Shown here: in pieces, positions 1 to 64,000 of the stretch
Layout: every line of letters starts with the position of its first letter
How positions within the stretch are numbered: the first letter of the stretch is position 1
From: Patescibacteria group bacterium
Lineage (GTDB): Bacteria; Patescibacteriota; Minisyncoccia; UBA6257; 02-FULL-45-10c
Direction: 5' to 3'
DNA: 64,000 nucleotides
Assembly: GCA_018969615.1 (NCBI GenBank)
Contig: JAGWYA010000001.1
Location: forward strand, 169,141-233,140
Program-made: the position numbers and the translations under genes
Notes under the pieces: model-generated
The model's input: the letters and a program-made list of their open reading frames with translations, nothing else
Databases searched by the model: none
What the model was told of the DNA's origin: nothing

Positions 1-690
1 CGCCGAAAACACGGATCTCATATTGCGCATGGCCGTCGAGCCGCAAACGCAAAAAATGGAACAAGTTATGCAGATCGATCTTCCAATACCACTGCGTATA
101 ATTCGCGACCGACAAGCCGATCCGAGAAAGCTCACGGGTAAGCCCCATCTCAAGCATTTCCTGATAGGCGCTGTACTGATCCTTATAAAGCCCCTTCAGG
201 AGCTCAAGTGCCCTGGCTTCCTGGGTCGACGTCAGCCGTTCGTTCCCCCGTCCCTGCCGGTTCGTTTGCGACTGCTTCCGCAAAACCTCGGCGGGCGGAA
301 GATAGAACTCATCAAGCATCTCCGAATAGCGGCCGGAATATTCATTCACGTTCGCGGTCCGATGACGGATCCACTGCCGTGCGACGAAGATCGGCATCTT
401 GCAGTGGAACTTCAGCTCAGCCATCTCGAGCGGCGACGTGTGCGCGTTGCGCATAAGATAGCGAAGAAGCCCCTGGTCCTGATTTACCTGCTTTGTCCCT
501 TTACCATACGAGACCCGTGCCGAGCGGGCGATCTCAGAATCGCTTCCGAGATAATCCACGAGATACACAAATCCATGGTCAAGGCATTTGATCGGCCGAT
601 TCAGCCACTTCTCCGCACCGGGATTCACCGGGCGCAGCGTGGACTGCTTCTCAGCGCTGATGCGAGGCGGTAATTTTTCGCGTTTCATAG
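1..690 (-). CDS. thyX: Flavin-dependent thymidylate synthase ThyX. N-terminal part only; the gene runs off the window start.
   Basis: Minus-strand ATG at 688-690 preceded by GGAGG. Translation MKREKLPPRISAEKQ...RHRTANVNEYSGRYSE contains the ThyX RHR-x7-S motif. Open to position 1, so absent from the ORF track. Confidence 0.85.
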
Positions 691-757
691 TTCCTCCTTA
701 TGAGTGAGCTGGCCTTAGTGTACGACCGAACCGTCGGAGAATCAAGAAAACAGACGC

Positions 758-1297
758 TTAGCGTTCGTTCTTGAGGATCCCGCCCGGACCTTCATGAAAT
801 TCTACGACCTTTTGCATAAGCACTGAAACATCGGTATCAGACCGTTTCATCGTCACGCCGAGGCGCTCGCAGACTTCGCCCTGATGCCCGGCAACGCTGT
901 CGGCATTATATTCCTGCAAATAGCAGATATTCTTGATGCCCGCCGCAACAAGTTCGTCAAAACAGCCGCTACTGTTGCACGGACGGATCGTCACATAGGC
1001 ACTCCCGCCCTGCAGATGATGATAGAGATCGTTCGCTTTGGCGCGGGACAAGGCGTTCTTTTCCGCGTGATTCTTCACCCGGACACAGTGCCCGTTCTCC
1101 ATAAGACATCCGATCTCATCGCAATGCGCTTCTCCCGGCAGCGATCCGTTATAGCCGGTCGCGACCACATTGCCGTTCTTATCCACTAACACACAGCCGA
1201 CACGTGCGCGGGGGCAGGTCGCCCGACACGACGCCGAAAACGCCAGCCACAAGCCGTATTCTTCTTTCGTAAGGCGCTTGGCAGCGGTCTTGGTCAT
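758..1297 (-). CDS. dCMP deaminase (cytidine/deoxycytidylate deaminase family).
   Basis: Internal Met51 of track ORF 758..1447 (MTKTAAKRL...). HAE and PCxxC zinc motifs (HCDEIGC...HAEKNA...PCNSSGC). Immediately upstream of thyX, which is functionally coherent (dUMP to dTMP). Confidence 0.8.
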   Translation of the reverse strand: MTKTAAKRLTKEEYGLWLAFSASCRATCPRARVGCVLVDKNGNVVATGYNGSLPGEAHCDEIGCLMENGHCVRVKNHAEKNALSRAKANDLYHHLQGGSAYVTIRPCNSSGCFDELVAAGIKNICYLQEYNADSVAGHQGEVCERLGVTMKRSDTDVSVLMQKVVEFHEGPGGILKNER

Positions 1298-1345
1298 TAC
1301 TTCAAAAGTAAACCAAAACCTCCCCGCGGGCAAATAAAAAAGAGC

Positions 1346-1480
1346 GCTACTTAGCGCTCTTATTTTTCTTCGCCTCCGCTCTCCGAAGTCGCCTGACAAA
1401 CAGCAGAGCAAAAATATATACCAAAAAGCAAGCGAAGCCAACAACAAGAAAAGGGACGAAGTCGTGGATAAACTTATTCA
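1346..1480 (-). CDS. Possible 44-aa single-TM protein (MNKFIHDFVPFLVVGFACFLVYIFALLFVRRLRRAEAKKNKSAK).
   Basis: ATG at 1478-1480 (minus). Hydrophobic core, stop inside a terminator-like hairpin GAGCGCT...AGCGCTC. Alternative frame of the long TTG-initiated track ORF. Confidence 0.25.
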
Positions 1481-1506
1481 TAGTGATCACCAGATCAACG
1501 TTCTGC

Positions 1507-1526
1507 AATTATCATAAATGATAATT
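1507..1526. promoter_or_regulatory. 20-bp palindrome AATTATCATAAATGATAATT in the upstream region of the small-ORF/dCMP-deaminase/thyX operon. Candidate operator.
   Basis: Perfect 9-bp arms read directly. Sits in an AT-rich 5' region of a minus-strand operon. Confidence 0.3.
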
Positions 1527-1629
1527 AGTCAAAGTCAACAAAAAATCCGTTCCCCTCTCTCTCAACAAAGTTTTGTAAGATATCGCGGAGAAAATAGGAA
1601 CGCTAAATCCATAAATAAAAGCAAAGAAT

Positions 1630-1699
1630 GATAAAAAAGAAGCGGCAGCTCTTTTTACAGCGTAAGAACTCGGTGCTGTAAAAAGAATTGCCGCTTCTT
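1630..1699 (-). terminator. Rho-independent terminator of groEL.
   Basis: AAGAAGCGGCA...TGCCGCTTCTT long stem with an inner CTTTTTACAGC/GCTGTAAAAAG stem, followed on the minus strand by TTTTTTAT. Confidence 0.7.
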
Positions 1700-1730
1700 C
1701 CGGTTATCAGAGATATCTTACAAAACGAGC

Positions 1731-3374
1731 CTACATCATTCCGCCCATACCTCCCGGCATGCCGCCCATCGGCGGATTCTGTTTCGGCTCCGGCTTCTCC
1801 GTCACCGCCGCACCGATCGTCAGGTATGTTGCCGCGACCGAAACCGCGTTCATAAATGCCGTCTTCGTCACTTTGAGCGGATCGATGATCCCCGCTTTCT
1901 TGAGATCGACGATCTCGTTCGTCATCGCATTGAATCCGAGCCATGCGTTCTTCTCTTTCTGCGCAGCAAGCTGCTGTACGACGGAGTCCGCATTCTGACC
2001 GCTGTTCTCCGCGATCGCCCGCACCGGCGCCTCCAGCGCCTTGAGCACGATCGTATGCGCCGCTTTTTCCACGTCGGATTCGTTCTTATTCCCCCGGTTC
2101 GCAAGGTACACATTAAAGAGCGCCATGCCGCCGCCCGGAACGATCCCTTCTTCCATCGCCGCGCGCGTTGCGAACACCGCATCTTCCACGCGCTGTTTCA
2201 GTTCTTTCTGCGCCGATTCGGTCGGGGCGCCCACTTTAATGACCGCCACGCCGCCGGACAGCTTGCCGATGCGCTCCTGGAGCTTCTCTTTGTCAAAATC
2301 GGAATCGGTTTTCTTCAGCTGAGCCTTCAGCTGAGTTACCCTTTCTGCGATCTGCTTCGCATCGCCGGCGCCGCCGACAATGGTCGTATTATCTTTCGTT
2401 GAAACCACCCGGCGCGCATGGCCGAGCTGAGAGACATCCACCGCATCAAGCTTCTTCCCCACTTCATCAGTGATAAAGTCCGCGCCGGTCACGATGCAGA
2501 TATCCTGCAGCATTTCCTTGCGGCGGTCGCCGAAGCCCGGCGCTTTGACCGCGAGCACAGAAAAGATCCCGCGAAGCTTGTTCAACACCAAGGTCGTCAA
2601 TGCCTCACCGTCGATATCATCGGCGATGATGACCATTTCTTTTTTCCCGCTCTGAACCACTTTCTCAAGCAACGGAAGGATCTCCTGGATCGACGACACT
2701 TTTTTATCGGTTACTAAAATAAGCGGGTCCTCCATGACCGATTCCATCTTTTCAGCGTTCGTCACCATATACTGCGACACATAGCCGCGGTCGAACTGCA
2801 TACCCTCCACCATTTCATAGGAGTTCACGATCGTGTTCGAATCCTCCACCGTCACCACGCCGTCCTTCCCGACCTTCTCCATAACTTCGGCGATCAGCTT
2901 ACCGATCTCCTTGTGCTTTGCGGAAAGGGTCGCGACCTCTTCGATCTTTTTATTGTCATTGATCATCTCGCGCTGCTTCTCAAGCGCTTTGACCACGCTT
3001 TCCGTGGACGCCTTCAGCTGTTCAGCCAGCTGGATCACATTGAATCCTTTGGCCTGGATCGCTTTCTCGCCTTCTTCGATCATCGTATGCGCAAGCACGA
3101 TCGAGGTCGTCGTCCCGTCGCCGACGTTGTCGTTCGTTTTATCCGCCGCCTGCTTGATCAGCTCGGCGCCAAGATTCTCGAACTTGTCCTCAAGTTCGAT
3201 CTCTTTCGCCACGGTCACGCCGTCGAGCGTCACCTGCGGCGCACCGAAACCCTTTTCCACGACAACCGCACGGCCGCGCGGACCGAGCGTCATGCGCACC
3301 GCTTCCGCAAGCACATCAATGCCCTTCTTGAGCGAGATGCGCGCTTCTTCATTGAATTGAACGAGTTTTGCCAT
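1731..3374 (-). CDS. groL: Chaperonin GroEL (Cpn60).
   Basis: 547 aa. MAKLVQFNEEAR...GGMPGGMGGMM. Canonical GroEL start and GGM C-terminal tail. Confidence 0.97.
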   Translation of the reverse strand: MAKLVQFNEEARISLKKGIDVLAEAVRMTLGPRGRAVVVEKGFGAPQVTLDGVTVAKEIELEDKFENLGAELIKQAADKTNDNVGDGTTTSIVLAHTMIEEGEKAIQAKGFNVIQLAEQLKASTESVVKALEKQREMINDNKKIEEVATLSAKHKEIGKLIAEVMEKVGKDGVVTVEDSNTIVNSYEMVEGMQFDRGYVSQYMVTNAEKMESVMEDPLILVTDKKVSSIQEILPLLEKVVQSGKKEMVIIADDIDGEALTTLVLNKLRGIFSVLAVKAPGFGDRRKEMLQDICIVTGADFITDEVGKKLDAVDVSQLGHARRVVSTKDNTTIVGGAGDAKQIAERVTQLKAQLKKTDSDFDKEKLQERIGKLSGGVAVIKVGAPTESAQKELKQRVEDAVFATRAAMEEGIVPGGGMALFNVYLANRGNKNESDVEKAAHTIVLKALEAPVRAIAENSGQNADSVVQQLAAQKEKNAWLGFNAMTNEIVDLKKAGIIDPLKVTKTAFMNAVSVAATYLTIGAAVTEKPEPKQNPPMGGMPGGMGGMM

Positions 3375-3463
3375 ATGATTTGTTCTAGTGATAAATGATG
3401 TAATTGTTCTATCGCTGCGCTTGTCCGACTACAACAAGTAGAACATTTAGAACGACTTGAACG

Positions 3464-3757
3464 CTACTTAATAATTGCCACGATATCGGATTCCTCTCCG
3501 ACCAGATATTTCTTTCCGTCGACCTCAAGCTCATCAGGCCCGTATTTTTTGAACAAAACCAGATCGCCCACCTTCACCGCCATCTTCACGCGCGTTCCCT
3601 TGTCGTTCAATTTGCCGGGACCCACCGCGACCACCTTCGCCTTCACCGGGCGCTCTTTCTCGGCCGTATCCGGGATAATGATCCCCGACTTCGTTGTCTT
3701 CATCTCATCCTCGACCGGCTCTAGAAACACTCTGTCGTTCAATGGTTGTAATTTCAT
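3464..3757 (-). CDS. groS: Co-chaperonin GroES (Cpn10).
   Basis: 97 aa. [16 protein letters not shown]...[13 protein letters not shown]. Directly upstream of groL. Confidence 0.95.
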
Positions 3758-3859
3758 AGTGATAAATTTAAGAGTTACGCGACTTTTTATATATACTAAA
3801 TTATCCCTTATTTTAACACTCTTGTACCAAGGATTCCAGCCTTATTCGGAACAACGCTA

Positions 3860-3889
3860 AAAATAAAAAGCTCCTTATTTAAAAGGAGC
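3860..3889 (-). terminator. Terminator of the hypothetical gene 3875..4225. Hairpin GCTCCTT-ATTTAA-AAGGAGC plus a T-run on the minus strand.
   Basis: 7-bp stem overlapping the stop codon. A-run 3860-3869 on the plus strand. Confidence 0.5.
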
Positions 3890-4225
3890 AATGAGCCGAA
3901 GAATATCCTTCTTCACCGAAGCAAGTAGCTGCTTCATCTCATCGGAAGAGTTGCTGTCCTCGGGCAAAAGCACGAACACGATGGCCTTGACCAGCGGATG
4001 CTTGCGAAGGTGTTCCTTGCGTTTATTGTCCAGGTTCCCCCTGGCGCTTTTCACCTGAACCGCCAGTGAAGAACCGTTATTTAAAAAGAGCAGAAAATCG
4101 ATCCCCTCGCAGTCCAGCCGGTCACTTTGCCGATTCCGAAGATATCCCCGAAGACATCTTTCTTTTTCCAATTCGCGCAATGCCTCTTCCACAAGATCTT
4201 CCCACGGATTCAGTTGTTTCGCCAA
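3875..4225 (-). CDS. Hypothetical protein (116 aa).
   Basis: ORF with its own terminator. No recognisable motif. Confidence 0.5.
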   Translation of the reverse strand: MAKQLNPWEDLVEEALRELEKERCLRGYLRNRQSDRLDCEGIDFLLFLNNGSSLAVQVKSARGNLDNKRKEHLRKHPLVKAIVFVLLPEDSNSSDEMKQLLASVKKDILRLIAPFK

Positions 4226-4285
4226 GTTCGGCCTCTAGGACGATTTCAAAGATATCGCTTTCAGTATAGGAAGCTTTTGCTTTTC

Positions 4286-5002
4286 TTACAAGTTATCAAC
4301 GTACTCCTTGATGCGTTTCGTGTGCGGGTGGAATTCCAGCTCGGCATCGCTGATCACCAGGCGCGGTTCATAGGTATCGCGCGCGGATGTCGCCCGGGCC
4401 ATATGGCTCAGCTGGATCTTTTTCAGAAACCGCTCCATAATATCGCCGTACCATCCCGACAAGACCCATCCCTTCATCCGAACGATCGCATAAGTACGCG
4501 CTGAAGCGAATCGTGCATCGGGCGCAAAGCTCCTCTTTTCATTAAGCCATCCGGCGTTGGCATCATAGAACGCCTGGATCGCGCGGGGGTCGCCAAAGAC
4601 CGGAACCAGCGAACGATAAAGGTGTTGCCAGTATGTATTGTGCGGCGGCGAAAGCCGATACGATGCCGGCGTTACAAAATGATTAAAACAAAAGCGGTCT
4701 TTCGTCTGCCCAGCCGCCGCTGGCGCCGCAGCAGCGAGCCTCGTCGCAGAATGACGGGAGCCCTGCGAGGGATGCCGCGCCCATAATCCGAGCGAGGCAA
4801 AGATCACAAAGCATCCCATGCGCGCCGTAAAGATCCGTCCGGTGCGAACCCCGACGATCACGTCAAAGTCGGAATCCTCACGCGGCTCACCCGTCGCCAT
4901 CGATCCCGCGACCAGCACAAAATCAACGAACGGAACCAGGCGGAAAAGCCGCACATACCGCAACAGTTTTTTCCACTTCTTATCGCTCACTGCGCTTGAC
5001 AT
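4286..5002 (-). CDS. Nucleotidyltransferase-fold protein (Pol-beta superfamily).
   Basis: AGSMATGEPREDSDFDVIVGV matches the GS-x9-13-DxD minimal nucleotidyltransferase motif. Confidence 0.55.
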   Translation of the reverse strand: MSSAVSDKKWKKLLRYVRLFRLVPFVDFVLVAGSMATGEPREDSDFDVIVGVRTGRIFTARMGCFVIFASLGLWARHPSQGSRHSATRLAAAAPAAAGQTKDRFCFNHFVTPASYRLSPPHNTYWQHLYRSLVPVFGDPRAIQAFYDANAGWLNEKRSFAPDARFASARTYAIVRMKGWVLSGWYGDIMERFLKKIQLSHMARATSARDTYEPRLVISDAELEFHPHTKRIKEYVDNL

Positions 5003-5065
5003 TTATTTAATATAATGTTATATTAATACCGGTACAAACCTCGTATCCCCCGTAAGGAGGAACGT

Positions 5066-5257
5066 ATGAAAGCCATGACGAAGTGGGAGTTCTGGGGACT
5101 GACCGCCATGACTTTACTGCTGTTCATCGGCCCCCACTGGATCAACAAGCAGTACGGGCTCGCTACCGGCATCGGCGCCGCTGTCGCGGGAGTGCTCGCC
5201 GTCATCTACGTGTTCAACTTCCCGAAGCCCATCCGGATCCCCCCTACCGAAAGGTAG
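5066..5257 (+). CDS. Small membrane protein (63 aa, 2 TM).
   Basis: AAGGAGG RBS 6 nt upstream of the ATG. Followed directly by a strong terminator. Confidence 0.65.
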   Translation: MKAMTKWEFWGLTAMTLLLFIGPHWINKQYGLATGIGAAVAGVLAVIYVFNFPKPIRIPPTER

Positions 5258-5270
5258 GGGGTTGTTTTTT
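5240..5270 (+). terminator. Rho-independent terminator (CCCCCTACC-GAAA-GGTAGGGGG plus TTTTTT). Possibly bidirectional, since it abuts the rmuC 3' end.
   Basis: 9-bp GC-rich stem, GNRA-like loop, T6. Confidence 0.8.
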
Positions 5271-6315
5271 ATTCCCGCTCCGCGATCTCAGGGCGCTCAA
5301 GAAGCTCCGGTTCAATACCCACGGCACTGTCAGTGATCTTGAGAACATCCTTATCGATCTTCCCCAGTTCCTTATAGGCGCTGTTATACATATTCACGGA
5401 CGTTCCCAAATGTCCGCCGAGCTTTTTCATATATTCTTCATAGCTCGAAAGATGCTTTCCAAGCGCCTCCACGCGCTTGCGGATCTCTTTTGCCGACTCT
5501 TCGATCTGCAACGCCTTCAGTCCCTGTAAAACCGTCTGGAGATACGCCAAGAACGAGGTCGGCGACACAATGATCACGTGCTTGTCTTTGAACGCATACT
5601 GCACCAGGTCCTGCGTGTTCACTTTTACCGCGCCAACCTTGTTGATCAACAGATCGTAATAGATCGCTTCGGCGGGGATGAACATGAACGCAAAATCCAT
5701 CGTCCCCTCTTCGGGCTTCACGTATTTCGCGGTCTCGTCGATGCGGTTCTTCAGATCCTGTTTGAATAATTTTTCCGCATCCTCTTTCGACGCTTCATCG
5801 CGCGCGTCCAAGATGCGGTTATAATTCTCCAAACTGAACTTTGAATCGATCGGGATGATCTTGTCCTGCACGAAGATAACCGCATCAACGATCACGCCGT
5901 CCTTGAACGGATACTGCATCTGATACCGGCCCGGCGGAAGCACATTCTTCAAAAGGTTCTCGAGATAATATTCGCCCAAAATACCGCGCTGCTTCGGATT
6001 CTTCAGAATATCCTGCAGGTTCTGCAGCTGGTCCGCAAAGCTCACCACCTGGCGGTTCGTTTCATCCAATTTGGTCAGCCGCTCCGTCACGTCGCGGATG
6101 ATCTTTGCGCTCTCGCTGAACTGCGACTGCATCGAACGCGTCGATTCGCCGAGCTTCGTATCCAATGTTCGGCGCAGATCGCCCAGTTGGTTCTGAAGCA
6201 TCAGCAACGATTGATCGTCCCGCTTCTCTTCCTGCGGGCGCTGTTTGATCGCGCTATACAGCAACACAAAACCGGCGACAAGGATAACGGCAAGAAGAAG
6301 TATCATGGGATCCAT
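5269..6315 (-). CDS. rmuC: DNA recombination protein RmuC.
   Basis: N-terminal TM helix then a long coiled coil and the RmuC C-terminal domain (...GILGEYYLENLL...FMFIPAEAIYYDL...). Start chosen at internal Met27 (MDPMILLL); upstream alternative at 6393. Confidence 0.8.
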   Translation of the reverse strand: MDPMILLLAVILVAGFVLLYSAIKQRPQEEKRDDQSLLMLQNQLGDLRRTLDTKLGESTRSMQSQFSESAKIIRDVTERLTKLDETNRQVVSFADQLQNLQDILKNPKQRGILGEYYLENLLKNVLPPGRYQMQYPFKDGVIVDAVIFVQDKIIPIDSKFSLENYNRILDARDEASKEDAEKLFKQDLKNRIDETAKYVKPEEGTMDFAFMFIPAEAIYYDLLINKVGAVKVNTQDLVQYAFKDKHVIIVSPTSFLAYLQTVLQGLKALQIEESAKEIRKRVEALGKHLSSYEEYMKKLGGHLGTSVNMYNSAYKELGKIDKDVLKITDSAVGIEPELLERPEIAERE

Positions 6316-6586
6316 ACGGATATTGTAACATGGCGGCAAGCTCAGGATAAATCTTTCGGCGAGTTTATGCTGAGTAAAATCCGAAGCACTCAAAATAAAT
6401 AAAAAAACCGCCCGGTATTACACGGGCGGATAGCCAAGCGCACGAAAGATCGCTTTGGCGCAGGTCACTGAAAGGTTCGTCAGAAGCTTCAGGATGCCGA
6501 GATACTTCAAGATCGGCATTGTCAGAACGGCGATGATCAATGCGGCGAGCATAGCACTGATGATCGCCTCCGGCACCTTGCTGCGT

Positions 6587-7222
6587 TCAGGCTTTTGCGT
6601 CATGGCGCACCTCCCTGGCCTTGTCGGCCTTTGCGAAGATCAGTCTTTGCAAATTCTCGTTGCCGAAGATCGGCGGCAGATACAATTCATAACCGCTTGC
6701 TGCATGCGGATCAAAAAATTTCCCTCGCTCCCAAAAATCAAGCACGAAGCGTATGAAATTACATGAACATCCGCTTTTGCCCGAAGGCATCGCTGAGATC
6801 AAGAGCCAGTCACCCGCTCGCTTGCTGAGGGCACTAACTGCCGCCCCTGCAAAACAGCAGTAATTTACGAAGATCAAATTCCCATAATGAGTGGAAAACG
6901 CTCGCTGAAGATCCCAATACCTAATGGTCTCCCTGCGGCGCGTTCCGCAAACACCCAAACCCTTCTTCCAGCCATGACCGACATAAAAAAGACAGATATC
7001 TCCAAAAGGGTCGTGAGAGATGATGCGTTTCAGTTCATGGAGAATAGAACGTGCGGACCCCGGACTACCATCCGGCATAAAAGTAAAAATATCCCCTTTA
7101 TGAAAGCCAAGCTTTTTCAGCAAAGATGATCCTATCATCGCCGCCCGGGCCGTGAATCGATCAGAAAGTCCGATATGGTGATCATCGGCATTCGGCATGC
7201 CGATCACGATGATCGCCTTCAT
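6587..7222 (-). CDS. Putative minimal caspase-like (C14/CHF-class) cysteine peptidase.
   Basis: Start at Met37 (MKAIIVIGMPN). Rossmann-like beta1, then His in LFYVGHGW and Cys in IFVNYCCFAGA about 48 aa apart, matching the caspase/metacaspase His-Gly...Cys dyad layout. Inference from motif spacing only. Confidence 0.4.
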   Translation of the reverse strand: MKAIIVIGMPNADDHHIGLSDRFTARAAMIGSSLLKKLGFHKGDIFTFMPDGSPGSARSILHELKRIISHDPFGDICLFYVGHGWKKGLGVCGTRRRETIRYWDLQRAFSTHYGNLIFVNYCCFAGAAVSALSKRAGDWLLISAMPSGKSGCSCNFIRFVLDFWERGKFFDPHAASGYELYLPPIFGNENLQRLIFAKADKAREVRHDAKA

Positions 7223-7292
7223 GACAACCTCTTCGTTTCGAAAAACTTTTTGTAGTTTACCGAAAAACAAGGTACGATACAAGAATATTTCC

Positions 7293-8066
7293 ATGTCATT
7301 TTTTGACCACAACAACGTCGAACAGTTCAAAGAAGAATCCGGCTACGACATCAACGGCCGCTGGTATCCGCGCGTCACCAAGATTGTCGGGATCAAATCA
7401 AAGCCGGCACTCTATTATTTTTACGGCGAAGCGCCGAGCTTTAAGGCCGCCAAGGCCATGACGGAGAATTCCGCGAAAGAAGGCACCGCGGTCCATGAAG
7501 CCGTGGAAAAGATCATGGTCGGCGAAACGCCGGAGATCCCTGAAGCGATCCTGCCGGCAGTGCGCGGGTACCAGGAATTCGTCAAAGAACGGGCGATCGA
7601 TGTAAGGCCGGAACATGTTGAGAAGCGCATCTTCCACCCCGTCCACCGCTATGCGGGCACCATCGATGCGCTCGCAACGATCGACGGCAAGTTCGGCGTG
7701 CTCGACATCAAGACCTCGCAGGCCATCTACCGCGATTATAATCTTCAAACCTCGGCCTATGTCGAAGCGCTCCTTGAAGAGTTCCCGCAGATCGAAACCC
7801 GCTGGATCCTCCGCATCGACCAGGTCCATACCTGCCTGCAGTGCGGCGCGACGATGCGCCCGAAAGGAGGCCGCAACAAGGTGCGCCGCGGAAAGCGGCT
7901 CCCCTGCTATCCGGAACATACCTGGTCCGATCTAACCGGCATCACCGAGCTCCAGGAATTCCCCGACTGGAAGAGCGACTTTGAAGCATTCCTCGGCGCC
8001 AAGAGGCTCTGGGAATGGGAGAACGAGAAGTGGCTGAAACTCGCAGGCTATTTCGACGGGAAATAA
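7293..8066 (+). CDS. PD-(D/E)xK superfamily nuclease.
   Basis: Start at Met33 (MSFFDHNN). Motifs AGTIDAL...LDIKTS...QTSAYVEAL fit D...(D/E)xK...Q..Y of RecB/Cas4-like nucleases. Inserted Cys cluster CLQCG...RLPCYP. Confidence 0.6.
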   Translation: MSFFDHNNVEQFKEESGYDINGRWYPRVTKIVGIKSKPALYYFYGEAPSFKAAKAMTENSAKEGTAVHEAVEKIMVGETPEIPEAILPAVRGYQEFVKERAIDVRPEHVEKRIFHPVHRYAGTIDALATIDGKFGVLDIKTSQAIYRDYNLQTSAYVEALLEEFPQIETRWILRIDQVHTCLQCGATMRPKGGRNKVRRGKRLPCYPEHTWSDLTGITELQEFPDWKSDFEAFLGAKRLWEWENEKWLKLAGYFDGK

Positions 8067-8125
8067 CCCGCATTGACACTCGCCACCCAGCGTAGTATGA
8101 TGTTGAGCGTAAATTAAACAGCACT

Positions 8126-8398
8126 ATGGCACATACAAAATCAGTCAGCGCAGCACATAATAATCGGGAATCCGAAGCAAAACGCCTTGGCGTCAAGAAA
8201 GCAGACGGCGAAATGGCGATGGCCGGACAGATCATTATCCGCCAGCGGGGCAGCAAATACTCTCTGGGAACGAACGTAAAGCAGGGCGCCGATGACACCA
8301 TCTACGCGATGAAGAACGGCAAAGTGAAGTTTACCACTTCCAAGAAAACCCGCTTCGACGGGACTCGCCGGAAAACAACGGTGGTCAGCGTTCTCTAA
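8126..8398 (+). CDS. rpmA: 50S ribosomal protein L27.
   Basis: MAHTKSVSAAHNNRESEAKRLGVKK...AGQIIIRQRGSKYSLGTNV. Canonical L27. Confidence 0.95.
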   Translation: MAHTKSVSAAHNNRESEAKRLGVKKADGEMAMAGQIIIRQRGSKYSLGTNVKQGADDTIYAMKNGKVKFTTSKKTRFDGTRRKTTVVSVL

Positions 8399-8400
8399 AC

Positions 8401-8430
8401 AAAAATACCCTTCGGGGTATTTTTGTTTTT
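8401..8430 (+). terminator. rpmA terminator (ATACCC-TTCG-GGGTAT plus T-run).
   Basis: Hairpin immediately after the stop, followed by TTTTTGTTTTT. Confidence 0.75.
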
Positions 8431-8458
8431 CCTTATTAGTTACTCTACCTCTCTGAGG

Positions 8459-8517
8459 GCAGGGATTATCTTTTCCGCAGCATAAGACCCCGGGACTGCG
8501 AAAAAGATAATCCCTGC
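8459..8517. terminator. Second, unusually long hairpin (22-bp arms, 21/22 complementary, 15-nt loop) between rpmA and nth. Likely the nth terminator or a bidirectional terminator.
   Basis: GCAGGGATTATCTTTTCCGCAG ... CTGCGAAAAAGATAATCCCTGC. The single mismatch becomes a G-U pair in the minus-strand transcript. Confidence 0.45.
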
Positions 8518-8523
8518 TATCCC

Positions 8524-9189
8524 TTATTTTTTAGGCCACCGCCGGGCAGCCGGCGGATACACCTTGGTGAGCGGATGACTTACACACGGATGCGGGCGCG
8601 CAGGACAAATGTCCCGGCCGTAACCGATCAGCCGATACGTGATTAGGAACCATTCTTTCTTCGGCAGCAATTCCATCAGATCCCGCTCGATCTGGATCGG
8701 GTCGCCCGAGTCGCTCAGATCGAACTTCAGCGCAAAGCGGCGCACATGCGTATCCACCGCGACCCCCTCAACGATGCCATACGCATTCCCCAAGACGACG
8801 TTCGCGGTCTTGCGGGCAACGCCCGGGATCGTCAGCATCTCCTCCATTGTCTTCGGCAGCTTCCCGCCAAAGCGCTTCTTTACGATCTTCGCCGCGGCGA
8901 GAATATTCTTCGCTTTGTTGCGATAAAATCCGGTGGAGTGAATATCACGCTCAAAGGCCGGCTGCTTCGCTTTTACATAATCGTCCAGCGTCCGGTATTT
9001 CTTGAACAGCGCCTTCGTCACTTCGTTCACTTTCTTGTCGGTGCACTGCGCGGATAAGATCACCGCAACCAAGAGCTCCCAATTATTCCGGTAATGAAGC
9101 GCCATCTTCGGATGCGGATAGAGCTTCTTGAGCACGCGAAGCATCTTCGCCATGCGCGCTTTCCGTACTTTCAATTGTGCCGGCGTCAT
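8524..9189 (-). CDS. nth: Endonuclease III-like HhH-GPD DNA glycosylase/lyase.
   Basis: HhH-GPD core (LPGVARKTANVVL...VDTHV). C-terminus retains only C-x6-C (ICPARPHPC) rather than the full 4-Cys Fe-S motif. Confidence 0.8.
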   Translation of the reverse strand: MTPAQLKVRKARMAKMLRVLKKLYPHPKMALHYRNNWELLVAVILSAQCTDKKVNEVTKALFKKYRTLDDYVKAKQPAFERDIHSTGFYRNKAKNILAAAKIVKKRFGGKLPKTMEEMLTIPGVARKTANVVLGNAYGIVEGVAVDTHVRRFALKFDLSDSGDPIQIERDLMELLPKKEWFLITYRLIGYGRDICPARPHPCVSHPLTKVYPPAARRWPKK

Positions 9190-9192
9190 ACG

Positions 9193-9537
9193 TTAGTGGA
9201 TCGCGGATCCAGGAGGCGTTTCGCGCTCAGGCATCAAAAAGACCGGCCCCGTATCGTCGCTTGCCGCAAGAAGCATCCCGTTGCTTTCCAAGCCCATCAG
9301 CATCCGCGGCTCAAGGTTCGCCACGATCACGATCTCCCGCCCGACGATCGCGGCCGGATCATAGACCTTGCCGATCCCGGCGAGCACCTGCCGTGGTACC
9401 GAAGTTCCCGCTTCATCCTTATCGCCGGCATCCAAAGACAGCTTCAAAAGCTTCGAAGATCCCTCAACGCGCTCGGCGGCGAGGATCTTTGCGACGCGCA
9501 ATTCTACTTTTTCAAAATCACTGAATGGGATCGGCAT
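9193..9537 (-). CDS. tRNA-binding domain protein (CsaA/Trbp111/EMAP-like OB fold).
   Basis: FEKVELRVAKILAAERVEGSSKLLKLSLDAGD...GREIVIVANLEPRMLMGLESNGMLLAA is typical of the MetRS C-terminal-like tRNA-binding domain. Confidence 0.7.
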   Translation of the reverse strand: MPIPFSDFEKVELRVAKILAAERVEGSSKLLKLSLDAGDKDEAGTSVPRQVLAGIGKVYDPAAIVGREIVIVANLEPRMLMGLESNGMLLAASDDTGPVFLMPERETPPGSAIH

Positions 9538-9541
9538 AGTG

Positions 9542-9811
9542 TTATTGTTTATCTGAGAACTTCAATAAAATGATCGTCGCCGACACCAGGACGGCGGTCA
9601 CCACGGCGGCATACAGGAACTGCGCCAAAATAGAGTTCTGGCTCAGCGGGAAAAGATAATCGATAAGGGACTTGATCGCCTGATTCCATGCCAGACCCGC
9701 CACCAGACCGAATGCGGCGAGAATATAGCCGATCGTTTGCGTCCTCACTTTGCGCGCCAGTTCGCTGCTCTTCTGCTCAGCTTTTTTCAGTTCGTTCTTC
9801 AGATCTTCCAT
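9542..9811 (-). CDS. Small membrane protein (coiled N-terminus plus 2 TM; DUF5654-like).
   Basis: 89 aa, hydrophobic C-terminal half. Confidence 0.5.
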   Translation of the reverse strand: MEDLKNELKKAEQKSSELARKVRTQTIGYILAAFGLVAGLAWNQAIKSLIDYLFPLSQNSILAQFLYAAVVTAVLVSATIILLKFSDKQ

Positions 9812-9829
9812 ATCCTTATCATCGCGAAT

Positions 9830-10639
9830 TTACTTCGCAATTGCAATCCGGCCCTGCCGGCGCACCAGCATCCCCTCTTTGATCAGATCACCGACCACGC
9901 CCTCAAGAGAATGCGCCGGCGATGTAATTTTTTTTCGAAGCTCACCAAGCGTCACCGATCTGCGATGGACCACGAAACGCAATACCTCGCCGCGGACCTT
10001 CCGGCGCGATCCTTCGAACTTCGCCTGCTTCACATAATGCTTGCTTCGGCGGTTCGCGTTCTCGCCCTGCTCCGCAAGATACGTTCCGTAATCCATTAAC
10101 GCGTTAAAGAAGCGGCGCGGATCCTTCCGGTCCATTGTCCGTTCGATCACCGGGCGGACGCGGTCATCACTCACCTTCCGCGAACCGGGAAAGAAAAAAT
10201 GAAGGTAGACGCGGCGAATATTGGTGTCCAGGAACACCGACGGCTTATTGAGTGCAAAAGCCAGGACCGCGCCCGAGGTATACGAACCGATGCCGGGAAG
10301 CTTTTCCAGCTCTTCTTTTGATTCCGGTAATTTTCCGCCATGCTCATGCACGACCGCATGCGCCATCTTCTTCAGCATCATCGCGCGGCGGTTATAGCCG
10401 AGCCCCTGCCATGCCTTGAGCACTTTCGAGACCGGCGCACGATCAAGCGCCCGCCACGTCGGGAAAAGCTTCAAAAACGCGACAAACTTCGGCTCCACCC
10501 GCTCCACCTGCGTCTGCTGGAGCATGATCTCCGAAACGGTGATCGCATACGGATCCGTCGTCCGGCGCCATGCAAAATCCCGCTTGTGCGAACGGTAATA
10601 CGTCAAAATTTTTTTTCTGAACAATAGATCCTTTTTCAT
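9830..10639 (-). CDS. MutY/EndoIII-like HhH-GPD base-excision glycosylase without Fe-S cysteines, with a C-terminal extension.
   Basis: N-terminus ILTYYRSHKRDFAWRRTTDPYAITVSEIMLQQTQVERV matches the MutY N-terminal signature. No Cys cluster at the C-terminus. Confidence 0.7.
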   Translation of the reverse strand: MKKDLLFRKKILTYYRSHKRDFAWRRTTDPYAITVSEIMLQQTQVERVEPKFVAFLKLFPTWRALDRAPVSKVLKAWQGLGYNRRAMMLKKMAHAVVHEHGGKLPESKEELEKLPGIGSYTSGAVLAFALNKPSVFLDTNIRRVYLHFFFPGSRKVSDDRVRPVIERTMDRKDPRRFFNALMDYGTYLAEQGENANRRSKHYVKQAKFEGSRRKVRGEVLRFVVHRRSVTLGELRKKITSPAHSLEGVVGDLIKEGMLVRRQGRIAIAK

Positions 10640-10684
10640 AAAAATTCGCCCTAAATGCTAGGGCGAAATGTTTGGAAGGCCGTC

Positions 10685-11134
10685 TTAGGGATTGTTACGC
10701 ACCATAGCCGCAACATACGTATAGCCTTCTTTCCTGAATCGCTCTCCATCGCCCTCTCTCGGCAAAAAAAGCAACAAAGGATTTTCTATTTCCGGAAGGA
10801 GCGGCTCAAAGCTTTCGTTCATGGGAACGAATCTGAATCGGATAAAAGCATCGTCAAATGTCTGCATCTCGATCCGTATGATCGGCGGAGCATAGCCCAA
10901 TCCCTCCAGGCATTTCTGATCAGTGACGTTCAAAAGAACGCTCAGAAATCTGATAAAGTCCCTGAAATTATCAACGGACCGCGCATTTTGAGAGCCATAC
11001 AAAGGCTTGCCACTTTTTCCCGAGATACGCTGCATCTCAGGAAGAAATTTCTTTTGCAAGAGATCCAGTAATTCCCGAGGCTCGAAATGAATCGAAAGAT
11101 CGATCGATATCACCGCTTCCCCCGAACGCATCAA
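10685..11134 (-). CDS. Hypothetical protein, paralog A of a tandem pair.
   Basis: 149 aa. C-terminal EGYTYVAAMV resembles EGYRYVSMCV of the neighbouring gene. Confidence 0.5.
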   Translation of the reverse strand: MMRSGEAVISIDLSIHFEPRELLDLLQKKFLPEMQRISGKSGKPLYGSQNARSVDNFRDFIRFLSVLLNVTDQKCLEGLGYAPPIIRIEMQTFDDAFIRFRFVPMNESFEPLLPEIENPLLLFLPREGDGERFRKEGYTYVAAMVRNNP

Positions 11135-11190
11135 TGATCTACTGTCAGAATACCAAAAATGATCCCGCCGAGCCAGCAGGGACTTATGTG

Positions 11191-11226
11191 AATAAAAATC
11201 TCCTCCAACCTTAGGTTGGAGGAGAA
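11191..11226 (-). terminator. Terminator of gene 11231..11641 (TCTCCTCCAACC-TTAG-GGTTGGAGGAGA plus T-run).
   Basis: 12-bp perfect stem. A-run 11191-11198 on the plus strand. Confidence 0.7.
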
Positions 11227-11230
11227 AAGA

Positions 11231-11641
11231 TCAATTCTCGGAAGGAGTATCCGTAAGCACGCACATCGAAACATACCGGTATCCCTCGGCAATGAGCCTG
11301 TTCACTTCATGGACGCTCGCCGGAAAGACCAAAATCGGGCGATCCTTCTTATCCAGCAGCTCATTTCCCTGTGCATCACGAGGAACAAGGGTCAGGAGGC
11401 GCACTTTCTCGGAAGGCGCACTCAAGACGATTCGGATCGATGCCGCGGAGCAATGAAACTTCTCAAGGCAAAGCTTATTGGCGATGCCCATCTTTTTTAT
11501 CACGAACACAAAAGCAAGGACGGCCATTTCCAGGTCCCTTGCCGGCAGCCCGACCTGGGCAATATCCGGCCAAAGAAGCTGGTAAAATTTCACGCAAAGC
11601 TCATTCGGGTCCGAAGCCCTCGTCGCTTCAATGTATTTCAC
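11231..11641 (-). CDS. Hypothetical protein, paralog B of the tandem pair.
   Basis: 136 aa. Shares a pattern with 10685..11134 (P.EL...L.P....G......LVF P...E.......EGY.YV). Confidence 0.5.
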   Translation of the reverse strand: MKYIEATRASDPNELCVKFYQLLWPDIAQVGLPARDLEMAVLAFVFVIKKMGIANKLCLEKFHCSAASIRIVLSAPSEKVRLLTLVPRDAQGNELLDKKDRPILVFPASVHEVNRLIAEGYRYVSMCVLTDTPSEN

Positions 11642-11689
11642 CGGGATCCTCCATTCAAACTACTGCCTCCATCCTATACCTTTTTCCGC

Positions 11690-12445
11690 CTATAATTCAA
11701 CCGATGCCGCCGCGGCGCGGTACTTGCAATAATCGCAGTCATATCCCGGCTCCGGGATCGTATCGCTCAGCAATGTTTCCTTGATCTTATATAGCGCGTT
11801 CTCGATCCAGTGGTCGCTCCCCTCATATGGGATCACTTTCACATTAAACTCGAGCTTGCCGTCGAATGCCTCCTTATCCGCATCGCCGTTGCAGTATACG
11901 AAATACGCCGTATCCGAAACGGTAAATTTATTCCGCCTGAGCAGCCATTGATAGACCTCCACCTGGCGCTTGTACGCGATCTGCCACGGCGCGTCGATAT
12001 TCACCTCTTCTTTTTTCGAGGTTGCTTTGTAATCGACGACATGGAGTTCCTCGCGATCATTGATCCAGATATCGTCGACGCCGCCGGTCACGATCAAATT
12101 CGTCGGTTCATGTAATGACCGCACGCCGCCGCGCAGCGCATCGCGCCATTCATTCATCTTGTCATGCTCAAACGGCACCGCCGCGATCTTATATTGCTTC
12201 ATCAGCGGATGCGGCGTTCCATGCGCCCGATGCACATCGAACTCTTTCTTTAAAAGCGCATCAACGGCCGAGTTCAGATTGAACGGAAAGCCGGGTGGCT
12301 GGCCGACGCCCAGGCGGCGGTCCAGATAAAAACAACGGGGACAATTCAAAAAAAGATCGATCTTCGACCGGCTTAACGTGAACGGCTTATCCGAAAGCGG
12401 ATCGAAAAGGTTCTTGACCCGCTTCGGCGTATAGAATTTCGACAT
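11690..12445 (-). CDS. Cas4-like PD-(D/E)xK nuclease with a 4-Cys cluster (not CRISPR-associated here).
   Basis: N-terminal CPRC, core GGVDDIW...VVDYKATS (D...D/E-x-K), C-terminal CDYC. RecB-family nuclease fold with Fe-S-type cysteines. Confidence 0.65.
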   Translation of the reverse strand: MSKFYTPKRVKNLFDPLSDKPFTLSRSKIDLFLNCPRCFYLDRRLGVGQPPGFPFNLNSAVDALLKKEFDVHRAHGTPHPLMKQYKIAAVPFEHDKMNEWRDALRGGVRSLHEPTNLIVTGGVDDIWINDREELHVVDYKATSKKEEVNIDAPWQIAYKRQVEVYQWLLRRNKFTVSDTAYFVYCNGDADKEAFDGKLEFNVKVIPYEGSDHWIENALYKIKETLLSDTIPEPGYDCDYCKYRAAAASVEL

Positions 12446-12451
12446 AAAAAA

Positions 12452-12712
12452 CTATTTCCCCTGCGCAAGCGCTTTCAACGCCTCATAGGAATCCTCGCCG
12501 CAAATGAACTTATCGGTTTCCGTATTGATGAAGAACGGCACGCCGCCGCAACGGCCTTTGTCATAGGTCTCGAGCTTCGCCGCGTTCTTTTCATCGTGCC
12601 ATACCTCAAAACGCTCGAACACAAGCTTGTCTTCCTTTGCCAGCTTCTCCACCAGCGGCTCCATCGTCACGCAATGCGGGCACTCCTTTCCGTAAAATTC
12701 CAATAATGCCAT
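12452..12712 (-). CDS. Thioredoxin/glutaredoxin-like protein (CPHC active site).
   Basis: Start at Met30 (MALLEFYGKECPHC). 86 aa thioredoxin fold. Confidence 0.75.
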   Translation of the reverse strand: MALLEFYGKECPHCVTMEPLVEKLAKEDKLVFERFEVWHDEKNAAKLETYDKGRCGGVPFFINTETDKFICGEDSYEALKALAQGK

Positions 12713-12746
12713 AAGGTTATTTTTAATTATCTTCTTACTATCATTA

Positions 12747-12762
12747 TATACCACGTGGTATA
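12747..12762. promoter_or_regulatory. Perfect 16-bp palindrome TATACCACGTGGTATA in the divergent promoter region between the thioredoxin-like gene and 12786..13088. It overlaps a TATACT -10-like hexamer. Candidate operator.
   Basis: Read directly. 34 bp from the minus gene start and 24 bp from the plus gene start. Confidence 0.4.
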
Positions 12763-12785
12763 CTGAATGCAGTACCTCTTTTTTT

Positions 12786-13088
12786 ATGAGGAGTCTCATG
12801 GCCGAACAGATTCAATTGCGTCATGGGAAAGTTTCCGTAGCGCTTTATGAAAAAATGAAGCCGGTGATCTTCGAATTGTACGCTCTCGGGAAAGAAAAAG
12901 AGCTTTGGGCTATGCTCGATAATGCGTTGGGCACTAAGCACATCCTCCCGCAAGTCGCCGCAATGTATCTCGAACGCGCCGGCGCGCTTCAAAGAGACCG
13001 AACCCTGAGCGCTGAAGCGAAGATCGTCATCAGATCGATCCTCCAGATCGAGGGAAGCCAGCTTCGTTTGCACAAAGACACTCCATGA
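12786..13088 (+). CDS. Hypothetical protein (100 aa).
   Basis: ATG start, followed by a clean terminator. Confidence 0.5.
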   Translation: MRSLMAEQIQLRHGKVSVALYEKMKPVIFELYALGKEKELWAMLDNALGTKHILPQVAAMYLERAGALQRDRTLSAEAKIVIRSILQIEGSQLRLHKDTP

Positions 13089-13110
13089 CCCCCACGGGTC
13101 ATTTTTTTAT
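13086..13110 (+). terminator. Terminator (TGACCC-CCAC-GGGTCA plus T7).
   Basis: Overlaps the stop codon of 12786..13088. Confidence 0.7.
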
Positions 13111-13119
13111 TTCCACTAA

Positions 13120-13866
13120 CTAGATCCTGATCTTCGAGAACAGATAGCCGCCGATCGAAAGCATGATCACGGTCATGCCGGACAGCAAAAGAAAATCGGT
13201 TGAAACCGCAAAATGCGCGTTCGCGGCAAGCGCAGCGCGCAAGCCGTCTACGCCATAGGTCAGCGGATTCGCATAGGTCATTGCGAGGATCGCTTCCGGG
13301 ATCCCGTTCAGCGGAAATAACGATCCGGACAGGAAAAAGAGCGGCATCATGATGAAGTTCATAATGAGCGGGAACGCCTGCATATCTTCAAGTAACGATC
13401 CGAAGGCGGTGCCGATCGCCGCAAAATGCAATGCGATCAGGAACACGAACACAAGCGCGAGCGGAAGCATCGCATACGAAACCGGCCGAAATCCCGCCAC
13501 GAGGGCGAGAAGAAAAACGATAAATCCCTGTATGGTTGCCACCGTGGCGCCGCCCAATGTCCGGCCGAGCATGATCTGAAAGCGAGGCACTGGAGCGACC
13601 AGCGTCTCCTTCAAAAAGCCGAACTGCCGGTCCCAGATGATCTCAATGCCGGTAAAGACCGCCGTGAACATCACGCTCATGGCAATGATGCCGGGACCCA
13701 GGAACTCGATATAATTCCCTCCTCCCGCCTTTGCATAGATCGGGCCGAACCCGAAACCGAGCGCGAACAGGAACAGGATCGGCTGCCCCAAGGACCCGAT
13801 CATACGCGGTTTGGAACGGACATAGCGTTTTAATTGCCGCAACCAAAGGATATAAATAGTGCTCAT
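13120..13866 (-). CDS. ABC-2 type transporter permease.
   Basis: 6 TM. ABC-2 family signature layout. Confidence 0.8.
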   Translation of the reverse strand: MSTIYILWLRQLKRYVRSKPRMIGSLGQPILFLFALGFGFGPIYAKAGGGNYIEFLGPGIIAMSVMFTAVFTGIEIIWDRQFGFLKETLVAPVPRFQIMLGRTLGGATVATIQGFIVFLLALVAGFRPVSYAMLPLALVFVFLIALHFAAIGTAFGSLLEDMQAFPLIMNFIMMPLFFLSGSLFPLNGIPEAILAMTYANPLTYGVDGLRAALAANAHFAVSTDFLLLSGMTVIMLSIGGYLFSKIRI

Positions 13867-13879
13867 AGCAGTGATGATC

Positions 13880-14671
13880 TTACCGGCGCCATACGTTCCG
13901 ATGCATCCGCATAAAATCTTTTGAGCTCGCCTCTTCGGCGCGGACCTCTTTCCCGGTCAATGCAAGAAAAGCGTCTTCAAGCGACTGGGTCTTTGTCCGT
14001 TCTTTCAGCTCCGCCGGAGTTCCCTCGGTGACGATCTTCCCGTGATCGATGACCGCAACGCGGTTCGCCGCGCGGTCAGCCTCTTCCATATAATGCGTTG
14101 TGAAAAAGACCGTGATCCCCTCGGCTTTATTAAGGCCATGGATATAGCTCCAGATATGGTTCCGCGTTTGCGGATCAAGCCCCAGCGTCGGCTCATCCAA
14201 AAACAGGATCTTCGGATGATGCAATAACCCGCGGGCGATCTCAAGCCGGCGCTTCATGCCTCCTGAGAAATGCTTTACCAGATCATCCTTCCGATCGGTC
14301 AATTCAACGATCTGGAGAAGCTCGGCAATGCGCTTGCGGCGGAGGTCGCGCGGCACTTTATACAGCACGCCGTGGAATTCCAGGTTCTCCAGCGCCGTCA
14401 GCTCGTCATCAAGGCTCTGGTCCTGGAAAACGATCCCGAACGACCGCCGGACGCCGTCCTGATCTTTCGCCGGATCAGCTCCATTCAACGAAATATGACC
14501 GGAAGTTGGCGACAGCAACGTCGTCAGCATTTTGATCGTCGTCGTCTTCCCTGCTCCGTTCGGACCGAGGAACGCAAAAATATCTCCGTGTGAAACTGAA
14601 AATGAAACATGGTCGACAGCCGTCAACCCATCGAATATCTTCACTAATTCACGCACTTCAATGATATTCAT
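13880..14671 (-). CDS. ABC transporter ATP-binding protein (partner of the ABC-2 permease).
   Basis: Walker A GPNGAGKTT, signature LSGGMKRR, Walker B ILFLDEPT. Confidence 0.9.
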   Translation of the reverse strand: MNIIEVRELVKIFDGLTAVDHVSFSVSHGDIFAFLGPNGAGKTTTIKMLTTLLSPTSGHISLNGADPAKDQDGVRRSFGIVFQDQSLDDELTALENLEFHGVLYKVPRDLRRKRIAELLQIVELTDRKDDLVKHFSGGMKRRLEIARGLLHHPKILFLDEPTLGLDPQTRNHIWSYIHGLNKAEGITVFFTTHYMEEADRAANRVAVIDHGKIVTEGTPAELKERTKTQSLEDAFLALTGKEVRAEEASSKDFMRMHRNVWRR

Positions 14672-14767
14672 AGAGCTATTCTAGCATGATGTGTTCTAAA
14701 GCACCAAAAGACCCCGGGATGACGTATACTGTATGAAAAGGTCGCAACCAAAAAGATACTCTCTCTT

Positions 14768-15067
14768 ATGGACACTAAAGACACTGAAGAGAAAAAGTGC
14801 GAAAAAATGTGCCACGAGCACGGCCGCGGCATGTGCCTTGGCTGCATGTGGCGTAAACACAGTGTTTGGCACTGGGTCATCGCTCTGCTTATCCTTGCGC
14901 TCGTTTTCGTCGTCGGATTCAAGCTCGGCGAATTGAAAGCACGGTTCGATTCCCGTTTCGATGCCGGATACCTGATGGGTCCGACCGGCAGGATTTGGAG
15001 CCGGAACGCCGGACCAGCCGCAGGAACCTGGGGCGAGCCGACGGCAACGACCACGCAAATGCAATAA
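14768..15067 (+). CDS. Small Cys/His-rich membrane protein (CEKMCHEHGRGMCLGC then 1 TM).
   Basis: 99 aa. Strong terminator immediately downstream. TATACT -10-like hexamer upstream. Confidence 0.5.
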   Translation: MDTKDTEEKKCEKMCHEHGRGMCLGCMWRKHSVWHWVIALLILALVFVVGFKLGELKARFDSRFDAGYLMGPTGRIWSRNAGPAAGTWGEPTATTTQMQ

Positions 15068-15078
15068 GCTCCCGCATC

Positions 15079-15106
15079 AAAAAACGCCCCTCAAGGGGCG
15101 TTTTTT
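15079..15106 (+). terminator. Terminator (CGCCCC-TCAA-GGGGCG plus T6).
   Basis: Read directly after the stop of 14768..15067. Confidence 0.8.
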
Positions 15107-15111
15107 GATGT

Positions 15112-15795
15112 CTACGCAATGGTCGGAATGACGACACGCGCCGTATGCGACGACCTCCGAAAAACAACCTCCGCATCCCGGTCGACCAGGATCGTATCCT
15201 TTTGATTGTCTGCGTAGAGCACTGCGGGGCCGCGCAAGATCTTCAGGGCGATCTCACTGTTCTCTTTCAAAACCATATGATCGGACTGCTCGGTACTGTT
15301 ATTGAACGCAAGACCCATTCCCACTTCAAAAAAGCTGTCCGTGATGCTGCGGTAATACGCCGTCGAACCGAACGGGGTTGAAACGACCACGCCGTCGCCG
15401 ATGATGGTTCCGCCGATCGGCTTCCCGTTCACCGATACGGTGTACCGGATCGCGTGACGGGCATCTTCATTATGCAAAGCGATATCATTCATCGCATACA
15501 GCGTCTTTCCCTGCGCGGTCACTTCAAGCTTCATCAGTTCTTCGATCGTATACCGATCCCTCCGAACCAGCGCCAAGACCTCTTCGTTCGTGATCCGTGA
15601 ACATTTTTTACAGATCAGACTGTCCTTCAGTACGATCTTCGGAATCCCGGGATGGGCATGCTCCGCGCGCATCAGCGTTCCGTCGCCGCCGTAGGTCACC
15701 ACGAACTGCGGATCCTCCTCGACGATCGTAAAACCTGCCGCGCGCACAGCCGGCTCGATCTTCCCCTTGTTCTTGCCGAATACAATGACCTTCAT
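15112..15795 (-). CDS. nadK: NAD(+) kinase.
   Basis: GGDGT motif (VVTYGGDGTLMRA) and the NAD-kinase C-terminal beta-sandwich. Confidence 0.85.
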   Translation of the reverse strand: MKVIVFGKNKGKIEPAVRAAGFTIVEEDPQFVVTYGGDGTLMRAEHAHPGIPKIVLKDSLICKKCSRITNEEVLALVRRDRYTIEELMKLEVTAQGKTLYAMNDIALHNEDARHAIRYTVSVNGKPIGGTIIGDGVVVSTPFGSTAYYRSITDSFFEVGMGLAFNNSTEQSDHMVLKENSEIALKILRGPAVLYADNQKDTILVDRDAEVVFRRSSHTARVVIPTIA

Positions 15796-15810
15796 ACCCC
15801 TGAGTATATC

Positions 15811-16128
15811 CTATAAATGAGCCTCGCCATACTCCCTCATTGCGCGGGCAATAGCGCCAAGTCCCCGGCCTTTCTTGGTCAGGGTGTATTCAACACGAGG
15901 CGGCCGTTCAGCGAACATAGCCCGCTTGACCAGGCCGCATTCCTCCAATGCTTTCAAGCGTTTTGTAAGAGTTCGCGTGCTCACGCCAAAAAGCGACCCC
16001 TCAAGATCACCGAAGCGCTTCGGTCCCGAAAGAAGGTCGCGGACGATCAAAAGCATGGCGGTATCGCCGATCAGATCGGCCACCTTTGCGATGGGGCATG
16101 TACGCGCATGAGCGGTCCGCATGGTCAT
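15811..16128 (-). CDS. HxlR-family winged-helix transcriptional regulator.
   Basis: CPIAKVADLIGDTAMLLIVRDLLSGPKRFGDLEGSLFGVSTRTLTKRLKALEECGLV is the HxlR signature. Divergent to the nitroreductase. Confidence 0.85.
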   Translation of the reverse strand: MTMRTAHARTCPIAKVADLIGDTAMLLIVRDLLSGPKRFGDLEGSLFGVSTRTLTKRLKALEECGLVKRAMFAERPPRVEYTLTKKGRGLGAIARAMREYGEAHL

Positions 16129-16224
16129 ATTTGCTACTGTAGCATGATGGATAATACTTTACAAGTAAAAGTATTAATGCTATGCTTTGCCTTAAGTCGA
16201 AAAAAATAATATTTTATATTCCTT

Positions 16225-16857
16225 ATGCAGAACATGCTCGAAGCGCTCCAGTGGCGCTATGCGACCAAAAAGTTCGATCCGTCAAAAAAATTAACCGATG
16301 CTCAGCTCGGCCTCCTCGAAGAAGCGCTCAGACTCTCCCCTTCTTCGCTCGGCCTCCAGCCATGGAAGTTCATCGTCGTGAGCGATCCCGCGATCCGCGC
16401 GCAGCTGCGGAAAGCGGCATGGGACCAGCCGCAGATCACGGACGCCTCCCATTTGTTCGTTCTCGCCGTAAAAAAGAATGTTGACGCAAAAGCAGTTGAT
16501 GATTTTGTGAATTCGACCGCGAAGATCCGTAAGGTGGGTCCCGAAACCCTTTCAAGGCTCAAAGAGATGCTTATGGGCTCGATCACATCCCGAACTCCCG
16601 ACCAGGCGCGCGAATGGGGATCCCGCCAGGTCTATATCGCCCTTGGCATCCTTCTTGCGACCGCTGCCAGCGAAGGGATCGATGCCTGCCCGATGGAAGG
16701 GTTCGATCCGAAAAAATTCGACGAGATCCTCGGACTTGAGGCGCTCGGAGTTGAATCCCGAGTTCTTGCCGCCGTAGGCTTTCGTGCAAGCGATGATCCG
16801 GCCGCGCAGTCCGTTAAATCGCGCTTTGCAAAGGACGAGGTCATCATAGAGCGATAA
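16225..16857 (+). CDS. NAD(P)H nitroreductase family protein.
   Basis: LEALQWRYATKKFDP...QPWKFIVV is the nitroreductase fold signature. Classic HxlR-nitroreductase divergent pair. Confidence 0.85.
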   Translation: MQNMLEALQWRYATKKFDPSKKLTDAQLGLLEEALRLSPSSLGLQPWKFIVVSDPAIRAQLRKAAWDQPQITDASHLFVLAVKKNVDAKAVDDFVNSTAKIRKVGPETLSRLKEMLMGSITSRTPDQAREWGSRQVYIALGILLATAASEGIDACPMEGFDPKKFDEILGLEALGVESRVLAAVGFRASDDPAAQSVKSRFAKDEVIIER

Positions 16858-16872
16858 CGGATATCTCATAGT

Positions 16873-16902
16873 AAAAACTCCCGCTTCAATGCGGGAGTTT
16901 TT
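16873..16902 (+). terminator. Terminator (CTCCCGC-TTCAAT-GCGGGAG plus T5). Also abuts the GNAT gene 3' end.
   Basis: Read directly. Confidence 0.75.
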
Positions 16903-17377
16903 ATCGGTCCAGACGCATGCGGATCTTATAGGGAGAAAAACCGATCGCAGCCCAAAACGCCATCGCTTCTTCGTTCCGCATATCAACGTTCAGCTCGATA
17001 TGCTTCACATTCTTTTTTTCAAACCAGCGAAATGCGTCGTGGACAAGGTGACGGGCAATGCTTTTTCTCCGATGCTGCGGCGGCACAAAAACATCATAGA
17101 TGATCCCGATCTTCTTCACGGCGGCGTATGCCGGAGCCGGTTCAACGCTGACCTGGGCATATCCGACGATCACGCCCGCCTCTTCGGCCACCAAGACCAG
17201 CATATCTTTATTCGATAACCACGCACCGATCTCTTCTTCAAGCCCCTCAAAAGAACTGAATGGCTTGTAATAAGGGTCGAGGCGCCGATGATGCGCAACC
17301 ATGCCCTCCAAAAGAGCGAGTACAGCCGGAATATCTTTTTTCCCTGCAACGCGGATGATCATAAATGACCTACTCAT
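16901..17377 (-). CDS. GNAT family N-acetyltransferase.
   Basis: Acetyl-CoA binding pattern (QHRRKSIARHLVHDAF). Confidence 0.8.
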   Translation of the reverse strand: MSRSFMIIRVAGKKDIPAVLALLEGMVAHHRRLDPYYKPFSSFEGLEEEIGAWLSNKDMLVLVAEEAGVIVGYAQVSVEPAPAYAAVKKIGIIYDVFVPPQHRRKSIARHLVHDAFRWFEKKNVKHIELNVDMRNEEAMAFWAAIGFSPYKIRMRLDR

Positions 17378-18614
17378 AGCGTAACGCTTCGATCGGGTTC
17401 TTCCGGGCCGCCTGCCGAGCGGGATAGATCCCGAATGCGATCCCGGCGATCCCCGAAACGATCAGCGCCAGAATGACCGCGGTCAGCGGGAACGCAAAGA
17501 CCCATCCGATCGAAAAGAAGGTTGAAAGGACGAAATAGATCAGTGCCACGATCAGCGCTCCAAGTGCGATGCCGATCATCCCGCCCACAAATGTCAGCAG
17601 GACCGACTCGATCAGGAATTGCTCCAGGATGTCGCGATTGGTCGCACCGACCGCTTTCCGCAGTCCGATCTCCCGCGTCCGTTCCGTGACCGCAACCAGC
17701 ATGATATTCATAATACCGATACCGCCGACGATCAACGAGATCGAAGCGATGGCGGCAAGGAAAATGGTCAGGATCGATGTAATATTCCCCAGGATCGCCA
17801 GCGCGTCCTGCTGGGTCCGGATCGTAAAGTCATCCTTGTTCGGATCAGTGATGCTGTGATTTCGCCGCAGAAGGAATGTAATGCGCGATTCAACGAACGA
17901 GATATCATAGGCCGGGTTCGCTTCGACGACAATGTCGCTGAAGTACGTGATCCCGAGTAGTTCCCGTTGAGCAACGACCAGCGGCACCAATACAAGATTA
18001 TCCTGATCGATCCCGAACGCACCGGTCCCGCCTTTTTCCAGAACGCCGGTCACGCGGAAGGTTACCTGATCAAGTCTGATCGATTTTCCGATCGGATCCA
18101 GATTCCCGAAGAGCGTTGTCGCCAGACCGGGTCCGATCACCGCCACATGCGCACCCGAATCGACGTCGTTTTTCGTGAACGTGTATCCGCGGCCAACCGG
18201 AAGGTTCCGCACGCCGAAATACTGCTCCGTCGTTCCGTCATAGGTCACTTTCACATCGTTATTCCCGTAAACAGCCTCCGCCTGGCCCCGCACCTCGGGG
18301 ACCGCCGCCGAAACCGAAGGTTCACGGCGGAAGGCATCCGCATCCCGCTCTACCAGCGAAGTGATCACGATACCCTGCGCTGCAGCCGGCGCCGAAAATC
18401 TGCCGCTTCCCGACCCTCCCGGAATGATAAAAATAAGGTTCGAACCGATCCCCTGAACCTGGTTCAGGATCAGGTCCTGCGCCGACTGTCCGATCGACAT
18501 CAAAATGATCACCGAAGCGATGCCGATGACGATCCCCAGCATCGTTAAGACCGAACGCATCTTTCCATGCGCAAGGCTGCGAGTCGAAGTTTTAAAAGCG
18601 TCGCGAAAAAGCAT
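17370..18614 (-). CDS. MacB/FtsX-family ABC transporter permease (efflux module A).
   Basis: N-terminal TM, large periplasmic MacB-PCD-like domain, C-terminal FtsX 3-TM bundle. Confidence 0.85.
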   Translation of the reverse strand: MLFRDAFKTSTRSLAHGKMRSVLTMLGIVIGIASVIILMSIGQSAQDLILNQVQGIGSNLIFIIPGGSGSGRFSAPAAAQGIVITSLVERDADAFRREPSVSAAVPEVRGQAEAVYGNNDVKVTYDGTTEQYFGVRNLPVGRGYTFTKNDVDSGAHVAVIGPGLATTLFGNLDPIGKSIRLDQVTFRVTGVLEKGGTGAFGIDQDNLVLVPLVVAQRELLGITYFSDIVVEANPAYDISFVESRITFLLRRNHSITDPNKDDFTIRTQQDALAILGNITSILTIFLAAIASISLIVGGIGIMNIMLVAVTERTREIGLRKAVGATNRDILEQFLIESVLLTFVGGMIGIALGALIVALIYFVLSTFFSIGWVFAFPLTAVILALIVSGIAGIAFGIYPARQAARKNPIEALRYE

Positions 18615-18616
18615 AT

Positions 18617-19324
18617 TTATTTAAGCGGAGCATTATGCATGTGTTTTGCGGCGACCGGCGCATCGCTTTCCACGAGGCCATCTTTAATGCGGATGATCCG
18701 GTTCGCAAATTCAGCGGTCTGCGTTTCATGCGTGACCAGAATGATCGTACGCCCCTTTTTATGAAGCGCATCGAGTATCTCCATGACCTGCAAACCGGAC
18801 TGCGAGTCGAGGTTTCCCGTCGGCTCATCGGCAAAGATCACGTTCGGGTCGGTAACCAGCGCACGGGCGATCGCCACGCGCTGCTTCTGTCCGCCGGAAA
18901 GTTTCCCCGCCTCCATATGTATCTTTTCCTCCAATCCGACCGAGCGTACCGCCTCTTCGATCCGCGCACGGCGCTGCGCCGGCGCGCCATCGGCATACAG
19001 CAACGGGATCTCCACATTTTCATAGACCGTCAACCGGGAAAGAAGATTGAACGCTTGAAAAACGAATCCCATATCCTTGTTCCGGACATGCGCAAGTTCC
19101 AAGTCGGACATCTCATCGATGCCCCGGCCCTGAAAACGATAGCTTCCGCCGGTCGGACGATCAAGGAAGCTCAAGATATGCAGCAGAGTCGATTTGCCGG
19201 ACCCTGACGGACCCATGATCGAAACGAACTCGCCTTTATCGATCGAAAAATTCACGCCGCGGAGCGCGTTCGTCGATCCCCCTTCGTCATGATATGCCTT
19301 TTGGAGGTCACGTACTTCGATCAT
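18617..19324 (-). CDS. MacB/LolD-type ABC ATP-binding protein (efflux module A).
   Basis: [36 protein letters not shown]. Confidence 0.9.
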
Positions 19325-20859
19325 TGCGTTTTAAGCCCGATATTGAGCACTTGCTCGCCTTCGGTCACGCCCGAGAGTATCTCCACATTACCGTTCTCAT
19401 CCTGAATGCCGGTCGTCACCGGAACCTGAACCACCGTGTTGTTCTGCATTTTTTCCACGAACGTTCCCTGGTCGTTCTGCAGAAGCGCGTACTGAGGCAA
19501 GATCAGTACGTTATCCTTATGCTGCGTTTCGATCGTGATATTGGCGGTCAGGCCGCTCTTGATCCGGGGATCCTGTTTCGTGAATGCGATCTTGATCTGA
19601 TACGTGATAACGCCCTGATTATTGGTCTGTGCCGGCGCGATATAAAAGACCTTTCCGGCGAAGGTTTCATTCGGGAACGCATCAAGCGTCATCGTCGCGG
19701 TATTGCCGATCGTCAGTTTCCCGATATCCGTTTCCGATACTCCGGCGTCAACCTCAAGGCCTTGCGTCCCCAAGATCGAAACAAGCGGGGTTCCGGAAAC
19801 GGCAAGTTGGCCGACTTTCGCATCCTGCTGGGTGAGAACGCCGCTGATCGGCGCGACGATCTCCGCGTTCTGCAGCTTCGCCTGCGCGCTCGCAACCCCG
19901 GCGACCGCCTGATCAACCTGCGCCTGCTGCGCTGCGATATCCTGAGCCGTTGACCCTGCCTGCTTCAGCGCAAGCTGAGCCTGGGTTTGCGCAACCAGCG
20001 CTTCCTGCGATGCAATGTTCTGTGAGATCGTGTTCAGTGCACTGACCGCCGCGTTTACCTCGGTAAGACCCGTCGTGACCGCGGCTTTATCGGTCGCCAG
20101 CTGTGCCGAGGATAGATTAATACTCCCCGCAAGGACCGTTGACATCGTATTTAAAAGATTTTGGGCAACCCCCAAATGAACAAGGTCGTTCTGCAGGATC
20201 GCTTTCAGCGTCGTGGTCGCAAGTGAGGTATTCGTCGTAGTGAGCTCGCTTTGCCATATATTAAGCTCCGACGCAGCCTGCGAGCGAAGATCGGTGACGG
20301 TGGTCGCGGCCTGAGGATTGCTCGTTTGGAAATTCAGCTGCGGCTGGCTTGTTTCCGCGTTCGAGAAAAAGGTATCGAGCTGCGTCCGCACCGCATCATT
20401 CGCCTTCGCAAATCCGCTCGCCGACGTATCGCTGATGCTCGCATAATAATTGGCGAGGTCTTGTTTCGCTTTTTGCAATGCCGCTTCGGACGCCGCAATG
20501 TCCGCAGGCTGCGCACCCGCTTTCAACCCCGCAAGCTTTGCCTGCTGCACTGCAACATCCGCTTGCGCCTGCTGAAGCGAAGCTGAAAGGTCCGCAAGGT
20601 TCAATTGCGCGATCACCTTACCCGCGGTCACCGTATCGCCTAAATTTGCATTGACCGCCGCGATCGTCCCCGTGTTCTGAAACCCGAGCGACACGCTTTG
20701 GGTCGGCGTCGTATTGCCGGTCACAGTTACCGTCTCAGAGATCGATCCGCGCTTAACCGTGATCAGCTGCACCGCGGCAGGATGGCTTTGCCGATACCAT
20801 ACCACGCCTCCGATGCCTACGACTGAGATACCAAGAACAATAAGAATGATTTTTTTCAT
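19321..20859 (-). CDS. HlyD/MacA-type periplasmic adaptor (membrane fusion protein) with a very long coiled-coil hairpin (efflux module A).
   Basis: Signal-anchor, lipoyl/beta-barrel flanks, about 300 aa of A/Q/L-rich coiled coil. Confidence 0.8.
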   Translation of the reverse strand: MKKIILIVLGISVVGIGGVVWYRQSHPAAVQLITVKRGSISETVTVTGNTTPTQSVSLGFQNTGTIAAVNANLGDTVTAGKVIAQLNLADLSASLQQAQADVAVQQAKLAGLKAGAQPADIAASEAALQKAKQDLANYYASISDTSASGFAKANDAVRTQLDTFFSNAETSQPQLNFQTSNPQAATTVTDLRSQAASELNIWQSELTTTNTSLATTTLKAILQNDLVHLGVAQNLLNTMSTVLAGSINLSSAQLATDKAAVTTGLTEVNAAVSALNTISQNIASQEALVAQTQAQLALKQAGSTAQDIAAQQAQVDQAVAGVASAQAKLQNAEIVAPISGVLTQQDAKVGQLAVSGTPLVSILGTQGLEVDAGVSETDIGKLTIGNTATMTLDAFPNETFAGKVFYIAPAQTNNQGVITYQIKIAFTKQDPRIKSGLTANITIETQHKDNVLILPQYALLQNDQGTFVEKMQNNTVVQVPVTTGIQDENGNVEILSGVTEGEQVLNIGLKTQ

Positions 20860-20938
20860 AAAATGGGGGTATCAGCTTCAATGCGCCGCACGCGTACCCC
20901 TTCAGGATACCAAATTCCAAAATAATATGCAGCAGACG

Positions 20939-22792
20939 CTAATCGCGTCGCCTGAATAATCTGCTTGAGTTGATCAGGGGGAGAAAATCGGTCGCAAAAT
21001 TATAGAATGCGGCGAGCGCGGGGCCTGCGATCCCCGTAAAGACCAGTGCAAAACCCGCAAGGTTCGATACGAACCAAATGATCATATCGCCGTAGATCAC
21101 CGAAGACGTCCGGCGGCCGAGATCGATCATCTCCGGCAAGCGCTCAAGCTGATCGGTCAGGATCACGATATCCGCAGCCTCCACGGCAACCGCCGTGCCG
21201 CCCTTCCCCATCGCAACGCCGACCGTGGCCCGTGCAAGGGACGGCGCGTCATTGATCCCGTCGCCGACCATAACAACCACGCCGTCTTTTTCCAGTTCCT
21301 CAAGACCGTGCAATTTTTCTTCCGGCTTCATGCCGGCGTGGTATTCATCGAGTCCCAACGCTTCCGTAACCCGCCGGGCAACCGCCTCGTTATCTCCTGT
21401 GAACATGACGATCCGGGCAACGCCGATCTTCTTGAGTTGCCGGAGCGTCGCCGCAGCTTCATGCCTTGGAACATCCGCAACGGCGATCGCACCGATGCAG
21501 ACACCGTTCACGCCAATCAATGAAACCGTTTGGCCATACTCGGTAACCATCTGCCGGATCTTCTCCCGCAGATCCGCCGGCAACGCAATATGTTCATTCT
21601 GCAAAAAAAGCTCATTGCCGGCCACGATCGCATCGGCACCGGCGATCGCCTTGGTTCCCTGTCCTTTAACCGTTTCAAATGTATCGGGATCGGCGATCTG
21701 GGGAACTTTCTCAAGTGCGCCGCGGAAGATCGCGCGGCCGATCGGATGCTCTGAGAACTTCTCAGCTATGCCCACCATGCGCCAAAACTGTTCCTCGGTG
21801 ACTGCCGGATCGATCACAACATCCCTGATCTTAAAGTTCCCATAGGTCAGCGTTCCGGTCTTGTCGAGAACCAGCGTCTTTGTCTTTCCCAGTTGATCAA
21901 GCCACGCACCGCCTTTCACGATCACGCCGCGTTTTGCCGCATAGCCCATTGATGCCGTGATCGCCAGAGGGATCGCGACTGCCATATCATCCGCGCACGC
22001 GACCAAAAACACCGCTGCGGTCATCGACAAGGAACGGCTGATCAGATACGTCCCGGCGCCGATCACTCCCACGATCGGCAGGAAGATCGCCGCAAATCGG
22101 TCGGCGAGTTTTTCGACATGCGATTTGTTCTTGGACGCCTCGCGGATCAGTTCCGCCATCTGTTCGATCGTCGAATCCTTACCGACGCGCGTCGCGCGCA
22201 CCTTGATCACGCCGGAATCATTGAGCGTAGCGCTGAACACATGATCCCCCGGTATTTTCTGGACCGGAACCGATTCACCGGTAACCGGCGCTTCGTTCAC
22301 CGACGCTGATCCGAAGATCACCACGCCGTCGATCGGAATGCGCGCGCCCGCCTTCACCACTACGATATCCCCTTTCTTGATCTCACTGCTGGGAACCTCT
22401 GTTACAGCCCCGCCCTGCTCGCGCAACGCGGAAAGCGGTTTCAATTTCAATAATTGTTTCACCGCATCATAAGTCCGTGATTCGGAATACCACTCAAGCC
22501 AATTCGCCGAGGTGATCATCAAGATAATGAACATCGCCGAGGTTATCTCAACGCTGGCAAATGACGCGATCAAAGCGACAAAATTGAACGTATCAATGCT
22601 GATCCGGCGCTCAGAGGTCGCCTTCACAGCCTGCCAGGCTGTCGGAAGCGCGCCGATCCCCGCAACAATGATCAGCGGGAGATGGTTCGCCGGATACAAA
22701 AGATCCTCCCCGAACGCGAGCAGCAGCGCACCGATGATGGCGACCTCCCGGTACGGCGATTCGAAAATACGGAAAAAAGTTTTTTTATTCAT
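20939..22792 (-). CDS. Cation-transporting P-type ATPase, specificity unknown. Lacks an N-terminal metal-binding domain.
   Basis: DKTGTLT, TGDN (MFTGDNEAV), GDGINDAP. Only 617 aa. TM region has CADD rather than a canonical CPC. Confidence 0.85.
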   Translation of the reverse strand: MNKKTFFRIFESPYREVAIIGALLLAFGEDLLYPANHLPLIIVAGIGALPTAWQAVKATSERRISIDTFNFVALIASFASVEITSAMFIILMITSANWLEWYSESRTYDAVKQLLKLKPLSALREQGGAVTEVPSSEIKKGDIVVVKAGARIPIDGVVIFGSASVNEAPVTGESVPVQKIPGDHVFSATLNDSGVIKVRATRVGKDSTIEQMAELIREASKNKSHVEKLADRFAAIFLPIVGVIGAGTYLISRSLSMTAAVFLVACADDMAVAIPLAITASMGYAAKRGVIVKGGAWLDQLGKTKTLVLDKTGTLTYGNFKIRDVVIDPAVTEEQFWRMVGIAEKFSEHPIGRAIFRGALEKVPQIADPDTFETVKGQGTKAIAGADAIVAGNELFLQNEHIALPADLREKIRQMVTEYGQTVSLIGVNGVCIGAIAVADVPRHEAAATLRQLKKIGVARIVMFTGDNEAVARRVTEALGLDEYHAGMKPEEKLHGLEELEKDGVVVMVGDGINDAPSLARATVGVAMGKGGTAVAVEAADIVILTDQLERLPEMIDLGRRTSSVIYGDMIIWFVSNLAGFALVFTGIAGPALAAFYNFATDFLPLINSSRLFRRRD

Positions 22793-23990
22793 AGCGCAAT
22801 GCTTCTGCGGGCTCCATTTTCGCCGCCTGACGGGCGGGCAAGATCCCGGACAGAACGCCGGTAACGAACGTTATCAGCAAAATGATCCCTAATTCGCTGT
22901 AATCGATCGTTGAAAAACTGAACAAGCCGTTCACTCCCAGCGATCCTGCAGCCGCCCCGATCCCCGCCGCGATCGCTAATCCTAGTAAGATCCCGAGAAT
23001 GCCTCCGACGAGCCCGATAAAACCGGATTCCACTAAGAACAACGAAAGAATGGCATCGCTCGTCGCGCCGACCGCTTTCATGATCCCGATCTGCCGCGTC
23101 CGCTCCACGACGGACGTATACATCGTATTCATGATCCCGACGGCTCCGACGAGCAGCGAGACCAATGAGATGATCAAAAGCGCAAGCTCAATGATGCCTA
23201 AGATGGTTCCGACGATCTGAGCGGTCTTCTCGGGAGTTAGGATCGTAAAATCTTTCACTTCTTTCTGCTTTTCAAGCTGGTACCTCACCTGAAGCGCCAC
23301 CAGATCGATATTCGCGCCGGGATCCACCTGAACGATCGCCGACACCGCCCCCGGCGCCACGCCGGAGATCGCATGGAACAGGTCCCAGGACATATAAAAA
23401 GAGTTGTCATCGGTCTGATTTCCAGACCGTGCCAGGATCCCCGCCACCCGCAGGCGCTTGGACTGAATGATGATCTCGTCGCCGATCCGGATGTTATTTT
23501 TGAACAAACTCGTTCCCGCAAGATACCCCAAAATGATATCGTTCGACTGCGGATCGGAAGGCCACGCCCCCTGATACATCTGCAGTCCTTCTGATTTCTC
23601 AAAGATCGCCTGCAGATAATCCAGACGCGATGCGTGCACAAAGACCGCTTTCTTCTCTCCCTCAAATTCCGCGTTCACCGTGCCAATATCCACCGGCATC
23701 GCCATCGCTACGCCGGGGACCCGCTCGAGATCGATAATATCGTTATAGTTGAATTTCTGACCGCCCATGAGACCGGTCAGGATCGCCGTTTCTTTCCCCG
23801 GAACGATGATCAGAAGGTCGTTCCCCAGCATTTGCAGCTGGCCGTTGATCGCCGCGCTCACGCCGTTGCTCAGCGAGATGATCACCACGACCAGCATGAT
23901 GCCGATCACGATCCCCACGATGGTCAGCCAGCTTCGGAGCTGGCGATACCGGATGCTTTTCAGTGTGAGCAAGAAATAATCCTTGAGCAT
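22785..23990 (-). CDS. MacB/FtsX-family ABC permease (efflux module B).
   Basis: Same architecture as 17370..18614. Start at Met36; Met27 alternative at 24017. Confidence 0.8.
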   Translation of the reverse strand: MLKDYFLLTLKSIRYRQLRSWLTIVGIVIGIMLVVVIISLSNGVSAAINGQLQMLGNDLLIIVPGKETAILTGLMGGQKFNYNDIIDLERVPGVAMAMPVDIGTVNAEFEGEKKAVFVHASRLDYLQAIFEKSEGLQMYQGAWPSDPQSNDIILGYLAGTSLFKNNIRIGDEIIIQSKRLRVAGILARSGNQTDDNSFYMSWDLFHAISGVAPGAVSAIVQVDPGANIDLVALQVRYQLEKQKEVKDFTILTPEKTAQIVGTILGIIELALLIISLVSLLVGAVGIMNTMYTSVVERTRQIGIMKAVGATSDAILSLFLVESGFIGLVGGILGILLGLAIAAGIGAAAGSLGVNGLFSFSTIDYSELGIILLITFVTGVLSGILPARQAAKMEPAEALRYE

Positions 23991-23994
23991 AGGT

Positions 23995-24882
23995 TTATTG
24001 CGTATAGATCTTCGCATGCGTCCGATGTCCCGGGATCGTCTTGCCGTCGCGGATCGTAATGATCTGATCGGCCCGTTCCGCAATATGCGGATCATGCGTG
24101 ACGATGATAAGGGTCTTCTTCTCTTTTTTATTGAGGTCGATAAGCATCTCCAGGATGCGATTACCGGTCACCGAATCAAGGTTTCCCGTCGGCTCATCAC
24201 CGATAATGATCTCGGGGTCGTTCGCCAAAGCACGGAGGAGGGCAACGCGCTGCTGTTCTCCGCCCGACAGCTCGTACGGCCGATGGTCCATGCGGTCCCC
24301 GAGGCCGATCTCGCGGAATCGATCCCGCATCTGAGCGCGCAATCCGCCGTCGCCGTTCCGCGCAAAAATAAGCGGAAGCAGGGCGTTATCATATGCATCA
24401 AGCCAGGGAACCAAATTATACTGCTGGAATACAAACCCGAACTTCTTCGAGCGAAGTTCAGCCCGGTCATCATCTGAGATCTTCGTGATCGGCGTCCCTT
24501 CCAAAAAAAGACCGCCCGAGGTCGGCGTATCAAGAAGGCCGATCATATTCAAAAGCGTGCTCTTCCCTGACCCGCTCGCACCGATGATCGCCGTAAAATC
24601 TCCCTCCCAAATATGGACGTTGATCCCGCGAAGAACCTCGGTCTTTGCCTCGCCTTCGCCGAAAACCTTCCACACGTCGTGCAGATGGATCAGCGGCTCT
24701 CCCTGAAAACGCTTCGGGTCGGTACGAAACCGCGCGGCGCACAGGTCGCTGCAAAAGGAAAAGGTCTTCCCGTCAGCATGCACCTCTCCTACCGGTTTCA
24801 TACCCGCAAGGTCCATCCCGCAGACGGGATCCCTGCGGTCACTGCCGTTCCCGGCTGAATGTGATGCTGAGGATGAGTGCAT
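23995..24882 (-). CDS. ABC ATP-binding protein with an N-terminal YHS/TRASH metal-binding domain (efflux module B).
   Basis: N-terminus DPVCGMDLAGMKPVGEVHADGKTFSFCSDLCAARFRTDPKRF fits the YHS/TRASH Cys pattern, followed by [36 protein letters not shown]. Confidence 0.8.
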   Translation of the reverse strand: MHSSSASHSAGNGSDRRDPVCGMDLAGMKPVGEVHADGKTFSFCSDLCAARFRTDPKRFQGEPLIHLHDVWKVFGEGEAKTEVLRGINVHIWEGDFTAIIGASGSGKSTLLNMIGLLDTPTSGGLFLEGTPITKISDDDRAELRSKKFGFVFQQYNLVPWLDAYDNALLPLIFARNGDGGLRAQMRDRFREIGLGDRMDHRPYELSGGEQQRVALLRALANDPEIIIGDEPTGNLDSVTGNRILEMLIDLNKKEKKTLIIVTHDPHIAERADQIITIRDGKTIPGHRTHAKIYTQ

Positions 24883-24887
24883 AAGAA

Positions 24888-26459
24888 TTATTCTGCGGAA
24901 ACCGCCGCAAGGCGCCCCTCCTGAGCGCCGCTCACGATCTCAACAGAGTCACCGTCCGTAATGCCGGTTTCGACCGGCGTCCGTTCAAGCTGCGATTCAG
25001 AGGTCACGCTCTGCATGCCCTCAGGCACCAGCTTTACATACGATGTCGCGCCGTCCTTATAAACCGCCAACTCGGAGACCTTAAGAACACCGGTCTTTTT
25101 AGTAGAAAGGATCGTTACATCGGCGCTCATGCCCGACCGCACTTCTTTTCCCTGCGGATCGAACGCAATATTGACCCGGTAGTATTTATCCTCGGTCTTT
25201 ACGATCTCTTGCGGATCAATGGACGTCACCGTGCCCGTGAACGACATGCCCGGGAACGCATCCAATGCGATGCGCACGCTGTCGGTAACCCCTTCGCTTG
25301 CTTCCACCTGCGCGATCTCCAGCTCGGATACGTCCGCCTGTATCTTGTAATCATTCGTCACCAGTGACACCGCAGGTTGCGTCGGGTGGAATATCTCTCC
25401 GACGCTGACTGAAAGCGCGGAAACCTTCCCGGCCGCCGGAGCGCGAAGCGTCGAGCGGTCGATGTTATCCTGTATCGCGGCAAGCTGGCTTTCCGCCTCC
25501 TGCACCGCGGATTCAGCGATCGTCACATCCTCTGTCCGCGCAGCCGCTTGCTTCAAGGCAAGTTGATTCCCGTACAGCGTGACGTTCGCCTGCGCAAGCG
25601 TATACTTTTCTTCCGCGGACGCCAGCGCGGTGATCGCGCCATCCACATTCGTACGAGCGGTGGATACCGCAAGCCGATAACCGTCGATCGTCGCTTGCGA
25701 GAACAGGACCGAAGCGGAAACATCATTGGTCGCCGAAGCGAGCTGATTCAAATAGCTCGCTACGCTTGTAAGATCATTCTTTGCGGCGCTCTCATATGAC
25801 GACAGATCGGCGGCGGCCGCAAGTGTAGGAAGCGACGTACCCCATACGTTCAAAAGCGGCTCCATCGAAAGACGGGAAGAATTGATGCTGTATTTCAATG
25901 CCTGATCCACCGGCAAGACAAGGTCCGGCGTCATGCTTCGCGGATTACTGAAAAGCTGATCCGTTTTTGCATGGACCGCATCATCCGATTGGGTATACGC
26001 CGCTTTGATCGCATCGATAAGCCCTTTCTGAGCTTCCGCTGCCGCGATCTGCGCGCTGGAAAGCTGCGCCGCGGCGACACTGATCTCTTCGGGCGTCGCT
26101 CCTGCAAGCAACTTGGCAAGGTCTGCTTTGCGCTGAGCAACGACAGCGGTAAGCCCCGCCGCCTGGATCGAAAGATCTTTTGTATCAAGGCTCATGAGCT
26201 GCTGACCCGCCTGCACCAGGTCCCCCTCATGGACAAAGACCTTCGCAACGGTCCCGGAAAAAGGAAATTCGAGCGAAAAATCGTTCTGTGCGACCGCCTC
26301 ACCCCGCACCTTCACGGATTCCTGCAGGTCCCCGCGTTCGACGGGAAAATACAAAAATGCGGTCGGCGACGGCTTCAGATACTTTTGGTACACCCAAAAT
26401 GAGATCACCGCAACGGCAGCGATGATAAGAGCTGCAATATAATAAGAGACCTTTTTCAT
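24888..26459 (-). CDS. HlyD/MacA-type periplasmic adaptor with a long coiled coil (efflux module B).
   Basis: Start at Met20 (MKKVSYYIAAL, signal anchor). Architecture parallels 19321..20859. Confidence 0.8.
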   Translation of the reverse strand: MKKVSYYIAALIIAAVAVISFWVYQKYLKPSPTAFLYFPVERGDLQESVKVRGEAVAQNDFSLEFPFSGTVAKVFVHEGDLVQAGQQLMSLDTKDLSIQAAGLTAVVAQRKADLAKLLAGATPEEISVAAAQLSSAQIAAAEAQKGLIDAIKAAYTQSDDAVHAKTDQLFSNPRSMTPDLVLPVDQALKYSINSSRLSMEPLLNVWGTSLPTLAAAADLSSYESAAKNDLTSVASYLNQLASATNDVSASVLFSQATIDGYRLAVSTARTNVDGAITALASAEEKYTLAQANVTLYGNQLALKQAAARTEDVTIAESAVQEAESQLAAIQDNIDRSTLRAPAAGKVSALSVSVGEIFHPTQPAVSLVTNDYKIQADVSELEIAQVEASEGVTDSVRIALDAFPGMSFTGTVTSIDPQEIVKTEDKYYRVNIAFDPQGKEVRSGMSADVTILSTKKTGVLKVSELAVYKDGATSYVKLVPEGMQSVTSESQLERTPVETGITDGDSVEIVSGAQEGRLAAVSAE

Positions 26460-26576
26460 AGCGCCGATTTCTCTCTCAGTATACCATACGCATCGGCACC
26501 TGACGGATCCGCTCAAACAACAAAAAACCCCCGATAAGAAAGGGGTCTTTTGGCGATCAACCGCTAATCGAAACGA

Positions 26577-26879
26577 TTAGTAGTTATCGCGTCCGCGTCC
26601 AAAACCGCTGTCCCGGCGCGGTGCGCGCGGTTCAAGCGGGCGGGCTTCGTTGACCGTCAATGAACGGCCTCCGAGCATCTGGCCATTGAACATGTCAATC
26701 GCCTTGTCAGCATCCGCATCGGACTCGAACTCTACGAAACCGAATCCTTTGGACCGGCCCGTCATCTTATCCATGATAACGATCGCTGAACTTACCGCAC
26801 CGGCCTTGGAAAACTCGTCGCGCAACTCATCCTGAGTCGTCGCGTACGGCAATCCGCCGACGTATAATTTCTTTGCCAC
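26577..26879 (-). CDS. RRM-type RNA-binding protein with a Gly/Arg-rich tail.
   Basis: RNP-2 LYVGGL and RNP-1 KGFGFVEF. 100 aa. Confidence 0.9.
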   Translation of the reverse strand: MAKKLYVGGLPYATTQDELRDEFSKAGAVSSAIVIMDKMTGRSKGFGFVEFESDADADKAIDMFNGQMLGGRSLTVNEARPLEPRAPRRDSGFGRGRDNY

Positions 26880-27056
26880 AGTGTGTGTGATTTACTTTTC
26901 TTAAGTAGGGGCGACCTGCGTTCTACAACTTAAGGAAAGACAAAGTTACTTATCGAAAACTTGTGTAACCTTAACTTAAGGGAGACCTACATGTAACCTA
27001 CGAATAATACTATACTACAATTCTGTAAAAAAAGCAATACCCCCCTCTTTTAAAGC

Positions 27057-27084
27057 AAACCCCCCTGATCATGAGGGGGTTTTC
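27057..27084. terminator. Hairpin CCCCCT-GATCATG-AGGGGG between the RRM leader and the 3' end of 27096..27566. Likely a bidirectional terminator.
   Basis: Read directly. T-rich flanks on both sides. Confidence 0.5.
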
Positions 27085-27095
27085 GGTTCGCGAGC

Positions 27096-27566
27096 CTACG
27101 GGATCACTTCATAAAAATCCTCTTTGTAGCCGGCGGCCCCGCCGAGCGGCACATCAAGATTCAACCAGCGCGCCCAGTCGATCTTCACCTCCATAACAAC
27201 GAAGTCCAGCCCGGCGATCTTCAAAAGCGGCCACCACTGCTCACGGAACGCCATATCCTTTGAGAATTGAAGCAGCATGGCAAGCCGGTTCCCGTCGGCC
27301 TCATGCGCCTCGCCCTCCATCTGGATCGTCGACGGATGGTCGGGATCGAAACCGACGACAACCGCAACCTTCGGGTTCCTCATCATGTTCGCATATTTCC
27401 GGGATGACTTCCGGGTGACAAAAAATAGATTGAAATCGTCATCCATCAGGAACGTAACGGTCGCCGCCTGCGGCAATCCCGCTTCTGAAACTGAAGAAAT
27501 GACCGCCGCGCGGTGTTCGCGAAGGAACTGGAGCGCTTTCGCTTTCAATGCTTTTTTATCATCCAT
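27096..27566 (-). CDS. Pyridoxamine 5'-phosphate oxidase-like FMN-binding split-barrel protein.
   Basis: PNPOx-family pattern (AATVTFLMDDDFNLFFVTRKSSRKYANMMRNPKVAVVV). Confidence 0.7.
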   Translation of the reverse strand: MDDKKALKAKALQFLREHRAAVISSVSEAGLPQAATVTFLMDDDFNLFFVTRKSSRKYANMMRNPKVAVVVGFDPDHPSTIQMEGEAHEADGNRLAMLLQFSKDMAFREQWWPLLKIAGLDFVVMEVKIDWARWLNLDVPLGGAAGYKEDFYEVIP

Positions 27567-27587
27567 ATGCCCTTAGTATACCATATT

Positions 27588-28127
27588 TTATTTCCGGAGC
27601 AGTTCGGGATGCGCTTCGCGGAGATGCTCGACCTTCGGGCGAATCACCAATGCGGAATACGACCGGTCGGCATGCCGCTCATAATACCTCTTATGATATT
27701 CCTCGGCGGGATAGAATGCCGTTAAAGGAGCTGTTTCAGTAACGATCGGCCCGGGATATCGGCTTTCTTTTTCAAGCATCATGATCCGCTGTACGACCGC
27801 GGCATGCTGCGCTTCCGTCGCATAGAAAACGACCGAACGGTACTGCGTTCCGATGTCATTTCCCTGCCGGTTCCGCGTCGTCGGGTCGTGGCTCATAAAA
27901 AAAACATCAAGAAGCTGGCCGAATGAAATGAGTCCCGGATCATATTCCACGAGGATCACCTCGGCATGGCCTGTGGTTCCGGTCGACACCTGCTCATAGG
28001 TCGGATCCGGCAGGTCGCCGCCGGCATATCCCGGCGTTACCGCGGTAACGCCTTTCAATTCCAAAAATACAGCTTCAGTGCACCAAAAACATCCGCCGCC
28101 GAATCCTACCTGTTCTGTTCGTGCCAT
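27588..28127 (-). CDS. msrA: Peptide methionine sulfoxide reductase MsrA.
   Basis: [12 protein letters not shown] active-site motif. Start at Met16, overlapping the msrB 3' end. Confidence 0.9.
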
Positions 28128-28525
28128 TGATGAGTATCCGGGATGAATTGTAATGCGACCGAGTTCATGCAATATCGCTTTCCGGTCGGGGGAGGTCCGT
28201 CATCGAACACATGTCCCAAATGCGAGCCGCACCGCGCACAGCGAATTTCCGTCCGATGCATATCAAACGAATCATCCGGCACTTCTTCCAATCGGTCCGG
28301 CGCGAGCGGCGCATAATAACTCGGCCATCCCGTTCCTGATTCGAACTTTGTGTCTGCGCGAAACAATGCAAGTCCGCACGCAGCGCAGACATAGTGCCCG
28401 CCCGTCTTCGGCTCATCCGTTCCGCATGTGAACGGCGCTTCAGTCCCCCGTTCCCGGAGAACACGATACTGCTCAGGCGTAAGCAATGCCCTCCATTCAG
28501 CCTCACTTTTCTGGATCTTCTCCAT
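28106..28525 (-). CDS. msrB: Peptide methionine sulfoxide reductase MsrB (zinc-binding).
   Basis: CxxC...CxxC zinc site (CAACG...CARCG) and RYCMNS catalytic motif. Confidence 0.9.
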
Positions 28526-28549
28526 AACCTCAGTATATCCTATTTTCTC

Positions 28550-29314
28550 CTACTGGCTCTGCGGCGGAAGATACCACCCCCGCATCCTCGTTGGGGACCG
28601 TTGCGCGGAATCGGGAATGCTGCTGACACCGAATGCCGCGATCGTACTCGTCGCGGTCAGCGGACCAAGAACAATAACCCGGTCATTCTGGGCGAAATCA
28701 ACCCCTGAAGGGAAAACCGTCTTCGGACCGACAACCACTGAAAAAATATTTCCTTGGCGGTCGCTCAATGTAAACCCATCCGATGTCACCGCCATGATCG
28801 TACCGATGTGCACCGTATGGGAATGCTGAGGACCGAAAGAGCGGTACAACCCGCCGAAGACCGGTAGCCGCGATCGCGCCGCCAAAGAATTGAACGTATC
28901 ATGCAGCGGCGTCAGCCCGACGACAAATGCGCCGACGATCGCGAGCGCAAGGACCGCTCCAAGCGAATACAACAAAGGGCGGCGATACACGAACCGGAAC
29001 CGAAGCGCCATAAGCTCAAGGCACGCAACGAACGCGATGACCGCCACGATGACCAGCCACGGAACCGCCGAGACCAGCGCCCACAAGCCGCGCGCGCCGA
29101 ACGCCGGAAGGAACCATGCTCCGGTCCGGTCAAGCGTAAAGAAAACGAAGCTCGCAAAAAAGATCAATGCCAGAAATGCGGCAAGCGAACCGACAAGAAG
29201 AAGCCCTGAGAGCAGCATAAAATGCCACCGGGGGCGGATCGCGGCGTTTCCTGACCGTATTTTCTCCATGACCGCTTCGCGGATGGGATGCGGGGAAGAT
29301 GGTTGTTCGCTCAT
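28550..29314 (-). CDS. Putative anti-sigma factor / membrane protein downstream of the ECF sigma.
   Basis: 4 bp overlap with the sigma gene. Cytoplasmic N-terminus, 4 TM, extracytoplasmic C-terminal domain. Confidence 0.55.
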   Translation of the reverse strand: MSEQPSSPHPIREAVMEKIRSGNAAIRPRWHFMLLSGLLLVGSLAAFLALIFFASFVFFTLDRTGAWFLPAFGARGLWALVSAVPWLVIVAVIAFVACLELMALRFRFVYRRPLLYSLGAVLALAIVGAFVVGLTPLHDTFNSLAARSRLPVFGGLYRSFGPQHSHTVHIGTIMAVTSDGFTLSDRQGNIFSVVVGPKTVFPSGVDFAQNDRVIVLGPLTATSTIAAFGVSSIPDSAQRSPTRMRGWYLPPQSQ

Positions 29315-29883
29315 ACTGCTGATCGCATATCTTCAATGATCTTTTTGAGGATCTTTCGTCCCCGATTGAGGCGTATCCCGACGGTGGATACGGGAATGTG
29401 CATAATATCCGATATCTCCTGATAGCTCATCTCTTCCAGATAGGCAAGGATGAGCGGTTCGCGGTATTTAGGATCAACCGCGCTCAAACTTTTATTCAAA
29501 AACGTCCGCATATCCTTTTCGTTCGCCTCCTGATCGGCGGTCTCGTTCGCAAAGAGGTACGGCATGATCTCGTCGAGATCGAAGGTAAACGAAGGCAATC
29601 GCTTCACTTTATAGATCCGGTTAATGAACTCATTATGGGCGATCCGGTAGATCCAGGGTGAGAAACGCATCTGAACATTGAAGCTCCGGATGTTTGCGTA
29701 CGCCTTAATGAAAATATCCTGGACCAGGTCCTCGATATCATGCGTGTTTGGAATGAACTTTCTGCCGTAGCGGAGAAGCTTCGCCTGATACCGGTCCACA
29801 AGGATACCAAACGCCTCGGTGTCGCCTTGCTGGACCCGCGCAGCGACGGTCTCGTCTGATTCTTTATGTGAAGACTGGCCCAT
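29311..29883 (-). CDS. ECF-type RNA polymerase sigma factor (sigma-70 regions 2 and 4).
   Basis: Region 2 (DLVQDIFIKAY) and region 4 HTH (YQEISDIMHIPVSTVGIRLNRGRKIL). Confidence 0.9.
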   Translation of the reverse strand: MGQSSHKESDETVAARVQQGDTEAFGILVDRYQAKLLRYGRKFIPNTHDIEDLVQDIFIKAYANIRSFNVQMRFSPWIYRIAHNEFINRIYKVKRLPSFTFDLDEIMPYLFANETADQEANEKDMRTFLNKSLSAVDPKYREPLILAYLEEMSYQEISDIMHIPVSTVGIRLNRGRKILKKIIEDMRSAV

Positions 29884-30072
29884 GGAAATAGAGGTATCCC
29901 GCCCATTACTACAACGGCGGCGGAGAAATATTACACCGCCGCGCTCATGAAATATAGCCGCATCCTTATTGTACTAAACAAGCGGATAGCCGCACAGCAT
30001 GCCGCTGCCCTCGCAGCATTTCATCGGCAGCATGGTCGAGACTATTCATAATCATATCGATCTATTCTCTCT

Positions 30073-30612
30073 ATGAACAAAACAAGGCTCAAGCTTATCG
30101 CAGCAGCGACCATCGCCGCCGGAGTTCTTACCGCCGGCCTCGGCATCGTCCATGCGGCAAGTACGACGAACGGACATCCGTCCTTTATGAGCGGTATCGT
30201 TGCGGCGATCGCCCAAAAGTTCAATGTGAACCCAAGCGACGTCCAGCAAGTCGTTGACCAGCAGCTTGCCCGGCAGAAAACACAGGCAATGACAGCCCGA
30301 CCGCAATCAATCGCCGATCGGCTCGCTCAGGCGGTCACCGACGGAAAACTGACCCAGGCGCAGGCAACGCTTATTCAAAATGAAGAAGCGTCGGTCAAAA
30401 CACAAATGGCCGCGCTGCAGGGTAAGACCGGGACCGATCTCAGGACGGCAATGGGCCAGATCATGACATCACTGAAGCAATGGGCAGCGGATAATAACAT
30501 TCCGCAGCAATACCTCATGTTCGGATCCGGCAGGCCGCAGATGGGCCGCGGACACGGCATGGGTAAAGGACACGCCCCGAGCGCCCCGACGTCATCGTCA
30601 ACGAGCCAATAA
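30073..30612 (+). CDS. Secreted hypothetical protein (signal peptide, Q/A-rich, C-terminal GHGMGKGH).
   Basis: MNKTRLKLIAAATIAAGVLTAGLGIVHA signal peptide. Followed by a strong terminator. Confidence 0.6.
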   Translation: MNKTRLKLIAAATIAAGVLTAGLGIVHAASTTNGHPSFMSGIVAAIAQKFNVNPSDVQQVVDQQLARQKTQAMTARPQSIADRLAQAVTDGKLTQAQATLIQNEEASVKTQMAALQGKTGTDLRTAMGQIMTSLKQWAADNNIPQQYLMFGSGRPQMGRGHGMGKGHAPSAPTSSSTSQ

Positions 30613-30643
30613 AAAACAAAAACATTCACTCCATACTTATTGC

Positions 30644-30678
30644 CCTTCTGCCCCGCCTATGCGGGGCAGAAGGTTTTT
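30644..30678 (+). terminator. Terminator (13-bp stem CCTTCTGCCCCGC / GCGGGGCAGAAGG plus T5).
   Basis: Read directly. Between convergent genes. Confidence 0.85.
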
Positions 30679-30698
30679 AAGACGCACCGCGGGAGCGC

Positions 30699-31193
30699 TT
30701 ACACGCGATTCAGGAACCAGATCATAAAATTGAGATATGCCGCAAAGCTCACCCAGGCGAGATACGGAACCAGGAGCCAGGCCGCCGGCCGTGAGATCTT
30801 CGCAAAGACCGCGATCGTCACTACGATCGCTCCCCAGAGCACCGCGATCTCGACCAGTCCGCTCAAAGGATTCTGCGCACCGAAGAAAAAAAGCGACCAC
30901 AATACATTCAAAAGCAACTGCGCTCCAAAAACACACACCGCCGTCCGCACTTCGTGACGATGAGGTCCTTTTTCCCACACCCAAAATACCGCGACCCCCA
31001 TCAATGCATACAAAGCGATCCACACCGGCCCGAATATCCAGCCGGGCGGCGTGAACGCGGGCTTTGTCAGCGATGCATACCAGGGCGCGAGCGCCGGTGT
31101 TGTGAAAAAAGATCCGACGAAGCCAGCCGCTTCGCAGATCAGGATCGCACTGCCGTACTGAAAAAGCCGTGATAGACGCATAAAGTTATCCAC
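30699..31193 (-). CDS. tspO: TspO/MBR tryptophan-rich sensory protein.
   Basis: 5 TM. Trp-rich motifs WYASLTKPAFTPPGWIFGPVWIALY and NVLWSLFFF. Confidence 0.85.
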   Translation of the reverse strand: MDNFMRLSRLFQYGSAILICEAAGFVGSFFTTPALAPWYASLTKPAFTPPGWIFGPVWIALYALMGVAVFWVWEKGPHRHEVRTAVCVFGAQLLLNVLWSLFFFGAQNPLSGLVEIAVLWGAIVVTIAVFAKISRPAAWLLVPYLAWVSFAAYLNFMIWFLNRV

Positions 31194-31238
31194 CTTTCTT
31201 TTAGTATATCATCAAAGCTCGAGAGGTATACTGAGGGT

Positions 31239-31790
31239 ATGAAACCCGTTGAAATTCCGGAACCGAAGCTCTCCCGTCTTCTCTTCGCAGATACTCGCCT
31301 TTCCTGGATGTGGCTGATCGTGCGCCTCTATATCGGCTGGCAGTGGGTTGAGGCAGGCTGGGAAAAGCTCACGAATCCCGCCTGGACCGGCAGTGCGGCA
31401 GGAACGGCGATCAAGGGTTTCCTTGCAGGAGCGCTGCAAAAAGCAAGCGGAGCGCATCCGGACGTATCAGGCTGGTATGCGGCATTCATTCAAGGCGCGG
31501 CGATCCCTCACCCTGTCCTTTTCTCGTATCTTGTCAGTTACGGCGAGTTCGCGGTCGGCATCGCGCTGATCCTCGGTGTCTTCACCGGCATCGCCGCATT
31601 TTTCGGAACCTTTATGAACCTCAACTATCTTTTCGCCGGAACCGTCAGCACGAACCCGGTCATGTTCTTGCTCCAGCTCTTCCTGATCCTCGCCTGGCGG
31701 ACCGCCGGCTGGATCGGCCTTGACCGCTATGTCCTCCCCGCCCTCGGAACTCCATGGGAGGCCGGCGATCTCTTCACGCGCGAACGCTAA
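31239..31790 (+). CDS. DoxX-family membrane protein.
   Basis: 4 TM, DoxX-like pattern. Confidence 0.65.
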   Translation: MKPVEIPEPKLSRLLFADTRLSWMWLIVRLYIGWQWVEAGWEKLTNPAWTGSAAGTAIKGFLAGALQKASGAHPDVSGWYAAFIQGAAIPHPVLFSYLVSYGEFAVGIALILGVFTGIAAFFGTFMNLNYLFAGTVSTNPVMFLLQLFLILAWRTAGWIGLDRYVLPALGTPWEAGDLFTRER

Positions 31791-31832
31791 AACCTTTTGT
31801 TTCAAAAATAAAGAACGCCGTGGAGGGCGTTT

Positions 31833-32219
31833 TTATCTCCGCTCAGCGAGCGCGCCAACTGCTTTTACAAGTTCATCGAGCCGATAATTGCTTTTTACAA
31901 AATAGCCAACCACATTGAATTTCTTTGCCTGTTTTTCCCTGCTGTCACTTCCCGAGACCGACACTACTGCTACTTTGATATCTTTTGTCTTTGGATCACC
32001 TCGTAAATGCTCCAAAAACTGAAAACCATCCATCGATGGCAAATACATATCAAGCCAAATAAGATCGGGCTTGCATTTTTTGAGGAGCTCTAAGGCGTCT
32101 TCGGCGGTCCGCGCGAGAACGGCGCTGTAACCCGCTTCTTCCAGCTCCAAGACAATAAGCTTGTTCAATGATGGATCGTCTTCAACTACAAGAATCGTCG
32201 TACTTGCTTTGCTCTTCAT
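31833..32219 (-). CDS. Single-domain response regulator (CheY-like receiver).
   Basis: ILVVEDD, phospho-acceptor D in LIWLDMYLP, KVAVVS conserved K region. Confidence 0.85.
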   Translation of the reverse strand: MKSKASTTILVVEDDPSLNKLIVLELEEAGYSAVLARTAEDALELLKKCKPDLIWLDMYLPSMDGFQFLEHLRGDPKTKDIKVAVVSVSGSDSREKQAKKFNVVGYFVKSNYRLDELVKAVGALAERR

Positions 32220-32261
32220 ATGCCAATAAGTATATCAGATTTGTCTGTTTTTGCATAGAAA

Positions 32262-32636
32262 CTATTCTCCCATCATGCTCAACACCGTTCCGACGATCGC
32301 TTCGATCGATGCGTTGCTTTTCACGATATAGCCGTTCGCGCCGGATTCCATCCCGCGCTTCATCTGTCCTTCACGGGCAAGGTTGGAGAGGATCAAAACC
32401 GGAATATGCGCGGTGGATGGGTCGCGTCTGATCTCTTTCAGAACCTCAAAACCGTTCATTTTCGGCAGCACCAGATCAAGCAATACCAGATCGGGCACGT
32501 GTTTACGGACCGCGAAAACCCCCTCATCCCCGGTCTTAGCGACGCGAAGGGTGATTCCCCGCTTCTCGAACGCGAATTGAAGCGGCTTGATCAAAGAATC
32601 CTCATCTTCAATTAAAAGAACATCAAGATTAGGCAT
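32262..32636 (-). CDS. Single-domain response regulator (CheY-like receiver).
   Basis: Start at Met68 of the track ORF (MPNLDVLLIEDED), just downstream of the kinase. LVLLDLVLP, PVLILS. Confidence 0.8.
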   Translation of the reverse strand: MPNLDVLLIEDEDSLIKPLQFAFEKRGITLRVAKTGDEGVFAVRKHVPDLVLLDLVLPKMNGFEVLKEIRRDPSTAHIPVLILSNLAREGQMKRGMESGANGYIVKSNASIEAIVGTVLSMMGE

Positions 32637-34776
32637 GTGTTTTCTTTTCCTCTTCACGTTTGACCGTAAAATAGAACTTCGCCCCTTTGCCGCGTCCCGC
32701 CGATTCAAAATGAGCATCGCCGCCATGGGCGCGCGCGAAAGCCCGCACAATGAACAACCCAAGCCCGAATCCGTTCGGCGACATCCGCTTCGCGGCTTCG
32801 CCGCGGAAGAACTTCTCGAACATATACCGCTGCTCATCAGGAGAAACGCCGATGCCGTTATCAGAGACGGAGATCTCTAAAAACGGTTCGTTGCCATACA
32901 CTCTTTTCTGGCCGGCCAGGGTCACGGAACCGCCCGATTCGGGAACATACCAGAATGCATTGTTCAAAAGAACTTCCAGCATCTTTTTCATCTTTTTCGT
33001 ATCGCACTCCACTGTATCGGATCCCGGCTCAAGATTAATGGTCAGATCGATCTTCTTAGAATGGACAAGGAACTCATTTTCTTTAACGATCTCATCGATC
33101 AGCGGGCGCAGCCGACAAGGCTCCTTTTTCAGCTCAAGATTCTTATCTTCCACATCAAGCGCCGTGAGCATATCATCCAAACGCTCAATGACAAAGAGGG
33201 AGTTCTTATAGGTATCCTTGAGAAATTCTTTCTGGGCCTTCAGGTCGACGGTTCCATCCAAAAGAAGCTCTGTGCTCCAGCGCACGGCGGATAATGGCGT
33301 CCGCAATTGATGCGATACCACGGAAATAAAGTTAGACTTCGCCTCGTCGAGCTTTTTCAGATCGCCGTACAAACGGGCATTGTTGATCAGCACGCCGGCC
33401 TCGCTGGTCAAATGATCAAGCAGGCGGAGATCTTCGGTCGTAAAAAGGTCGTTCGAGGACTTTGCTCCGATGAAATATATCGCAATCATCTGACTGTCGG
33501 ACGAGATAGGGATCGCCAGCGTAAAATCAAGCTTGACCAATTCCTCATATGCTGCCGGCAACAGATCAATATGGACAACTTTTAATCGCACTCTGTCACG
33601 CTCCAATTCATGGATAATTTCATCTCGGTTAAGAATAAATCCCTCGTTCATTTTCAAAAACTCGATCAACGGGTTATTAGGAGATAACTCAATGTCTTTT
33701 TTAGAGTCACTGCTTGCTAAAAAAGTATCCTTAGAAGTTAATACTGCGAACTCAGCTTCGCTAACTTTAAAAGTACTTTTTACAATCTCATTAAAAATTT
33801 TTAAGAGCCTTTCCAGATCAAGGCTCGCCGTATGAATTGTCGAGGTCAGCTCTTCAATTACATTATTAAAGTTATAATGTTTATGAAAAAATATCCTGTC
33901 AGTCGCTTTTTCAATAAACTGCTTCAGCGGCTCAAACGTAAGCGTAATGACAAGAGATGAAAGGATAAGCGAATAGATGTATCCGAGTCCTGTATACTGG
34001 CTCACGGACGCAACAATAACGATATAGACAAAGCTGATTGCCGCAAAAACCAACGAGAATATCACGCCCATCCTCACCACAACCCAAATTTCCAACAGAT
34101 GATACCGGACGATCGCATAAGTCATAAGGATAACCATAAACGTGGCGGAGATCGGTCCGACCGTATTAAAATTCTGCGCTTTAAATACCAGCGGCAAAAT
34201 TAAATTCGTAATTACCGATGGGATCAGCATAAGCGCCAACCCCAAAAGCGCATATTTTAATCTCAATACATCAACGCCATGTGCTTTGTGATATTTGTAA
34301 AGCAGATAAAATAGAGATCCCAAAATATAGCCCAAAACAAGCATGCCATAAAATGGGTATGCGCTCCCGTATGTATTGATAATATGATTATTTCTGATGC
34401 CAACCGAAGTAACCACCTTGTTAACCAAGACAAGGATAATAAATACGCTAGGGGCCGCCAATATAAAAACAGGCGCAAGCAAACTACGACTAAAACTTTT
34501 CGGTTCTAATTCATATACAAAAAAGGCGAGGAAGGCGACGATGACCAGCGGTGAAATAAAAGTTATTTTACTCACCCAAAGTGCGGGAGGGAAATTTATT
34601 GTCGCCCAAAGCGAAAGGATCCAGCCCGATGCGCCAAGTGCGAAAAAAAACAGGCCCAAATTTAACGCCTTTTTGGGATTCTCATAAATAACATACGCCC
34701 CAAGAAGTATGTTTAAAATCCCGGTGGCTAAAAGAGGAAGTGATTCCATCATCTTTAGCATACCAAGGGTCGGCAC
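32629..34776 (-). CDS. Sensor histidine kinase with an N-terminal multi-TM (7TMR-like) domain, GAF-like linker, HisKA and HATPase_c.
   Basis: H-box SHQLRTPLSAVRW, N/G boxes (LLNNAFWY, SDNGIGV, GFGLGLFIV). Confidence 0.9.
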   Translation of the reverse strand: MPTLGMLKMMESLPLLATGILNILLGAYVIYENPKKALNLGLFFFALGASGWILSLWATINFPPALWVSKITFISPLVIVAFLAFFVYELEPKSFSRSLLAPVFILAAPSVFIILVLVNKVVTSVGIRNNHIINTYGSAYPFYGMLVLGYILGSLFYLLYKYHKAHGVDVLRLKYALLGLALMLIPSVITNLILPLVFKAQNFNTVGPISATFMVILMTYAIVRYHLLEIWVVVRMGVIFSLVFAAISFVYIVIVASVSQYTGLGYIYSLILSSLVITLTFEPLKQFIEKATDRIFFHKHYNFNNVIEELTSTIHTASLDLERLLKIFNEIVKSTFKVSEAEFAVLTSKDTFLASSDSKKDIELSPNNPLIEFLKMNEGFILNRDEIIHELERDRVRLKVVHIDLLPAAYEELVKLDFTLAIPISSDSQMIAIYFIGAKSSNDLFTTEDLRLLDHLTSEAGVLINNARLYGDLKKLDEAKSNFISVVSHQLRTPLSAVRWSTELLLDGTVDLKAQKEFLKDTYKNSLFVIERLDDMLTALDVEDKNLELKKEPCRLRPLIDEIVKENEFLVHSKKIDLTINLEPGSDTVECDTKKMKKMLEVLLNNAFWYVPESGGSVTLAGQKRVYGNEPFLEISVSDNGIGVSPDEQRYMFEKFFRGEAAKRMSPNGFGLGLFIVRAFARAHGGDAHFESAGRGKGAKFYFTVKREEEKKTHA

Positions 34777-34846
34777 AATAGCAAATCAACGCCAAAAAAG
34801 TCTTTAATAAATGAGAAAATCTCGCTTTAAAAAATAACAAGCCGAA

Positions 34847-35416
34847 TTATTCGGCTTGTTTAGCAAATTTATTTATATTTTCTTCGGACACCGGACTGAT
34901 GAAAGCGATCATTTTCCATTCCCCGTTCGCACCATATACAAATGGCTGACCGGAAAAAGTAAAATTTATTTTCGCGCTTTCTTTAAGTAGCCTGAAAAGC
35001 GCAGGGCGAGTGGTTCCGCAAAAATATTTATATCCACAAGACTGTGCATATATAAAAATGAAGTACATAAGCTTATAGAAAAGCTTCGCATCCCCTCTCT
35101 TTTCGCGGATAATAGCCACTCGCGAAACCTCAAAGGATTTGTCCGAGTCCAAATCAAAATTTATCTCATACAATCCTCTGAAATTAGGCCGCTTCCCCGC
35201 TGGAATAAGCCTCGCGGTACCAACGGGCCGGCCGTCTTCCAAAACAAGAAGGTGGACTGATTGTTTATCAAATTTATCCGCGTCCAATCCAGATTTTTTC
35301 GGATGCACCACTCCATATTCTTGAGCGAACACGACATACCTTAAGCGAAAGCATTCAAGCAGATCATTTCGATCCCGTGCAATTCGTATCTCAATATTGC
35401 GTTTATCCATTGCCAC
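34847..35416 (-). CDS. GNAT-fold acyltransferase (N-acyl amino acid synthase / autoinducer-synthase-like).
   Basis: RLRYVVFAQEYG...ARLIP is the acyl-homoserine-lactone/N-acyl-amino-acid synthase-like N-terminal pattern. Inference. Confidence 0.45.
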   Translation of the reverse strand: MAMDKRNIEIRIARDRNDLLECFRLRYVVFAQEYGVVHPKKSGLDADKFDKQSVHLLVLEDGRPVGTARLIPAGKRPNFRGLYEINFDLDSDKSFEVSRVAIIREKRGDAKLFYKLMYFIFIYAQSCGYKYFCGTTRPALFRLLKESAKINFTFSGQPFVYGANGEWKMIAFISPVSEENINKFAKQAE

Positions 35417-35620
35417 CTCGCTGGTAAAGACCTACTTTGAGCATAAAGGATTCCCTTTAAATATCAAGGTAACGCGATCGTCAAAATAGGACAGCGCATC
35501 CGGCGAGAAGGCAATCTCAGCACCGAGTTCGAATACCGAAAGGTCGGCGCGCAAGAGTTCGGCGCCTTGGTGCCCAAAAAACATACCTCCTGACACAGGA
35601 GGTATGTTTATATCCCAAAA

Positions 35621-35896
35621 TTATCGATGCGGGCAGCCGGCCCAGCAACAGGGACGGCGCATGCCCTTGTGCATCTTATCCAGACCGACGGTGATCCGGC
35701 GGGCTCGCGTTTCGTCCTGTTTCGCCGAGGTCACCCAGCAGATCCATTCGTTCCGCGCAAGCGGCGTGATCTCAGCCCACAATTTATTTGCCCGGGCATC
35801 ATGCCCGATCGCCCTACGAAGATCCGCGGGTATTCTATGAACCGTACCCGATGCTATTTTTAAGTGCGCCATTGTTTTTATCATAACAAATTCCAT
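35621..35896 (-). CDS. YdeI/OmpD-associated (DUF1801-related) family protein.
   Basis: IPADLRRAIGHDARANKLWAEITPLARNEWICWVTSAKQDETRARRI is the YdeI_OmpD signature. Own terminator downstream (CATACCTCCTG-ACA-CAGGAGGTATG). Confidence 0.7.
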   Translation of the reverse strand: MEFVMIKTMAHLKIASGTVHRIPADLRRAIGHDARANKLWAEITPLARNEWICWVTSAKQDETRARRITVGLDKMHKGMRRPCCWAGCPHR

Positions 35897-35946
35897 TAAA
35901 AAGCCGCCTGCGCTTTAATAAGACGGCCCATGCTCCGGATCGGAGC

Positions 35947-36732
35947 TTATGGCTTTTTGGCAAGAACAAAAATACTCGGACCAAAATGGAACCAGGACAA
36001 CATCCGCTGCGTCGATCCTTCTATGCGCAACAGCGCGCCGAGAGAAAGGATCTTTTTCAGGAATTGCGACCGCATATTGGATACTGAGAGCTTTTTCTCG
36101 ATCACAAACCCTTGATGGGCCAATGCGCGATAGATCGTCTGGGGGTGATGATTGACGAACGGCACTTCGCCCTCGGCAGCCGCATCATTCACCTTCACCG
36201 GAGCAAGCGGCGTACGCTGCAATCTCATACCGCGCTTCAACCGCGATTTAATATGCTGCGAGTTAGCGAATTCAAGCACGAGAAAGCCGCCGGGTTTAAG
36301 GATCCGGAAGATCTCGGCAATACTTTCTTCCGGCTCAGGAAGATGATGCATGACCCGCACGATAACCACCAGATCGCATGAAGCGTCCGGAAGGCCCGTA
36401 TGCGCCGCCGATCCCGCTGCGATCGTGACGCTCTTCCCTACCGCGCGCTGCGCCAGTAACCGCTGCACTTCGGACGGCTCAACCAGCGTCACCGTCTGTG
36501 CGATATGCGACAAAAACGAAGTAAGGCGGCCGAATCCTCCGCCGATATCCACGGCTGATTTGAATTTTTTTTGCCCCACAAGCCTCCGGATCGCCATCAC
36601 CTCGGCCTGATGCTCGTATTCCCGTCCGTGCCAAAAAGCCGGATATGAAAAATCCGGGTCGTCATAATACGCGTCTTTCAGTAATTCACTCACAATAGTA
36701 CTTATAGTATCTGTCTTTAGAATATTATGCAA
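35947..36732 (-). CDS. Class I SAM-dependent methyltransferase.
   Basis: Motif I VDIGGGFG, post-I LVEPS, motif II/III (VVIVRVMHH, LKPGGFLVLEF). Confidence 0.85.
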   Translation of the reverse strand: MHNILKTDTISTIVSELLKDAYYDDPDFSYPAFWHGREYEHQAEVMAIRRLVGQKKFKSAVDIGGGFGRLTSFLSHIAQTVTLVEPSEVQRLLAQRAVGKSVTIAAGSAAHTGLPDASCDLVVIVRVMHHLPEPEESIAEIFRILKPGGFLVLEFANSQHIKSRLKRGMRLQRTPLAPVKVNDAAAEGEVPFVNHHPQTIYRALAHQGFVIEKKLSVSNMRSQFLKKILSLGALLRIEGSTQRMLSWFHFGPSIFVLAKKP

Positions 36733-36860
36733 ACAAAAGCCCGGTGCGCCCGAACAGCATGATCGCTCCCTACTTTTAGAAATACGGCGCGGGCCGGCCG
36801 AATGGTCCCTTCGCCTTTATCCGTAAATAAAAACCACCCTTTCGGGTGGAATACTAACGT

Positions 36861-37370
36861 TTATTTGAAGACAACGACATCACTTTGATGCTCCGTCACG
36901 AGCCAGTAGAGCTTCGGACGGACATAGACCAATTCTTTCGTATAAAACCCCAGGCTGAGGATCCTCATCAGCAGAGGCGTCCTCTTATAGACAAGAAGGA
37001 CCAGATCCTGAGAATCGGTTAGGGCCCCCCAGCGATAGGACAACGTATAGGTTCTTTGATTGAAGTCGCTCAAGACGCCCTTTCTGCAGATCGGTGCGTC
37101 GAGCAAGATCGCGCTGCGAACGCGATCAGTATAAGCCATGGGGGGCTCAACGAGCTGAATACTCTTCAGATCATTGCCCCGGAACCGAGTCACCATTTTG
37201 AGGTAATCGTCCATAGGAACCTCGGGGGTGAACAAAGCGCTACACACGACGACCTTTTGGCCAACGAGTGACTTGACCCTGCTTGAGCAATCACGATACA
37301 GCTCATTACAGCTATACGCGTTCGCGCTCAACGTGAGCACGAGCGATAAGACCGCAGCCAATTTCCTCAT
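36861..37370 (-). CDS. Secreted hypothetical protein (signal peptide MRKLAAVLSLVLTLSANA).
   Basis: Cleavable signal peptide. Own terminator downstream (CCACCC-TTTC-GGGTGG plus T-run). Confidence 0.55.
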   Translation of the reverse strand: MRKLAAVLSLVLTLSANAYSCNELYRDCSSRVKSLVGQKVVVCSALFTPEVPMDDYLKMVTRFRGNDLKSIQLVEPPMAYTDRVRSAILLDAPICRKGVLSDFNQRTYTLSYRWGALTDSQDLVLLVYKRTPLLMRILSLGFYTKELVYVRPKLYWLVTEHQSDVVVFK

Positions 37371-37457
37371 CCCTTTCCTCCTTCGTTTGAGTTTTATGCG
37401 TAAACGAACTGATGCTAGAATGCCATATCAAAGAGGATTCGTCAAAATTTCTCTCCG

Positions 37458-37730
37458 TGAAGGCATCTCACTCGCGCTCGCTGGATCTCACAGACAAGAC
37501 GCTCGCGCTCTTTGGAACCTGCCTGCCGGCAGGCAGGCCCGGCGGTTCCAACGCCCCGCATTTTGCGGGGCTGCCTCCGCTCCGGAGAAACTTCTCGCCT
37601 CGCTAAAGCTTTGGCGAAGCGGGCCGTTTCCCCGACCCCCTTCCCGTTCAATCCCTACCCGGAGAAACAGAAAGACCGGCATATGCCGGTCTTTCTGTTT
37701 CTGCTCCCCATCGTAGAGGTTACACGAACC
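37458..37730. repeat. Copy 1 of a hairpin-rich roughly 0.25-kb repeat family. It ends in a tRNA-3'-end-like 17-mer (GTTCAATCCCTACCCGG, 37646-37662), a 40-bp perfect palindrome (37663-37702) and a degenerate tRNA-3'-like tail (37706-37730).
   Basis: Direct alignment to 39159-39382 over about 200 nt. Inner palindromes GGAACC-TGCCTGCCGGCAGGCA-...-GGTTCC and GCCCCGC-ATTTT-GCGGGGC. Confidence 0.8.
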
Positions 37731-37908
37731 AGGATTCAGAATGATTTCATTTTCCCCACCGCATAACTCACGGTATTATTTCCTTATTTTTAACGCGCCT
37801 GCTTAATTTTTGATTGTCTTTTTTGCGCATGGCTTTTTCGTAATAGGCATAGAACAATAATGCCGCCGGGGGATAGGGTTGTAAAAGTGGCGAAAAATGA
37901 TACCTGCA

Positions 37909-38289
37909 TCAATTATAGCTCAACGCGGCTAAGGCAAGCGATGCGAAAAGAATAGCAAAATCCCGGAAGATGATGTCTAGGGCGCCAATGTTTGCGACGA
38001 TGATTCCGACAAGCGTGAGCGCCGAAAGTAGCGCTGCATAAAACGCTCTCTTTCCAGTCAAAAGCCATAGCGACAAAACTATTTGATATGTCGAAAATCC
38101 AGCGAGGAGCAAATTCGCCGGGAATATATGGCGCAGAAATACCGGCAGATATCCTATCCACGCATCGGGCTCGATGAAGGACGCCACGGCCGCATAAAGG
38201 AACACAGACGCCAAGCCAATCCTCAAGAGGAATGAAGCGAAAGAAAGTGATGCATGCGAGCCATCCTTTTTGTCCATTATTGGATTCAT
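37909..38289 (-). CDS. DoxX-like small membrane protein.
   Basis: 4 TM, 126 aa. Confidence 0.55.
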   Translation of the reverse strand: MNPIMDKKDGSHASLSFASFLLRIGLASVFLYAAVASFIEPDAWIGYLPVFLRHIFPANLLLAGFSTYQIVLSLWLLTGKRAFYAALLSALTLVGIIVANIGALDIIFRDFAILFASLALAALSYN

Positions 38290-38298
38290 CGATTGAAT

Positions 38299-38796
38299 TT
38301 ACTGGACCACTACCGTTCCACCTTCGCTCGGATTCAGGTGGTTGTGATATCCCCAGCTGCCAACGTAGATGAAAGTAAACGACCAGGAACCCCCGGGGGC
38401 GATGTTACTGCAAGAATCGAAGGTACTCCCTACGCAGCCGCCGGTTGTGGGATAGCCGTTATGGATCGGGTGTGGATTGGAGGCCACGCGCACATCGTCA
38501 GAAGCGGCATTCTTGAATATCACAACCCCTCCTTTCGGAATTGTGATTGTCGATGGAGAAAATCCCGAGTCCGTATAGGTAACGACATATTGAGCGCTCG
38601 TCTGAGGCGAAAGAGTGGATTGCTCCAAAGAGGAGGTTGCCGACGTTGTTGTGGGTTGTAACGGCTGGTCTGCAGTCGGCGCAGGGCGTGACTGATTCTG
38701 GGCTGAGTACCAATGTGCCAATTCGCCAACCGCTATGATCATGACAATAACAAGAAAAACCCCGCCGGCTAATGATACAAATCGCCTGGAGATCAT
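38299..38796 (-). CDS. Membrane-anchored cupredoxin-like / beta-sandwich domain protein.
   Basis: Signal anchor, Pro/Thr/Ser linker, then a roughly 100-aa beta-rich domain with HPIH...C...C...HNH that could form a metal site. Inference. Confidence 0.45.
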   Translation of the reverse strand: MISRRFVSLAGGVFLVIVMIIAVGELAHWYSAQNQSRPAPTADQPLQPTTTSATSSLEQSTLSPQTSAQYVVTYTDSGFSPSTITIPKGGVVIFKNAASDDVRVASNPHPIHNGYPTTGGCVGSTFDSCSNIAPGGSWSFTFIYVGSWGYHNHLNPSEGGTVVVQ

Positions 38797-38891
38797 ATAA
38801 TATCAAATATTAATTATATATTTAAGAATACCATAATTGTTCATGAAAAACATCGCGGTTTCACTGACGATACCCCCTCCTACGAACCCTC

Positions 38892-38981
38892 CTCTTTGGA
38901 ACCTGCCTGCCGGCAGGCAGGCCCGGCGGTTCCAACGCCCCGCATTTTGCGGGGCTACCTCCGCTTATATTTCTGCTCCCC
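38892..38981. repeat. Copy 3 (internally deleted) of the repeat family. It has the 5' module including the TGCCTGCCGGCAGGCA palindrome and the terminal TTTCTGCTCCCC, but lacks the long palindrome.
   Basis: Near-identical to 37508-37580 of copy 1. Confidence 0.7.
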
Positions 38982-39158
38982 AGATAACTTCGTTGCCCGG
39001 GATCACCTCGAAGAAAATAAAAATACGCCTACGCTCCCCGGGGCTTTTCGTCCGCCTTCGGCAGAATCAGGGCGAAAAGAAGCGGTAAGGAATCGGCTCC
39101 GCCGATGACTTCGTAGCCGCTGAGGGATACGAACCTTCGGTTCGATCAATACGGCCCG

Positions 39159-39382
39159 GGAGGGAATCTCACTCGCGCTCGCTTGATCTTACTGACAGGA
39201 CGCTCGCGCTCTTTGGAACCCAGCGGTTCCAACGCCCCGCCCTGCGGGGCTGCCTCCGCTACGGAGAAACTTCTCGCCTCGCTAAAGCTTTGGCGAAGCG
39301 GGCCGTTTCCCCGACCCCCTTCCCGTTCGATCCCTACCCGGAGAAACATAAAGACCGGCATATGCCGGTCTTTATGTTTCTG
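39159..39382. repeat. Copy 2 of the repeat family, directly abutting the tRNA-Asn gene. It contains GTTCGATCCCTACCCGG (39325-39341), identical to the tRNA 3' end but in opposite orientation, and a 40-bp perfect palindrome (39342-39381).
   Basis: Aligned to copy 1. The GCCCCGC hairpin is retained with a different loop. The palindrome carries a compensatory G-to-T / C-to-A pair relative to copy 1. Confidence 0.8.
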
Positions 39383-39454
39383 CTCCCCGGGTAGGGATCG
39401 AACCTACGACCTTCTCGTTAACAGCGAGCTGCTCTACCGCTGAGCTACCGGGGA
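39383..39454 (-). tRNA. tRNA-Asn (anticodon GTT).
   Basis: Manual fold: acceptor UCCCCGG/CCGGGGA, D-arm GCUC-AGCGGUA-GAGC, anticodon loop CU-GUU-AA, T-arm GUAGG-UUCGAUC-CCUAC, discriminator G. CCA not encoded. Confidence 0.85.
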
Positions 39455-39465
39455 ATATGTTACCC

Positions 39466-39494
39466 ATAATACTTAATCTATCCATAAAAATCAA
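39466..39494 (-). promoter_or_regulatory. Sigma-70-like promoter of tRNA-Asn: -35 TTGATT, 17-nt spacer, -10 TATTAT, 11 nt before the tRNA 5' end.
   Basis: Read on the minus strand. Confidence 0.55.
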
Positions 39495-39496
39495 AC

Positions 39497-39527
39497 GATA
39501 AAAAAGTCCCCGGTCATGCCGGGGACT
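39497..39527 (-). terminator. Terminator of 39514..39795 (AGTCCCCGG-CATGA-CCGGGGACT plus T6), insulating it from the tRNA promoter.
   Basis: Read directly. Confidence 0.75.
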
Positions 39528-39795
39528 TCATTTTTCTGATGTCGAGGAGATAGGTATCCTGGAGAGACGGGGTAAAGTTGCAGTACTTACACCAAGAGCC
39601 ACCGTCGAGCATGAACTGCAAGGGATTATCGCACTCCGCGCAATGCAGGATCGACTTCACCGACTCGTCCCGCTCAGATGCCTTGCACAAAGGGCAATAC
39701 CGCAGCCGATTATTTCCGATCTGCAACGGGACGCCGCACGGCTGACACCATAGAACGCGCTTCGGACCCAACGCGACCGGCCTGAGTATCGACAT
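39514..39795 (-). CDS. Small double zinc-ribbon protein (four CxxC pairs).
   Basis: CQPCG...CPLCK...CAECD...CKYCN. 93 aa. Confidence 0.55.
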   Translation of the reverse strand: MSILRPVALGPKRVLWCQPCGVPLQIGNNRLRYCPLCKASERDESVKSILHCAECDNPLQFMLDGGSWCKYCNFTPSLQDTYLLDIRKMKSPA

Positions 39796-39862
39796 GCATC
39801 CTCCTTTTGAAAAGAGAATGAGCTGCCTCTACTCTATACCGCGAAGGACCGCCAAGTCAATC

Positions 39863-42109
39863 TTAAACGATCTCGCACACGCCGCCGACGCACGCGAGCT
39901 CTTTCGCGCCCTGGGTCTCATCTTCCTTTTCATACAAAAGGATCTGCGAGAAATCGACGTCCGGAAACTGCGCCATCAAACGGTCATAGCCTTCTTTTGA
40001 GATCTCTTCATACGGGGCAAGTTCATAGACATGCTCTTCCCGCGGCAGGAACGACAAGCCGCCGACCAAGTCCCAGTTCTCGTAGACCCAGTTCGCGACC
40101 GCGATCCATTCGTTCTCTCCCACCGAGACCGTAATGGACGGATTATGCTCGGTAAAGTTCTCCTTCACCTTTTTCCAGTATTCCAGCTGCTCAAGCGCCG
40201 TCAGATCGTTCCGGAACACCGCCTTCGTCGGCGCCTTCACCGGAAATTCGAGCACAAAGGTCGTCGGGTTCGCCTCCTGTCCTACTTCCGGATAGAACGG
40301 CATCTTCTGGTCGCGAAGCATCTTGAAAAGGCTGTCAGTCGCCGCGATACGGACCCGGCGGATATAATACTGCGCATGGCGCGTATGAATGCCGGACGAA
40401 GCGTCCACGAGCTGCGAAACGGTCCCGGAGGGCTTCACGCAGGTCACCGACGCCGACGCGTTGATCCCGAACCGTTTTGCATATTCCTCGTTCACTTCGA
40501 TCGCGCGATCGCGCAATTTCCGGAACAATTTACCGGTATCTTTATGCAAGACCGGGCAATCCCACTGGCCCGTGATCGAAACGCCCAGCAGCCGCTCCTC
40601 GTCGCAGTTCTGTTTCCACTCTTTCGAAAGATACGGAAAATTCGTCAGCGTGGACTGGTACGTCCCCAGGATCGCCGCGAGGCGGATCTTGCGGAGCAAT
40701 GTCGCCTCGGTATCGCCTGCACGGGCAACCACTTCGGATAGATTGCAGAATTCCTTGGAACGCAGGATGATCTCTCCGCATGGGTTGCTTCCCGAGGTCG
40801 CACCCTTCTTCTGGAACAGCTTCCAGCGGCGTTCCGGCATCTGCTTCTGCAAACTGCCGCGGTTGAAAATGCCGCGCTCGCCGGTTCCGCTCTTGGCAAG
40901 CGCGATCCATTCATCCATAAAAACGCTCGCGGTCGGCTTGCTGGTATAAGCGGTCGAATTGTTCGCCATGCTCCGCTGCGGTTCCGTGAGATAGAACTGA
41001 CCCTTCTTGGCATCGCGCATCCCGTCATCATCCAGATCGGACAGCGAGATCAGCGCACTGCGGCGGACGCCGCCCATGACCACTACCTCGCCGATCTTGC
41101 AGACGATATCGTGGACATCGATCGGGCGCAGGCGGCGGTTCTGGTTCGCAAGGATCCGTTCACGCACGAACGTCAGGACCGAGCGAAGCGGAGCCGGGCC
41201 CGAGCTCTTCCCGCCCATCGTCTTCAAGCGCGCACCCGCCGGGCGGAGCTTCTCAAAACTGAACGAAATATCCTTTCCGCCAAACCAGGTTTCCATGCCC
41301 AAAAGCAGGGCATCCGCCCACCCCTCCTTGCTGTCCTCGATCACATGCACGGGCAATTTCTTTCCGGTCTGCGGCTTTACCTGCGGCAGCTGCTGGACCG
41401 TCTGCTGCTCCACTGAAAAGCCGACGCCGGCGCCGCACATCAGGACATACATGATCTCCGCGAAATCACGCAGCTTCGTCGGCGCGACATAAGAACAGTT
41501 ATACCCCGCGACATTCGTCGCTTTCGCCGCATATCCCGCGCTCCACACCAGGCGCATGGACGGCATCACCTCCTGGCGCAGGATCGCTTCGCGCACTTCC
41601 TGATATTCTTTCTTCGTCAGCTTCGATCCGAGGTTCTCTCTCATGAAGGTCATATAGCGGTCGACGGTCTCGATCCACGTCTCGCGGCGGTCCTCGGCGT
41701 CGATCCAGCGCGAATACGTCCGATAATAAATGAATTCGGAAAGCGGATTCTTAAAATACTTTTTACTCTCTTCCGCGAGAGCTTTTACATGCGCAGGAAC
41801 CTCTTTTTTCTTCTCGCGCAGCGCGGCGCGTTCCTGCCGATACAAAATATAGGCCTTTGCGGTCTTCGCATAATCGGACAAGATCAGATTCTCTTCAACC
41901 GTGTCCTGGACATTCTCGATCCCGATGCTGGCATGGCTCGGATATTTTTTCCGCAGCTCTTTCACGACCCGGTCGGAAACCATCGCCGCATCCTCCGCTC
42001 CCCCTTCATGCGTCACCTGCATCGCTTTCGCGATCGCGTTGGTAATATGCGTCTGATCGAACGGCACAACCCGACCATCCCGCTTCCGCACTGTTTGAGT
42101 TGACGACAT
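39863..42109 (-). CDS. nrdJ: Class II (adenosylcobalamin-dependent) ribonucleoside-diphosphate/triphosphate reductase with an N-terminal ATP-cone.
   Basis: ATP-cone (VRKRDGRVVPFDQTHI), active-site NPCGEI, C-terminal CVGGVCEIV redox pair. 748 aa, monomeric class II size. Confidence 0.9.
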   Translation of the reverse strand: MSSTQTVRKRDGRVVPFDQTHITNAIAKAMQVTHEGGAEDAAMVSDRVVKELRKKYPSHASIGIENVQDTVEENLILSDYAKTAKAYILYRQERAALREKKKEVPAHVKALAEESKKYFKNPLSEFIYYRTYSRWIDAEDRRETWIETVDRYMTFMRENLGSKLTKKEYQEVREAILRQEVMPSMRLVWSAGYAAKATNVAGYNCSYVAPTKLRDFAEIMYVLMCGAGVGFSVEQQTVQQLPQVKPQTGKKLPVHVIEDSKEGWADALLLGMETWFGGKDISFSFEKLRPAGARLKTMGGKSSGPAPLRSVLTFVRERILANQNRRLRPIDVHDIVCKIGEVVVMGGVRRSALISLSDLDDDGMRDAKKGQFYLTEPQRSMANNSTAYTSKPTASVFMDEWIALAKSGTGERGIFNRGSLQKQMPERRWKLFQKKGATSGSNPCGEIILRSKEFCNLSEVVARAGDTEATLLRKIRLAAILGTYQSTLTNFPYLSKEWKQNCDEERLLGVSITGQWDCPVLHKDTGKLFRKLRDRAIEVNEEYAKRFGINASASVTCVKPSGTVSQLVDASSGIHTRHAQYYIRRVRIAATDSLFKMLRDQKMPFYPEVGQEANPTTFVLEFPVKAPTKAVFRNDLTALEQLEYWKKVKENFTEHNPSITVSVGENEWIAVANWVYENWDLVGGLSFLPREEHVYELAPYEEISKEGYDRLMAQFPDVDFSQILLYEKEDETQGAKELACVGGVCEIV

Positions 42110-42210
42110 GAAATTGAAAAGATGAATTATTATCTTTCATCATACGCCAAATATCCGCCGACTCCCAGAGAATTCTGTGGATAGAAACGGCGCCGAAACG
42201 CGCAGTGCGA

Positions 42211-42249
42211 AAAAAGAACGGTCAAAGCCTCCATTTCGGAGGCTTTGAC
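42211..42249 (-). terminator. Terminator (GTCAAAGCCTCC-ATTTC-GGAGGCTTTGAC plus T6) after the small ORF and the ftsAZ operon.
   Basis: 12-bp perfect stem. Confidence 0.75.
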
Positions 42250-42398
42250 TACATCATGCCCGCTTCTTCGGAGCCTTCATCGCTCAGATCCATGCGAGCG
42301 TCGCTCTCAAAAGCAAGGTCGGTATATTTTTGTAATTCTTTCCGGAGCGCTTTCCGTTCTTTTTCGGAAAGTTCGCGGATCCCTTCGGACATCGCCAT
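42249..42398 (-). CDS. Possible 49-aa acidic protein (MAMSEGIRELSEKERKALRKELQKYTDLAFESDARMDLSDEGSEEAGMM) between ftsZ and nrdJ.
   Basis: ATG at 42396-42398. Stop abuts a strong terminator. Below the 60-aa ORF-track cutoff. Confidence 0.3.
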   Translation of the reverse strand: MAMSEGIRELSEKERKALRKELQKYTDLAFESDARMDLSDEGSEEAGMM

Positions 42399-42411
42399 AA
42401 TGATCAATAGA

Positions 42412-43587
42412 TTATTTTTTCTTTTTTCTTAAAAATGCGGGGATATCCCAGATATCGGACGATTTCTTCGGCGGCTCTCCTTTCCCATGACGCGCTTCTT
42501 CGTTCTTTTTCTTCGGTTCGGGAAGCTCGCGCACTTCGCTCCTGATCGTCAGCGTCTCTTCGACACGGACTTCCGCAGGGGCGGCAAACAAGTTCGATAA
42601 GGCCGGTGCGGAGCGCTGGAAAGACGGGCCGCCGGTGAATCCGGTCGCGACCAGCGTTACTTTCAGTTCGCTCGCCTTCATATTCTTGTCCTGATAAGCG
42701 CCGAAAATGATCTTTGCCGCAGGGTCAACCGCATCCGAGATCGTCTTTGCGATCTCATTGATCTCGCTCATCTTCATGTCCTTCGTCCCCGAAACGCTGA
42801 ACAGAACCCCCCGCGCTCCATCAACCGAAACCTCGAGCAACGGCGAGTTAAGCGCCTGCGTCACGGCGGCCATCGCGCGGTCCTGTCCGGATGCGATACC
42901 GATACCCACCAGCGCATTTCCCGCATTTTCCATGATCGCCTTCACGTCGGCGAAATCAACGTTGATGATGCCAGGCATCGCGATCAGTTCCGCTACGCCC
43001 TGGATCGCATACTTCAAAATATCGTCCACCGCTTCGAACGCCTTGATAAGCGTCGTATCCTTTTCGATCACCGAGAAGATACGGTCGTTCGGAACCACGA
43101 TGAGCGTATCCACTTTTTCTTTCAAAGTTGAAAGGGCGTCCTGTGCGATCCGCGACCGATGCGCGCCCTCGAACGTGAACGGCTTCGTGACCACCGCGAT
43201 CGTCAGTGCGCCCATTTCCTTTGCGGTCTCCGCAACGACCGCTGATGCGCCGCTGCCGGTCCCGCCGCCAAGGCCCGCGGTGATGAACACCAGGTCAGCG
43301 CCCTTGAGCGCTTCGCTGATCTCGGAGCGCGTCTCTTCGGCCGCCTGCCGCCCCATTTCCGGGTTCATGCCGGTTCCCAATCCTTTGGTCAGGTTCTTGC
43401 CGATATGGATCTTCGTGTCCGCCTTGCAGAGCTCCAGGTCCTGCGTATCCGTATTGATCGCAATAAAATCAACCCCTTTAAAAAGGTCTTTCCGCATGCG
43501 CGAGATGGCATTATTGCCGCCTCCGCCGACGCCGACCACTTTGATCGTCGCCATTTCGTGTTTCAGTTCGTTCGATTTGTGTGCCAT
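42412..43587 (-). CDS. ftsZ: Cell division protein FtsZ.
   Basis: GGGTGSG tubulin signature, NTD. Confidence 0.97.
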   Translation of the reverse strand: MAHKSNELKHEMATIKVVGVGGGGNNAISRMRKDLFKGVDFIAINTDTQDLELCKADTKIHIGKNLTKGLGTGMNPEMGRQAAEETRSEISEALKGADLVFITAGLGGGTGSGASAVVAETAKEMGALTIAVVTKPFTFEGAHRSRIAQDALSTLKEKVDTLIVVPNDRIFSVIEKDTTLIKAFEAVDDILKYAIQGVAELIAMPGIINVDFADVKAIMENAGNALVGIGIASGQDRAMAAVTQALNSPLLEVSVDGARGVLFSVSGTKDMKMSEINEIAKTISDAVDPAAKIIFGAYQDKNMKASELKVTLVATGFTGGPSFQRSAPALSNLFAAPAEVRVEETLTIRSEVRELPEPKKKNEEARHGKGEPPKKSSDIWDIPAFLRKKKK

Positions 43588-43596
43588 ACCAATAGA

Positions 43597-44832
43597 TTAC
43601 GGAAGCAGGTTCTTCAGCATCTGTTTTGCCCAACCGGTCACGTTTCCGCCGCCGAACGATCCTTCGCCAAGCGTCCGCTCGCGGGCCTGCAATAACAGTC
43701 CCATCGCACAGACGAACTCGGGATCCTCAAGCTGGAGGCTCAGCTCGCCGCTCGGGACCTCTAAAGACGAGGTATCCGAGATACCGATCTGCGCCGGCAG
43801 TTTCATTTCCGATTTTGCAAAGTCGATGATCCCCGGCAGCTTCGCTCCTCCGCCGACAAGGACAACGCCGATCGGCAACTTTCCCGCACGGCCGATAAGC
43901 TTCAATTCATTATCGACGAATTCCAGGATCTCTGCAAGTCGAACTTCAATGATATCGATCACTGACCTGCGGGATACGGAACCCTTCGCATGCGGATCGA
44001 TCTTTTTGAGGTCGATCTGCTCGCGCCCCGAAACACCCTTCATCGAAGCGGCGCCGAAGGTCAGTTTCACGACCTCAGCGGCATCGATCGAGGTCTTCAG
44101 TCCGATCGCGAGATCGTTCGTAATGTTCCCCGACCCTACCGGAAACACCGCCGAATGCAGAAGCTTGTTCTCTTCGTAGACGCACATGCTCGTCGTACCG
44201 AATCCGATGTCCACCAGCACTACCCCAAGTTCTTTTTGGTTCTTGGAAAGCACCGCCCCGGCATCCGCAAGCGGCGTAAAGATCGGTCCGCCGACCGTCC
44301 CGCCCGCCATCTCAATACATTTATATAAATTCTTCACCGCCGGTGCGAACGCATCGATAATGACACTGTTCACTTCAAGCCGGTTACCGGTCATCCCGAT
44401 CGGATCGCGGATATCGCCGATACCGTCGACAATAAACTCGCGCGTGATCGCATGAAGCACCATGCGATTCGGCGGAAGATGGATCGCCTGCGACGCCTGC
44501 TTCGCCCGGTCGATATCATCCGTATAGATCTCGCTGTCGGCGCGCGAAACAGCAACAATGCCGCGGGACGATTGAATATGAATATCGGAGCCGCCCACGT
44601 TCACAAAGATATTTTTAAGCGCGCTCTTATGGTCCCGCTTGATGTCGCTGAATAAAACATTGAGCGAACGCGTCATTTCACCCAGATCATCGATGCTTCC
44701 CTTTCGCATGCCGCCGGACGGCTGTTTGATGAGCCGTACCAACGCCAATCCGCCGTCATTTTTTACCTCCGCGATGACCGCTTTCAGGTTGCTTGATCCA
44801 ATATCTAAACCGAGTAAAAAAGTATTCGCCAT
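43597..44832 (-). CDS. ftsA: Cell division protein FtsA.
   Basis: Actin-like ATPase (LGLDIGSSNLKAVIAE...). Directly upstream of ftsZ. Confidence 0.9.
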   Translation of the reverse strand: MANTFLLGLDIGSSNLKAVIAEVKNDGGLALVRLIKQPSGGMRKGSIDDLGEMTRSLNVLFSDIKRDHKSALKNIFVNVGGSDIHIQSSRGIVAVSRADSEIYTDDIDRAKQASQAIHLPPNRMVLHAITREFIVDGIGDIRDPIGMTGNRLEVNSVIIDAFAPAVKNLYKCIEMAGGTVGGPIFTPLADAGAVLSKNQKELGVVLVDIGFGTTSMCVYEENKLLHSAVFPVGSGNITNDLAIGLKTSIDAAEVVKLTFGAASMKGVSGREQIDLKKIDPHAKGSVSRRSVIDIIEVRLAEILEFVDNELKLIGRAGKLPIGVVLVGGGAKLPGIIDFAKSEMKLPAQIGISDTSSLEVPSGELSLQLEDPEFVCAMGLLLQARERTLGEGSFGGGNVTGWAKQMLKNLLP

Positions 44833-44859
44833 AACGCGCCGGAGCTCAGCCCGCCCTCC

Positions 44860-45267
44860 TTATTTCAGCTTCCGCATGAGGGATCGTTCTCGTTTCTCCA
44901 TAACTATTCTATCATTCTTTCGCTCATGGTCATAGCCCAAAATGTGCAGAACTCCGTGCACCAGCATAAACACCAGATCCTCCCTCTTTTGTTCAATATA
45001 GCGGGGGTCAAGATAGACCTCGCCAAGCGCATCGCTTGGAAATCCCGGAGGAGAAACGAACGAAAGCACATTCGTTGTCTTATCTTTTTTGCGGTATTTC
45101 TTGTTCAGCGCGCGCATCGCGTGCGGGCCGATCAAAAAAACATCGATCGGCTTCTTTAATTTCAATACCGCGGCGATCGCCTTCCCCTTCTTTACCAATA
45201 CCGGCTTATAGGACTGCAATTTTTTATCGATCACCTCGATGCGGATCTCCTTGATCATAGTACTCAA
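44860..45267 (-). CDS. ybeY: rRNA maturation endoribonuclease YbeY.
   Basis: HGVLHILGYDH zinc motif. Confidence 0.9.
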   Translation of the reverse strand: MSTMIKEIRIEVIDKKLQSYKPVLVKKGKAIAAVLKLKKPIDVFLIGPHAMRALNKKYRKKDKTTNVLSFVSPPGFPSDALGEVYLDPRYIEQKREDLVFMLVHGVLHILGYDHERKNDRIVMEKRERSLMRKLK

Positions 45268-45315
45268 AGTATACCAAGGGCGCCGGAATAAAAAAACGGC
45301 CCGAAGGCCGTTTTT

Positions 45316-45756
45316 CTATCCCAGCTTTTCTTTTACCAGCTCGCTGACCATCTTGCCGTCAGCCTTGCCTTTCATTTCGGCCATCACGGCCTTCATGACC
45401 AGGCCGGTATTGCTCTTATCCGCAACGCCCGCCAGGATCTTCTCCACCAGAGCCGCCGCTTCTTCACGCGACATCTGCTTCGGCAAATATCCCTCAATGA
45501 TCGCCAGTTCCACTTTCTCTTTGTCCGCAAGATCGGCGCGGCCGCCGGTCATAAATGCTTCAATGGACTCCTTCCGCTTCTTCGCCTCGCGGAGCAAAAC
45601 CTGCATCTCGTCGTCCGCGGTCAACTGAGCGTCCTTTCCTTTTTCGATCGCCTTGTTCTTGAGCGCCGAGTTCAGCATGCGTAAAAGCCCCACCTTATCG
45701 GCGTTCCCCGCTTTCATCGCCTCCTTGAGATCGCTCATGATCTTTTCCTGCATCAT
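45316..45756 (-). CDS. GatB/YqeY-domain protein.
   Basis: Start at Met34 (MMQEKIMSDLKEAMKAGN...). Typical YqeY. Confidence 0.8.
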   Translation of the reverse strand: MMQEKIMSDLKEAMKAGNADKVGLLRMLNSALKNKAIEKGKDAQLTADDEMQVLLREAKKRKESIEAFMTGGRADLADKEKVELAIIEGYLPKQMSREEAAALVEKILAGVADKSNTGLVMKAVMAEMKGKADGKMVSELVKEKLG

Positions 45757-45856
45757 AAAGATTATTTTTTGATTAATACTATTGTCTTTCCAGTATACCA
45801 GAACCAAAATAGATATCGGAACCGAAAACAGACCTCTTCGGTCTGTTTTGGTCAAT

Positions 45857-46066
45857 TTACATCACGCCGAGCTTGCGCGCCCGTGCGACCTCTTTCTTCT
45901 TCGCTTCGCGATAGAGCGCCGCCGCCTTCAGCTTGATCCGGCTCTTCGGACGAGTGCGGAACCGCCGTTTGCGCGCTTCGATCAACACGCCGCTGTGCTG
46001 CATTTTCTTGGTAAAGCGGTAGATGAACGAGCCCGAGGATTCATTTTCTTTGCGTCGTACCTGCAT
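45857..46066 (-). CDS. rpsU: 30S ribosomal protein S21.
   Basis: Start at Met7 of the track ORF (MQVRRKENESSGSFIYRFTKKMQHSGVLIEARKRRFR...). Confidence 0.85.
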   Translation of the reverse strand: MQVRRKENESSGSFIYRFTKKMQHSGVLIEARKRRFRTRPKSRIKLKAAALYREAKKKEVARARKLGVM

Positions 46067-46118
46067 AAGAGTATATAATAGCAAACTAACTTTTACTTAT
46101 CAACCCCCCCCTACATAC

Positions 46119-46164
46119 CTCTTCCCCTATTATTCCCGCATATGCGGGAAGAATAGGGGAAGAG
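46119..46164. repeat. 46-bp near-perfect palindrome (23-bp arms, 1 mismatch) centred on CATATG, between rpsU and the HIT gene.
   Basis: CTCTTCCCCTATTATTCCCGCAT|ATGCGGGAAGAATAGGGGAAGAG, followed by TTTTT. Confidence 0.7.
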
Positions 46165-46201
46165 ACTTTTTCATTCACCTGATCGCTATTGATGCCTGTC
46201 T

Positions 46202-46588
46202 TTAGGTGCGGGGATCATGACGAGGATGCGGCATCGCATCGATCGCCGTTTTATCCTTGACCGGGTGCCAGCCGCCCAGAATGTGCAGATGCAAATGGTC
46301 GATCACCTGCCCGCCGTCGCGGCCGACATTAAAAACGAGCTTATACCCCTTCAATCCCGCTTTCGCCGCAACTTCTTTGGCGGTATAGATCATATGCGCG
46401 AGGATATCGCGATGATTTCCCTCCAGCGACGCGATCGACTGGATATGCTCCTTCGGTACCACCAGGTCATGGATCGGAGCGGACGGATGGATATCCTTGA
46501 ATACCATCAGCGTATCGTCCTCGAATACGATATCAGCCGGCACTTCTTTTTTGGTTATCTTGCAGAAGATACATTCAACATTTGACAT
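46202..46588 (-). CDS. HIT-family nucleotide hydrolase.
   Basis: Start at Met12 (MSNVECIFCKI). HLHLHILGG histidine triad. Confidence 0.9.
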   Translation of the reverse strand: MSNVECIFCKITKKEVPADIVFEDDTLMVFKDIHPSAPIHDLVVPKEHIQSIASLEGNHRDILAHMIYTAKEVAAKAGLKGYKLVFNVGRDGGQVIDHLHLHILGGWHPVKDKTAIDAMPHPRHDPRT

Positions 46589-46683
46589 AGAACCTTTGAC
46601 AATAAACAAGAGTCGATTCAATCGACAGGACGCTCTGCTTTCTGGGTCCTACCGGTCAAATGTCAATTGTTTTTTGTTAATTG

Positions 46684-47991
46684 TTATTTGAGCCGCTTCT
46701 TCACTTCCGTCACCACTTTCTTGAGCGGAATGGTTTCCTGAACGCTGTTGTCGAGATCGCGGATGATGATCGCATCCTCGAACGCTTCCTTCTGTCCGAA
46801 GATAAGCGCCAGGCGCGATCCCTCTTTGTTCGCCGCACGAAGCTGAGCGCCGAGCGAATCCTTGCCGAGCGATTCCTGCATCGGGATCCCCGCTTCACGG
46901 AGCGACTCGATCAGGGCCAGGCTCTTTTTCTTCGCCGTATCGCCGATATGGATAAAGAACACGGTCGCCTTCTCTTTCGGTGCGGAGCCGCTCTTCAGCG
47001 CCTTCATAACTTCCAGCACGCGCTCCACGCCGAGCGCGCCGCCGACCGCTCCCGCCGGCCTGCCGCCGAACATTTCGATCAGATAATCATACCGGCCGCC
47101 GCCGCCGAGCGCGAAATCGAATTTCGTCCCGTCTGCTGCCGTCGCCTCCGTGAAGATCTCGAAGACGGTCCGGCTGTAATAATCCAGGCCGCGGACAAGC
47201 TGGTGGTCCACCTGATACGGGATCTTCAATTCGTCCAAGAATTCCAGCGTATCCTTCAGGTGCTTATTGCAATAGACGCACAGGCTATCAAGCGAGATCG
47301 GCGCGGCCGGCTTATATTCCTGGCAGGTCGGATTCTTACAGTCGAGCAGGCGCAGCGGGTTCTCGCGCAGGCGCCGGCGGCAATCCTTGCACAGCTTGAA
47401 ATTCGGGTTCTTATAGTACTCGATCAACTTTTTGCGGTAGTTCGGGCGGCAGATGCGGCATCCGATGCTGTTCACTCTGACCGTTATCTGCTTGACCTTC
47501 AGCCGCTCAAGAAGCCTGACCATCGCCAAAATGATCTGCGCATCATACACCGGTTCGTCATCGCCGCCGATGATCTCAAAGCCCATCTGATGGAACTGGC
47601 GGAACCGGCCGGCCTGCGGCTGTTCTTTGCGGAACATCGGGCCCAGGTAGAACAGCTTCAGCGGCTGGCCCAAGTGCGCCAAGCCATGCTGCAGATACGA
47701 ACGCACGATCGATGCGGTCGCCTCCGGACGCAGCGCCAAACGGTCGCCGCTCCGGCTCTTATAAACGAACATCTGCTTTTCAACGACATCGGTCGTTTCG
47801 CCCAATGTTTTTTCGAATACCTCCGCGCGCTCCATCAGCGTCGTTTCGATCCGGCTGAAATGATAGTGGTCGGCGATGTATTGCAGCTCTTTGCGGACCT
47901 TGTCCCACCACGCCTGCTCCTGCGGAAGGATATCGTGCATCCCTTTCGGAGACTGCAGGTTCTGCATTTTTTGTTTATTTTGATCACTCAT
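46684..47991 (-). CDS. hisS: Histidine--tRNA ligase.
   Basis: Class II aaRS motifs and HisRS-specific N-terminus (GMHDILPQEQAWW). Confidence 0.95.
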   Translation of the reverse strand: MSDQNKQKMQNLQSPKGMHDILPQEQAWWDKVRKELQYIADHYHFSRIETTLMERAEVFEKTLGETTDVVEKQMFVYKSRSGDRLALRPEATASIVRSYLQHGLAHLGQPLKLFYLGPMFRKEQPQAGRFRQFHQMGFEIIGGDDEPVYDAQIILAMVRLLERLKVKQITVRVNSIGCRICRPNYRKKLIEYYKNPNFKLCKDCRRRLRENPLRLLDCKNPTCQEYKPAAPISLDSLCVYCNKHLKDTLEFLDELKIPYQVDHQLVRGLDYYSRTVFEIFTEATAADGTKFDFALGGGGRYDYLIEMFGGRPAGAVGGALGVERVLEVMKALKSGSAPKEKATVFFIHIGDTAKKKSLALIESLREAGIPMQESLGKDSLGAQLRAANKEGSRLALIFGQKEAFEDAIIIRDLDNSVQETIPLKKVVTEVKKRLK

Positions 47992-47994
47992 AGG

Positions 47995-48537
47995 TTATAA
48001 AGGGTATGAAAAAATTTGCGCCTTCGAGAACGGCAGCAGCCGGGCACGGACCAGCCCGATGATATATTTCTGGTCCATCGGTCCCCAGCCGCGGGAATCG
48101 TAACTGTAGTTCCGGTTATCGCCCAGCATGAAATACTGGGTCGGACCAAGCGTCACGGTCATATTTCCCGAGGTCTGCGTTCCGTACGGAAGATACGGTT
48201 CCTGCAGCATCGTCTCTGAGCCGTCCTTGTTCATGATGCCGACCTGCCCGTTTCCGATCTTGATCGTCTCGCCCGGAAGGCCGATGATGCGCTTGATGTA
48301 GAAGATCGACGGATTTTCCGGATATCGGAACACGATGACCTCGTCGCGCTGCGGAGCGCGGAAATGATAGGTCACTTCATCCACCAGAAGATAATTCCCA
48401 TCGGTGAAATTCGGTTCCATGCTCGCACCGCTCACCAAGAACGGCTGCACCAGGAACGTACGGATCAGGAATACGGTCACGACCGCGACCAAGACGACCT
48501 CGACCACCTCCCAAACTGCAAGTAAAAATGTTCTCAT
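47995..48537 (-). CDS. lepB: Signal peptidase I.
   Basis: SGASMEP (Ser box), GDNRNYSYDSR. Confidence 0.9.
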   Translation of the reverse strand: MRTFLLAVWEVVEVVLVAVVTVFLIRTFLVQPFLVSGASMEPNFTDGNYLLVDEVTYHFRAPQRDEVIVFRYPENPSIFYIKRIIGLPGETIKIGNGQVGIMNKDGSETMLQEPYLPYGTQTSGNMTVTLGPTQYFMLGDNRNYSYDSRGWGPMDQKYIIGLVRARLLPFSKAQIFSYPL

Positions 48538-48604
48538 GGCGTGAAGAATACTGTGTGTATTTATCTATTTTAATACCCTCGCTTTGATAATACAATGGGC
48601 GCTC

Positions 48605-48823
48605 GGATAGTGCGTAGTGAGTGGCGCGTAGTTCGTAGTAAAGAAGGCGCGGAATCAAAGGCCTCATAATAACGCTGGAGCTTTTTCCTTGTTTTGGAAA
48701 TTATTATTTCTAAGCCGACCTGAGTCGGCTCCCAGACAAGGGTTGAGGCCGTCTACATGCTACTTTCTACGCGCTATCCCCACTGCCTACGGTCTACTGC
48801 CTACGTGCTATTTTATGCTACAC
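48605..48823. repeat. Palindromic intergenic element, site 1 (empty). A plus-orientation word array (48605-48643: GGATAGTGCGTAG TGAGTGGCGCGTAG TTCGTAGTAAAG), a central hairpin (48713-48730) and a minus-orientation array (48753-48823: ...CCACTGCCTAC GGTCTACTGCCTAC GTGCTA...).
   Basis: Arms are imperfect reverse complements (GGATAGTGCGTAG vs GGGATAGCGCGTAG). Strongly C-depleted on one strand. Confidence 0.7.
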
Positions 48824-48836
48824 TGGAATCAATTCT

Positions 48837-49382
48837 ATGAATCCGCAGGAGCCGCAGTACAAACTGATCGTCGGCCTGGGAAACCCGGGTCCTGATTATG
48901 CGAACACGTACCACAACGTCGGCGCCTTGGCAGTGGATCATCTCATTGAGGAAACGCGGCCGCTCACATTGAAAAAGAACGTTTCCAAGAAATTCCAATA
49001 TGCGGCGGACGGCAACATCATCTTCATTAAGCCGCTGACCTATATGAACGAATCCGGCGTCGCCGTAAAGAACGCGCTCAAGCAGTTCAAAGCGACTCCG
49101 GAAGAGATCCTCGTCATCCATGACGATTCGGATATCACGATCGGCGAATACAAGCTCTCGTATGAACGGGGTGCCGGCGGGCACAAAGGCATTGAAAGCA
49201 TCATCCAGCACCTCAAAACAAAGAAATTCTGGCGGCTCCGCATCGGCATCCGTCCTCCGGCGATCGCCGGCACGCCGCGTAAAAAAGCGGAGGAATTCGT
49301 CCTCAAACGGATCTCAGCCGCACATCGGCGGTTGCTGGAAACAGTTTTCACTGCGATCAGCGCGCATATGGAACAGCTGTAA
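48837..49382 (+). CDS. pth: Peptidyl-tRNA hydrolase.
   Basis: LIVGLGNPGPDYANTYHNVG signature. Confidence 0.95.
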   Translation: MNPQEPQYKLIVGLGNPGPDYANTYHNVGALAVDHLIEETRPLTLKKNVSKKFQYAADGNIIFIKPLTYMNESGVAVKNALKQFKATPEEILVIHDDSDITIGEYKLSYERGAGGHKGIESIIQHLKTKKFWRLRIGIRPPAIAGTPRKKAEEFVLKRISAAHRRLLETVFTAISAHMEQL

Positions 49383-49465
49383 TAGCACGTAGGGAGTAGG
49401 CAGTGGGCAGTAGTTAAATGTTAAAGGTCAAAGGTAAAAATCTCCGGCTGCTGCCGGAGATTTTT
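49383..49465. repeat. Half-element plus terminator, site 2. Plus-orientation words TAGCACGTAGGGAGTAGGCAGTGGGCAGTAG (49383-49413), then hairpin TCTCCGGC-TGCT-GCCGGAGA plus T5 (49436-49465).
   Basis: Read directly. Terminator for pth and for the PilMN gene. Confidence 0.65.
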
Positions 49466-50969
49466 AAGCGGAAAACGTGATCGTGAACGAGATCGTTCCG
49501 TCGATGTTTTGCTGGATCTTGGCGAGCGGAAGCGCGATATCCTGCAATCCCGCTTTTGTCAGGTTGTTCTTGAAATCGATCGCATCGGTCTGCGTCGCCG
49601 CCTTGGCGATGATGAAGCCGGTTCGAGTTGTCGTATCGAGCTGAAGCCGTACGAAGCTGACGCCCTGGGCCACTGAATTGATCTTCTCAAGGAACGGCGA
49701 CCAGACATTGCTGTTCTGGCGCGCATACTGCGTCTTCGTCACCAGCGCATTGAACATTTTCGCCTGAGCGGCAAGCTGCGTCACCTCAACGCCGGTCGGA
49801 AGCTGGGTCGTCCCCTGCACCTGCTGCACGATATCAACATAGGTCCGCGCAAGGAAGCTATCAACGACCACGAACATCAGGATAAAAAACATGGCGGCGG
49901 TCAGCAGGACATTCCGCCAAAATGTGATCAAAAACATGACCTGGGCGTAGAAATAGCCGTCCTCCGTTCCGATCGCCATCAAGCTGATGAAAATATCCGA
50001 AGCGCGGTTGACGGTCGCACGATATGCAGCGCCGATCAAGGCAGCCCAGGAAAGAGGCACGGCTTCGTATCCGCGGAAGGAAAGCTGCGTCACTTTATAA
50101 TGAAATTGATCCTCAATGAACTGCGCAGTCTCCTGCTGGAACGCCGGCGCGATCAAAGCAACGTTCAACAATCCGCCGCCCCAATGGTTCGCATAGAACG
50201 TACTGACCTTCTTCAACTCACGGTAGATCGTCGCCTTGAAATCGTCGAACGAGATCTCCCTCGCGGTATCGCCGGAAGGCATGAGATGCCACGGCGTGAA
50301 ATAATCGAAATACATGTTGCCATACCGGTAGATCATGAAGTCGATCCCGTCGTTCGTGATATTCATCACGATATACGGCTGCTCGGCATCAACGCCGACG
50401 CCGAACATTCTGATAGCCCGGGCGAGCGCAAGAGCGGGAAACTCAACGGCAACCGTCGTAAAACCGGCTTCCTGAAGCGCATCAACGTAAAGATCCACCA
50501 CTTCCCGCCGCGCGAACGCACCAAGATATTCAACGTTCCCGTCCTTTTCATGCAGCCGCTCCCAGTCCGCGTACACTTGCGCATACTCCGTCGGCGTAAG
50601 GCTTTGGAGATTCAATTTAATTGCCTCCGCTTCCTTCGCTTCGTTCAGCTTGGGAAGCGTAAAAACCTGCGCATAGACGCGCGGCGGCGGAATGATCGCG
50701 ATGACCGACAATTTTTCTTTGCGCTCCGGCGCGAACTGCGCCTTCAAGGTCTTGAGCTGCGCGACCAAGCGTCCCTTATCCTTCACGACCCCCTCCTGAA
50801 TGATCCCCGGTTCCAGCAGAAACCCCTCTTTCTTCAGCGATTTTTTTACGATCTGGCCGATCCGCAGCGATGAGTCGCTGAACTCAAGGCCGACCAACGG
50901 CTCTTTCGGAAGCATCATCCATTGGAAAAAGCCATTGACCTGTTCTAAAAGTTTTTTAAAGGAATTCAT
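49464..50969 (-). CDS. pilM: Type IV pilus assembly protein PilM fused to a PilN-like TM plus periplasmic domain.
   Basis: Actin-like ATPase-fold N-terminal about 330 aa (LGLEFSDSSLRIGQIV...), then TM helix VMFLITFWRNVLLTAAMFFILMFVVV and a roughly 130-aa PilN-like tail. Confidence 0.65.
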   Translation of the reverse strand: MNSFKKLLEQVNGFFQWMMLPKEPLVGLEFSDSSLRIGQIVKKSLKKEGFLLEPGIIQEGVVKDKGRLVAQLKTLKAQFAPERKEKLSVIAIIPPPRVYAQVFTLPKLNEAKEAEAIKLNLQSLTPTEYAQVYADWERLHEKDGNVEYLGAFARREVVDLYVDALQEAGFTTVAVEFPALALARAIRMFGVGVDAEQPYIVMNITNDGIDFMIYRYGNMYFDYFTPWHLMPSGDTAREISFDDFKATIYRELKKVSTFYANHWGGGLLNVALIAPAFQQETAQFIEDQFHYKVTQLSFRGYEAVPLSWAALIGAAYRATVNRASDIFISLMAIGTEDGYFYAQVMFLITFWRNVLLTAAMFFILMFVVVDSFLARTYVDIVQQVQGTTQLPTGVEVTQLAAQAKMFNALVTKTQYARQNSNVWSPFLEKINSVAQGVSFVRLQLDTTTRTGFIIAKAATQTDAIDFKNNLTKAGLQDIALPLAKIQQNIDGTISFTITFSA

Positions 50970-50981
50970 AATAGCCGTTCC

Positions 50982-53900
50982 TTAATTCATTACCTGAAGA
51001 ACAGCAGTTCCCGAAACCGCAACCGGAGGGACGATCGTAAGCGAGGTCATCGCAGCGATTTTGGCATAACAAGACGTGTGCTCATTGAAGACAGACGTTT
51101 CACTTCCGTAGGTACTTGCGGCATTGTAGGTGAACATTTGGCGAGCCGAATTTGCCGCTGATGACGTAAACGGATCTATGATCAAATTTATATCATCAAC
51201 GCTTGCCGTCATCGTTCCCGTACTTAGCTGGAACGGACAGCCGGTCCCAGCAGTAGATCCGATGCCGCCGGATGCCGCCGCTGAATTGCTGTAATTCCCG
51301 GCATAAAGATATGCGGCAGTTGAAGAATTATTAACACGGAAATACCATGTTCCTGCAGTATTTGTCGTCGGAGTTAAATTTGCGGATAACCGATAAACCG
51401 TACCCGTGGTTAATCCCGAGAATGTAATAGTGGTTGCTCCGCTCACTGTTTGATTCGAAACAGTCGTCCAAGCACCCGAACCGACAACCGGAGTTGCGGC
51501 GTAGTATGCATCAATAATAATCACGCCGGAACCACCGGCACCTCCTTGACATGCGCCAGTTCCGCCTGAGCCGCCTCCGCCAACGGCGTAAGAATAAGAC
51601 GACGCAAGGCTCGTGATCATGAATTTTGCATATTCACCCGCGCCACCACCGGCGGAATAAGCAGGTGATCCGGCATTCCAATAACAGCCACCGCCGCCGG
51701 CGCCTGAATTTGCCGCACCGGCTACGCCGTTACCCTCAGATCCATTATATGTTGCACGGCCGCCGCCGCCGAAGAATGAGTTTCCGCCTCCGGTAGAATA
51801 ACCATCGGGAGTCGAGCCGCCACCACCGGCGATACGCAATAAAGCGGTTCCCGTTCCGCCAGTTCCGCCAGCACCACCGCCACCAGTAGTCACCGCCGCA
51901 CCGCCGCCGGGATTTGCCGTAACCCCATCAAATGAAGTTGCGCCTCCGGTTGATCCAGGGCCAGCACTTGTATGAGCACCCGAACCACCACCACCACCAC
52001 CGACCATCTGTATCACTAAATAGGCAGCGTTTGCAGGGGTTGTATATGTCCCGGTTCCCGAGGTAAGCACTGTTTCAGTTGGCGGAAGTGCGGATCCTCC
52101 CCCGCCCGCCGTCGTCTGGATCGTACCGTCGGGGAACTTAATACCGCCGGTTTCGGAGTAGATCGTCCCCTTCACGTCCAGCGCCGAATTCGGCGTCGTC
52201 GTCCCGATGCCGACGTTACCTGAAGAAGTGATAACCATATGTGTATTCGCTCCGCCGGTCATAAACTCGAGATTGCCCGCAGCATCTCCAACATTATAGT
52301 TGTCAGCAACCGCTGATTGGAGCGTGCCAAGATTGTTCGTCCATTTTATTAAACCGTTCGCGGTCGCCGTATTGCTCGTATTAAGGGTAAGTGTTGGTGC
52401 CGAAGAATTTAGCGCGGAAAGCTGCAAAAGACTTCCCGGCGTCGTGGTTCCAATGCCGACATAACCGCTGTTATTGATCGTCAAACGAGTCGCGCCATTC
52501 GTATTATCGTAGATCCGGAAATTATGAGTCGCATCAATCAAGCCGTTTCCGATCGTCCAGCCGCTGACGCCGTCATCGGTTCCGAAACCAAGGCCAACTG
52601 ACGAAACCGAAGTACCGATCAACTGAGCACTGCCGTTAACCGATAATAGATGTTGAGGATTTGTTGTCCCAATACCAACATTCCCGCCGTTTGGATTGAT
52701 CGCAAGCGGATGCGTCAGATCAGCGCGATTCGAATAATGCGCTTGGATCCATCCGTATGCTCCTCCTGTGTAAGCAGCTCCGATGTTAACCTCAGGGTCT
52801 CCAACGCTCAAAGACCCAAACTGCGCACCTACGGTAACCGGGGATGCTGCCGTTTGCGGGGCGCTGTCCCCCGTATTAACGGTCAAGATACTCCCGGGCG
52901 CCGCCGTCCCGATGCCGACATTACCGGTTCCTGCAGTACTATTCAAAAGAAGGTTACCGCCTCCAGTCCACGCATCAATGCCGAGATCGTTTCCGGTCCG
53001 GAATACTCTTCCCATCGTTGTCGCACCGGAGGTCAATAACGCCCAATCAGGCGATGCCGCCGTCGAATTGATCCGGAACGGCGTAGTACCGGTAGTCGCA
53101 TCAACGGTAAGCATATGATCGGGTCCTGTTGTCCCGATACCGACATTCCCGCCGTTTGGATTAAGAGCTAAAGGATATGTTGCCCCACCACCTACTTGGA
53201 GGTACCCTGTCCATGGAGGTGCGTTTAACAATCCCATGTTTATTTTCCCCGTTGTATTAGCATGTATTTGAAATTCAGTGCTTCCAGCCGTGCTCGGATT
53301 TGCTTCCGCCGTAGTATCAACCTCGAGCGCCGCTCCCGGATTCGTCGTTCCAATGCCCACATTTCCCGTATTGTAATACGCACTGGTCCCGTTCTGGGTC
53401 CACAATCCGCCCTGACTCGCCGATGTCTGAGTCGTTCCATCGGCGTACCGGATGCCGCCGGTCGTATACACCGTCCCGACTACGCTCAAGGCCTGCGAAG
53501 GCGAGGTGGTTCCGATACCGACATCTCCATTGCCTGATTTCACGACTAAGACTGGTGTTCCTCCGCCATTAGCAGTATTGAAGTAGATATCGCCATAGTT
53601 TGTCAGCACCTGCATCAAGTCTCCGCTTATCGTATTCTTAATATCCGTACGATGACCGGATGGAGATTGATTGATCGCAAACGTTTGGGTTCCTGCATTA
53701 CCAATAGAAAATCCATTGTCATAACCAGGCGTTCCCATAAGAGAAAGATAGGCACCTACCGATTGGTTGACCACGGCTAAGGTCCCCTGCGGCGTTGTTG
53801 TTCCAATGCCCACATTGCCGCTTGAATCTATATGCAGAGCGCTCACCGGATTATTGGCCGTCTTCGAAATGTCGAAATCAAGCGTGCTCAGATAACCACC

Positions 53901-56807
53901 GAGCGTTGTTGAAACGATTGAAGAGATCGGCCCTAAGTGATCCGCAAAACTCAATGTCTGCGTATCGCCCGCAATTGCATTGTCATTTCTGATCCAGGGA
54001 TCTGGGTCGCTCGTTGGTTTATAAATTTCAAGCGTGGCATTTGGGCTCGCTGTGCCGATACCCACTTTTCCGCCAACCTGCGTCAATGCCGTTTCTTGAG
54101 CGTATGTTGTCGGTGCCGTCACGGCCGAAGTTGCGGTTGAAGCCGTAAAGGCGTCGGCATTAATGCCCTCCTGCTTGATAACGATATAAGCCGTTCCCAC
54201 GTTTGCCCCATCAGTCGCCGTTACCCGCAAGCGAAGCGACAAAACAGTTCCTGACATCATTTCATCAAGTGCAAAATCATTCCCGGAATATGCCCCCGAA
54301 CTTGAAATAGGCAAAACTGTTTCCCATGTAGCATTTTGCTGGCCATATTGGATCGGAAGAATATACTGCTTCGCGGCCGAATAACCGTTTGATGGTACCG
54401 TCACCGAGATCCGCAAAGATCCTCCACCGTCCGTAAAGGCAAAACTGCCGATATCAACCTCATTATTGACCGTCAACGGCAAGGTGCGGGTCAACGGTAT
54501 AATATTTGCATTCGTAAACTTGACGTCACCGCTTCCGTCAATCGTCAGCCTCGTCACGCCATTCGTATTATCATAAATGCGGAAATTATGCGTTGCATCA
54601 ATAAGGCCGTTCCCGATCGTCCAACCGCTGACGCCATCATCGGTTCCAAAGCCAAGCCCAACCGAGCCGGTCGCGGTGCCGACTAGCTCGGCGCTACCAT
54701 TTACAGAAAGAAGGTGGTTCGGCGTAATATTTCCGATGCCGACATTGCCGCTCATAAAAACAGTATTAGCAAATGTATTATCCCTGCCAAAGTAAAGATT
54801 CCCGCCATTCGCCTGCGGATCAATATTAACGCCACTCCCCCAAGCTAATAATCTCAAAGATCCTGTCAAACTTGATGGATAGGTTACTAAAAGGGACGTG
54901 CTCGAGGTAGACGAAGAAACTTCTAGAGTTCCTCCCGGATTCGTTGTCCCGATACCGACAGCTCCGGCATCCGTAACCGTAAGCCGAGTCTGATCAGTCC
55001 CCTGAACAACGAAATTGCCGACTGAATCTTGGCCTATATCGATAAAACCAGACCCTGCTCCCTGGAAACGAACTTGCGGGCCTGCGCCGTTAGCACCAGT
55101 CCATTGCCCAACAAGCACCGTCCCTAGATAATCGGCATTATTAGCACTCACCGAGAGCCTTCCGGTTGTGCCAACAACATCGAGATTATAGGCTGGATTC
55201 GTCGTTCCAATACCGACATTGCCGGTGTTGTAATAAATATTCGAGCCATTTGAAACCCATAACCCTCCCGCCGAAGTCTGAAGCGAACCGTCAGGATACT
55301 GGATCCCGCCGGTCGCATAGACCTTTCCGGCGACGCTCAACGCCTGTGATGGCGAAGTGGTTCCGATACCGACGTTGCCGTTATTCACTATTCTCATCCT
55401 CTCCGGCGCTGCAGTACCCGCTACTTGAGATGCATCTGTATAAAAACGGATCGATCCATCGCTTGGATAGCCGATCCCAGCAAGGTTACCGGTTGAATCA
55501 TGAGAAGGCGTCGCTTGGGCAATTCCATTCCAGTTAAAATTATATCCGCCGCCATGACCGCCGCCGTTATCTAAAGTCGCAACACGCGCGTAGGAAAGAT
55601 TGCCCAGACGGAATTCACTCGCCGAGCTGATCCCATTCACATCCAAGAGCGATCCCGGGTTTGTCGTCCCGATACCAACATTCCCGTTCGTCAATACGAC
55701 CAGTTTTTGCGCCCCACCTTCGCTTAAGGCAACCGGCTGGCTTCCGCCGTTGATCGTAAAAAATCCACCCGGAGCGGCTCCGCCATCTTGGATCGTTGAC
55801 GCATTCGGGAACGAAATCCCTTCCACCGGGATCGCGTTACCGCCGATCGCGATACCCTGAAGCGTCCCGGCGCGAATACCGCCATTTACATCAAGTGCGT
55901 CTGTCGGATTCTGTGTGTTGATACCGACGTATCCCAAACTATTGACGTTAATCCCAAGCACGGCGCCACCGTCGCGACCAAGATACATATCGCCATCACC
56001 TCCGATATATCCCACCGCGCCCTCGAATGCACCGCTGGGGCCGAACATCTGAATACTCTTATTATAATCAGGTGCTACCGAAGGATCGGTGTACATTTTT
56101 ACCGCATATCCCGCACCCACATTGATACTAAGCGGATTCGTGCCAACTCCAGCCGACCCGATCCCAACACCGCCATTCGAATCAATTGATAACCGAGTTA
56201 CGCCGCTCGTATTGTCATAAATACGGAATGTGTGTGTCGAGTCGGTCAAACCATTTCCGATCGTCCAGCCGCTGACGCCGTCATCCGTTCCGAATCCGAG
56301 ACCAACCGATGAAAGCGAGGTGCCAATGAGCTGAGCATTGCCGTTCACGGAAAGAAGGTGCTGCGGGGCAGCCGTCCCGATACCGACATTGCCGTTCGCA
56401 GCGAGGATCGACATTTTCGTACCCTGATTCACACGGAATGCAAGATCATGGGCAGTGTTCAATTCCATGCCTGCATCCCAGGCGGCGCTGTTATCATGGA
56501 AATAATATCCGAGCACGGCGCCGGCGCCCGCAAGACCAATGCCGCAATTCGATGAATTCGGACACTCAACCAGAAGCGGGTTATTGGTTGGAAAAGAGGC
56601 TGAAGTTAAAAGAGAATTCCCGCCATGAACATACAGGGTCGTTCCTGTGGTGGGCGCCGCGCCTCCGATATCCAATGATGCCGGCAAGTTTCCCGATGGC
56701 GGTGATGTGCTCGGTTCAGTCCAAGCCGCAAAAACCACGTATGACGAAAGAAGCAACAACGTCGTTACCAGGAAAATAGTTGCCGTGTTCTTCACTAAAC
56801 GCAACAT
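50982..56807 (-). CDS. Giant secreted fiber/adhesin-like protein (about 1940 aa) with tail-fiber-type GNVGIGTxxP repeats and a Gly-rich C-terminal region.
   Basis: Start at Met54 of the track ORF (MLRLVKNTATIFLVTTLLLLSSYVVFAAWTEP signal peptide). More than 15 copies of ...NGNVGIGTT(N/S)P... and ...LSVNG.A.L.G... repeats. C-terminal poly-Gly tracts. Confidence 0.8.
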   Translation of the reverse strand: MLRLVKNTATIFLVTTLLLLSSYVVFAAWTEPSTSPPSGNLPASLDIGGAAPTTGTTLYVHGGNSLLTSASFPTNNPLLVECPNSSNCGIGLAGAGAVLGYYFHDNSAAWDAGMELNTAHDLAFRVNQGTKMSILAANGNVGIGTAAPQHLLSVNGNAQLIGTSLSSVGLGFGTDDGVSGWTIGNGLTDSTHTFRIYDNTSGVTRLSIDSNGGVGIGSAGVGTNPLSINVGAGYAVKMYTDPSVAPDYNKSIQMFGPSGAFEGAVGYIGGDGDMYLGRDGGAVLGINVNSLGYVGINTQNPTDALDVNGGIRAGTLQGIAIGGNAIPVEGISFPNASTIQDGGAAPGGFFTINGGSQPVALSEGGAQKLVVLTNGNVGIGTTNPGSLLDVNGISSASEFRLGNLSYARVATLDNGGGHGGGYNFNWNGIAQATPSHDSTGNLAGIGYPSDGSIRFYTDASQVAGTAAPERMRIVNNGNVGIGTTSPSQALSVAGKVYATGGIQYPDGSLQTSAGGLWVSNGSNIYYNTGNVGIGTTNPAYNLDVVGTTGRLSVSANNADYLGTVLVGQWTGANGAGPQVRFQGAGSGFIDIGQDSVGNFVVQGTDQTRLTVTDAGAVGIGTTNPGGTLEVSSSTSSTSLLVTYPSSLTGSLRLLAWGSGVNIDPQANGGNLYFGRDNTFANTVFMSGNVGIGNITPNHLLSVNGSAELVGTATGSVGLGFGTDDGVSGWTIGNGLIDATHNFRIYDNTNGVTRLTIDGSGDVKFTNANIIPLTRTLPLTVNNEVDIGSFAFTDGGGSLRISVTVPSNGYSAAKQYILPIQYGQQNATWETVLPISSSGAYSGNDFALDEMMSGTVLSLRLRVTATDGANVGTAYIVIKQEGINADAFTASTATSAVTAPTTYAQETALTQVGGKVGIGTASPNATLEIYKPTSDPDPWIRNDNAIAGDTQTLSFADHLGPISSIVSTTLGGYLSTLDFDISKTANNPVSALHIDSSGNVGIGTTTPQGTLAVVNQSVGAYLSLMGTPGYDNGFSIGNAGTQTFAINQSPSGHRTDIKNTISGDLMQVLTNYGDIYFNTANGGGTPVLVVKSGNGDVGIGTTSPSQALSVVGTVYTTGGIRYADGTTQTSASQGGLWTQNGTSAYYNTGNVGIGTTNPGAALEVDTTAEANPSTAGSTEFQIHANTTGKINMGLLNAPPWTGYLQVGGGATYPLALNPNGGNVGIGTTGPDHMLTVDATTGTTPFRINSTAASPDWALLTSGATTMGRVFRTGNDLGIDAWTGGGNLLLNSTAGTGNVGIGTAAPGSILTVNTGDSAPQTAASPVTVGAQFGSLSVGDPEVNIGAAYTGGAYGWIQAHYSNRADLTHPLAINPNGGNVGIGTTNPQHLLSVNGSAQLIGTSVSSVGLGFGTDDGVSGWTIGNGLIDATHNFRIYDNTNGATRLTINNSGYVGIGTTTPGSLLQLSALNSSAPTLTLNTSNTATANGLIKWTNNLGTLQSAVADNYNVGDAAGNLEFMTGGANTHMVITSSGNVGIGTTTPNSALDVKGTIYSETGGIKFPDGTIQTTAGGGGSALPPTETVLTSGTGTYTTPANAAYLVIQMVGGGGGGSGAHTSAGPGSTGGATSFDGVTANPGGGAAVTTGGGGAGGTGGTGTALLRIAGGGGSTPDGYSTGGGNSFFGGGGRATYNGSEGNGVAGAANSGAGGGGCYWNAGSPAYSAGGGAGEYAKFMITSLASSYSYAVGGGGSGGTGACQGGAGGSGVIIIDAYYAATPVVGSGAWTTVSNQTVSGATTITFSGLTTGTVYRLSANLTPTTNTAGTWYFRVNNSSTAAYLYAGNYSNSAAASGGIGSTAGTGCPFQLSTGTMTASVDDINLIIDPFTSSAANSARQMFTYNAASTYGSETSVFNEHTSCYAKIAAMTSLTIVPPVAVSGTAVLQVMN

Positions 56808-56828
56808 GTTCTTATTGTACCATTTTTT

Positions 56829-56948
56829 AGGGCAGTAGTCCGTAGCCCGTGGGCAGTGGGGATAGTAAGCAGGAAGTAGTGCACGGACAGTAGAAATATA
56901 GTGCGTAATAGTACACACCCCCAGTGCATCCAGTCGAGGATTGGATGC
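56829..56948. repeat. Element arm plus duplicated gene fragment, site 3 left. Plus-orientation words (56829-56904), a roughly 55-bp decayed duplicate of the 3' end of gene 57515..58801 including the 16-mer CCCCCAGTGCATCCAG (56908-56923), and a hairpin GCATCCA-N19-TGGATGC.
   Basis: Alignment of 56880-56940 to 57516-57575 is about 80% identical. 16/16 core identity. Confidence 0.65.
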
Positions 56949-56966
56949 GCCTAACCGAAGCTCCAT

Positions 56967-57155
56967 TTATTTTTTATATGCGATCCCCAGATCTTTGCAA
57001 ATTTTCTTTGCCAAAATTTCATCGATCTCGCTATGCCGGGGAACCGTAGAGGTTCGATTGAGCGACGGATTTAAAAAGACGCTGTGTCTTGCGCCTTCTC
57101 TGGCAAGGACGCATCCGTTCTTGAACAGACGCCTTATCAGATCGTTCCGCTTCAT
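56967..57155 (-). CDS. hicA: HicA mRNA-interferase toxin.
   Basis: 62 aa. LIRRLFKNGCVLAREGARHSVF... is the YcfA/HicA pattern. Confidence 0.85.
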   Translation of the reverse strand: MKRNDLIRRLFKNGCVLAREGARHSVFLNPSLNRTSTVPRHSEIDEILAKKICKDLGIAYKK

Positions 57156-57162
57156 TATTTTG

Positions 57163-57384
57163 TTATTTCTGAGAAACCGTCAGAGGCTCTCTGATTATTT
57201 TCCCGGAAACTTCTTTCCGGGCAAACTCCCTGTTCGTCTCCAAGATCAGCAGCAAGGCTTCCTTAAGATTTTCCTTTGTTTCTTTTAAGGTTTTACCCTG
57301 AGTATTCACGCCCGGAATCTCCTCGATCCAGCCCAGATACCATTTTTTGCCCTTCCTGTAATTGGCGGTAAAGCGCTTTGTCAT
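57163..57384 (-). CDS. hicB: HicB antitoxin (UPF0150 RNase-H-like fold).
   Basis: 73 aa. KKWYLGWIEEIPGVNTQGKTLKETKENLKEAL. Adjacent to hicA. Confidence 0.8.
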   Translation of the reverse strand: MTKRFTANYRKGKKWYLGWIEEIPGVNTQGKTLKETKENLKEALLLILETNREFARKEVSGKIIREPLTVSQK

Positions 57385-57468
57385 ACTTTCAAAATAACAC
57401 GCTTCAAAAGGAAAAACAATTTAATTTCGCCCCGGATCCCGCATCAAGTGCGGAATGACAATGTGGCT

Positions 57469-57540
57469 GCCACCCCTACTCCCCACTACCTACTGCCTAC
57501 TCCCTACTTACTATTTAGTTCGTATGCACGTAATAATACA
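57469..57540. repeat. Element arm, site 3 right. Minus-orientation words CCACCCCTACTCCCCACTACCTACTGCCTACTCCCTACTTACTATT, running into the 3' end of gene 57515..58801.
   Basis: Reverse complement matches the plus-orientation array at 56829-56904. Confidence 0.6.
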
Positions 57541-58801
57541 CATCCCCCCAGTGCATCCAGCCGAGATCGGCATCATCCCAAGACCAACCGCTGAAGCGCC
57601 CTCCGGAATCGATCGAGACGCCATAGCTGCTGTTATCAAGCGCGGTGCCCGCCAAATGGATCCAGCTCCCCGATCCCATCACCTTCGCCCAACCGGTCAG
57701 CGTTTTCGGGAACGTGCCGGTCAATCCGCCGGGGATCGTCGCATTACAGGTTCCGCTCGGGCAACCCACCAGATCGGATGCCGTAAAACTGATCCAACCG
57801 AGAACATCCGACCAGGCATAGCCGTCCATCACGCCGGTCGTCGCGTTCACCGTCACACCGTAATTCGATGTCCCGCAACTCCCCTGATTGGAACAACTGA
57901 AGCTGATCCAGCCGAGATTCGAGTACGCCCATCCGGAGATCGCGTTCGTACCGCTCTGCGTCAGAATGCCATACGCCACTTCACTCAGTGATTCCACCTT
58001 CACTTCACCGGTCGCCTGGTTCACATCGAGGATCGCCTTCAGTTGGTGCGTGCGGTTCTGCATGCTCCCCAGCGAAATGATCTGGTCCTTGTTCAACCCG
58101 ACGCAATTCGGCGCCGGCTGGTCCGCGCACACGGTCACGTTTGCGATACTGCCGTCGGGGAATGACAGTGCATATTGGCCCGAAAATGTTTTATCGCGCG
58201 CGATCCGCAGCATTGCATCCTGGATCCCTGATTGCGCCGCCGCGAGCGCCTGCGCGTTCAACCGCGCATTCAGCTCCGTTTTACTGGTCAATGCATTGCC
58301 CACCAATAACGCGACCGCGATCTCAATAACCAGCCCGCCGATCATGATGACAAGCGGCAAAGCGGCGATGCCCCGCTTTGCCCGTAGTCCGTGGGCAGTA
58401 GGCAGTGGAGGAAAAGATACTTTCAGGCTCCGAAGTTTTCTCAAAAGCACATTCAGCATTTTCATAACCATCTCAAGAAGTTGCTCAACTTTTTTATATT
58501 CACTTTCATTCATAAGCATGTTCCGCTTTGCTATCTCAAGTTGAGTCTCCAGTTCAGCGCCGGAACCAAAAGCGATAGATAAGAATTGAATATACGATCC
58601 GTCAGAATTCCTTCGGTATCCTTCAGCAATATTCGAAGGAATAGAAACCGCCGCACGACGCATCTGAGACACAAGACCGAATCGCTCACTATCAGGAAAC
58701 TTATTTGTCAGCAAATAGATCTCATCAACAAGATCGATGCTCTTCTGCCATACGGTTAAGTTTTTATATGTTTTCAGTTCCATAATCTGTCTATATATCA
58801 T
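57515..58801 (-). CDS. In-frame fusion. N-terminal four-helix-bundle protein of the 23S-rRNA-intervening-sequence family (about 127 aa) joined to an atypical prepilin-like TM segment and a roughly 280-aa secreted domain ending in a GW-rich module shared with 62635..63918.
   Basis: GGGAGGT RBS plus ATG at 58799-58801. Residues 1-127 MIYRQIMELKTYKNLTVWQKSIDLVDEIYLLTNKFP...IAFGSGAELETQLEIA are typical 4HB (PF05635-like). No stop before KRGIAALPLVIMIGGLVIEIAVALLV. C-terminus GWISFSCSN...CG..NYG...GWISF...GWMHW. Confidence 0.6.
   Translation of the reverse strand: MIYRQIMELKTYKNLTVWQKSIDLVDEIYLLTNKFPDSERFGLVSQMRRAAVSIPSNIAEGYRRNSDGSYIQFLSIAFGSGAELETQLEIAKRNMLMNESEYKKVEQLLEMVMKMLNVLLRKLRSLKVSFPPLPTAHGLRAKRGIAALPLVIMIGGLVIEIAVALLVGNALTSKTELNARLNAQALAAAQSGIQDAMLRIARDKTFSGQYALSFPDGSIANVTVCADQPAPNCVGLNKDQIISLGSMQNRTHQLKAILDVNQATGEVKVESLSEVAYGILTQSGTNAISGWAYSNLGWISFSCSNQGSCGTSNYGVTVNATTGVMDGYAWSDVLGWISFTASDLVGCPSGTCNATIPGGLTGTFPKTLTGWAKVMGSGSWIHLAGTALDNSSYGVSIDSGGRFSGWSWDDADLGWMHWGDVYYYVHTN
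58382..58407. repeat. Left inverted arm of the 4HB cassette (CGTAGTCCGTGGGCAGTAGGCAGTGG). It lies inside the coding frame, encoding LPTAHGLR.
   Basis: Reverse complement of 58843-58874 (GTAGTCCGT identical, then GGCAGTGG words). Confidence 0.65.
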
Positions 58802-58807
58802 ACCTCC

Positions 58808-58874
58808 CTACTGCGCACGATCTACTTTTCTACTTTCTATTTCCACTGCCCACTGCCTACTCTCTACGGACTAC
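58808..58874. repeat. Right inverted arm of the 4HB cassette (...CCACTGCCCACTGCCTACTCTCTACGGACTAC), overlapping the stop of 58871..59809.
   Basis: See the left arm. Together the arms bound a roughly 390-bp segment of visibly lower GC (about 40% vs about 58%). Confidence 0.65.
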
Positions 58875-59809
58875 TTGCTAAGCCCTATCGAAACACTATC
58901 CACTTGCGGCGTGGCGTTTGCGGTATCAAAAATGATCTTGTACCGGAAATAGCGCGCATTGATATAAGGAGATGCCGGGATCGGAACCTGCACATTCGGT
59001 CCCGCGGGCTCCAGAAGCGATCCGTAACTCCATGGACCGCCGGAACTGTTCGAGGTCGCGATCTCAAATCCCACTTTTGATCCGCTCGGCTGGGTCCCCT
59101 GCCAGATAAAATAATTATACCCTGCTCCGTTCGTTTCCTGCGTATCATACGTGCTGGAAACCACTTCACACTGCTCGGAAGCGGCGTTACAGGTCGTGAG
59201 CGACGGCAAGATCGATCCCGGCGTACCGGTATAATTGACATTCGCTGATGAAAAAAACTGACCGTTCGTACGCGTGATCGGTCCCGCTTGTCCCGACCCG
59301 TTAGACCAATCGGTCTGCGTCACGGCGAACGACTGCCACCGCGTCACATAAAAAGAAGTGGAAACGGTCTGTGCGGCGCCCAAGACCGGGAACGAGGTCG
59401 TCACGGTTACCTTCCGGGTATAGGGATCATCCCCGCTTGAACTATAAGTGGCATCGATCAACCCCGCGGTCCGGGAAACCGGGTCCACATAAAACGAGCG
59501 CGTGAACGAAATATTATTCACCGTGACGGTCTCAGGGCCGACAGCGGATGCCAGAACCCCGCCGGTATTCGTCAGATGATAGGTGTTCGCCGAGCCCGTG
59601 GTCAGCGCATACAGATCGGGCCAATTCCCGCCTGAAAATGAACGCACCTCATCGCCCAGTGAATTATTGACGATCGTTGCGCTCTGACTCTTCGTATTGA
59701 ATTCATTGGTGCGGACGCTCACCACATACGCGCCGCCGATCCCCGTCAAAACCAGCGCGCCGATACCGAGCGCCACCAATACTTCCACTATTGACTGTCC
59801 GCTTCTCAT
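58871..59809 (-). CDS. Type IV pilin/pseudopilin-like protein (class III signal peptide).
   Basis: MRSGQSIVEVLVALGIGALVL: G then QSIVE with Glu at +5, and a hydrophobic helix. Ser/Thr/Asn-rich secreted domain. Confidence 0.7.
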   Translation of the reverse strand: MRSGQSIVEVLVALGIGALVLTGIGGAYVVSVRTNEFNTKSQSATIVNNSLGDEVRSFSGGNWPDLYALTTGSANTYHLTNTGGVLASAVGPETVTVNNISFTRSFYVDPVSRTAGLIDATYSSSGDDPYTRKVTVTTSFPVLGAAQTVSTSFYVTRWQSFAVTQTDWSNGSGQAGPITRTNGQFFSSANVNYTGTPGSILPSLTTCNAASEQCEVVSSTYDTQETNGAGYNYFIWQGTQPSGSKVGFEIATSNSSGGPWSYGSLLEPAGPNVQVPIPASPYINARYFRYKIIFDTANATPQVDSVSIGLSK

Positions 59810-59824
59810 GAACTTATTCTAACA

Positions 59825-60005
59825 TAGGCAGTAGTGAGTAGGCAGTTGGCAGTAGGGATAGTGAGTAGGAAGCAGAACGTGGGCAGTAGAAATAGTAAGT
59901 AACGAGTAGGCAGTGGCGCGTAGAAAGGATGAGATACAAAAATTCCGACGAAGAGTCGGAATTTTTTACTACTGCCTACGTGCTACTTTCTACCTACTAT
60001 TTCGT
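59825..60005. repeat. Palindromic intergenic element, site 4 (empty). A plus-orientation word array (59825-59927: ATAGGCAGTAG TGAGTAGGCAGT TGGCAGTAGG ... GTGGGCAGTAG ... AGTAGGCAGTGG), a central terminator hairpin TTCCGACG-AAG-AGTCGGAA plus T6 (59943-59967), and minus-orientation words (59968-60005).
   Basis: Read directly. One strand is almost devoid of C outside GCAG. Confidence 0.75.
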
Positions 60006-60308
60006 CGGAGCTGTAAGGCTTTGGAGGATATTCTGCATTTGCTGAGGCGTCGGAGCCTGAACCGTACTCGTCGCGCTCGGCGCCGGCGCATTGATGGATG
60101 CCTGGATCTGTGCCTTCTCTTCCGGCGTTAACTGCGGCGGAGGAAGCGTCGGGCTCGTGAATCCCGGCGGTATCCGATTCGAAGACCGCGCCCACTCCGA
60201 CTGCCACCAGCCCACCAGCCATGACCCCGCCGCCAGGATCGCAGCGATCACCAATAAAACACTCAGCTGTGTGCGGTATTTTTGGAAATAAGTGATGGGC
60301 TTATCCAT
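59997..60308 (-). CDS. Small membrane-anchored Pro/Ala/Gln-rich protein.
   Basis: Start at Met7 (MDKPITYFQKY). 1 TM then a low-complexity tail. Confidence 0.5.
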   Translation of the reverse strand: MDKPITYFQKYRTQLSVLLVIAAILAAGSWLVGWWQSEWARSSNRIPPGFTSPTLPPPQLTPEEKAQIQASINAPAPSATSTVQAPTPQQMQNILQSLTAPTK

Positions 60309-60315
60309 GTTTCCG

Positions 60316-62469
60316 CTAATTAACATCCATTAACGTCAATGACGATCGCATTCTTGCTGACCAAACATTACCGCTGGCATCGCTTCCCAGCGCGTTAACT
60401 TTCAAAGCAGCGCCCTGTGGAGAATCTACTTGTATCCGATATGTCACTGGGCTCGCAGTCCCCGGAGAATCTAAATAAATAGCTGATCCTTCCTTATTAT
60501 TATTTGGGTCGGATGATCCTCCGTAGAAACTTGGCGAAGAAACGCTGAGATACCCAGTTACTGTAGGCGGAACTGCTACAACCGTATCTACGCCGCCAAC
60601 ATTCCTAACAATTCTATAATATCCGGCGTCAGCTCCACCCATTCCAATATTCACATTCGCCATCACGAGTATCCTACTCGACGCCGAATTCGGCGTTATC
60701 GTTTCAGAAAAACCAGTGACATCAACCCATGTTGTCGACGTAGTCGAAAACACAGTCATGAACTCATTTGATACAACATTCATAGAACTCATGTTTCTCC
60801 CACTAACATTCAGATCCCCATTTACCGACAAATTCCCCTGCACTCCGACGTCGTCATAGAATTGTGCATTTCGGCTCACGCCCAAACGCCCGGTCGCAAG
60901 AATATGCGACATCGGAACATAAAAGACGCTGTTCAATGTAGTCACGTTGCTTGGATCACCAATACCGTCAACAATATAGACATAGCCATTGACGATCGTC
61001 GCTGCAAAATTACGTATATTCGCCGGCATATTCGTTGAAGAGCTCCAAGCGCTGTCCATCGTGCCGTCGCTGTTGATATGAATATAATAGACTGATGAAT
61101 ATGAATAGCTTCCGGTGCAGTTATTGCAATCACCGCCAAGCACATAGAGATCGCCGTTTGATGCAACCGCAGCGCCTACGCCCCGAGGACTTGGAAGCGA
61201 CGTAGTATTACCCCATGCGCCGAGTCCTCCATCCGGTTCGATCTTTGCATAATAGCCGGTCGCTTGATATATACTCGATGAATCCCACCCGCTGATCACA
61301 TACACATACCCGTTCACGACAGCGCCCTCGGCGCCATTTCTAAATGTAGGAAGCGGCGTTGTCGTCCCCCACGTACCAACCGTCCCATCACTGTTCACTT
61401 TTGCAGAATAAACCGTTGTCGAACTGCCGCCGCCGATCTGGCCGCTGATCACGTAAATATAGTCGCCCGCGGTAACAACTACGCTCTCGCTCGCGGTAGC
61501 GGGCAGCGCCGTTGTCGTTCCCCAAGCTCCCAACGTTCCGTCGCTATTTACTTTTGAGTAATAAACGGTATTGTAACCGCTGTCTAGCATATAGATGTAA
61601 CCGTTCAACGTCACCGCAACACCGCCTTCCGCGACCGGCAAGGCGCTTGTTAACGTCCATGTACCAGGGGTTCCGTCGTTCCCAATTTTTGCATAGTATA
61701 CCGTGGTCGAGTTAGTACCGCTGACGTTCCCTCCAATGACATACAAATAACCATTCACGGATACGAGTCCGTTGCCATAGCGCGTATCGGGAAAGTTCGC
61801 AGCAGTCGTCCAAGTTCCTAGATCCCCTGTTGTGACAGGTGTATTCGTATTATAGATATTTGATCCTAACGTTGACCACCCTCCGCCTCCCGATGAAGCT
61901 GTCGTCTGCGTGGTGCCGTCGGGGAATTTGAATCCGCCGGTTTCTGAATAAATAATCCCTTTCACATCCAATGCCGAGTTCGGCGTTGTCGTCCCGATGC
62001 CGACATTGTTATTGGACTTAAGGATCGTCAATGGATGACTTGAAGTGCCGTAATTAAAAAGGGAAAAATCTTCATTGCCCGATTCATTCCCTAAGCCCAT
62101 ACCCCACTGACCGTTGCCCGCAGTGAGGAATTCAAGCCAAGCGATATAGCTGCTGTTATTTGTTCTATCCAAATTAACCCATGCATTCGCACTGCTAGGA
62201 GCGATCACCAATGCCTGTTGCGGAGTCGATGTCCCGATGCCGACATTTCCTAAACTCACAATAAGTCCATTCGCCGCGCCGCCGGTGTTCAAAATGAGGC
62301 CGCCGGCTTTCGTTTGGCCGGTCGCGCTCACATCAAGCGGCGCCGATACGTTCCCGCCTGTCGGCGCCACCGTCGGTTCTGTCCACGAGGCAAAAACAAC
62401 ATACGCCGATGCGAGCAATAAAGCACTTACCAGAAACATTTGGATCGTTTCACGAAGAAAGCGTTTCAT
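60316..62469 (-). CDS. Secreted fiber-repeat protein with a six-blade Kelch-type beta-propeller and a C-terminal beta-sandwich domain.
   Basis: Signal peptide MKRFLRETIQMFLVSALLLASAYVVFASWTEP (same N-terminal pattern as the giant protein), GNVGIGT(S/T)TP repeats, then six units of ...NGY.YV(I/L)GG...VYY(A/S)K(I/V)N.DGT.G.W... . Confidence 0.75.
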   Translation of the reverse strand: MKRFLRETIQMFLVSALLLASAYVVFASWTEPTVAPTGGNVSAPLDVSATGQTKAGGLILNTGGAANGLIVSLGNVGIGTSTPQQALVIAPSSANAWVNLDRTNNSSYIAWLEFLTAGNGQWGMGLGNESGNEDFSLFNYGTSSHPLTILKSNNNVGIGTTTPNSALDVKGIIYSETGGFKFPDGTTQTTASSGGGGWSTLGSNIYNTNTPVTTGDLGTWTTAANFPDTRYGNGLVSVNGYLYVIGGNVSGTNSTTVYYAKIGNDGTPGTWTLTSALPVAEGGVAVTLNGYIYMLDSGYNTVYYSKVNSDGTLGAWGTTTALPATASESVVVTAGDYIYVISGQIGGGSSTTVYSAKVNSDGTVGTWGTTTPLPTFRNGAEGAVVNGYVYVISGWDSSSIYQATGYYAKIEPDGGLGAWGNTTSLPSPRGVGAAVASNGDLYVLGGDCNNCTGSYSYSSVYYIHINSDGTMDSAWSSSTNMPANIRNFAATIVNGYVYIVDGIGDPSNVTTLNSVFYVPMSHILATGRLGVSRNAQFYDDVGVQGNLSVNGDLNVSGRNMSSMNVVSNEFMTVFSTTSTTWVDVTGFSETITPNSASSRILVMANVNIGMGGADAGYYRIVRNVGGVDTVVAVPPTVTGYLSVSSPSFYGGSSDPNNNKEGSAIYLDSPGTASPVTYRIQVDSPQGAALKVNALGSDASGNVWSARMRSSLTLMDVN

Positions 62470-62480
62470 ATGTTTAGTAT

Positions 62481-62638
62481 AACATAGGAATAGTACGTAG
62501 GAAGTAGCACGTGGGCAGTAGAAATGGTTAGTAGTAAGTGGCTCGTAGGCAGTGGGGATAGTCCGTAGTAAGTTGGCAGTGGTACGTAGAAAAAATTCTC
62601 TACTGCCTACTCACTACGAGCCACTCGCTACTATCTAG
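62481..62638. repeat. Palindromic intergenic element, site 5 (empty). Plus-orientation words (62481-62590: ...GTAGGAAGTAGCACGTGGGCAGTAG...GTAAGTGGCTCGTAGGCAGTGG...GTTGGCAGTGG) then minus-orientation words (62600-62638: CTACTGCCTACTCACTACGAGCCACTCGCTAC).
   Basis: Arms share a 12-nt exact inverted core CTACGAGCCACT / AGTGGCTCGTAG. Confidence 0.75.
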
Positions 62639-63918
62639 TTCACTCTCGCCCCATAGCTCACGCTTCCGCAGGCGCTGGTATTACTACAATTAAAGCTCAA
62701 CCATCCAAGCGTCGTCGAGTCCCAGCCCCAGCCTGACAGCGTTCCATTTGCAGCCAACGACACGCCGTATGTACTTGCATTCTGCGCCGTCCCACTTAAA
62801 TGGAGCCAACTTCCCGTCGAGATGATCTTCCCCCATCCGGTCATTGCCGTCGGGAACGGACCCGCAAGACCGTTCGTGATCTTCGCCACACAATTCCCGC
62901 TCGGACAGCCGGTGAGATCGTTCTGATTGAAATCGATCCAGCCGATCGTCGGCGACCACGCATACCCATTCAGGATCCCCGTGCTCGCATCAGCGTTCAC
63001 GCCATAGTTCACCGTTCCGCACGTTGTCGTATTACTGCAATTAAAACTGATCCAGCCGCTGTTCGACGACCAGGCAAAACCGGACATCGGCACATACGTC
63101 GTATTCACGGTCAGAATAAAATTCGCGGTTGTGGTCGCGGTCCCATCCCCGATCTGCACGGGCAATGTCACGCTTCCCGACGGCGTTGAAATACTTGTCG
63201 TTAAATTCAAGGTAGCGCTGCAATTCGGCGTACACGTCGCCGGATTAAACACCGCCACGACACCGCTCGGCAAATTACTGACGGAAAAGGCACCCGCATG
63301 CGGGATCCCCGCAGTAACGGTCACGGTCGCGGTTGTTTGCGTCGATCCGCCCGCCTGTATCGTCGCGGTCGTCGGCGACAGGCTCATCGTCAATTGTTCA
63401 CCCGATGCGCTCTTTGAGGTTGTGATCAATCCGCTTCCGCTTAAAACCGAAATATATCGGACGATTGACGTGTCGGCCGTCAACGCCAGCGTGATCCCAT
63501 GATCTATCGCCGGGATCCCGGTCACTTTCGGAAAGTCGATCTCTTCCGTATTTCCCTGCGCCGGAGTCAAAAATTCGACCGACTTTGGCAAATAAACCGT
63601 ATCAGTCACCGTTCCGGTCGCATACGAATCTCCGTAAAAAACCTTATAATAATGGCCCCCTACTGCCGGCGCGGCATCCAAATAAACCCCCCAGGCGGAA
63701 TTCTCATACTGCGATTGCGCATTCTGCTGCGCAGCGACCAAATTATCCTGAAGCTGTTTCGCAGCGGCATCCAGCTCAGTGGTCGAACGGAACACCGTCG
63801 GCAAACTCATAACCGCGGCGGTACCCAAGATCGCCGTGAGCGCCGTAACGATAACGATCTCCAACAGCGTGAAGCCGGCAACGTGCTTAGTCCGCAAGGA
63901 TGATCTTTTAGGCGTCAT
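62635..63918 (-). CDS. Type IV pilin-like protein with a large C-terminal domain ending in the GW-rich module shared with 57515..58801.
   Basis: MTPKRSSLRTKHVAGFTLLEIVIVTALTAILGTAAV is a canonical prepilin leader (G then FTLLE, Glu at +5). C-terminal module GWISFNCSN..CG.VNYG...GWIDF...GWLSFNCSN. Confidence 0.8.
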   Translation of the reverse strand: MTPKRSSLRTKHVAGFTLLEIVIVTALTAILGTAAVMSLPTVFRSTTELDAAAKQLQDNLVAAQQNAQSQYENSAWGVYLDAAPAVGGHYYKVFYGDSYATGTVTDTVYLPKSVEFLTPAQGNTEEIDFPKVTGIPAIDHGITLALTADTSIVRYISVLSGSGLITTSKSASGEQLTMSLSPTTATIQAGGSTQTTATVTVTAGIPHAGAFSVSNLPSGVVAVFNPATCTPNCSATLNLTTSISTPSGSVTLPVQIGDGTATTTANFILTVNTTYVPMSGFAWSSNSGWISFNCSNTTTCGTVNYGVNADASTGILNGYAWSPTIGWIDFNQNDLTGCPSGNCVAKITNGLAGPFPTAMTGWGKIISTGSWLHLSGTAQNASTYGVSLAANGTLSGWGWDSTTLGWLSFNCSNTSACGSVSYGARVN

Positions 63919-63940
63919 ACCTTATTAGCTTATCACAAAA

Positions 63941-63973
63941 ATAGGCAGTAGAAAGATAGTCGAACGTCGAATG
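63941..63973. repeat. Start of another plus-orientation word array (ATAGGCAGTAGAAAGATAGTCGAACGTCGAATG) at the window edge, upstream of the pilin-like gene.
   Basis: Read directly. Truncated by the window end. Confidence 0.5.
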
Positions 63974-64000
63974 TCCAATGTCAAAAGGAGGATGCCTTAG

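Follow-up and report, generated by a model that had tools for sequence, protein, structure and literature searches.

How did a toxin-antitoxin cassette come to lie inside a type-IV-pilus-like operon of a Patescibacteria bacterium, between two inverted arms and next to what looks like a second end of the gene before it? The locus lies in a stretch of 64,000 nt, analysed as a whole and called the window here. Its features are listed by position; the genes are on the minus strand and are read from right to left.

56828-56901, no strand: left arm, GTAG-type heptamer words on the plus strand, the 3' CTAC arm in the minus-strand transcript (fold, sequence)
56904-56964, minus: H', decayed and frameshifted downstream copy of the 3' end of the pilin-like gene (alignment, translation)
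56967-57155, minus: hicA, an intact toxin gene coding for 62 aa, with His24 (PF07927)
57163-57384, minus: hicB, antitoxin gene coding for a short HicB of 73 aa without DNA-binding domain (PF21748)
57385-57468, minus: leader of 84 nt from the right arm to the start of hicB (promoter call by reading the sequence)
57469-57514, no strand: right arm, a single extended heptamer module that forms the 5' GTAG arm of the transcript (fold, sequence)
57515-57528, minus: tail of the pilin-like gene, last four codons VHTN and stop (homologous to VRIN-stop of the orthologs)
57529-57600, minus: H, functional upstream copy within the pilin-like gene, coding for ...GWSWDDADLGWMHWGDVYYY (alignment; C-terminus conserved in orthologs)
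57515-58370, minus: pilin-like gene, counted from the conserved RGIAALPL motif (orthologs)

The pair is, judged by its sequence, a HicAB-family toxin-antitoxin cassette with both genes intact, as a first, sequence-only reading of this DNA had proposed for 57384-56967. HicA matches PF07927 (E=3.7e-11 over residues 4-58) and HicB matches UPF0150 (PF21748; E=3.7e-7); the conserved histidine of HicA, read from the sequence, is His24 in the context ...EGARH24SVF.... By analogy with its family, HicA would be a toxin that cleaves mRNA and that HicB neutralises. The pair shares with other type II HicAB systems the HicA domain with its conserved histidine, the HicB N-terminal (UPF0150, partial RNase H-like) domain and the adjacency of the two genes, here 7 nt apart; it differs in that the antitoxin gene comes first and in that HicB, at 73 aa, is without an RHH or HTH DNA-binding domain. 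At least 299 relatives of HicB are found in metagenomes, the best 80 at 68-79% identity, and both proteins align over their full length with about 80 relatives (HicA mostly at 58-76% identity); HicA adjoins a homologous HicB in 76 of 80 related loci. Searches of phage records and IMG/VR with the window HicB gave no match, and one distant match (49%) was found on a megaplasmid. Since the GC content of hicBA (44.7%) is low compared with the pilin-like gene (58.2%) and the 64-kb window (52.9%), the pair appears to be foreign. DNA homology with other hicAB cassettes is confined to 56965-57413, and the 3' edge of the cassette is therefore the hicA stop codon. A promoter scan of the 84-nt leader found no canonical sigma-70 promoter; the sole promoter-like match there, TTGATG-17-TTAAAT, is weak, and sister cassettes have TTGACA-N17-TATAAT at this place.

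Just beyond the cassette stands the second gene end. By its translation (DWMHWG, a frameshift, then VYYY) H' is a relic of ...DLGWMHWGDVYYY, the C-terminus of the pilin-like protein that orthologs conserve. H and H' match in 53 of 60 columns; their 5 gaps sum to 13 nt, and a core of 37 nt is 89% identical, H' differing by 7 substitutions and 5 indels. Their local alignment scores 29.5, against 8.7 +/- 1.4 for shuffles (maximum 14; z about 15), and in the whole 64-kb window H matches only H' at E<=1e-4. The exact 16-mer CCCCCAGTGCATCCAG, expected 0.01 times by chance, occurs at 56918-56933 and 57545-57560 and has no third site in the 64-kb window even with 2 mismatches. The direct repeat thus defined measures 61 nt (H') and 72 nt (H), with two copies only in the 64-kb window, and the 564 bp between the copies hold hicB and hicA as their sole contents, among neighbours that are pilus-type genes. 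H' begins 2 nt past the hicA stop codon and ends 12 nt short of the gene's own stop, the tail at 57515-57528 having no counterpart in it; it borders the CTAC arm directly, without a copy of the gene tail and the GTAG arm. The sequence-only reading had rightly seen here a decayed copy of the upstream gene's 3' end, and both the homology and the double occurrence of the 16-mer hold, but not at the positions first given (56908-56923 and 57544-57559 for the 16-mer, 56880-56940 and 57516-57575 for the segment), nor at the identity of about 80% first estimated; the stretch 56880-56903, which it had counted as gene-end homology, is arm sequence instead.

The gene order in which the cassette is found (312-aa gene, pilin-like gene, large 'AWTEP' protein) recurs in two syntenic orthologous loci, L003 and L004, at 55-60% aa identity. 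There the pilin-like gene and the 'AWTEP' gene are separated by gaps of 100 nt and 27 nt, hicAB is absent and the gene end is single-copy. Because these loci keep the gene order without hicAB and with a single gene end, hicAB in the window is best taken as an insertion, its empty site being known from protein-level synteny. It had been argued beforehand that a duplicated segment in relatives without hicAB would separate the repeat from the insertion; the orthologous loci show the opposite. A database search for a closer strain without hicAB gave a best ortholog at 60% aa, and the one contig found to be identical, L001, is this very sequence. The reading frame of the pilin-like gene in the window is uninterrupted further upstream, across the arm and on into the four-helix-bundle (4HB) gene, and within the pilin-like gene a weak third copy (78%) of an 18-mer is seen at 57649-57666.

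Sister cassettes elsewhere carry comparable repeats. Long flanking direct repeats of local sequence, strong ones being defined by an ungapped repeat score >=20, surround 10 of 67 metagenomic hicAB loci, against 0 of 175 control positions (Fisher p=1.6e-6). They are 22-88 bp long, with copies recorded as "diverged 85-100%", and 9 of the 10 are present in just two copies in their own locus; the repeat of L169 is a multi-copy hairpin and not a duplication, and its omission leaves 9/67 (Fisher p=6.3e-6). Some other sister-locus repeats were rejected as duplications because they consist of a recurring motif, ATTTAGGCCGAAGTTGA; none of these is among the ten strong repeats. The downstream copy lies 0-40 nt past the hicA stop in most sister loci (92 nt in L126), and the inserts measure 415-612 bp, to be compared with 564 bp in the window. 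One locus, L204, provides the empty site as well: at its nrdA/nrdB junction the 3' end of nrdA (about 45 bp, stop included) is duplicated around hicAB, and in L208 and L209, with NrdB 90% identical, nrdA-TAA is followed by 9 nt and the nrdB ATG, in single copy and without insert. The empty site of L204 is thus verified at the DNA level by sequence comparison with these relatives. A hairpin-directed duplication was considered and rejected, since only 1 of the 10 duplicated targets folds better than shuffles. The 57 of 67 sister cassettes without a strong repeat may be old insertions or may reflect a different insertion mode.

The arms that enclose the cassette are members of a resident heptamer palindrome family, and not cassette ends. 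The other members in the window are as follows.

48600-48814, no strand: palindrome upstream of pth (sequence, fold)
49383-49413, no strand: lone GTAG arm following pth (sequence)
58372-58890, minus: neighbouring element of the same palindrome family with a 4HB gene inside (PF05635 E=1.1e-38, TIGR02436)
58374-58419 and 58821-58888, no strand: arms of this 4HB element (sequence, fold)
58420-58801, minus: 4HB (23S rRNA IVS protein) gene (PF05635, TIGR02436)
59814-60003, no strand: empty palindrome, three modules, a loop with a terminator-like hairpin, one module (sequence, fold)
62476-62640, no strand: empty palindrome, three modules (34-nt period), then one (sequence, fold)

Their module reads ATAG-N3-GTAG-N3-GTAG-N3-GTRG-N3-GTAG, with the core GTAGGCAGT, all 11 occurrences of which lie inside arms, and heptamer-word palindromes occupy most intergenic spacers of the pilus-like operon. 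Around hicAB the left arm is built of two 32-nt modules (56828-56859 and 56862-56893) and a junction and ends 21 nt ahead of the next gene's ATG (56807), and the right arm begins directly after the stop codon of the pilin-like gene. The inverted arrangement that had been noticed from the letters is confirmed, the right arm carrying the reverse complement of the left-arm words, and in the predicted MFE transcript fold the two arms are joined by 31 long-range pairs (duplex energy -49 kcal/mol). This pairing is without specificity, any 5' arm pairing about equally well with any 3' arm, and element-specific arm pairing or covariation was rejected because the arms are interchangeable. Inverted flanks above shuffles accompany only 3 of 66 homologous hicAB cassettes, and period-7 arrays show no enrichment near hicAB (0.13 per kb, against 0.12 elsewhere); on these two grounds arms as cassette ends were rejected as well. 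A search of the window's empty palindromes for a copy of the upstream gene's end found none, and the arms matched no family in Rfam. Beyond the window, a pattern scan of contigs with GTAGNNNGTAGGCAGTRG, for which about 9,000 chance matches are expected in 596 Gb, includes real (GTAGGCA)n palindromes from many phyla among the matches listed, and 4HB genes lie between inverted heptamer arrays in other phyla (L005, L096, L115).

Taken together, we consider it probable that a foreign hicB-hicA pair was inserted between the pilin-like and surface-protein genes of a type-IV-pilus-like operon by long target duplication, and that the arms are resident palindromes. The insertion would have duplicated at least the last ~70 bp of the pilin-like gene; H would have been kept by selection as the gene's real end, and H' would have been left to decay. 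A simple one-step duplication does not give an H' without the tail and next to the CTAC arm. Since the tail is missing from H', the model requires one or more additional deletions, and a deletion at the TACG(TG)C-type microhomology of gene tail and arm word could have removed the last 12 nt, the stop and any duplicated arm. That hicA and hicB are intact while the duplicate has decayed would be expected because an addictive pair would resist loss. In the operon transcript the arms may form a stem of ~30 bp around hicBA, as modelled, and by analogy with the intervening sequences (IVSs) of 23S rRNA RNase III would cut this stem, freeing the cassette RNA from the pilus mRNA. The proposal of a toxin-antitoxin insertion with target duplication, made from the sequence alone, is upheld in part, by the hicAB-free orthologs, by the sister repeats and by the empty site of L204, and has to be amended by the extra deletion.

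We regard as unlikely an allelic replacement with one illegitimate end, in which donor DNA from a relative, comprising the 3' part of the pilin-like gene, its stop, the GTAG arm and hicBA recombined homologously within the pilin-like gene and was attached at its other end, illegitimately, shortly before the last ~60 bp of the recipient gene, so that H' would be the stranded original end. The differing sequence after H (tail, stop, GTAG arm) and after H' (CTAC arm) would then need no second deletion, and the 12% difference with indels would fit two alleles; however, the absence of the last 12 nt and the stop from H' would still need an explanation, and the original insertion would only be shifted to an unseen donor. 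No donor-like relative is known from the databases searched, and the sister cassettes show true duplications, one with an empty site. Rather improbable is a local tandem duplication or slippage at the recombinogenic heptamer arrays, which would have made the second gene end, hicAB having arrived separately, later or earlier. The arrays are indeed repetitive, module number differs between spacers and the arm words CTACGTGCTAT are similar to the gene tail TTACGTGCAT, but the position of H' within 2 nt of the hicA stop, as in the sister loci, would be a coincidence if the events were independent, and the window's empty palindromes carry no such copy. The chances are slighter again that arms and hicAB form one composite mobile element, IVS-like or MITE-like with a toxin-antitoxin cargo, that transposed whole and left the direct repeat as its target-site duplication. 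The adjacent 4HB gene in the same kind of arms and its counterparts in other phyla speak for it; against it, the two copies are placed differently with respect to the arms, H beyond the right arm and H' within the left one, the arms are interchangeable between elements, inverted flanks accompany only 3 of 66 homologous cassettes and heptamer arrays are not enriched near them, findings that also leave the first suggestion of an insertion tied to the palindromic elements without support. Chance, or the internal GW(I/M)xF/W repeats of the pilin-like protein with the weak third copy of the 18-mer, is effectively refuted as the source of the similarity by the expectation of 0.01 for the 16-mer, the alignment of 60 nt ~15 sd above shuffles, the absence of other matches to H in the window and the position of H' outside any gene body.

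More tentatively, short-HicB hicAB could be a self-contained mobile cassette of Patescibacteria that enters operon spacers and gene ends independently of a transposase and duplicates a target of 20-140 bp, the heptamer palindromes here serving as landing pads or as RNA-level insulators (IVS-like stems cut by RNase III) for selfish cassettes, 4HB and toxin-antitoxin alike, in essential operons. If the mobile-cassette reading is true, short-HicB hicAB would be the first toxin-antitoxin family whose integration leaves a recognisable signature. In 2020 a review wrote of the mobility and integration of type II systems that it "remains unelucidated" (PMC7167474), and our literature searches found nothing specific on toxin-antitoxin cassettes with long target duplications or on named heptamer-palindrome elements outside rRNA. 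Within one abundant hicAB family insertion has occurred many times independently, long target duplications accompany a measurable fraction of the cases, and one empty site is verified; the integration of toxin-antitoxin genes therefore becomes tractable by comparison, in target choice, duplication length and cassette boundaries. In addition, palindromes of the IVS type, described before in rRNA, are common in the spacers of an operon that codes for proteins, where they can hold different selfish cargos.

Several known systems resemble parts of this picture. Integron cassettes and IS or MITE elements share with it a small promoter-poor gene unit, an array-like context and flanking repeats, and differ in that no attC-like conserved site is common to the hicAB loci, no integrase or transposase lies nearby and the repeats are local, variable (22-88 bp) and far above IS target duplications. 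Equally foreign to an IS, MITE or composite transposon are a repeat of more than 60 nt, an H' inside the left arm and neighbours without a transposase. In E. coli O157:H7, for instance, ccdO157 lies in the folA-apaH spacer together with REP sequences (PMC7167474), and REP/BIME palindromes are likewise a repeated intergenic family within operons, in spacers where toxin-antitoxin cassettes occur; the window palindromes, however, are heptamer-word arrays with a 32-34 nt module and not the REP consensus, no RAYT-like gene was noticed in an unsystematic look through the window, and palindromes of the window type are statistically unlinked to hicAB elsewhere, by the flank and array counts given above. 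In Coxiella, the IVS of 23S rRNA combines a stem of inverted repeats with heptamer repeats and an ORF for a 4HB protein, and RNase III cleaves it (PMC4990558). The IVSs of Coxiella, Leptospira and others thus share with our elements terminal inverted repeats with tandem heptamers in their ends and a predicted long stem around a small ORF, and the neighbouring element at 58372-58890, alone of the two, carries the same protein family (PF05635/TIGR02436). Here, in contrast, the setting is the spacers of a protein-coding operon, the cargo is hicBA and many copies are empty; no rRNA was found in the 64-kb window, and the element is not in an rRNA helix.

Finally, Nobusato and colleagues (in Gene, volume 259, page 99, in 2000) reportedly described insertion with long target duplication for restriction-modification gene complexes. 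As in those complexes, a gene-sized addictive module is found without transposase or integrase, between direct repeats of local, otherwise single-copy sequence that are longer than 30 bp and vary from site to site, in many cases reach into the 3' end of the neighbouring gene and are single-copy in the empty site, here at the DNA level for L204. The differences are the cargo, a type II toxin-antitoxin pair of ~0.45 kb, the Patescibacteria host, the old and truncated downstream copy and an empty site known at this locus only from distant orthologs (55-60% aa). In the terms of Furuta et al. 2010 (PMC2853133), the module is complete, the insert is shorter than 20 kb, other mobility genes are absent and the repeat (61/72 nt, for a threshold of >30 bp and unique) has two copies, its uniqueness judged within the 64-kb window. 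Restriction-modification genes insert with target duplications of 46-400 bp that overlap gene 3' ends (PMC2853133), and the sequence pattern described here matches this mode of insertion, which had hitherto been reported for restriction-modification genes and would thereby be extended to toxin-antitoxin pairs.

The type-IV-pilus-like genes of the window are clustered on the minus strand between 49.4 and 64 kb (a PilM-like gene, pilin-like genes with an N-methyl motif, a Kelch protein and a 1,941-aa repeat protein), and a hicBA pair lies among them, 3' of a pilin-like gene (57515-58370) and 5' of the large repeat protein gene. In this family HicA proteins are known as toxins that cleave mRNA, with HicB as the antitoxin. 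Both genes are intact, the hicB product being the short 73-aa form without a DNA-binding domain, and their GC content is 44.7% against 58.2% for the pilin-like gene. The features of the region are:

56967-57155, minus strand: hicA, intact, PF07927 match
57163-57384, minus strand: hicB, intact, PF21748 match
56828-56901: left arm, inverted array of heptamer words
57469-57514: right arm, inverted array of heptamer words
56828-56901 with 57469-57514: palindrome enclosing hicBA
58420-58801: four-helix-bundle (4HB) gene (PF05635/TIGR02436), enclosed by a palindrome
48600-48814: palindrome 5' of pth
59814-60003: empty palindrome
62476-62640: empty palindrome

The sequence-only reading had described a decayed copy of the upstream gene's 3' end beside hicA, and this is borne out. 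The end of the pilin-like gene (H, 57529-57600) has a frameshifted second copy (H', 56904-56964) identical at 53 of 60 positions with five gaps; the alignment scores 29.5 against 8.7 +/- 1.4 for shuffles, and H has no further match in the window at E<=1e-4. The 16-mer CCCCCAGTGCATCCAG indeed has exactly two copies (56918-56933 and 57545-57560; chance expectation 0.01), the positions first given for them being wrong by 10 and by 1. H' translates as DWMHWG and, past a frameshift, VYYY, and is the remnant of a C-terminus, GWMHWGDVYYY, that pilin-like orthologs share; the last 12 nt and the stop codon of the gene have no counterpart in it.

Orthologs of the pilin-like gene (298-304 aa, 53-60% aa identity) are found on four contigs. 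A comparison with strains lacking hicAB had been suggested, and two distant ortholog loci, L003 and L004, offer one: their flanking genes on either side are homologs of those in the window, the next gene follows the pilin-like gene after 100 nt or 27 nt, and the spacer holds no hicAB and a single gene end. DNA similarity of the window to other hicAB loci is limited to 56965-57413, which places the 3' edge of the cassette at the hicA stop codon; H' begins 2 nt past it.

The same signature recurs elsewhere. Among the best 80 of at least 299 HicB relatives in a metagenome scan (68-79% identical), 76 have an adjacent HicA, and direct repeats of local sequence surround the cassette at 10 of 67 loci as against 0 of 175 control positions in the same contigs (ungapped score >=20; Fisher p=1.6e-6). 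These repeats are 22-88 bp long (longer with gaps) and 85-100% identical, and nine of the ten have only two copies within their own locus. In most cases 33-100 nt separate the end of the upstream copy from hicB, leaving room at sister loci for the cassette's own TTGACA-N17-TATAAT, and the downstream copy mostly begins 0-40 nt past the hicA stop (92 nt in sister locus L126); the insert between copies is 415-612 bp at sister loci and 564 bp in the window. On folding, the sister targets were not hairpin-rich. Phage and viral collections contain no members of the window's cassette family, and plasmids hardly any. A 17-mer, ATTTAGGCCGAAGTTGA, overlapping with a -35-like TTGA, is found repeatedly on a single strand between small genes at several metagenomic loci (L156, L172, L155, L163, L179, L180/L184/L186), spaced 390-1450 nt, mostly 390-750, and is present at both hicAB edges too; it resembles a motif marking a lineage-specific promoter or a cassette boundary, and is absent from the window.

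At locus L204, a hicAB cassette separates nrdA from nrdB, and some 45 bp from the 3' end of nrdA, with its stop, are found on each side of the cassette; in two loci with 90% identical NrdB (L208/L209) the junction reads nrdA-TAA, 9 nt, nrdB ATG, in single copy and without a cassette. A different insert, of about 2 kb and with three ORFs, occupies this junction in L206, flanked by a duplicated, decayed nrdB 5' end; it is unannotated (380-2530; ORFs of 76, 114 and 210 aa). Among related Patescibacteria, this junction is a hotspot for insertion.

The inverted arms reported around hicBA are present as heptamer-word arrays. Their 7-nt words (NNNGTAG, GGCAGTR) form a 32-nt module, ATAG-N3-GTAG-N3-GTAG-N3-GTRG-N3-GTAG, with a period of 34 nt, and all 11 occurrences of the core GTAGGCAGT in the window fall within arms. 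Five spacers at 48.6-62.6 kb are filled by this architecture (in the transcript, 5' GTAG arm, loop, 3' CTAC arm), and the first 48 kb showed no such arrays. Both arms pair in the predicted minimum-energy fold of all palindromes (30-45 pairs). Because 5' arms pair about equally with any 3' arm (predicted -25 to -69 kcal/mol), the arms are a generic family and not element-specific ends; an Rfam search returned no family matching them. Typically the 3' (CTAC) arm comprises three modules and the 5' arm one (59824-59923, 62490-62589). As 7 is not divisible by 3, the TAG words supply a stop in each of the three reading frames behind every gene. A full palindrome precedes pth (48837-49382, plus strand) and a lone GTAG arm follows it, beyond which lies a bidirectional terminator-like hairpin (49435-49462). 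Empty-palindrome loops (59924-59968; 48700-48735) hold their own short GC-rich hairpin with A/T runs alongside, e.g. AAAAATTCCGACGAAGAGTCGGAATTTTTT, which resembles a bidirectional terminator.

Arrays with the same core are found in many phyla, frequently in the form of (GTAGGCA)n...(TGCCTAC)n palindromes, some enclosing 4HB genes. Among database loci L006-L125, where many single-match loci are probably chance matches, such palindromes occur in Mesorhizobium, Acidobacteriota, Chloroflexota, Bacteroidota, cyanobacteria and others (e.g. L037 5736-5895, L061 605-886, L102, L115 558-1196 and L096 1135-2204, those in L115 and L096 enclosing 4HB genes). In ortholog locus L005 a 4HB gene in the equivalent position is flanked by other heptamer words (AAGTCNN). 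Arrays of different words directly follow the same pilin-like stop codon in orthologs ((TGAATGA)n at L002 8322-8349, AAGTCC-type words at L005 2483-2517, and L003 2938-3040), and two ortholog contigs terminate within an array; the words seem genome-specific and their placement conserved.

The 428-aa ORF at 57515-58801 (minus strand) is identical to the NCBI 'four helix bundle protein [Patescibacteria group bacterium]'. Here the 4HB gene is fused in frame to the pilin-like gene through an arm-encoded linker, PPLPTAHGLRA, and NCBI annotates the fused ORF as a 420-aa 'four helix bundle protein'. In the orthologs the pilin-like protein has a gene of its own (300 aa), in which RGIAALPL is preceded by a 15-aa leader that is absent in the window, and at L005 1160-1640 the 3' arm provides the start codon and N-terminus of the pilin-like gene (MKFRLYRLYGHYGL...). 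The large repeat protein ORF (50982-56966, minus strand) probably starts with the ATG at 56807, and its frame is open for a further 159 nt 5' of this, across the CTAC arm and H', whose words are stop-free in that frame, so that gene callers may over-extend it. No canonical promoter was found in the leader 5' of the window's hicB, and hicBA expression may therefore depend on operon readthrough, in which case the predicted stem around hicBA would be a natural RNA-processing point.

We propose that the cassette entered the spacer 3' of the pilin-like gene, where it probably landed in the loop of a palindrome already resident there. The duplication would have taken in H as a minimum and, on the simplest view, the gene tail and 5' arm as well. 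No longer under selection, the downstream copy would have gathered substitutions and indels and, in a second step, lost the tail and any duplicated arm by deletion, for which the resemblance of the gene tail TTACGTGCAT to the arm words CTACGTGCTAT makes microhomology available. Other scenarios considered were replacement by a donor allele joined illegitimately at one end, and an independent local duplication. A composite arms-plus-cargo element conflicts both with H' lying within the left arm and with the sister loci, near which heptamer arrays are not enriched. Inverted flanks are rare at sister cassettes (3/66). The window locus is a real, decayed insertion footprint, in a spacer occupied by intervening sequence (IVS)-like heptamer palindromes.

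By itself, the locus is ordinary selfish-gene archaeology; a signature recurrent across the hicAB family bears on the open question of toxin-antitoxin integration, a route described in a 2020 review as unelucidated (PMC7167474, which also notes REP sequences in the spacer holding ccdO157 of E. coli O157:H7). The closest described relatives of the arms are 23S rRNA intervening sequences: that of Coxiella, which RNase III excises, combines a 28-bp inverted-repeat stem with tandem heptamer repeats and an S23p (4HB) ORF (PMC4990558). Interspersed 4HB genes have also been noted in cas operons (PMC3936711). Finally, 'insertion with long target duplication' is known for restriction-modification genes, with repeats of 46-400 bp overlapping gene 3' ends (PMC2853133, which cites Nobusato et al. 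2000). The sister hicAB footprint matches this pattern, and the window's footprint is best read as a new example of it, for a toxin-antitoxin cassette.

Follow-up and report, generated by a model that had tools for sequence, protein, structure and literature searches.

The intervening sequence (IVS) of the Coxiella 23S rRNA gene carries an S23p ORF between terminal inverted repeats that are cut by RNase III, and this ORF is preceded by tandem heptamers whose copy number varies (PMC4990558). The 23S_rRNA_IVP ORFs occur in rRNA insertions of CPR bacteria (PMC11270868) and also between cas genes (PMC3936711), and a GxxRxxxSxxxNxxE consensus has been reported for the four-helix-bundle (4HB) family (PMC3936711). 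Among protein families without a known function, PF05635/TIGR02436 is one of the most abundant in Patescibacteria, Bacteroidota, Planctomycetota and cyanobacteria, and there are anecdotal links to rRNA IVS elements, cas operons and diversity-generating retroelements (DGRs).

The window analyzed here, i.e., the whole 64,000-nt stretch of a contig from a Patescibacteria group bacterium, contains a 4HB gene located between two protein-coding genes, not inside a 23S or 16S rRNA gene, and a search of the whole window against Rfam at gathering thresholds returned a single tRNA and no rRNA. The probable origin of this arrangement is an IVS-type 4HB cassette that inserted, specifically in this lineage, at a pilin-pilin junction, and the resulting fusion looks like an insertion accident rather than a designed one.

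The fused reading frame and its inverted arms

The following features of the locus are relevant:
57515..58801, minus strand: fusion ORF, 428 aa, with the stop codon at 57517-57515
58421..58801, minus strand: 4HB coding part, codons 1-127 (Pfam domain at 58451-58765)
58802..58876, minus strand: 5' arm of degenerate tandem heptamers GTAGNNN (core GTAGGCA/GTGGGCA), with GGGAGG at its end
58376..58410, minus strand: 3' arm of the heptamers CCACTGC, CTACTGC, CCACGGA and CTACGGG, complement of the 5' arm
58871..59809, minus strand: upstream type IV pilin-like gene, 312 aa
57515..58372, minus strand: pilin-like protein proper, conserved from I145 (IAALPLV...), with a C-terminal GW-repeat domain
58360-58358, minus strand: candidate start TTG (L148) inside the conserved hydrophobic segment
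58345-58343, minus strand: candidate start ATG (M153; MIGGLVIEIAV) inside the conserved hydrophobic segment

The beginning of the fusion ORF encodes a typical 4HB protein, in agreement with the sequence-only reading made earlier from this DNA: it gave full-model matches to PF05635 (residues 13-117, model 1-105 of 106, E 1.1e-38, 132.1 bits at a cut-off of 33.8) and TIGR02436 (129.4 bits at a cut-off of 24), a match to NF008911 (139.5 bits at a cut-off of 137) and a match by sequence to Xcc0516, whose structure was solved as a pentamer (PDB 2GSC; E 3.7e-27). The R-x3-S-x3-N-x2-E motif is present as R49-AAV-S53-IPS-N57-IA-E60. The family consists of small stand-alone proteins of ~110-135 aa, and the fusion ORF departs from this format: the junction from the 4HB to the pilin-like part is stop-free and 301 more codons follow the 4HB in the same ORF, with VSFPPLPTAHGLR as the predicted tryptic peptide across the junction. 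NCBI has annotated the same fusion on a Patescibacteria contig of 240 kb (P0001), where the product is called 'four helix bundle protein' and has 420 aa owing to a CTG start; an exact look-up of the 428-aa product returned no record. The GC content was 0.39-0.445 over positions 58400-58899 and 0.56-0.61 on either side, so that the 4HB stretch is indeed AT-richer than its flanks, as had been pointed out. The family-typical 4HB start, which matches the N-termini of the family, is the ATG at 58783. The SD-like GGGAGG at 58808-58803 has a spacing of 1 nt to the first ATG and of 19 nt to ATG 58783 and is a poorly placed RBS for both alike; from the previously assigned GGGAGGT RBS, the motif was recovered, but not an appropriate spacing. 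A scan for consensus promoters and terminators over 56.7-64 kb gave matches no commoner than in shuffled sequence.

The arms bracketing the 4HB were recognized before as inverted copies, which stood up to controls: positions 58375-58409 pair with 58842-58883 over 28-34 nt with 82% complementarity, and the local alignment score of the arm pair, 38, was above the maximum in 500 shuffles (26) and in 400 random equally spaced window pairs (27). The single bipartite motif from which they were supposed to be built, on the other hand, has to be replaced by degenerate tandem heptamer arrays. The arms formed the closing stem (9+16 bp) in both MFE and centroid RNA folds (z = -3.1), and thus terminal inverted repeats with a long enclosing stem, a trait of the rRNA IVS, are present here. 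In all three sense frames the 5' arm has 2-3 stops each, and its antisense strand is stop-free, while the 3' arm has zero sense-strand stops in all frames and is translated in frame as PLPTAHGLR. The absence of a stop between the two parts and the coding nature of the left arm were therefore described correctly. Within the window, the G-type arms had stops in all three sense frames and the C-type arms 0-1 each. The ORFs fuse because the 5' array stops all frames while its 3' complement is free of sense stops.

Neither a target-site duplication flanking the arms nor an exact element boundary was found, and the cassette was free of a recognizable transposase or other mobility machinery. Inverted arms are shared with transposons and MITEs, but target-site duplication and a cognate transposase are not, and the transposon reading was dropped for these two reasons. 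An integron attC reading was dropped as well, because the repeats are separated by a gene and there is no integrase.

DGRs are common in CPR bacteria. The 4HB might in principle be the Avd accessory protein of a DGR targeting the pilin-like protein, given that PF05635 is related to bAvd and that weak matches were obtained to PF22296 (29.7 bits) and DivGenRetAVD (28.7 bits). Both scores are, however, far under their cut-offs (40 bits for PF22296, 80 bits for DivGenRetAVD), a scan of ten large ORFs at 42-64 kb revealed no reverse transcriptase, and no long template/variable direct repeat was found around the gene. Owing to the sub-threshold scores and the lack of a reverse transcriptase in the scanned ORFs, this possibility was rejected as extremely improbable.

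Pilin-like neighbors and orthologous junctions

The pilin-like genes belong to a type IV pilus gene cluster, with N_methyl pilins, including a gene at 62635..63918 whose N_methyl motif is above the Pfam cut-off, and PilM in the window, and with T2SSE and T2SSF upstream in the syntenic locus L001. The upstream pilin-like gene has a weak N_methyl motif below the Pfam cut-off (E 0.0048; 16.9 bits at a cut-off of 21.2). Its stop codon (58873-58871) coincides with the first TAG in the 5' arm. The orthologs of this gene in loci L089 and L001 (52-55% identity) align to its very last residue (LSR/LSK), which places the insertion exactly after the last sense codon; in the same comparison, the C-terminus of the upstream pilin was unaltered by the cassette.

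On the other side, the last leader residue of the pilin-like protein is G144 (58372-58370). Its five orthologs (53-60% identity) each have a short variable leader followed by the invariant IAALPLV, which in all six sequences is directly preceded by [RKN][GA], and position +5 is occupied by Pro, not by the classical Glu. The downstream protein had no pilin match in Pfam or NCBIfam, including PF07963, and its 'pilin-like' label rests on the gene context and the N-terminal hydrophobic segment; the original designation is retained to this extent. The AlphaFold2 model of this part, built from six sequences, was unusable (mean pLDDT 34.8). TTG 58360 and ATG 58345 are the only canonical in-frame starts 3' of the 4HB (range 58343..58360), and both are inside the conserved hydrophobic segment. 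The stretch from K127 to G144 is devoid of in-frame ATG, GTG and TTG codons, and neither candidate is preceded by an SD-like sequence. The gene may be expressed from MIGGLVIEIAV (ATG 58345-58343), the internal start suggested in the sequence-only reading.

Seven junctions were compared, i.e., that of the window and six orthologous ones (L001, L002, L003, L092, L089 and L090). A metagenome scan for orthologs contributed two loci, of which L092 was informative, while L091 turned out to be a paralogous GW-domain protein. Four junctions (L001, L002, L003 and L092) had a gap of 1-23 nt with neither cassette nor 4HB; the cassette-free orthologs still encode a leader with heptamer-like repeats. In the remaining two, L089 and L090, an unrelated 4HB (31% identity) is present as a separate ORF at the same junction, with cassette arms of the GACTTTAT type, a stop followed after 5 nt by an ATG, and a 3' arm encoding the leader MKFRLYRLYGHYGLSTTKA. 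The comparison with orthologous pilin-like genes, proposed earlier as a check, thus revealed the sporadic presence and absence that is characteristic of the rRNA IVS: four empty junctions, two with another cassette and the occupied one in the window. What suggests that the cassette may be mobile is this presence/absence pattern in the sequences compared, together with two unrelated cassettes at one junction.

It is very unlikely that the 4HB has been selected as the cytoplasmic N-terminal domain of a pilus-associated protein anchored in the membrane. Such a functional fusion would agree with the uninterrupted 428 codons and the intact appearance of both halves, with a feasible topology (N-terminus inside, one TM segment, C-terminus outside) and with the presence in locus L067 of another 4HB reading through into an exported protein. 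Yet none of the six orthologs is fused and in two of them the 4HB at this junction is an ORF of its own, the best 120 of the >7,900 4HB homologues found are all stand-alone (112-149 aa; the best ones 57-68% identical to the 4HB part), the linker is merely a translated repeat arm, and the GC content of the 4HB part is unlike the rest. As a conserved architecture, the genuine N-terminal fusion considered in the sequence-only reading is contradicted by these orthologs and homologues.

An artefact or decay, in which a stop or a start was lost through an error of assembly or consensus, or a young pseudogene was left without a start, is improbable to a lesser degree. The source is a metagenome-assembled contig, no canonical start is present between the 4HB and the conserved N-terminus, and the window read-through junction is AAAGTATCTTTT, where the equivalent L089 junction is TAAGTATTATG, so that a single base could make or remove the stop. 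But even with the stop restored, the pilin-like gene would still be startless, and one error therefore does not give a normal arrangement; moreover, the 289 downstream codons are intact, 53-60% identical to the orthologs and share 134 invariant columns with them. An insertion of a cassette, which was the other possibility raised at the outset, is favored by the empty orthologous junctions, the different cassette in L089 and L090 and the arms found throughout the family.

Heptamer arrays in the window and at other 4HB loci

Further arrays and their cargo were found in the window as follows:
57465..57517, minus strand: next 5'-type arm, starting at the stop of the fusion ORF, with stops in three sense frames
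57163..57384, minus strand: hicB, forming with hicA a pair (56967..57384) between two arms
56967..57155, minus strand: hicA, toxin-antitoxin pair with hicB
56825..56900, minus strand: 3'-type arm closing the HicBA interval, then TGGTACAAT; supported by the MFE fold
59822..60003, minus strand: cargo-less hairpin consisting of a 5' arm, a terminator-like hairpin and a long 3' arm (fold z = -5.4)
62483..62637, minus strand: second cargo-less hairpin of the same heptamer family (fold z = -4.4)
48600-48810: cargo-less hairpin of the same heptamer family

The hicBA pair (matching PF21748 and PF07927; GC 0.44-0.47) is bracketed by the same family of heptamer arms over 56825-57517, and ATG 56807 after TGGTACAAT is likely the true start of the giant protein. 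The hairpin at 59822..60003 also has the stop-codon asymmetry between its arms. The insert at 48.5-48.9 kb, searched against Rfam by E-value, gave nothing credible. The idea that the arms serve as general borders for other cargo was rejected, because close HicBA homologues in five contexts lack inverted heptamer arms.

According to the sequence-only reading, 4HB genes do not normally occur outside rRNA IVS elements. This is wrong in view of the >7,900 homologues and of the Patescibacteria loci checked, 0 of 18 of which had rRNA within 4 kb. The closest relatives are located between T4SS_pilin genes or between nusG and rplK, and their 4HB ORFs run through the 3' arm. Inverted 7-8-nt arrays were present in the 4HB flanks of ~75-80 loci. 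For 80 loci from many phyla, pairing between the own flanks had a median of 28.5 compared to a mean of 16.4 in controls with flanks from other loci, and exceeded the 99th percentile of the control in 24 of them. A period of 7 was dominant in 60% of the upstream and 53% of the downstream flanks, compared to 16% of random segments. Upstream of the 4HB, TAG was enriched approximately fivefold (2.97 per 70 nt vs 0.59 in controls), and CTA downstream approximately fourfold (2.39 per 70 nt). The stop of the upstream neighbor was TAG in 38 of 67 loci, compared to 24% of other ORFs, and preceded the 4HB start by a median of 48 nt; in 54 of 71 loci, the 4HB had the same orientation as both neighbors. 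The read-through in L067 is the second one observed. No description of inverted heptamer arrays around non-rRNA 4HB genes was found in the literature searched, which was a limited library.

Heptamer arrays also flank ordinary genes in other genomes. Together with the arrays lacking a 4HB in the window, this means that the pattern could partly be host intergenic architecture. In a rival explanation, the arms would be generic intergenic hairpin or terminator repeats of the genome, in one of which the 4HB, like HicBA, merely landed. The heptamer family shared by the cargo-less hairpins and the HicBA interval, the arrays at ordinary genes and the heptamer-like repeats encoding the leaders of the cassette-free orthologs are in line with this explanation, which is nonetheless unlikely: the arrays track the 4HB gene over 75-80 loci from many phyla, their polarity is fixed to the 4HB coding strand, they are complementary within but not between loci, close HicBA homologues elsewhere are without such arms, and the Coxiella rRNA IVS shares this layout (PMC4990558).

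The family-wide data point to a selfish transcription-dependent cassette rather than to a partner of the neighboring genes, because the complementary arrays have fixed polarity, the cassette follows a co-directional stop by ~48 nt and there is turnover at the same junction. This calls for caution with guilt-by-association labels, such as 'cas-associated' or 'pilus-associated' 4HB, and accounts for the odd fused or N-terminally extended ORF calls beside 4HB genes.

Proposed mechanism and comparison with known systems

With an insertion as the preferred explanation, the cassette would be one unit composed of a stop-containing 5' heptamer array, an SD-like sequence, the 4HB ORF and a reverse-complement 3' array. 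Its 5' array would supply the TAG of the upstream pilin gene, and its other end would abut the codons for the conserved N-terminus of the pilin-like protein. ORFs of this 4HB subfamily normally run into or through the 3' array; here, with neither a stop nor a new start beyond it, the frame of the 4HB stays open into the pilin-like gene. Once the operon is transcribed, the arms would pair as a stem of ~25 bp, presumably a substrate for RNase III by analogy with the Coxiella and Leptospira 23S IVS, and the cassette would be dependent on host transcription. The cell might tolerate the fusion, since prepilin leaders are cytoplasmic and are removed: cleavage by prepilin peptidase at KRG|IAALP would free the 4HB and a normal mature protein. 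Alternatively, translation may start at TTG 58360 or ATG 58345, or the gene may be dying. Two counterpoints belong to this scheme. The RNase III cut in the stem would separate the 4HB from the pilin-like codons, resulting in a non-stop 4HB mRNA, which fits awkwardly with ORFs running through the 3' arm, while the leader cleavage has to be reconciled with Pro in place of Glu+5 and with the lack of a pilin model match.

On a broader scale it can be suggested, tentatively and at rather long odds, that PF05635 4HB genes with inverted heptamer arrays are very widespread and essentially undescribed operon-invading cassettes, of which the rRNA IVS is a special case. In such cassettes, the 5' array would halt any incoming frame and the SD-like repeats would allow re-initiation, while the open 3' array would have been repeatedly exapted as leader or signal-peptide codons (L089, L090, L067 and the window). 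The 4HB in the window would then be an oversized prepilin leader released by prepilin peptidase, and the 4HB protein might itself bind the heptamer arrays. IVS biology outside rRNA can thereby be tested against a model of stem formation, RNase III cleavage and re-initiation.

Among the described systems, the closest is the 23S rRNA IVS with an S23p/4HB ORF from Coxiella burnetii, Leptospira and Brucella (PMC4990558), which has in common with the window cassette a size of ~0.4-0.5 kb, a PF05635 ORF between terminal inverted repeats forming a long stem, 5' heptamers just before the ORF and co-transcription with the host gene. In contrast to it, the window cassette is located in a protein-coding pilus operon and not in helix 25/45 of the 23S rRNA, one of its arms is rich in stops and the other has none, with coding consequences, its ORF is fused to the next gene, and its processing by RNase III is presumed. 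The stand-alone TIGR02436/PF05635 genes (Xcc0516, PDB 2GSC; the BT copies, 2RLD) have the same full-length domain with the RxxxSxxxNxxE motif and, as in most of the 75-80 loci, heptamer-array flanks, but their products are separate proteins of 112-149 aa, whereas the window copy is without its own stop. The Avd of DGRs (bAvd, PDB 4DWL) is a distantly homologous four-helix bundle, from which the window protein differs by a score below the family thresholds and in that its surroundings contain neither a reverse transcriptase nor a template repeat. The TAACTGA repeats of Beggiatoaceae and the cyanobacterial STRR (PMC4679880) are likewise tandem heptamers, mostly intergenic and just before starts, which stop three frames in the 'forward' orientation and are translatable in reverse; they are, however, direct repeats with neither a partner array nor a 4HB, unlike the inverted pairs around the window cassette. 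Finally, the MITE-like and REP-BIME hairpins are short dispersed intergenic inverted repeats resembled by the cargo-less copies in the window, while the window arms are distinguished from them by the absence of a transposase or RAYT partner and of a target-site duplication, and by their 7-nt periodicity.

The fused reading frame and its inverted arms

The 428-aa ORF 57515..58801 on the minus strand was confirmed as a four-helix-bundle (4HB) gene of the 23S rRNA intervening-sequence (IVS) type that reads without a stop into a pilin-like part, as the sequence-only reading had claimed. Residues 13–117 matched the whole PF05635 (23S_rRNA_IVP) model at E 1.1e-38 (132 bits, cut-off 33.8) as well as TIGR02436 and NF008911, both above their cut-offs, and the 4HB part matched Xcc0516 (2GSC), a pentameric four-helix-bundle protein of solved structure, at E 3.7e-27. 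No stop codon was present 3' of the 4HB, the frame staying open across the left arm (PLPTAHGLR) and leading on to a hydrophobic segment followed by a GW-repeat domain, and the same fusion is present in the NCBI annotation (P0001) of a 240-kb 'Patescibacteria group bacterium' contig. The claimed AT-richness was also borne out (GC 0.39–0.445 over 58400–58899 against 0.56–0.61 on both flanks), as were the inverted arms around the 4HB, which were 82% complementary across 28–34 nt with an alignment score of 38, compared to maxima of 26 in 500 shuffles and 27 among 400 pairs drawn at random, with equal spacing, from elsewhere in the window. The arms were degenerate tandem heptamers, reading GTAGTCC GTAGAGA GTAGGCA GTGGGCA GTGGAAA ... 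upstream and CCACTGC CTACTGC CCACGGA CTACGGG downstream on the coding strand.

The C-terminal GW-repeat domain recurred as a paralogous copy (GWISFNCSN...YGV...GYAWS) in a bona fide N_methyl pilin of 427 aa (62635–63918), indicating a module that pilus proteins of the cluster share with one another and with many Parcubacteria proteins.

The GTAGGCA heptamer family was confined within the window to its pilus-gene part, 48.6–64 kb, where the arrays occurred in two opposite orientations, upstream-type (5') and downstream-type (3').

Heptamer arrays in the window
58375–58409 and 58842–58883: inverted arms around the 4HB ORF (minus strand)
57465–57517 (upstream-type) and 56825–56900 (downstream-type): inverted arms around hicB/hicA
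59822–60003: cargo-less hairpin, its loop an intrinsic-terminator-like hairpin (AAAAAATTCCGAC...GTCGGAATTTTT)
62483–62637: cargo-less hairpin with the same heptamer arrays
48600–48810: arms enclosing a structured non-coding insert of ~95 nt (about 48640–48745)
49389–49414: lone array

In every upstream-type arm stops closed all three sense frames and were absent from the antisense strand, while every downstream-type arm had 0–1 sense stops and many antisense stops. This asymmetry follows from a period of 7, which is not a multiple of 3, and from the TAG within the unit; an ORF can thereby run on beyond a cassette but cannot enter one, and these reading-frame properties account for the ORF fusion. 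In RNA folding the arms of the 4HB cassette paired (closing stem of 9+16 bp, alike in the MFE and centroid structures, z = -3.1), as did those of the cargo-less hairpins (z = -5.4 at 59822–60003 and -4.4 at 62483–62637), while in the HicBA interval pairing appeared in the MFE structure only. The cargo-less hairpins may be remnants of cassettes since lost, or MITE-like derivatives. The insert at about 48640–48745, which has a closed stem (GGCCTCA...TGAGGCC) and gave no credible Rfam match, could be a small RNA.

Three genes behind downstream-type arms (ATG at 59809, 62469 and 56807) had an extended -10-like motif (TGTTAGAAT, TGTTATACT, TGGTACAAT at 59816–59824, 62476–62484 and 56814–56822, respectively) ending exactly 6 nt 5' of the ATG, by which their mRNAs look leaderless; the pilin-like gene behind the 4HB had no such motif. 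The 1994-aa ORF 50982..56966 extends upstream through a stop-free arm (56808–56966, ...PHCPRATDYCPKKWYNKN), and its true start is likely the ATG at 56807 (MLRLVKNTATIFLV...).

The pilin–pilin junction in relatives

The pilin-like part had five full-length orthologs (53–60% identity, 298–304 aa), none with a 4HB domain, and a sixth from metagenomes (L092). Its conservation started exactly at I145 (invariant IAALPLV), ahead of which lay [R/K/N][G/A] and a short leader that varied in sequence. At four relatives' loci (L001, L002, L003 and L092) the ortholog started 1–23 nt past the upstream pilin gene's TAA stop. At two others (L089 and the contig end of L090) the same junction held a separate 4HB ORF (stop TAA, 5 nt, then ATG) with only 31% identity to the window 4HB and with arms of different sequence (AAAGTCN / GACTTTAT), the 3' arm coding for the leader MKFRLYRLYGHYGLSTTKA of the pilin-like protein. 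The upstream pilin orthologs could be aligned with the window gene up to the very last residue; the window cassette therefore follows exactly on that gene's final sense codon, and the arm's first TAG serves as the gene's stop.

The sequence-only reading had left a choice between a genuine domain fusion and an insertion. With the junction empty in four relatives, occupied by an unrelated cassette in two and by a fused one in the window, the comparison upheld the insertion and spoke against a stable domain fusion, indicating presence/absence and turnover. A selected fusion is disfavoured by these orthologs and also by the 4HB family itself: among more than 7,900 homologues of the 4HB part, the best 120 (56–68% identity, mostly Patescibacteria) were all stand-alone proteins of 112–149 aa. 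An assembly error or a young pseudogene is a less likely alternative; a single restored stop would still leave the downstream gene start-less. The element is a discrete unit of low GC, composed of an arm, an SD-like sequence, the 4HB ORF and a second arm, and has been inserted between genes of a co-directional pilus cluster, which contains N_methyl pilins and PilM in the window and T2SSE and T2SSF at the syntenic locus L001. The finding is real, and the favoured reading is that an IVS-type 4HB cassette entered the pilin–pilin junction and that its stop-free 3' arm gave rise to the ORF fusion as a by-product.

In orthologs lacking the cassette, heptamer-like repeats still encoded the variable leader (L001 7417–7456 and 8314–8349; L092 2956–3000). 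The L001 unit (CATGATT)n puts ATG in all three frames and recurs as its reverse complement 3' of the gene's stop; since slippage by one unit would change the frame, these repeats are a possible phase-variation or start-rescue device.

Heptamer arms across the 4HB family

A scan of species-representative genomes gave 80 4HB loci from Patescibacteria, Bacteroidota, Planctomycetota, Acidobacteriota, Clostridia, Elusimicrobiota and others, for which the two 160-nt flanks of each ORF were compared, flanks from different loci serving as control. Flanks within a locus were far more reverse-complementary than the controls (median score 28.5 against a control mean of 16.4), with 24 of the 80 loci above the control 99th percentile. 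Arm sequences varied among genomes and agreed within a locus, e.g., (TAGCGTA)n with (ACGCTAC)n and (GTCGTAG)n with (CCTACGA)n; GTAGGCA-type arms also occurred in a Kerfeldbacteria genome. Period 7 dominated in 60% of upstream and 53% of downstream flanks, compared to 16% of random segments, and period 8 in a further 23–25%. TAG was enriched fivefold upstream and CTA fourfold downstream, which fixes the polarity relative to the 4HB coding strand. Both neighbours had the orientation of the 4HB at 54/71 loci; the upstream neighbour's stop lay a median of 48 nt ahead of the 4HB start and was TAG in 38 of 67 cases, against 24% of other ORFs. None of 18 Patescibacteria loci had an rRNA within 4 kb.

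The closest relatives of the window 4HB were located between T4SS_pilin genes (L084, L085) and between nusG and rplK (L087). At L084 and L085 the 4HB ORF crossed the 3' arm (...KRNGLHPTR and ...KRYGLQPRTYNLKPNP, each followed by a stop), ending at or overlapping the next ATG. A second long read-through was found at L067 (3998–5311, Elusimicrobia MAG JACQYT010000056.1), where a stop-less 4HB ORF enters a beta-rich exported protein by way of its signal peptide (LTLPSTLSPLP), which is partly encoded by CTCTACC heptamers. At a further 4HB locus (L022, 1883–2950) downstream-type heptamers were translated in frame within an NAD-dependent epimerase-like gene (LSANRYPL repeats), directly 3' of which lies a second 4HB gene. 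A DGR/Avd role was ruled out by the scores and by the lack of a reverse transcriptase among the ten large ORFs scanned between 42 and 64 kb.

The arms could instead be generic host hairpins that merely contain a 4HB, as the cargo-less hairpins and the arrays around ordinary genes show arrays persisting without one. Against this, the complementarity was family-wide, polar and locus-specific, and in five genomic settings elsewhere close homologues of HicBA had no such arms, which makes HicBA between heptamer arms a local situation. The hicB/hicA toxin-antitoxin pair (56825–57517) had a GC content below that of its flanking genes. At two homologue loci (L103, L104), 3' of ruvB, a ~70-nt direct repeat (ACAACATTTTCTGTGTTTGTAA...CTAAAAACGA...) on both sides of HicBA (about 1390–1470 and 2040–2120) is a cassette border of another kind.

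Possible expression and known systems

In the operon transcript the arms would pair, and the stem may be processed by RNase III by analogy with rRNA IVS, albeit such a cut would part the 4HB codons from any downstream stop. The 5' array would end upstream translation whatever the frame and, being purine-rich (TAGGGAGG), may promote re-initiation at the 4HB. No in-frame ATG, GTG or TTG occurred from K127 to G144, and three outcomes are possible for the pilin-like gene. The fusion may be translated and its entire N-terminal part cut off by a prepilin-type peptidase at a putative KRG|IAALP site, which is plausible on topological grounds, prepilin leaders being cytoplasmic; with Glu+5 absent and pilin models giving no match to the pilin-like part, this cleavage is only moderately supported. 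Translation may alternatively be initiated within the hydrophobic segment (TTG 58360 or ATG 58345), or expression of the pilin-like gene may be lost. A perfect 10-bp hairpin (GGCAAAGCGG / CCGCTTTGCC, 7-nt loop) at 58349–58389, between the RAKRG and AALP codons at the leader/mature junction, may block the TTG 58360 start.

The Coxiella 23S IVS has an S23p (4HB) ORF flanked by terminal inverted repeats, which pair into a 28-bp stem cut by RNase III, and 2–3 tandem heptamers (GACAGAT) of strain-dependent copy number immediately 5' of the ORF (PMC4990558). 23S_rRNA_IVP ORFs are contained in 16S and 23S insertions of CPR (PMC11270868) and also lie between cas genes, e.g., cmr3 and cmr2 (PMC3936711). 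Heptamer direct repeats stopping all frames are known from Beggiatoaceae and cyanobacteria, with no 4HB connection described (PMC4679880), and in the searchable library inverted heptamer arrays were nowhere described as general to non-rRNA 4HB genes. While this particular fusion is a curiosity, the family-wide 4HB architecture behind it is of more interest, carrying the IVS concept beyond rRNA into protein-coding operons.
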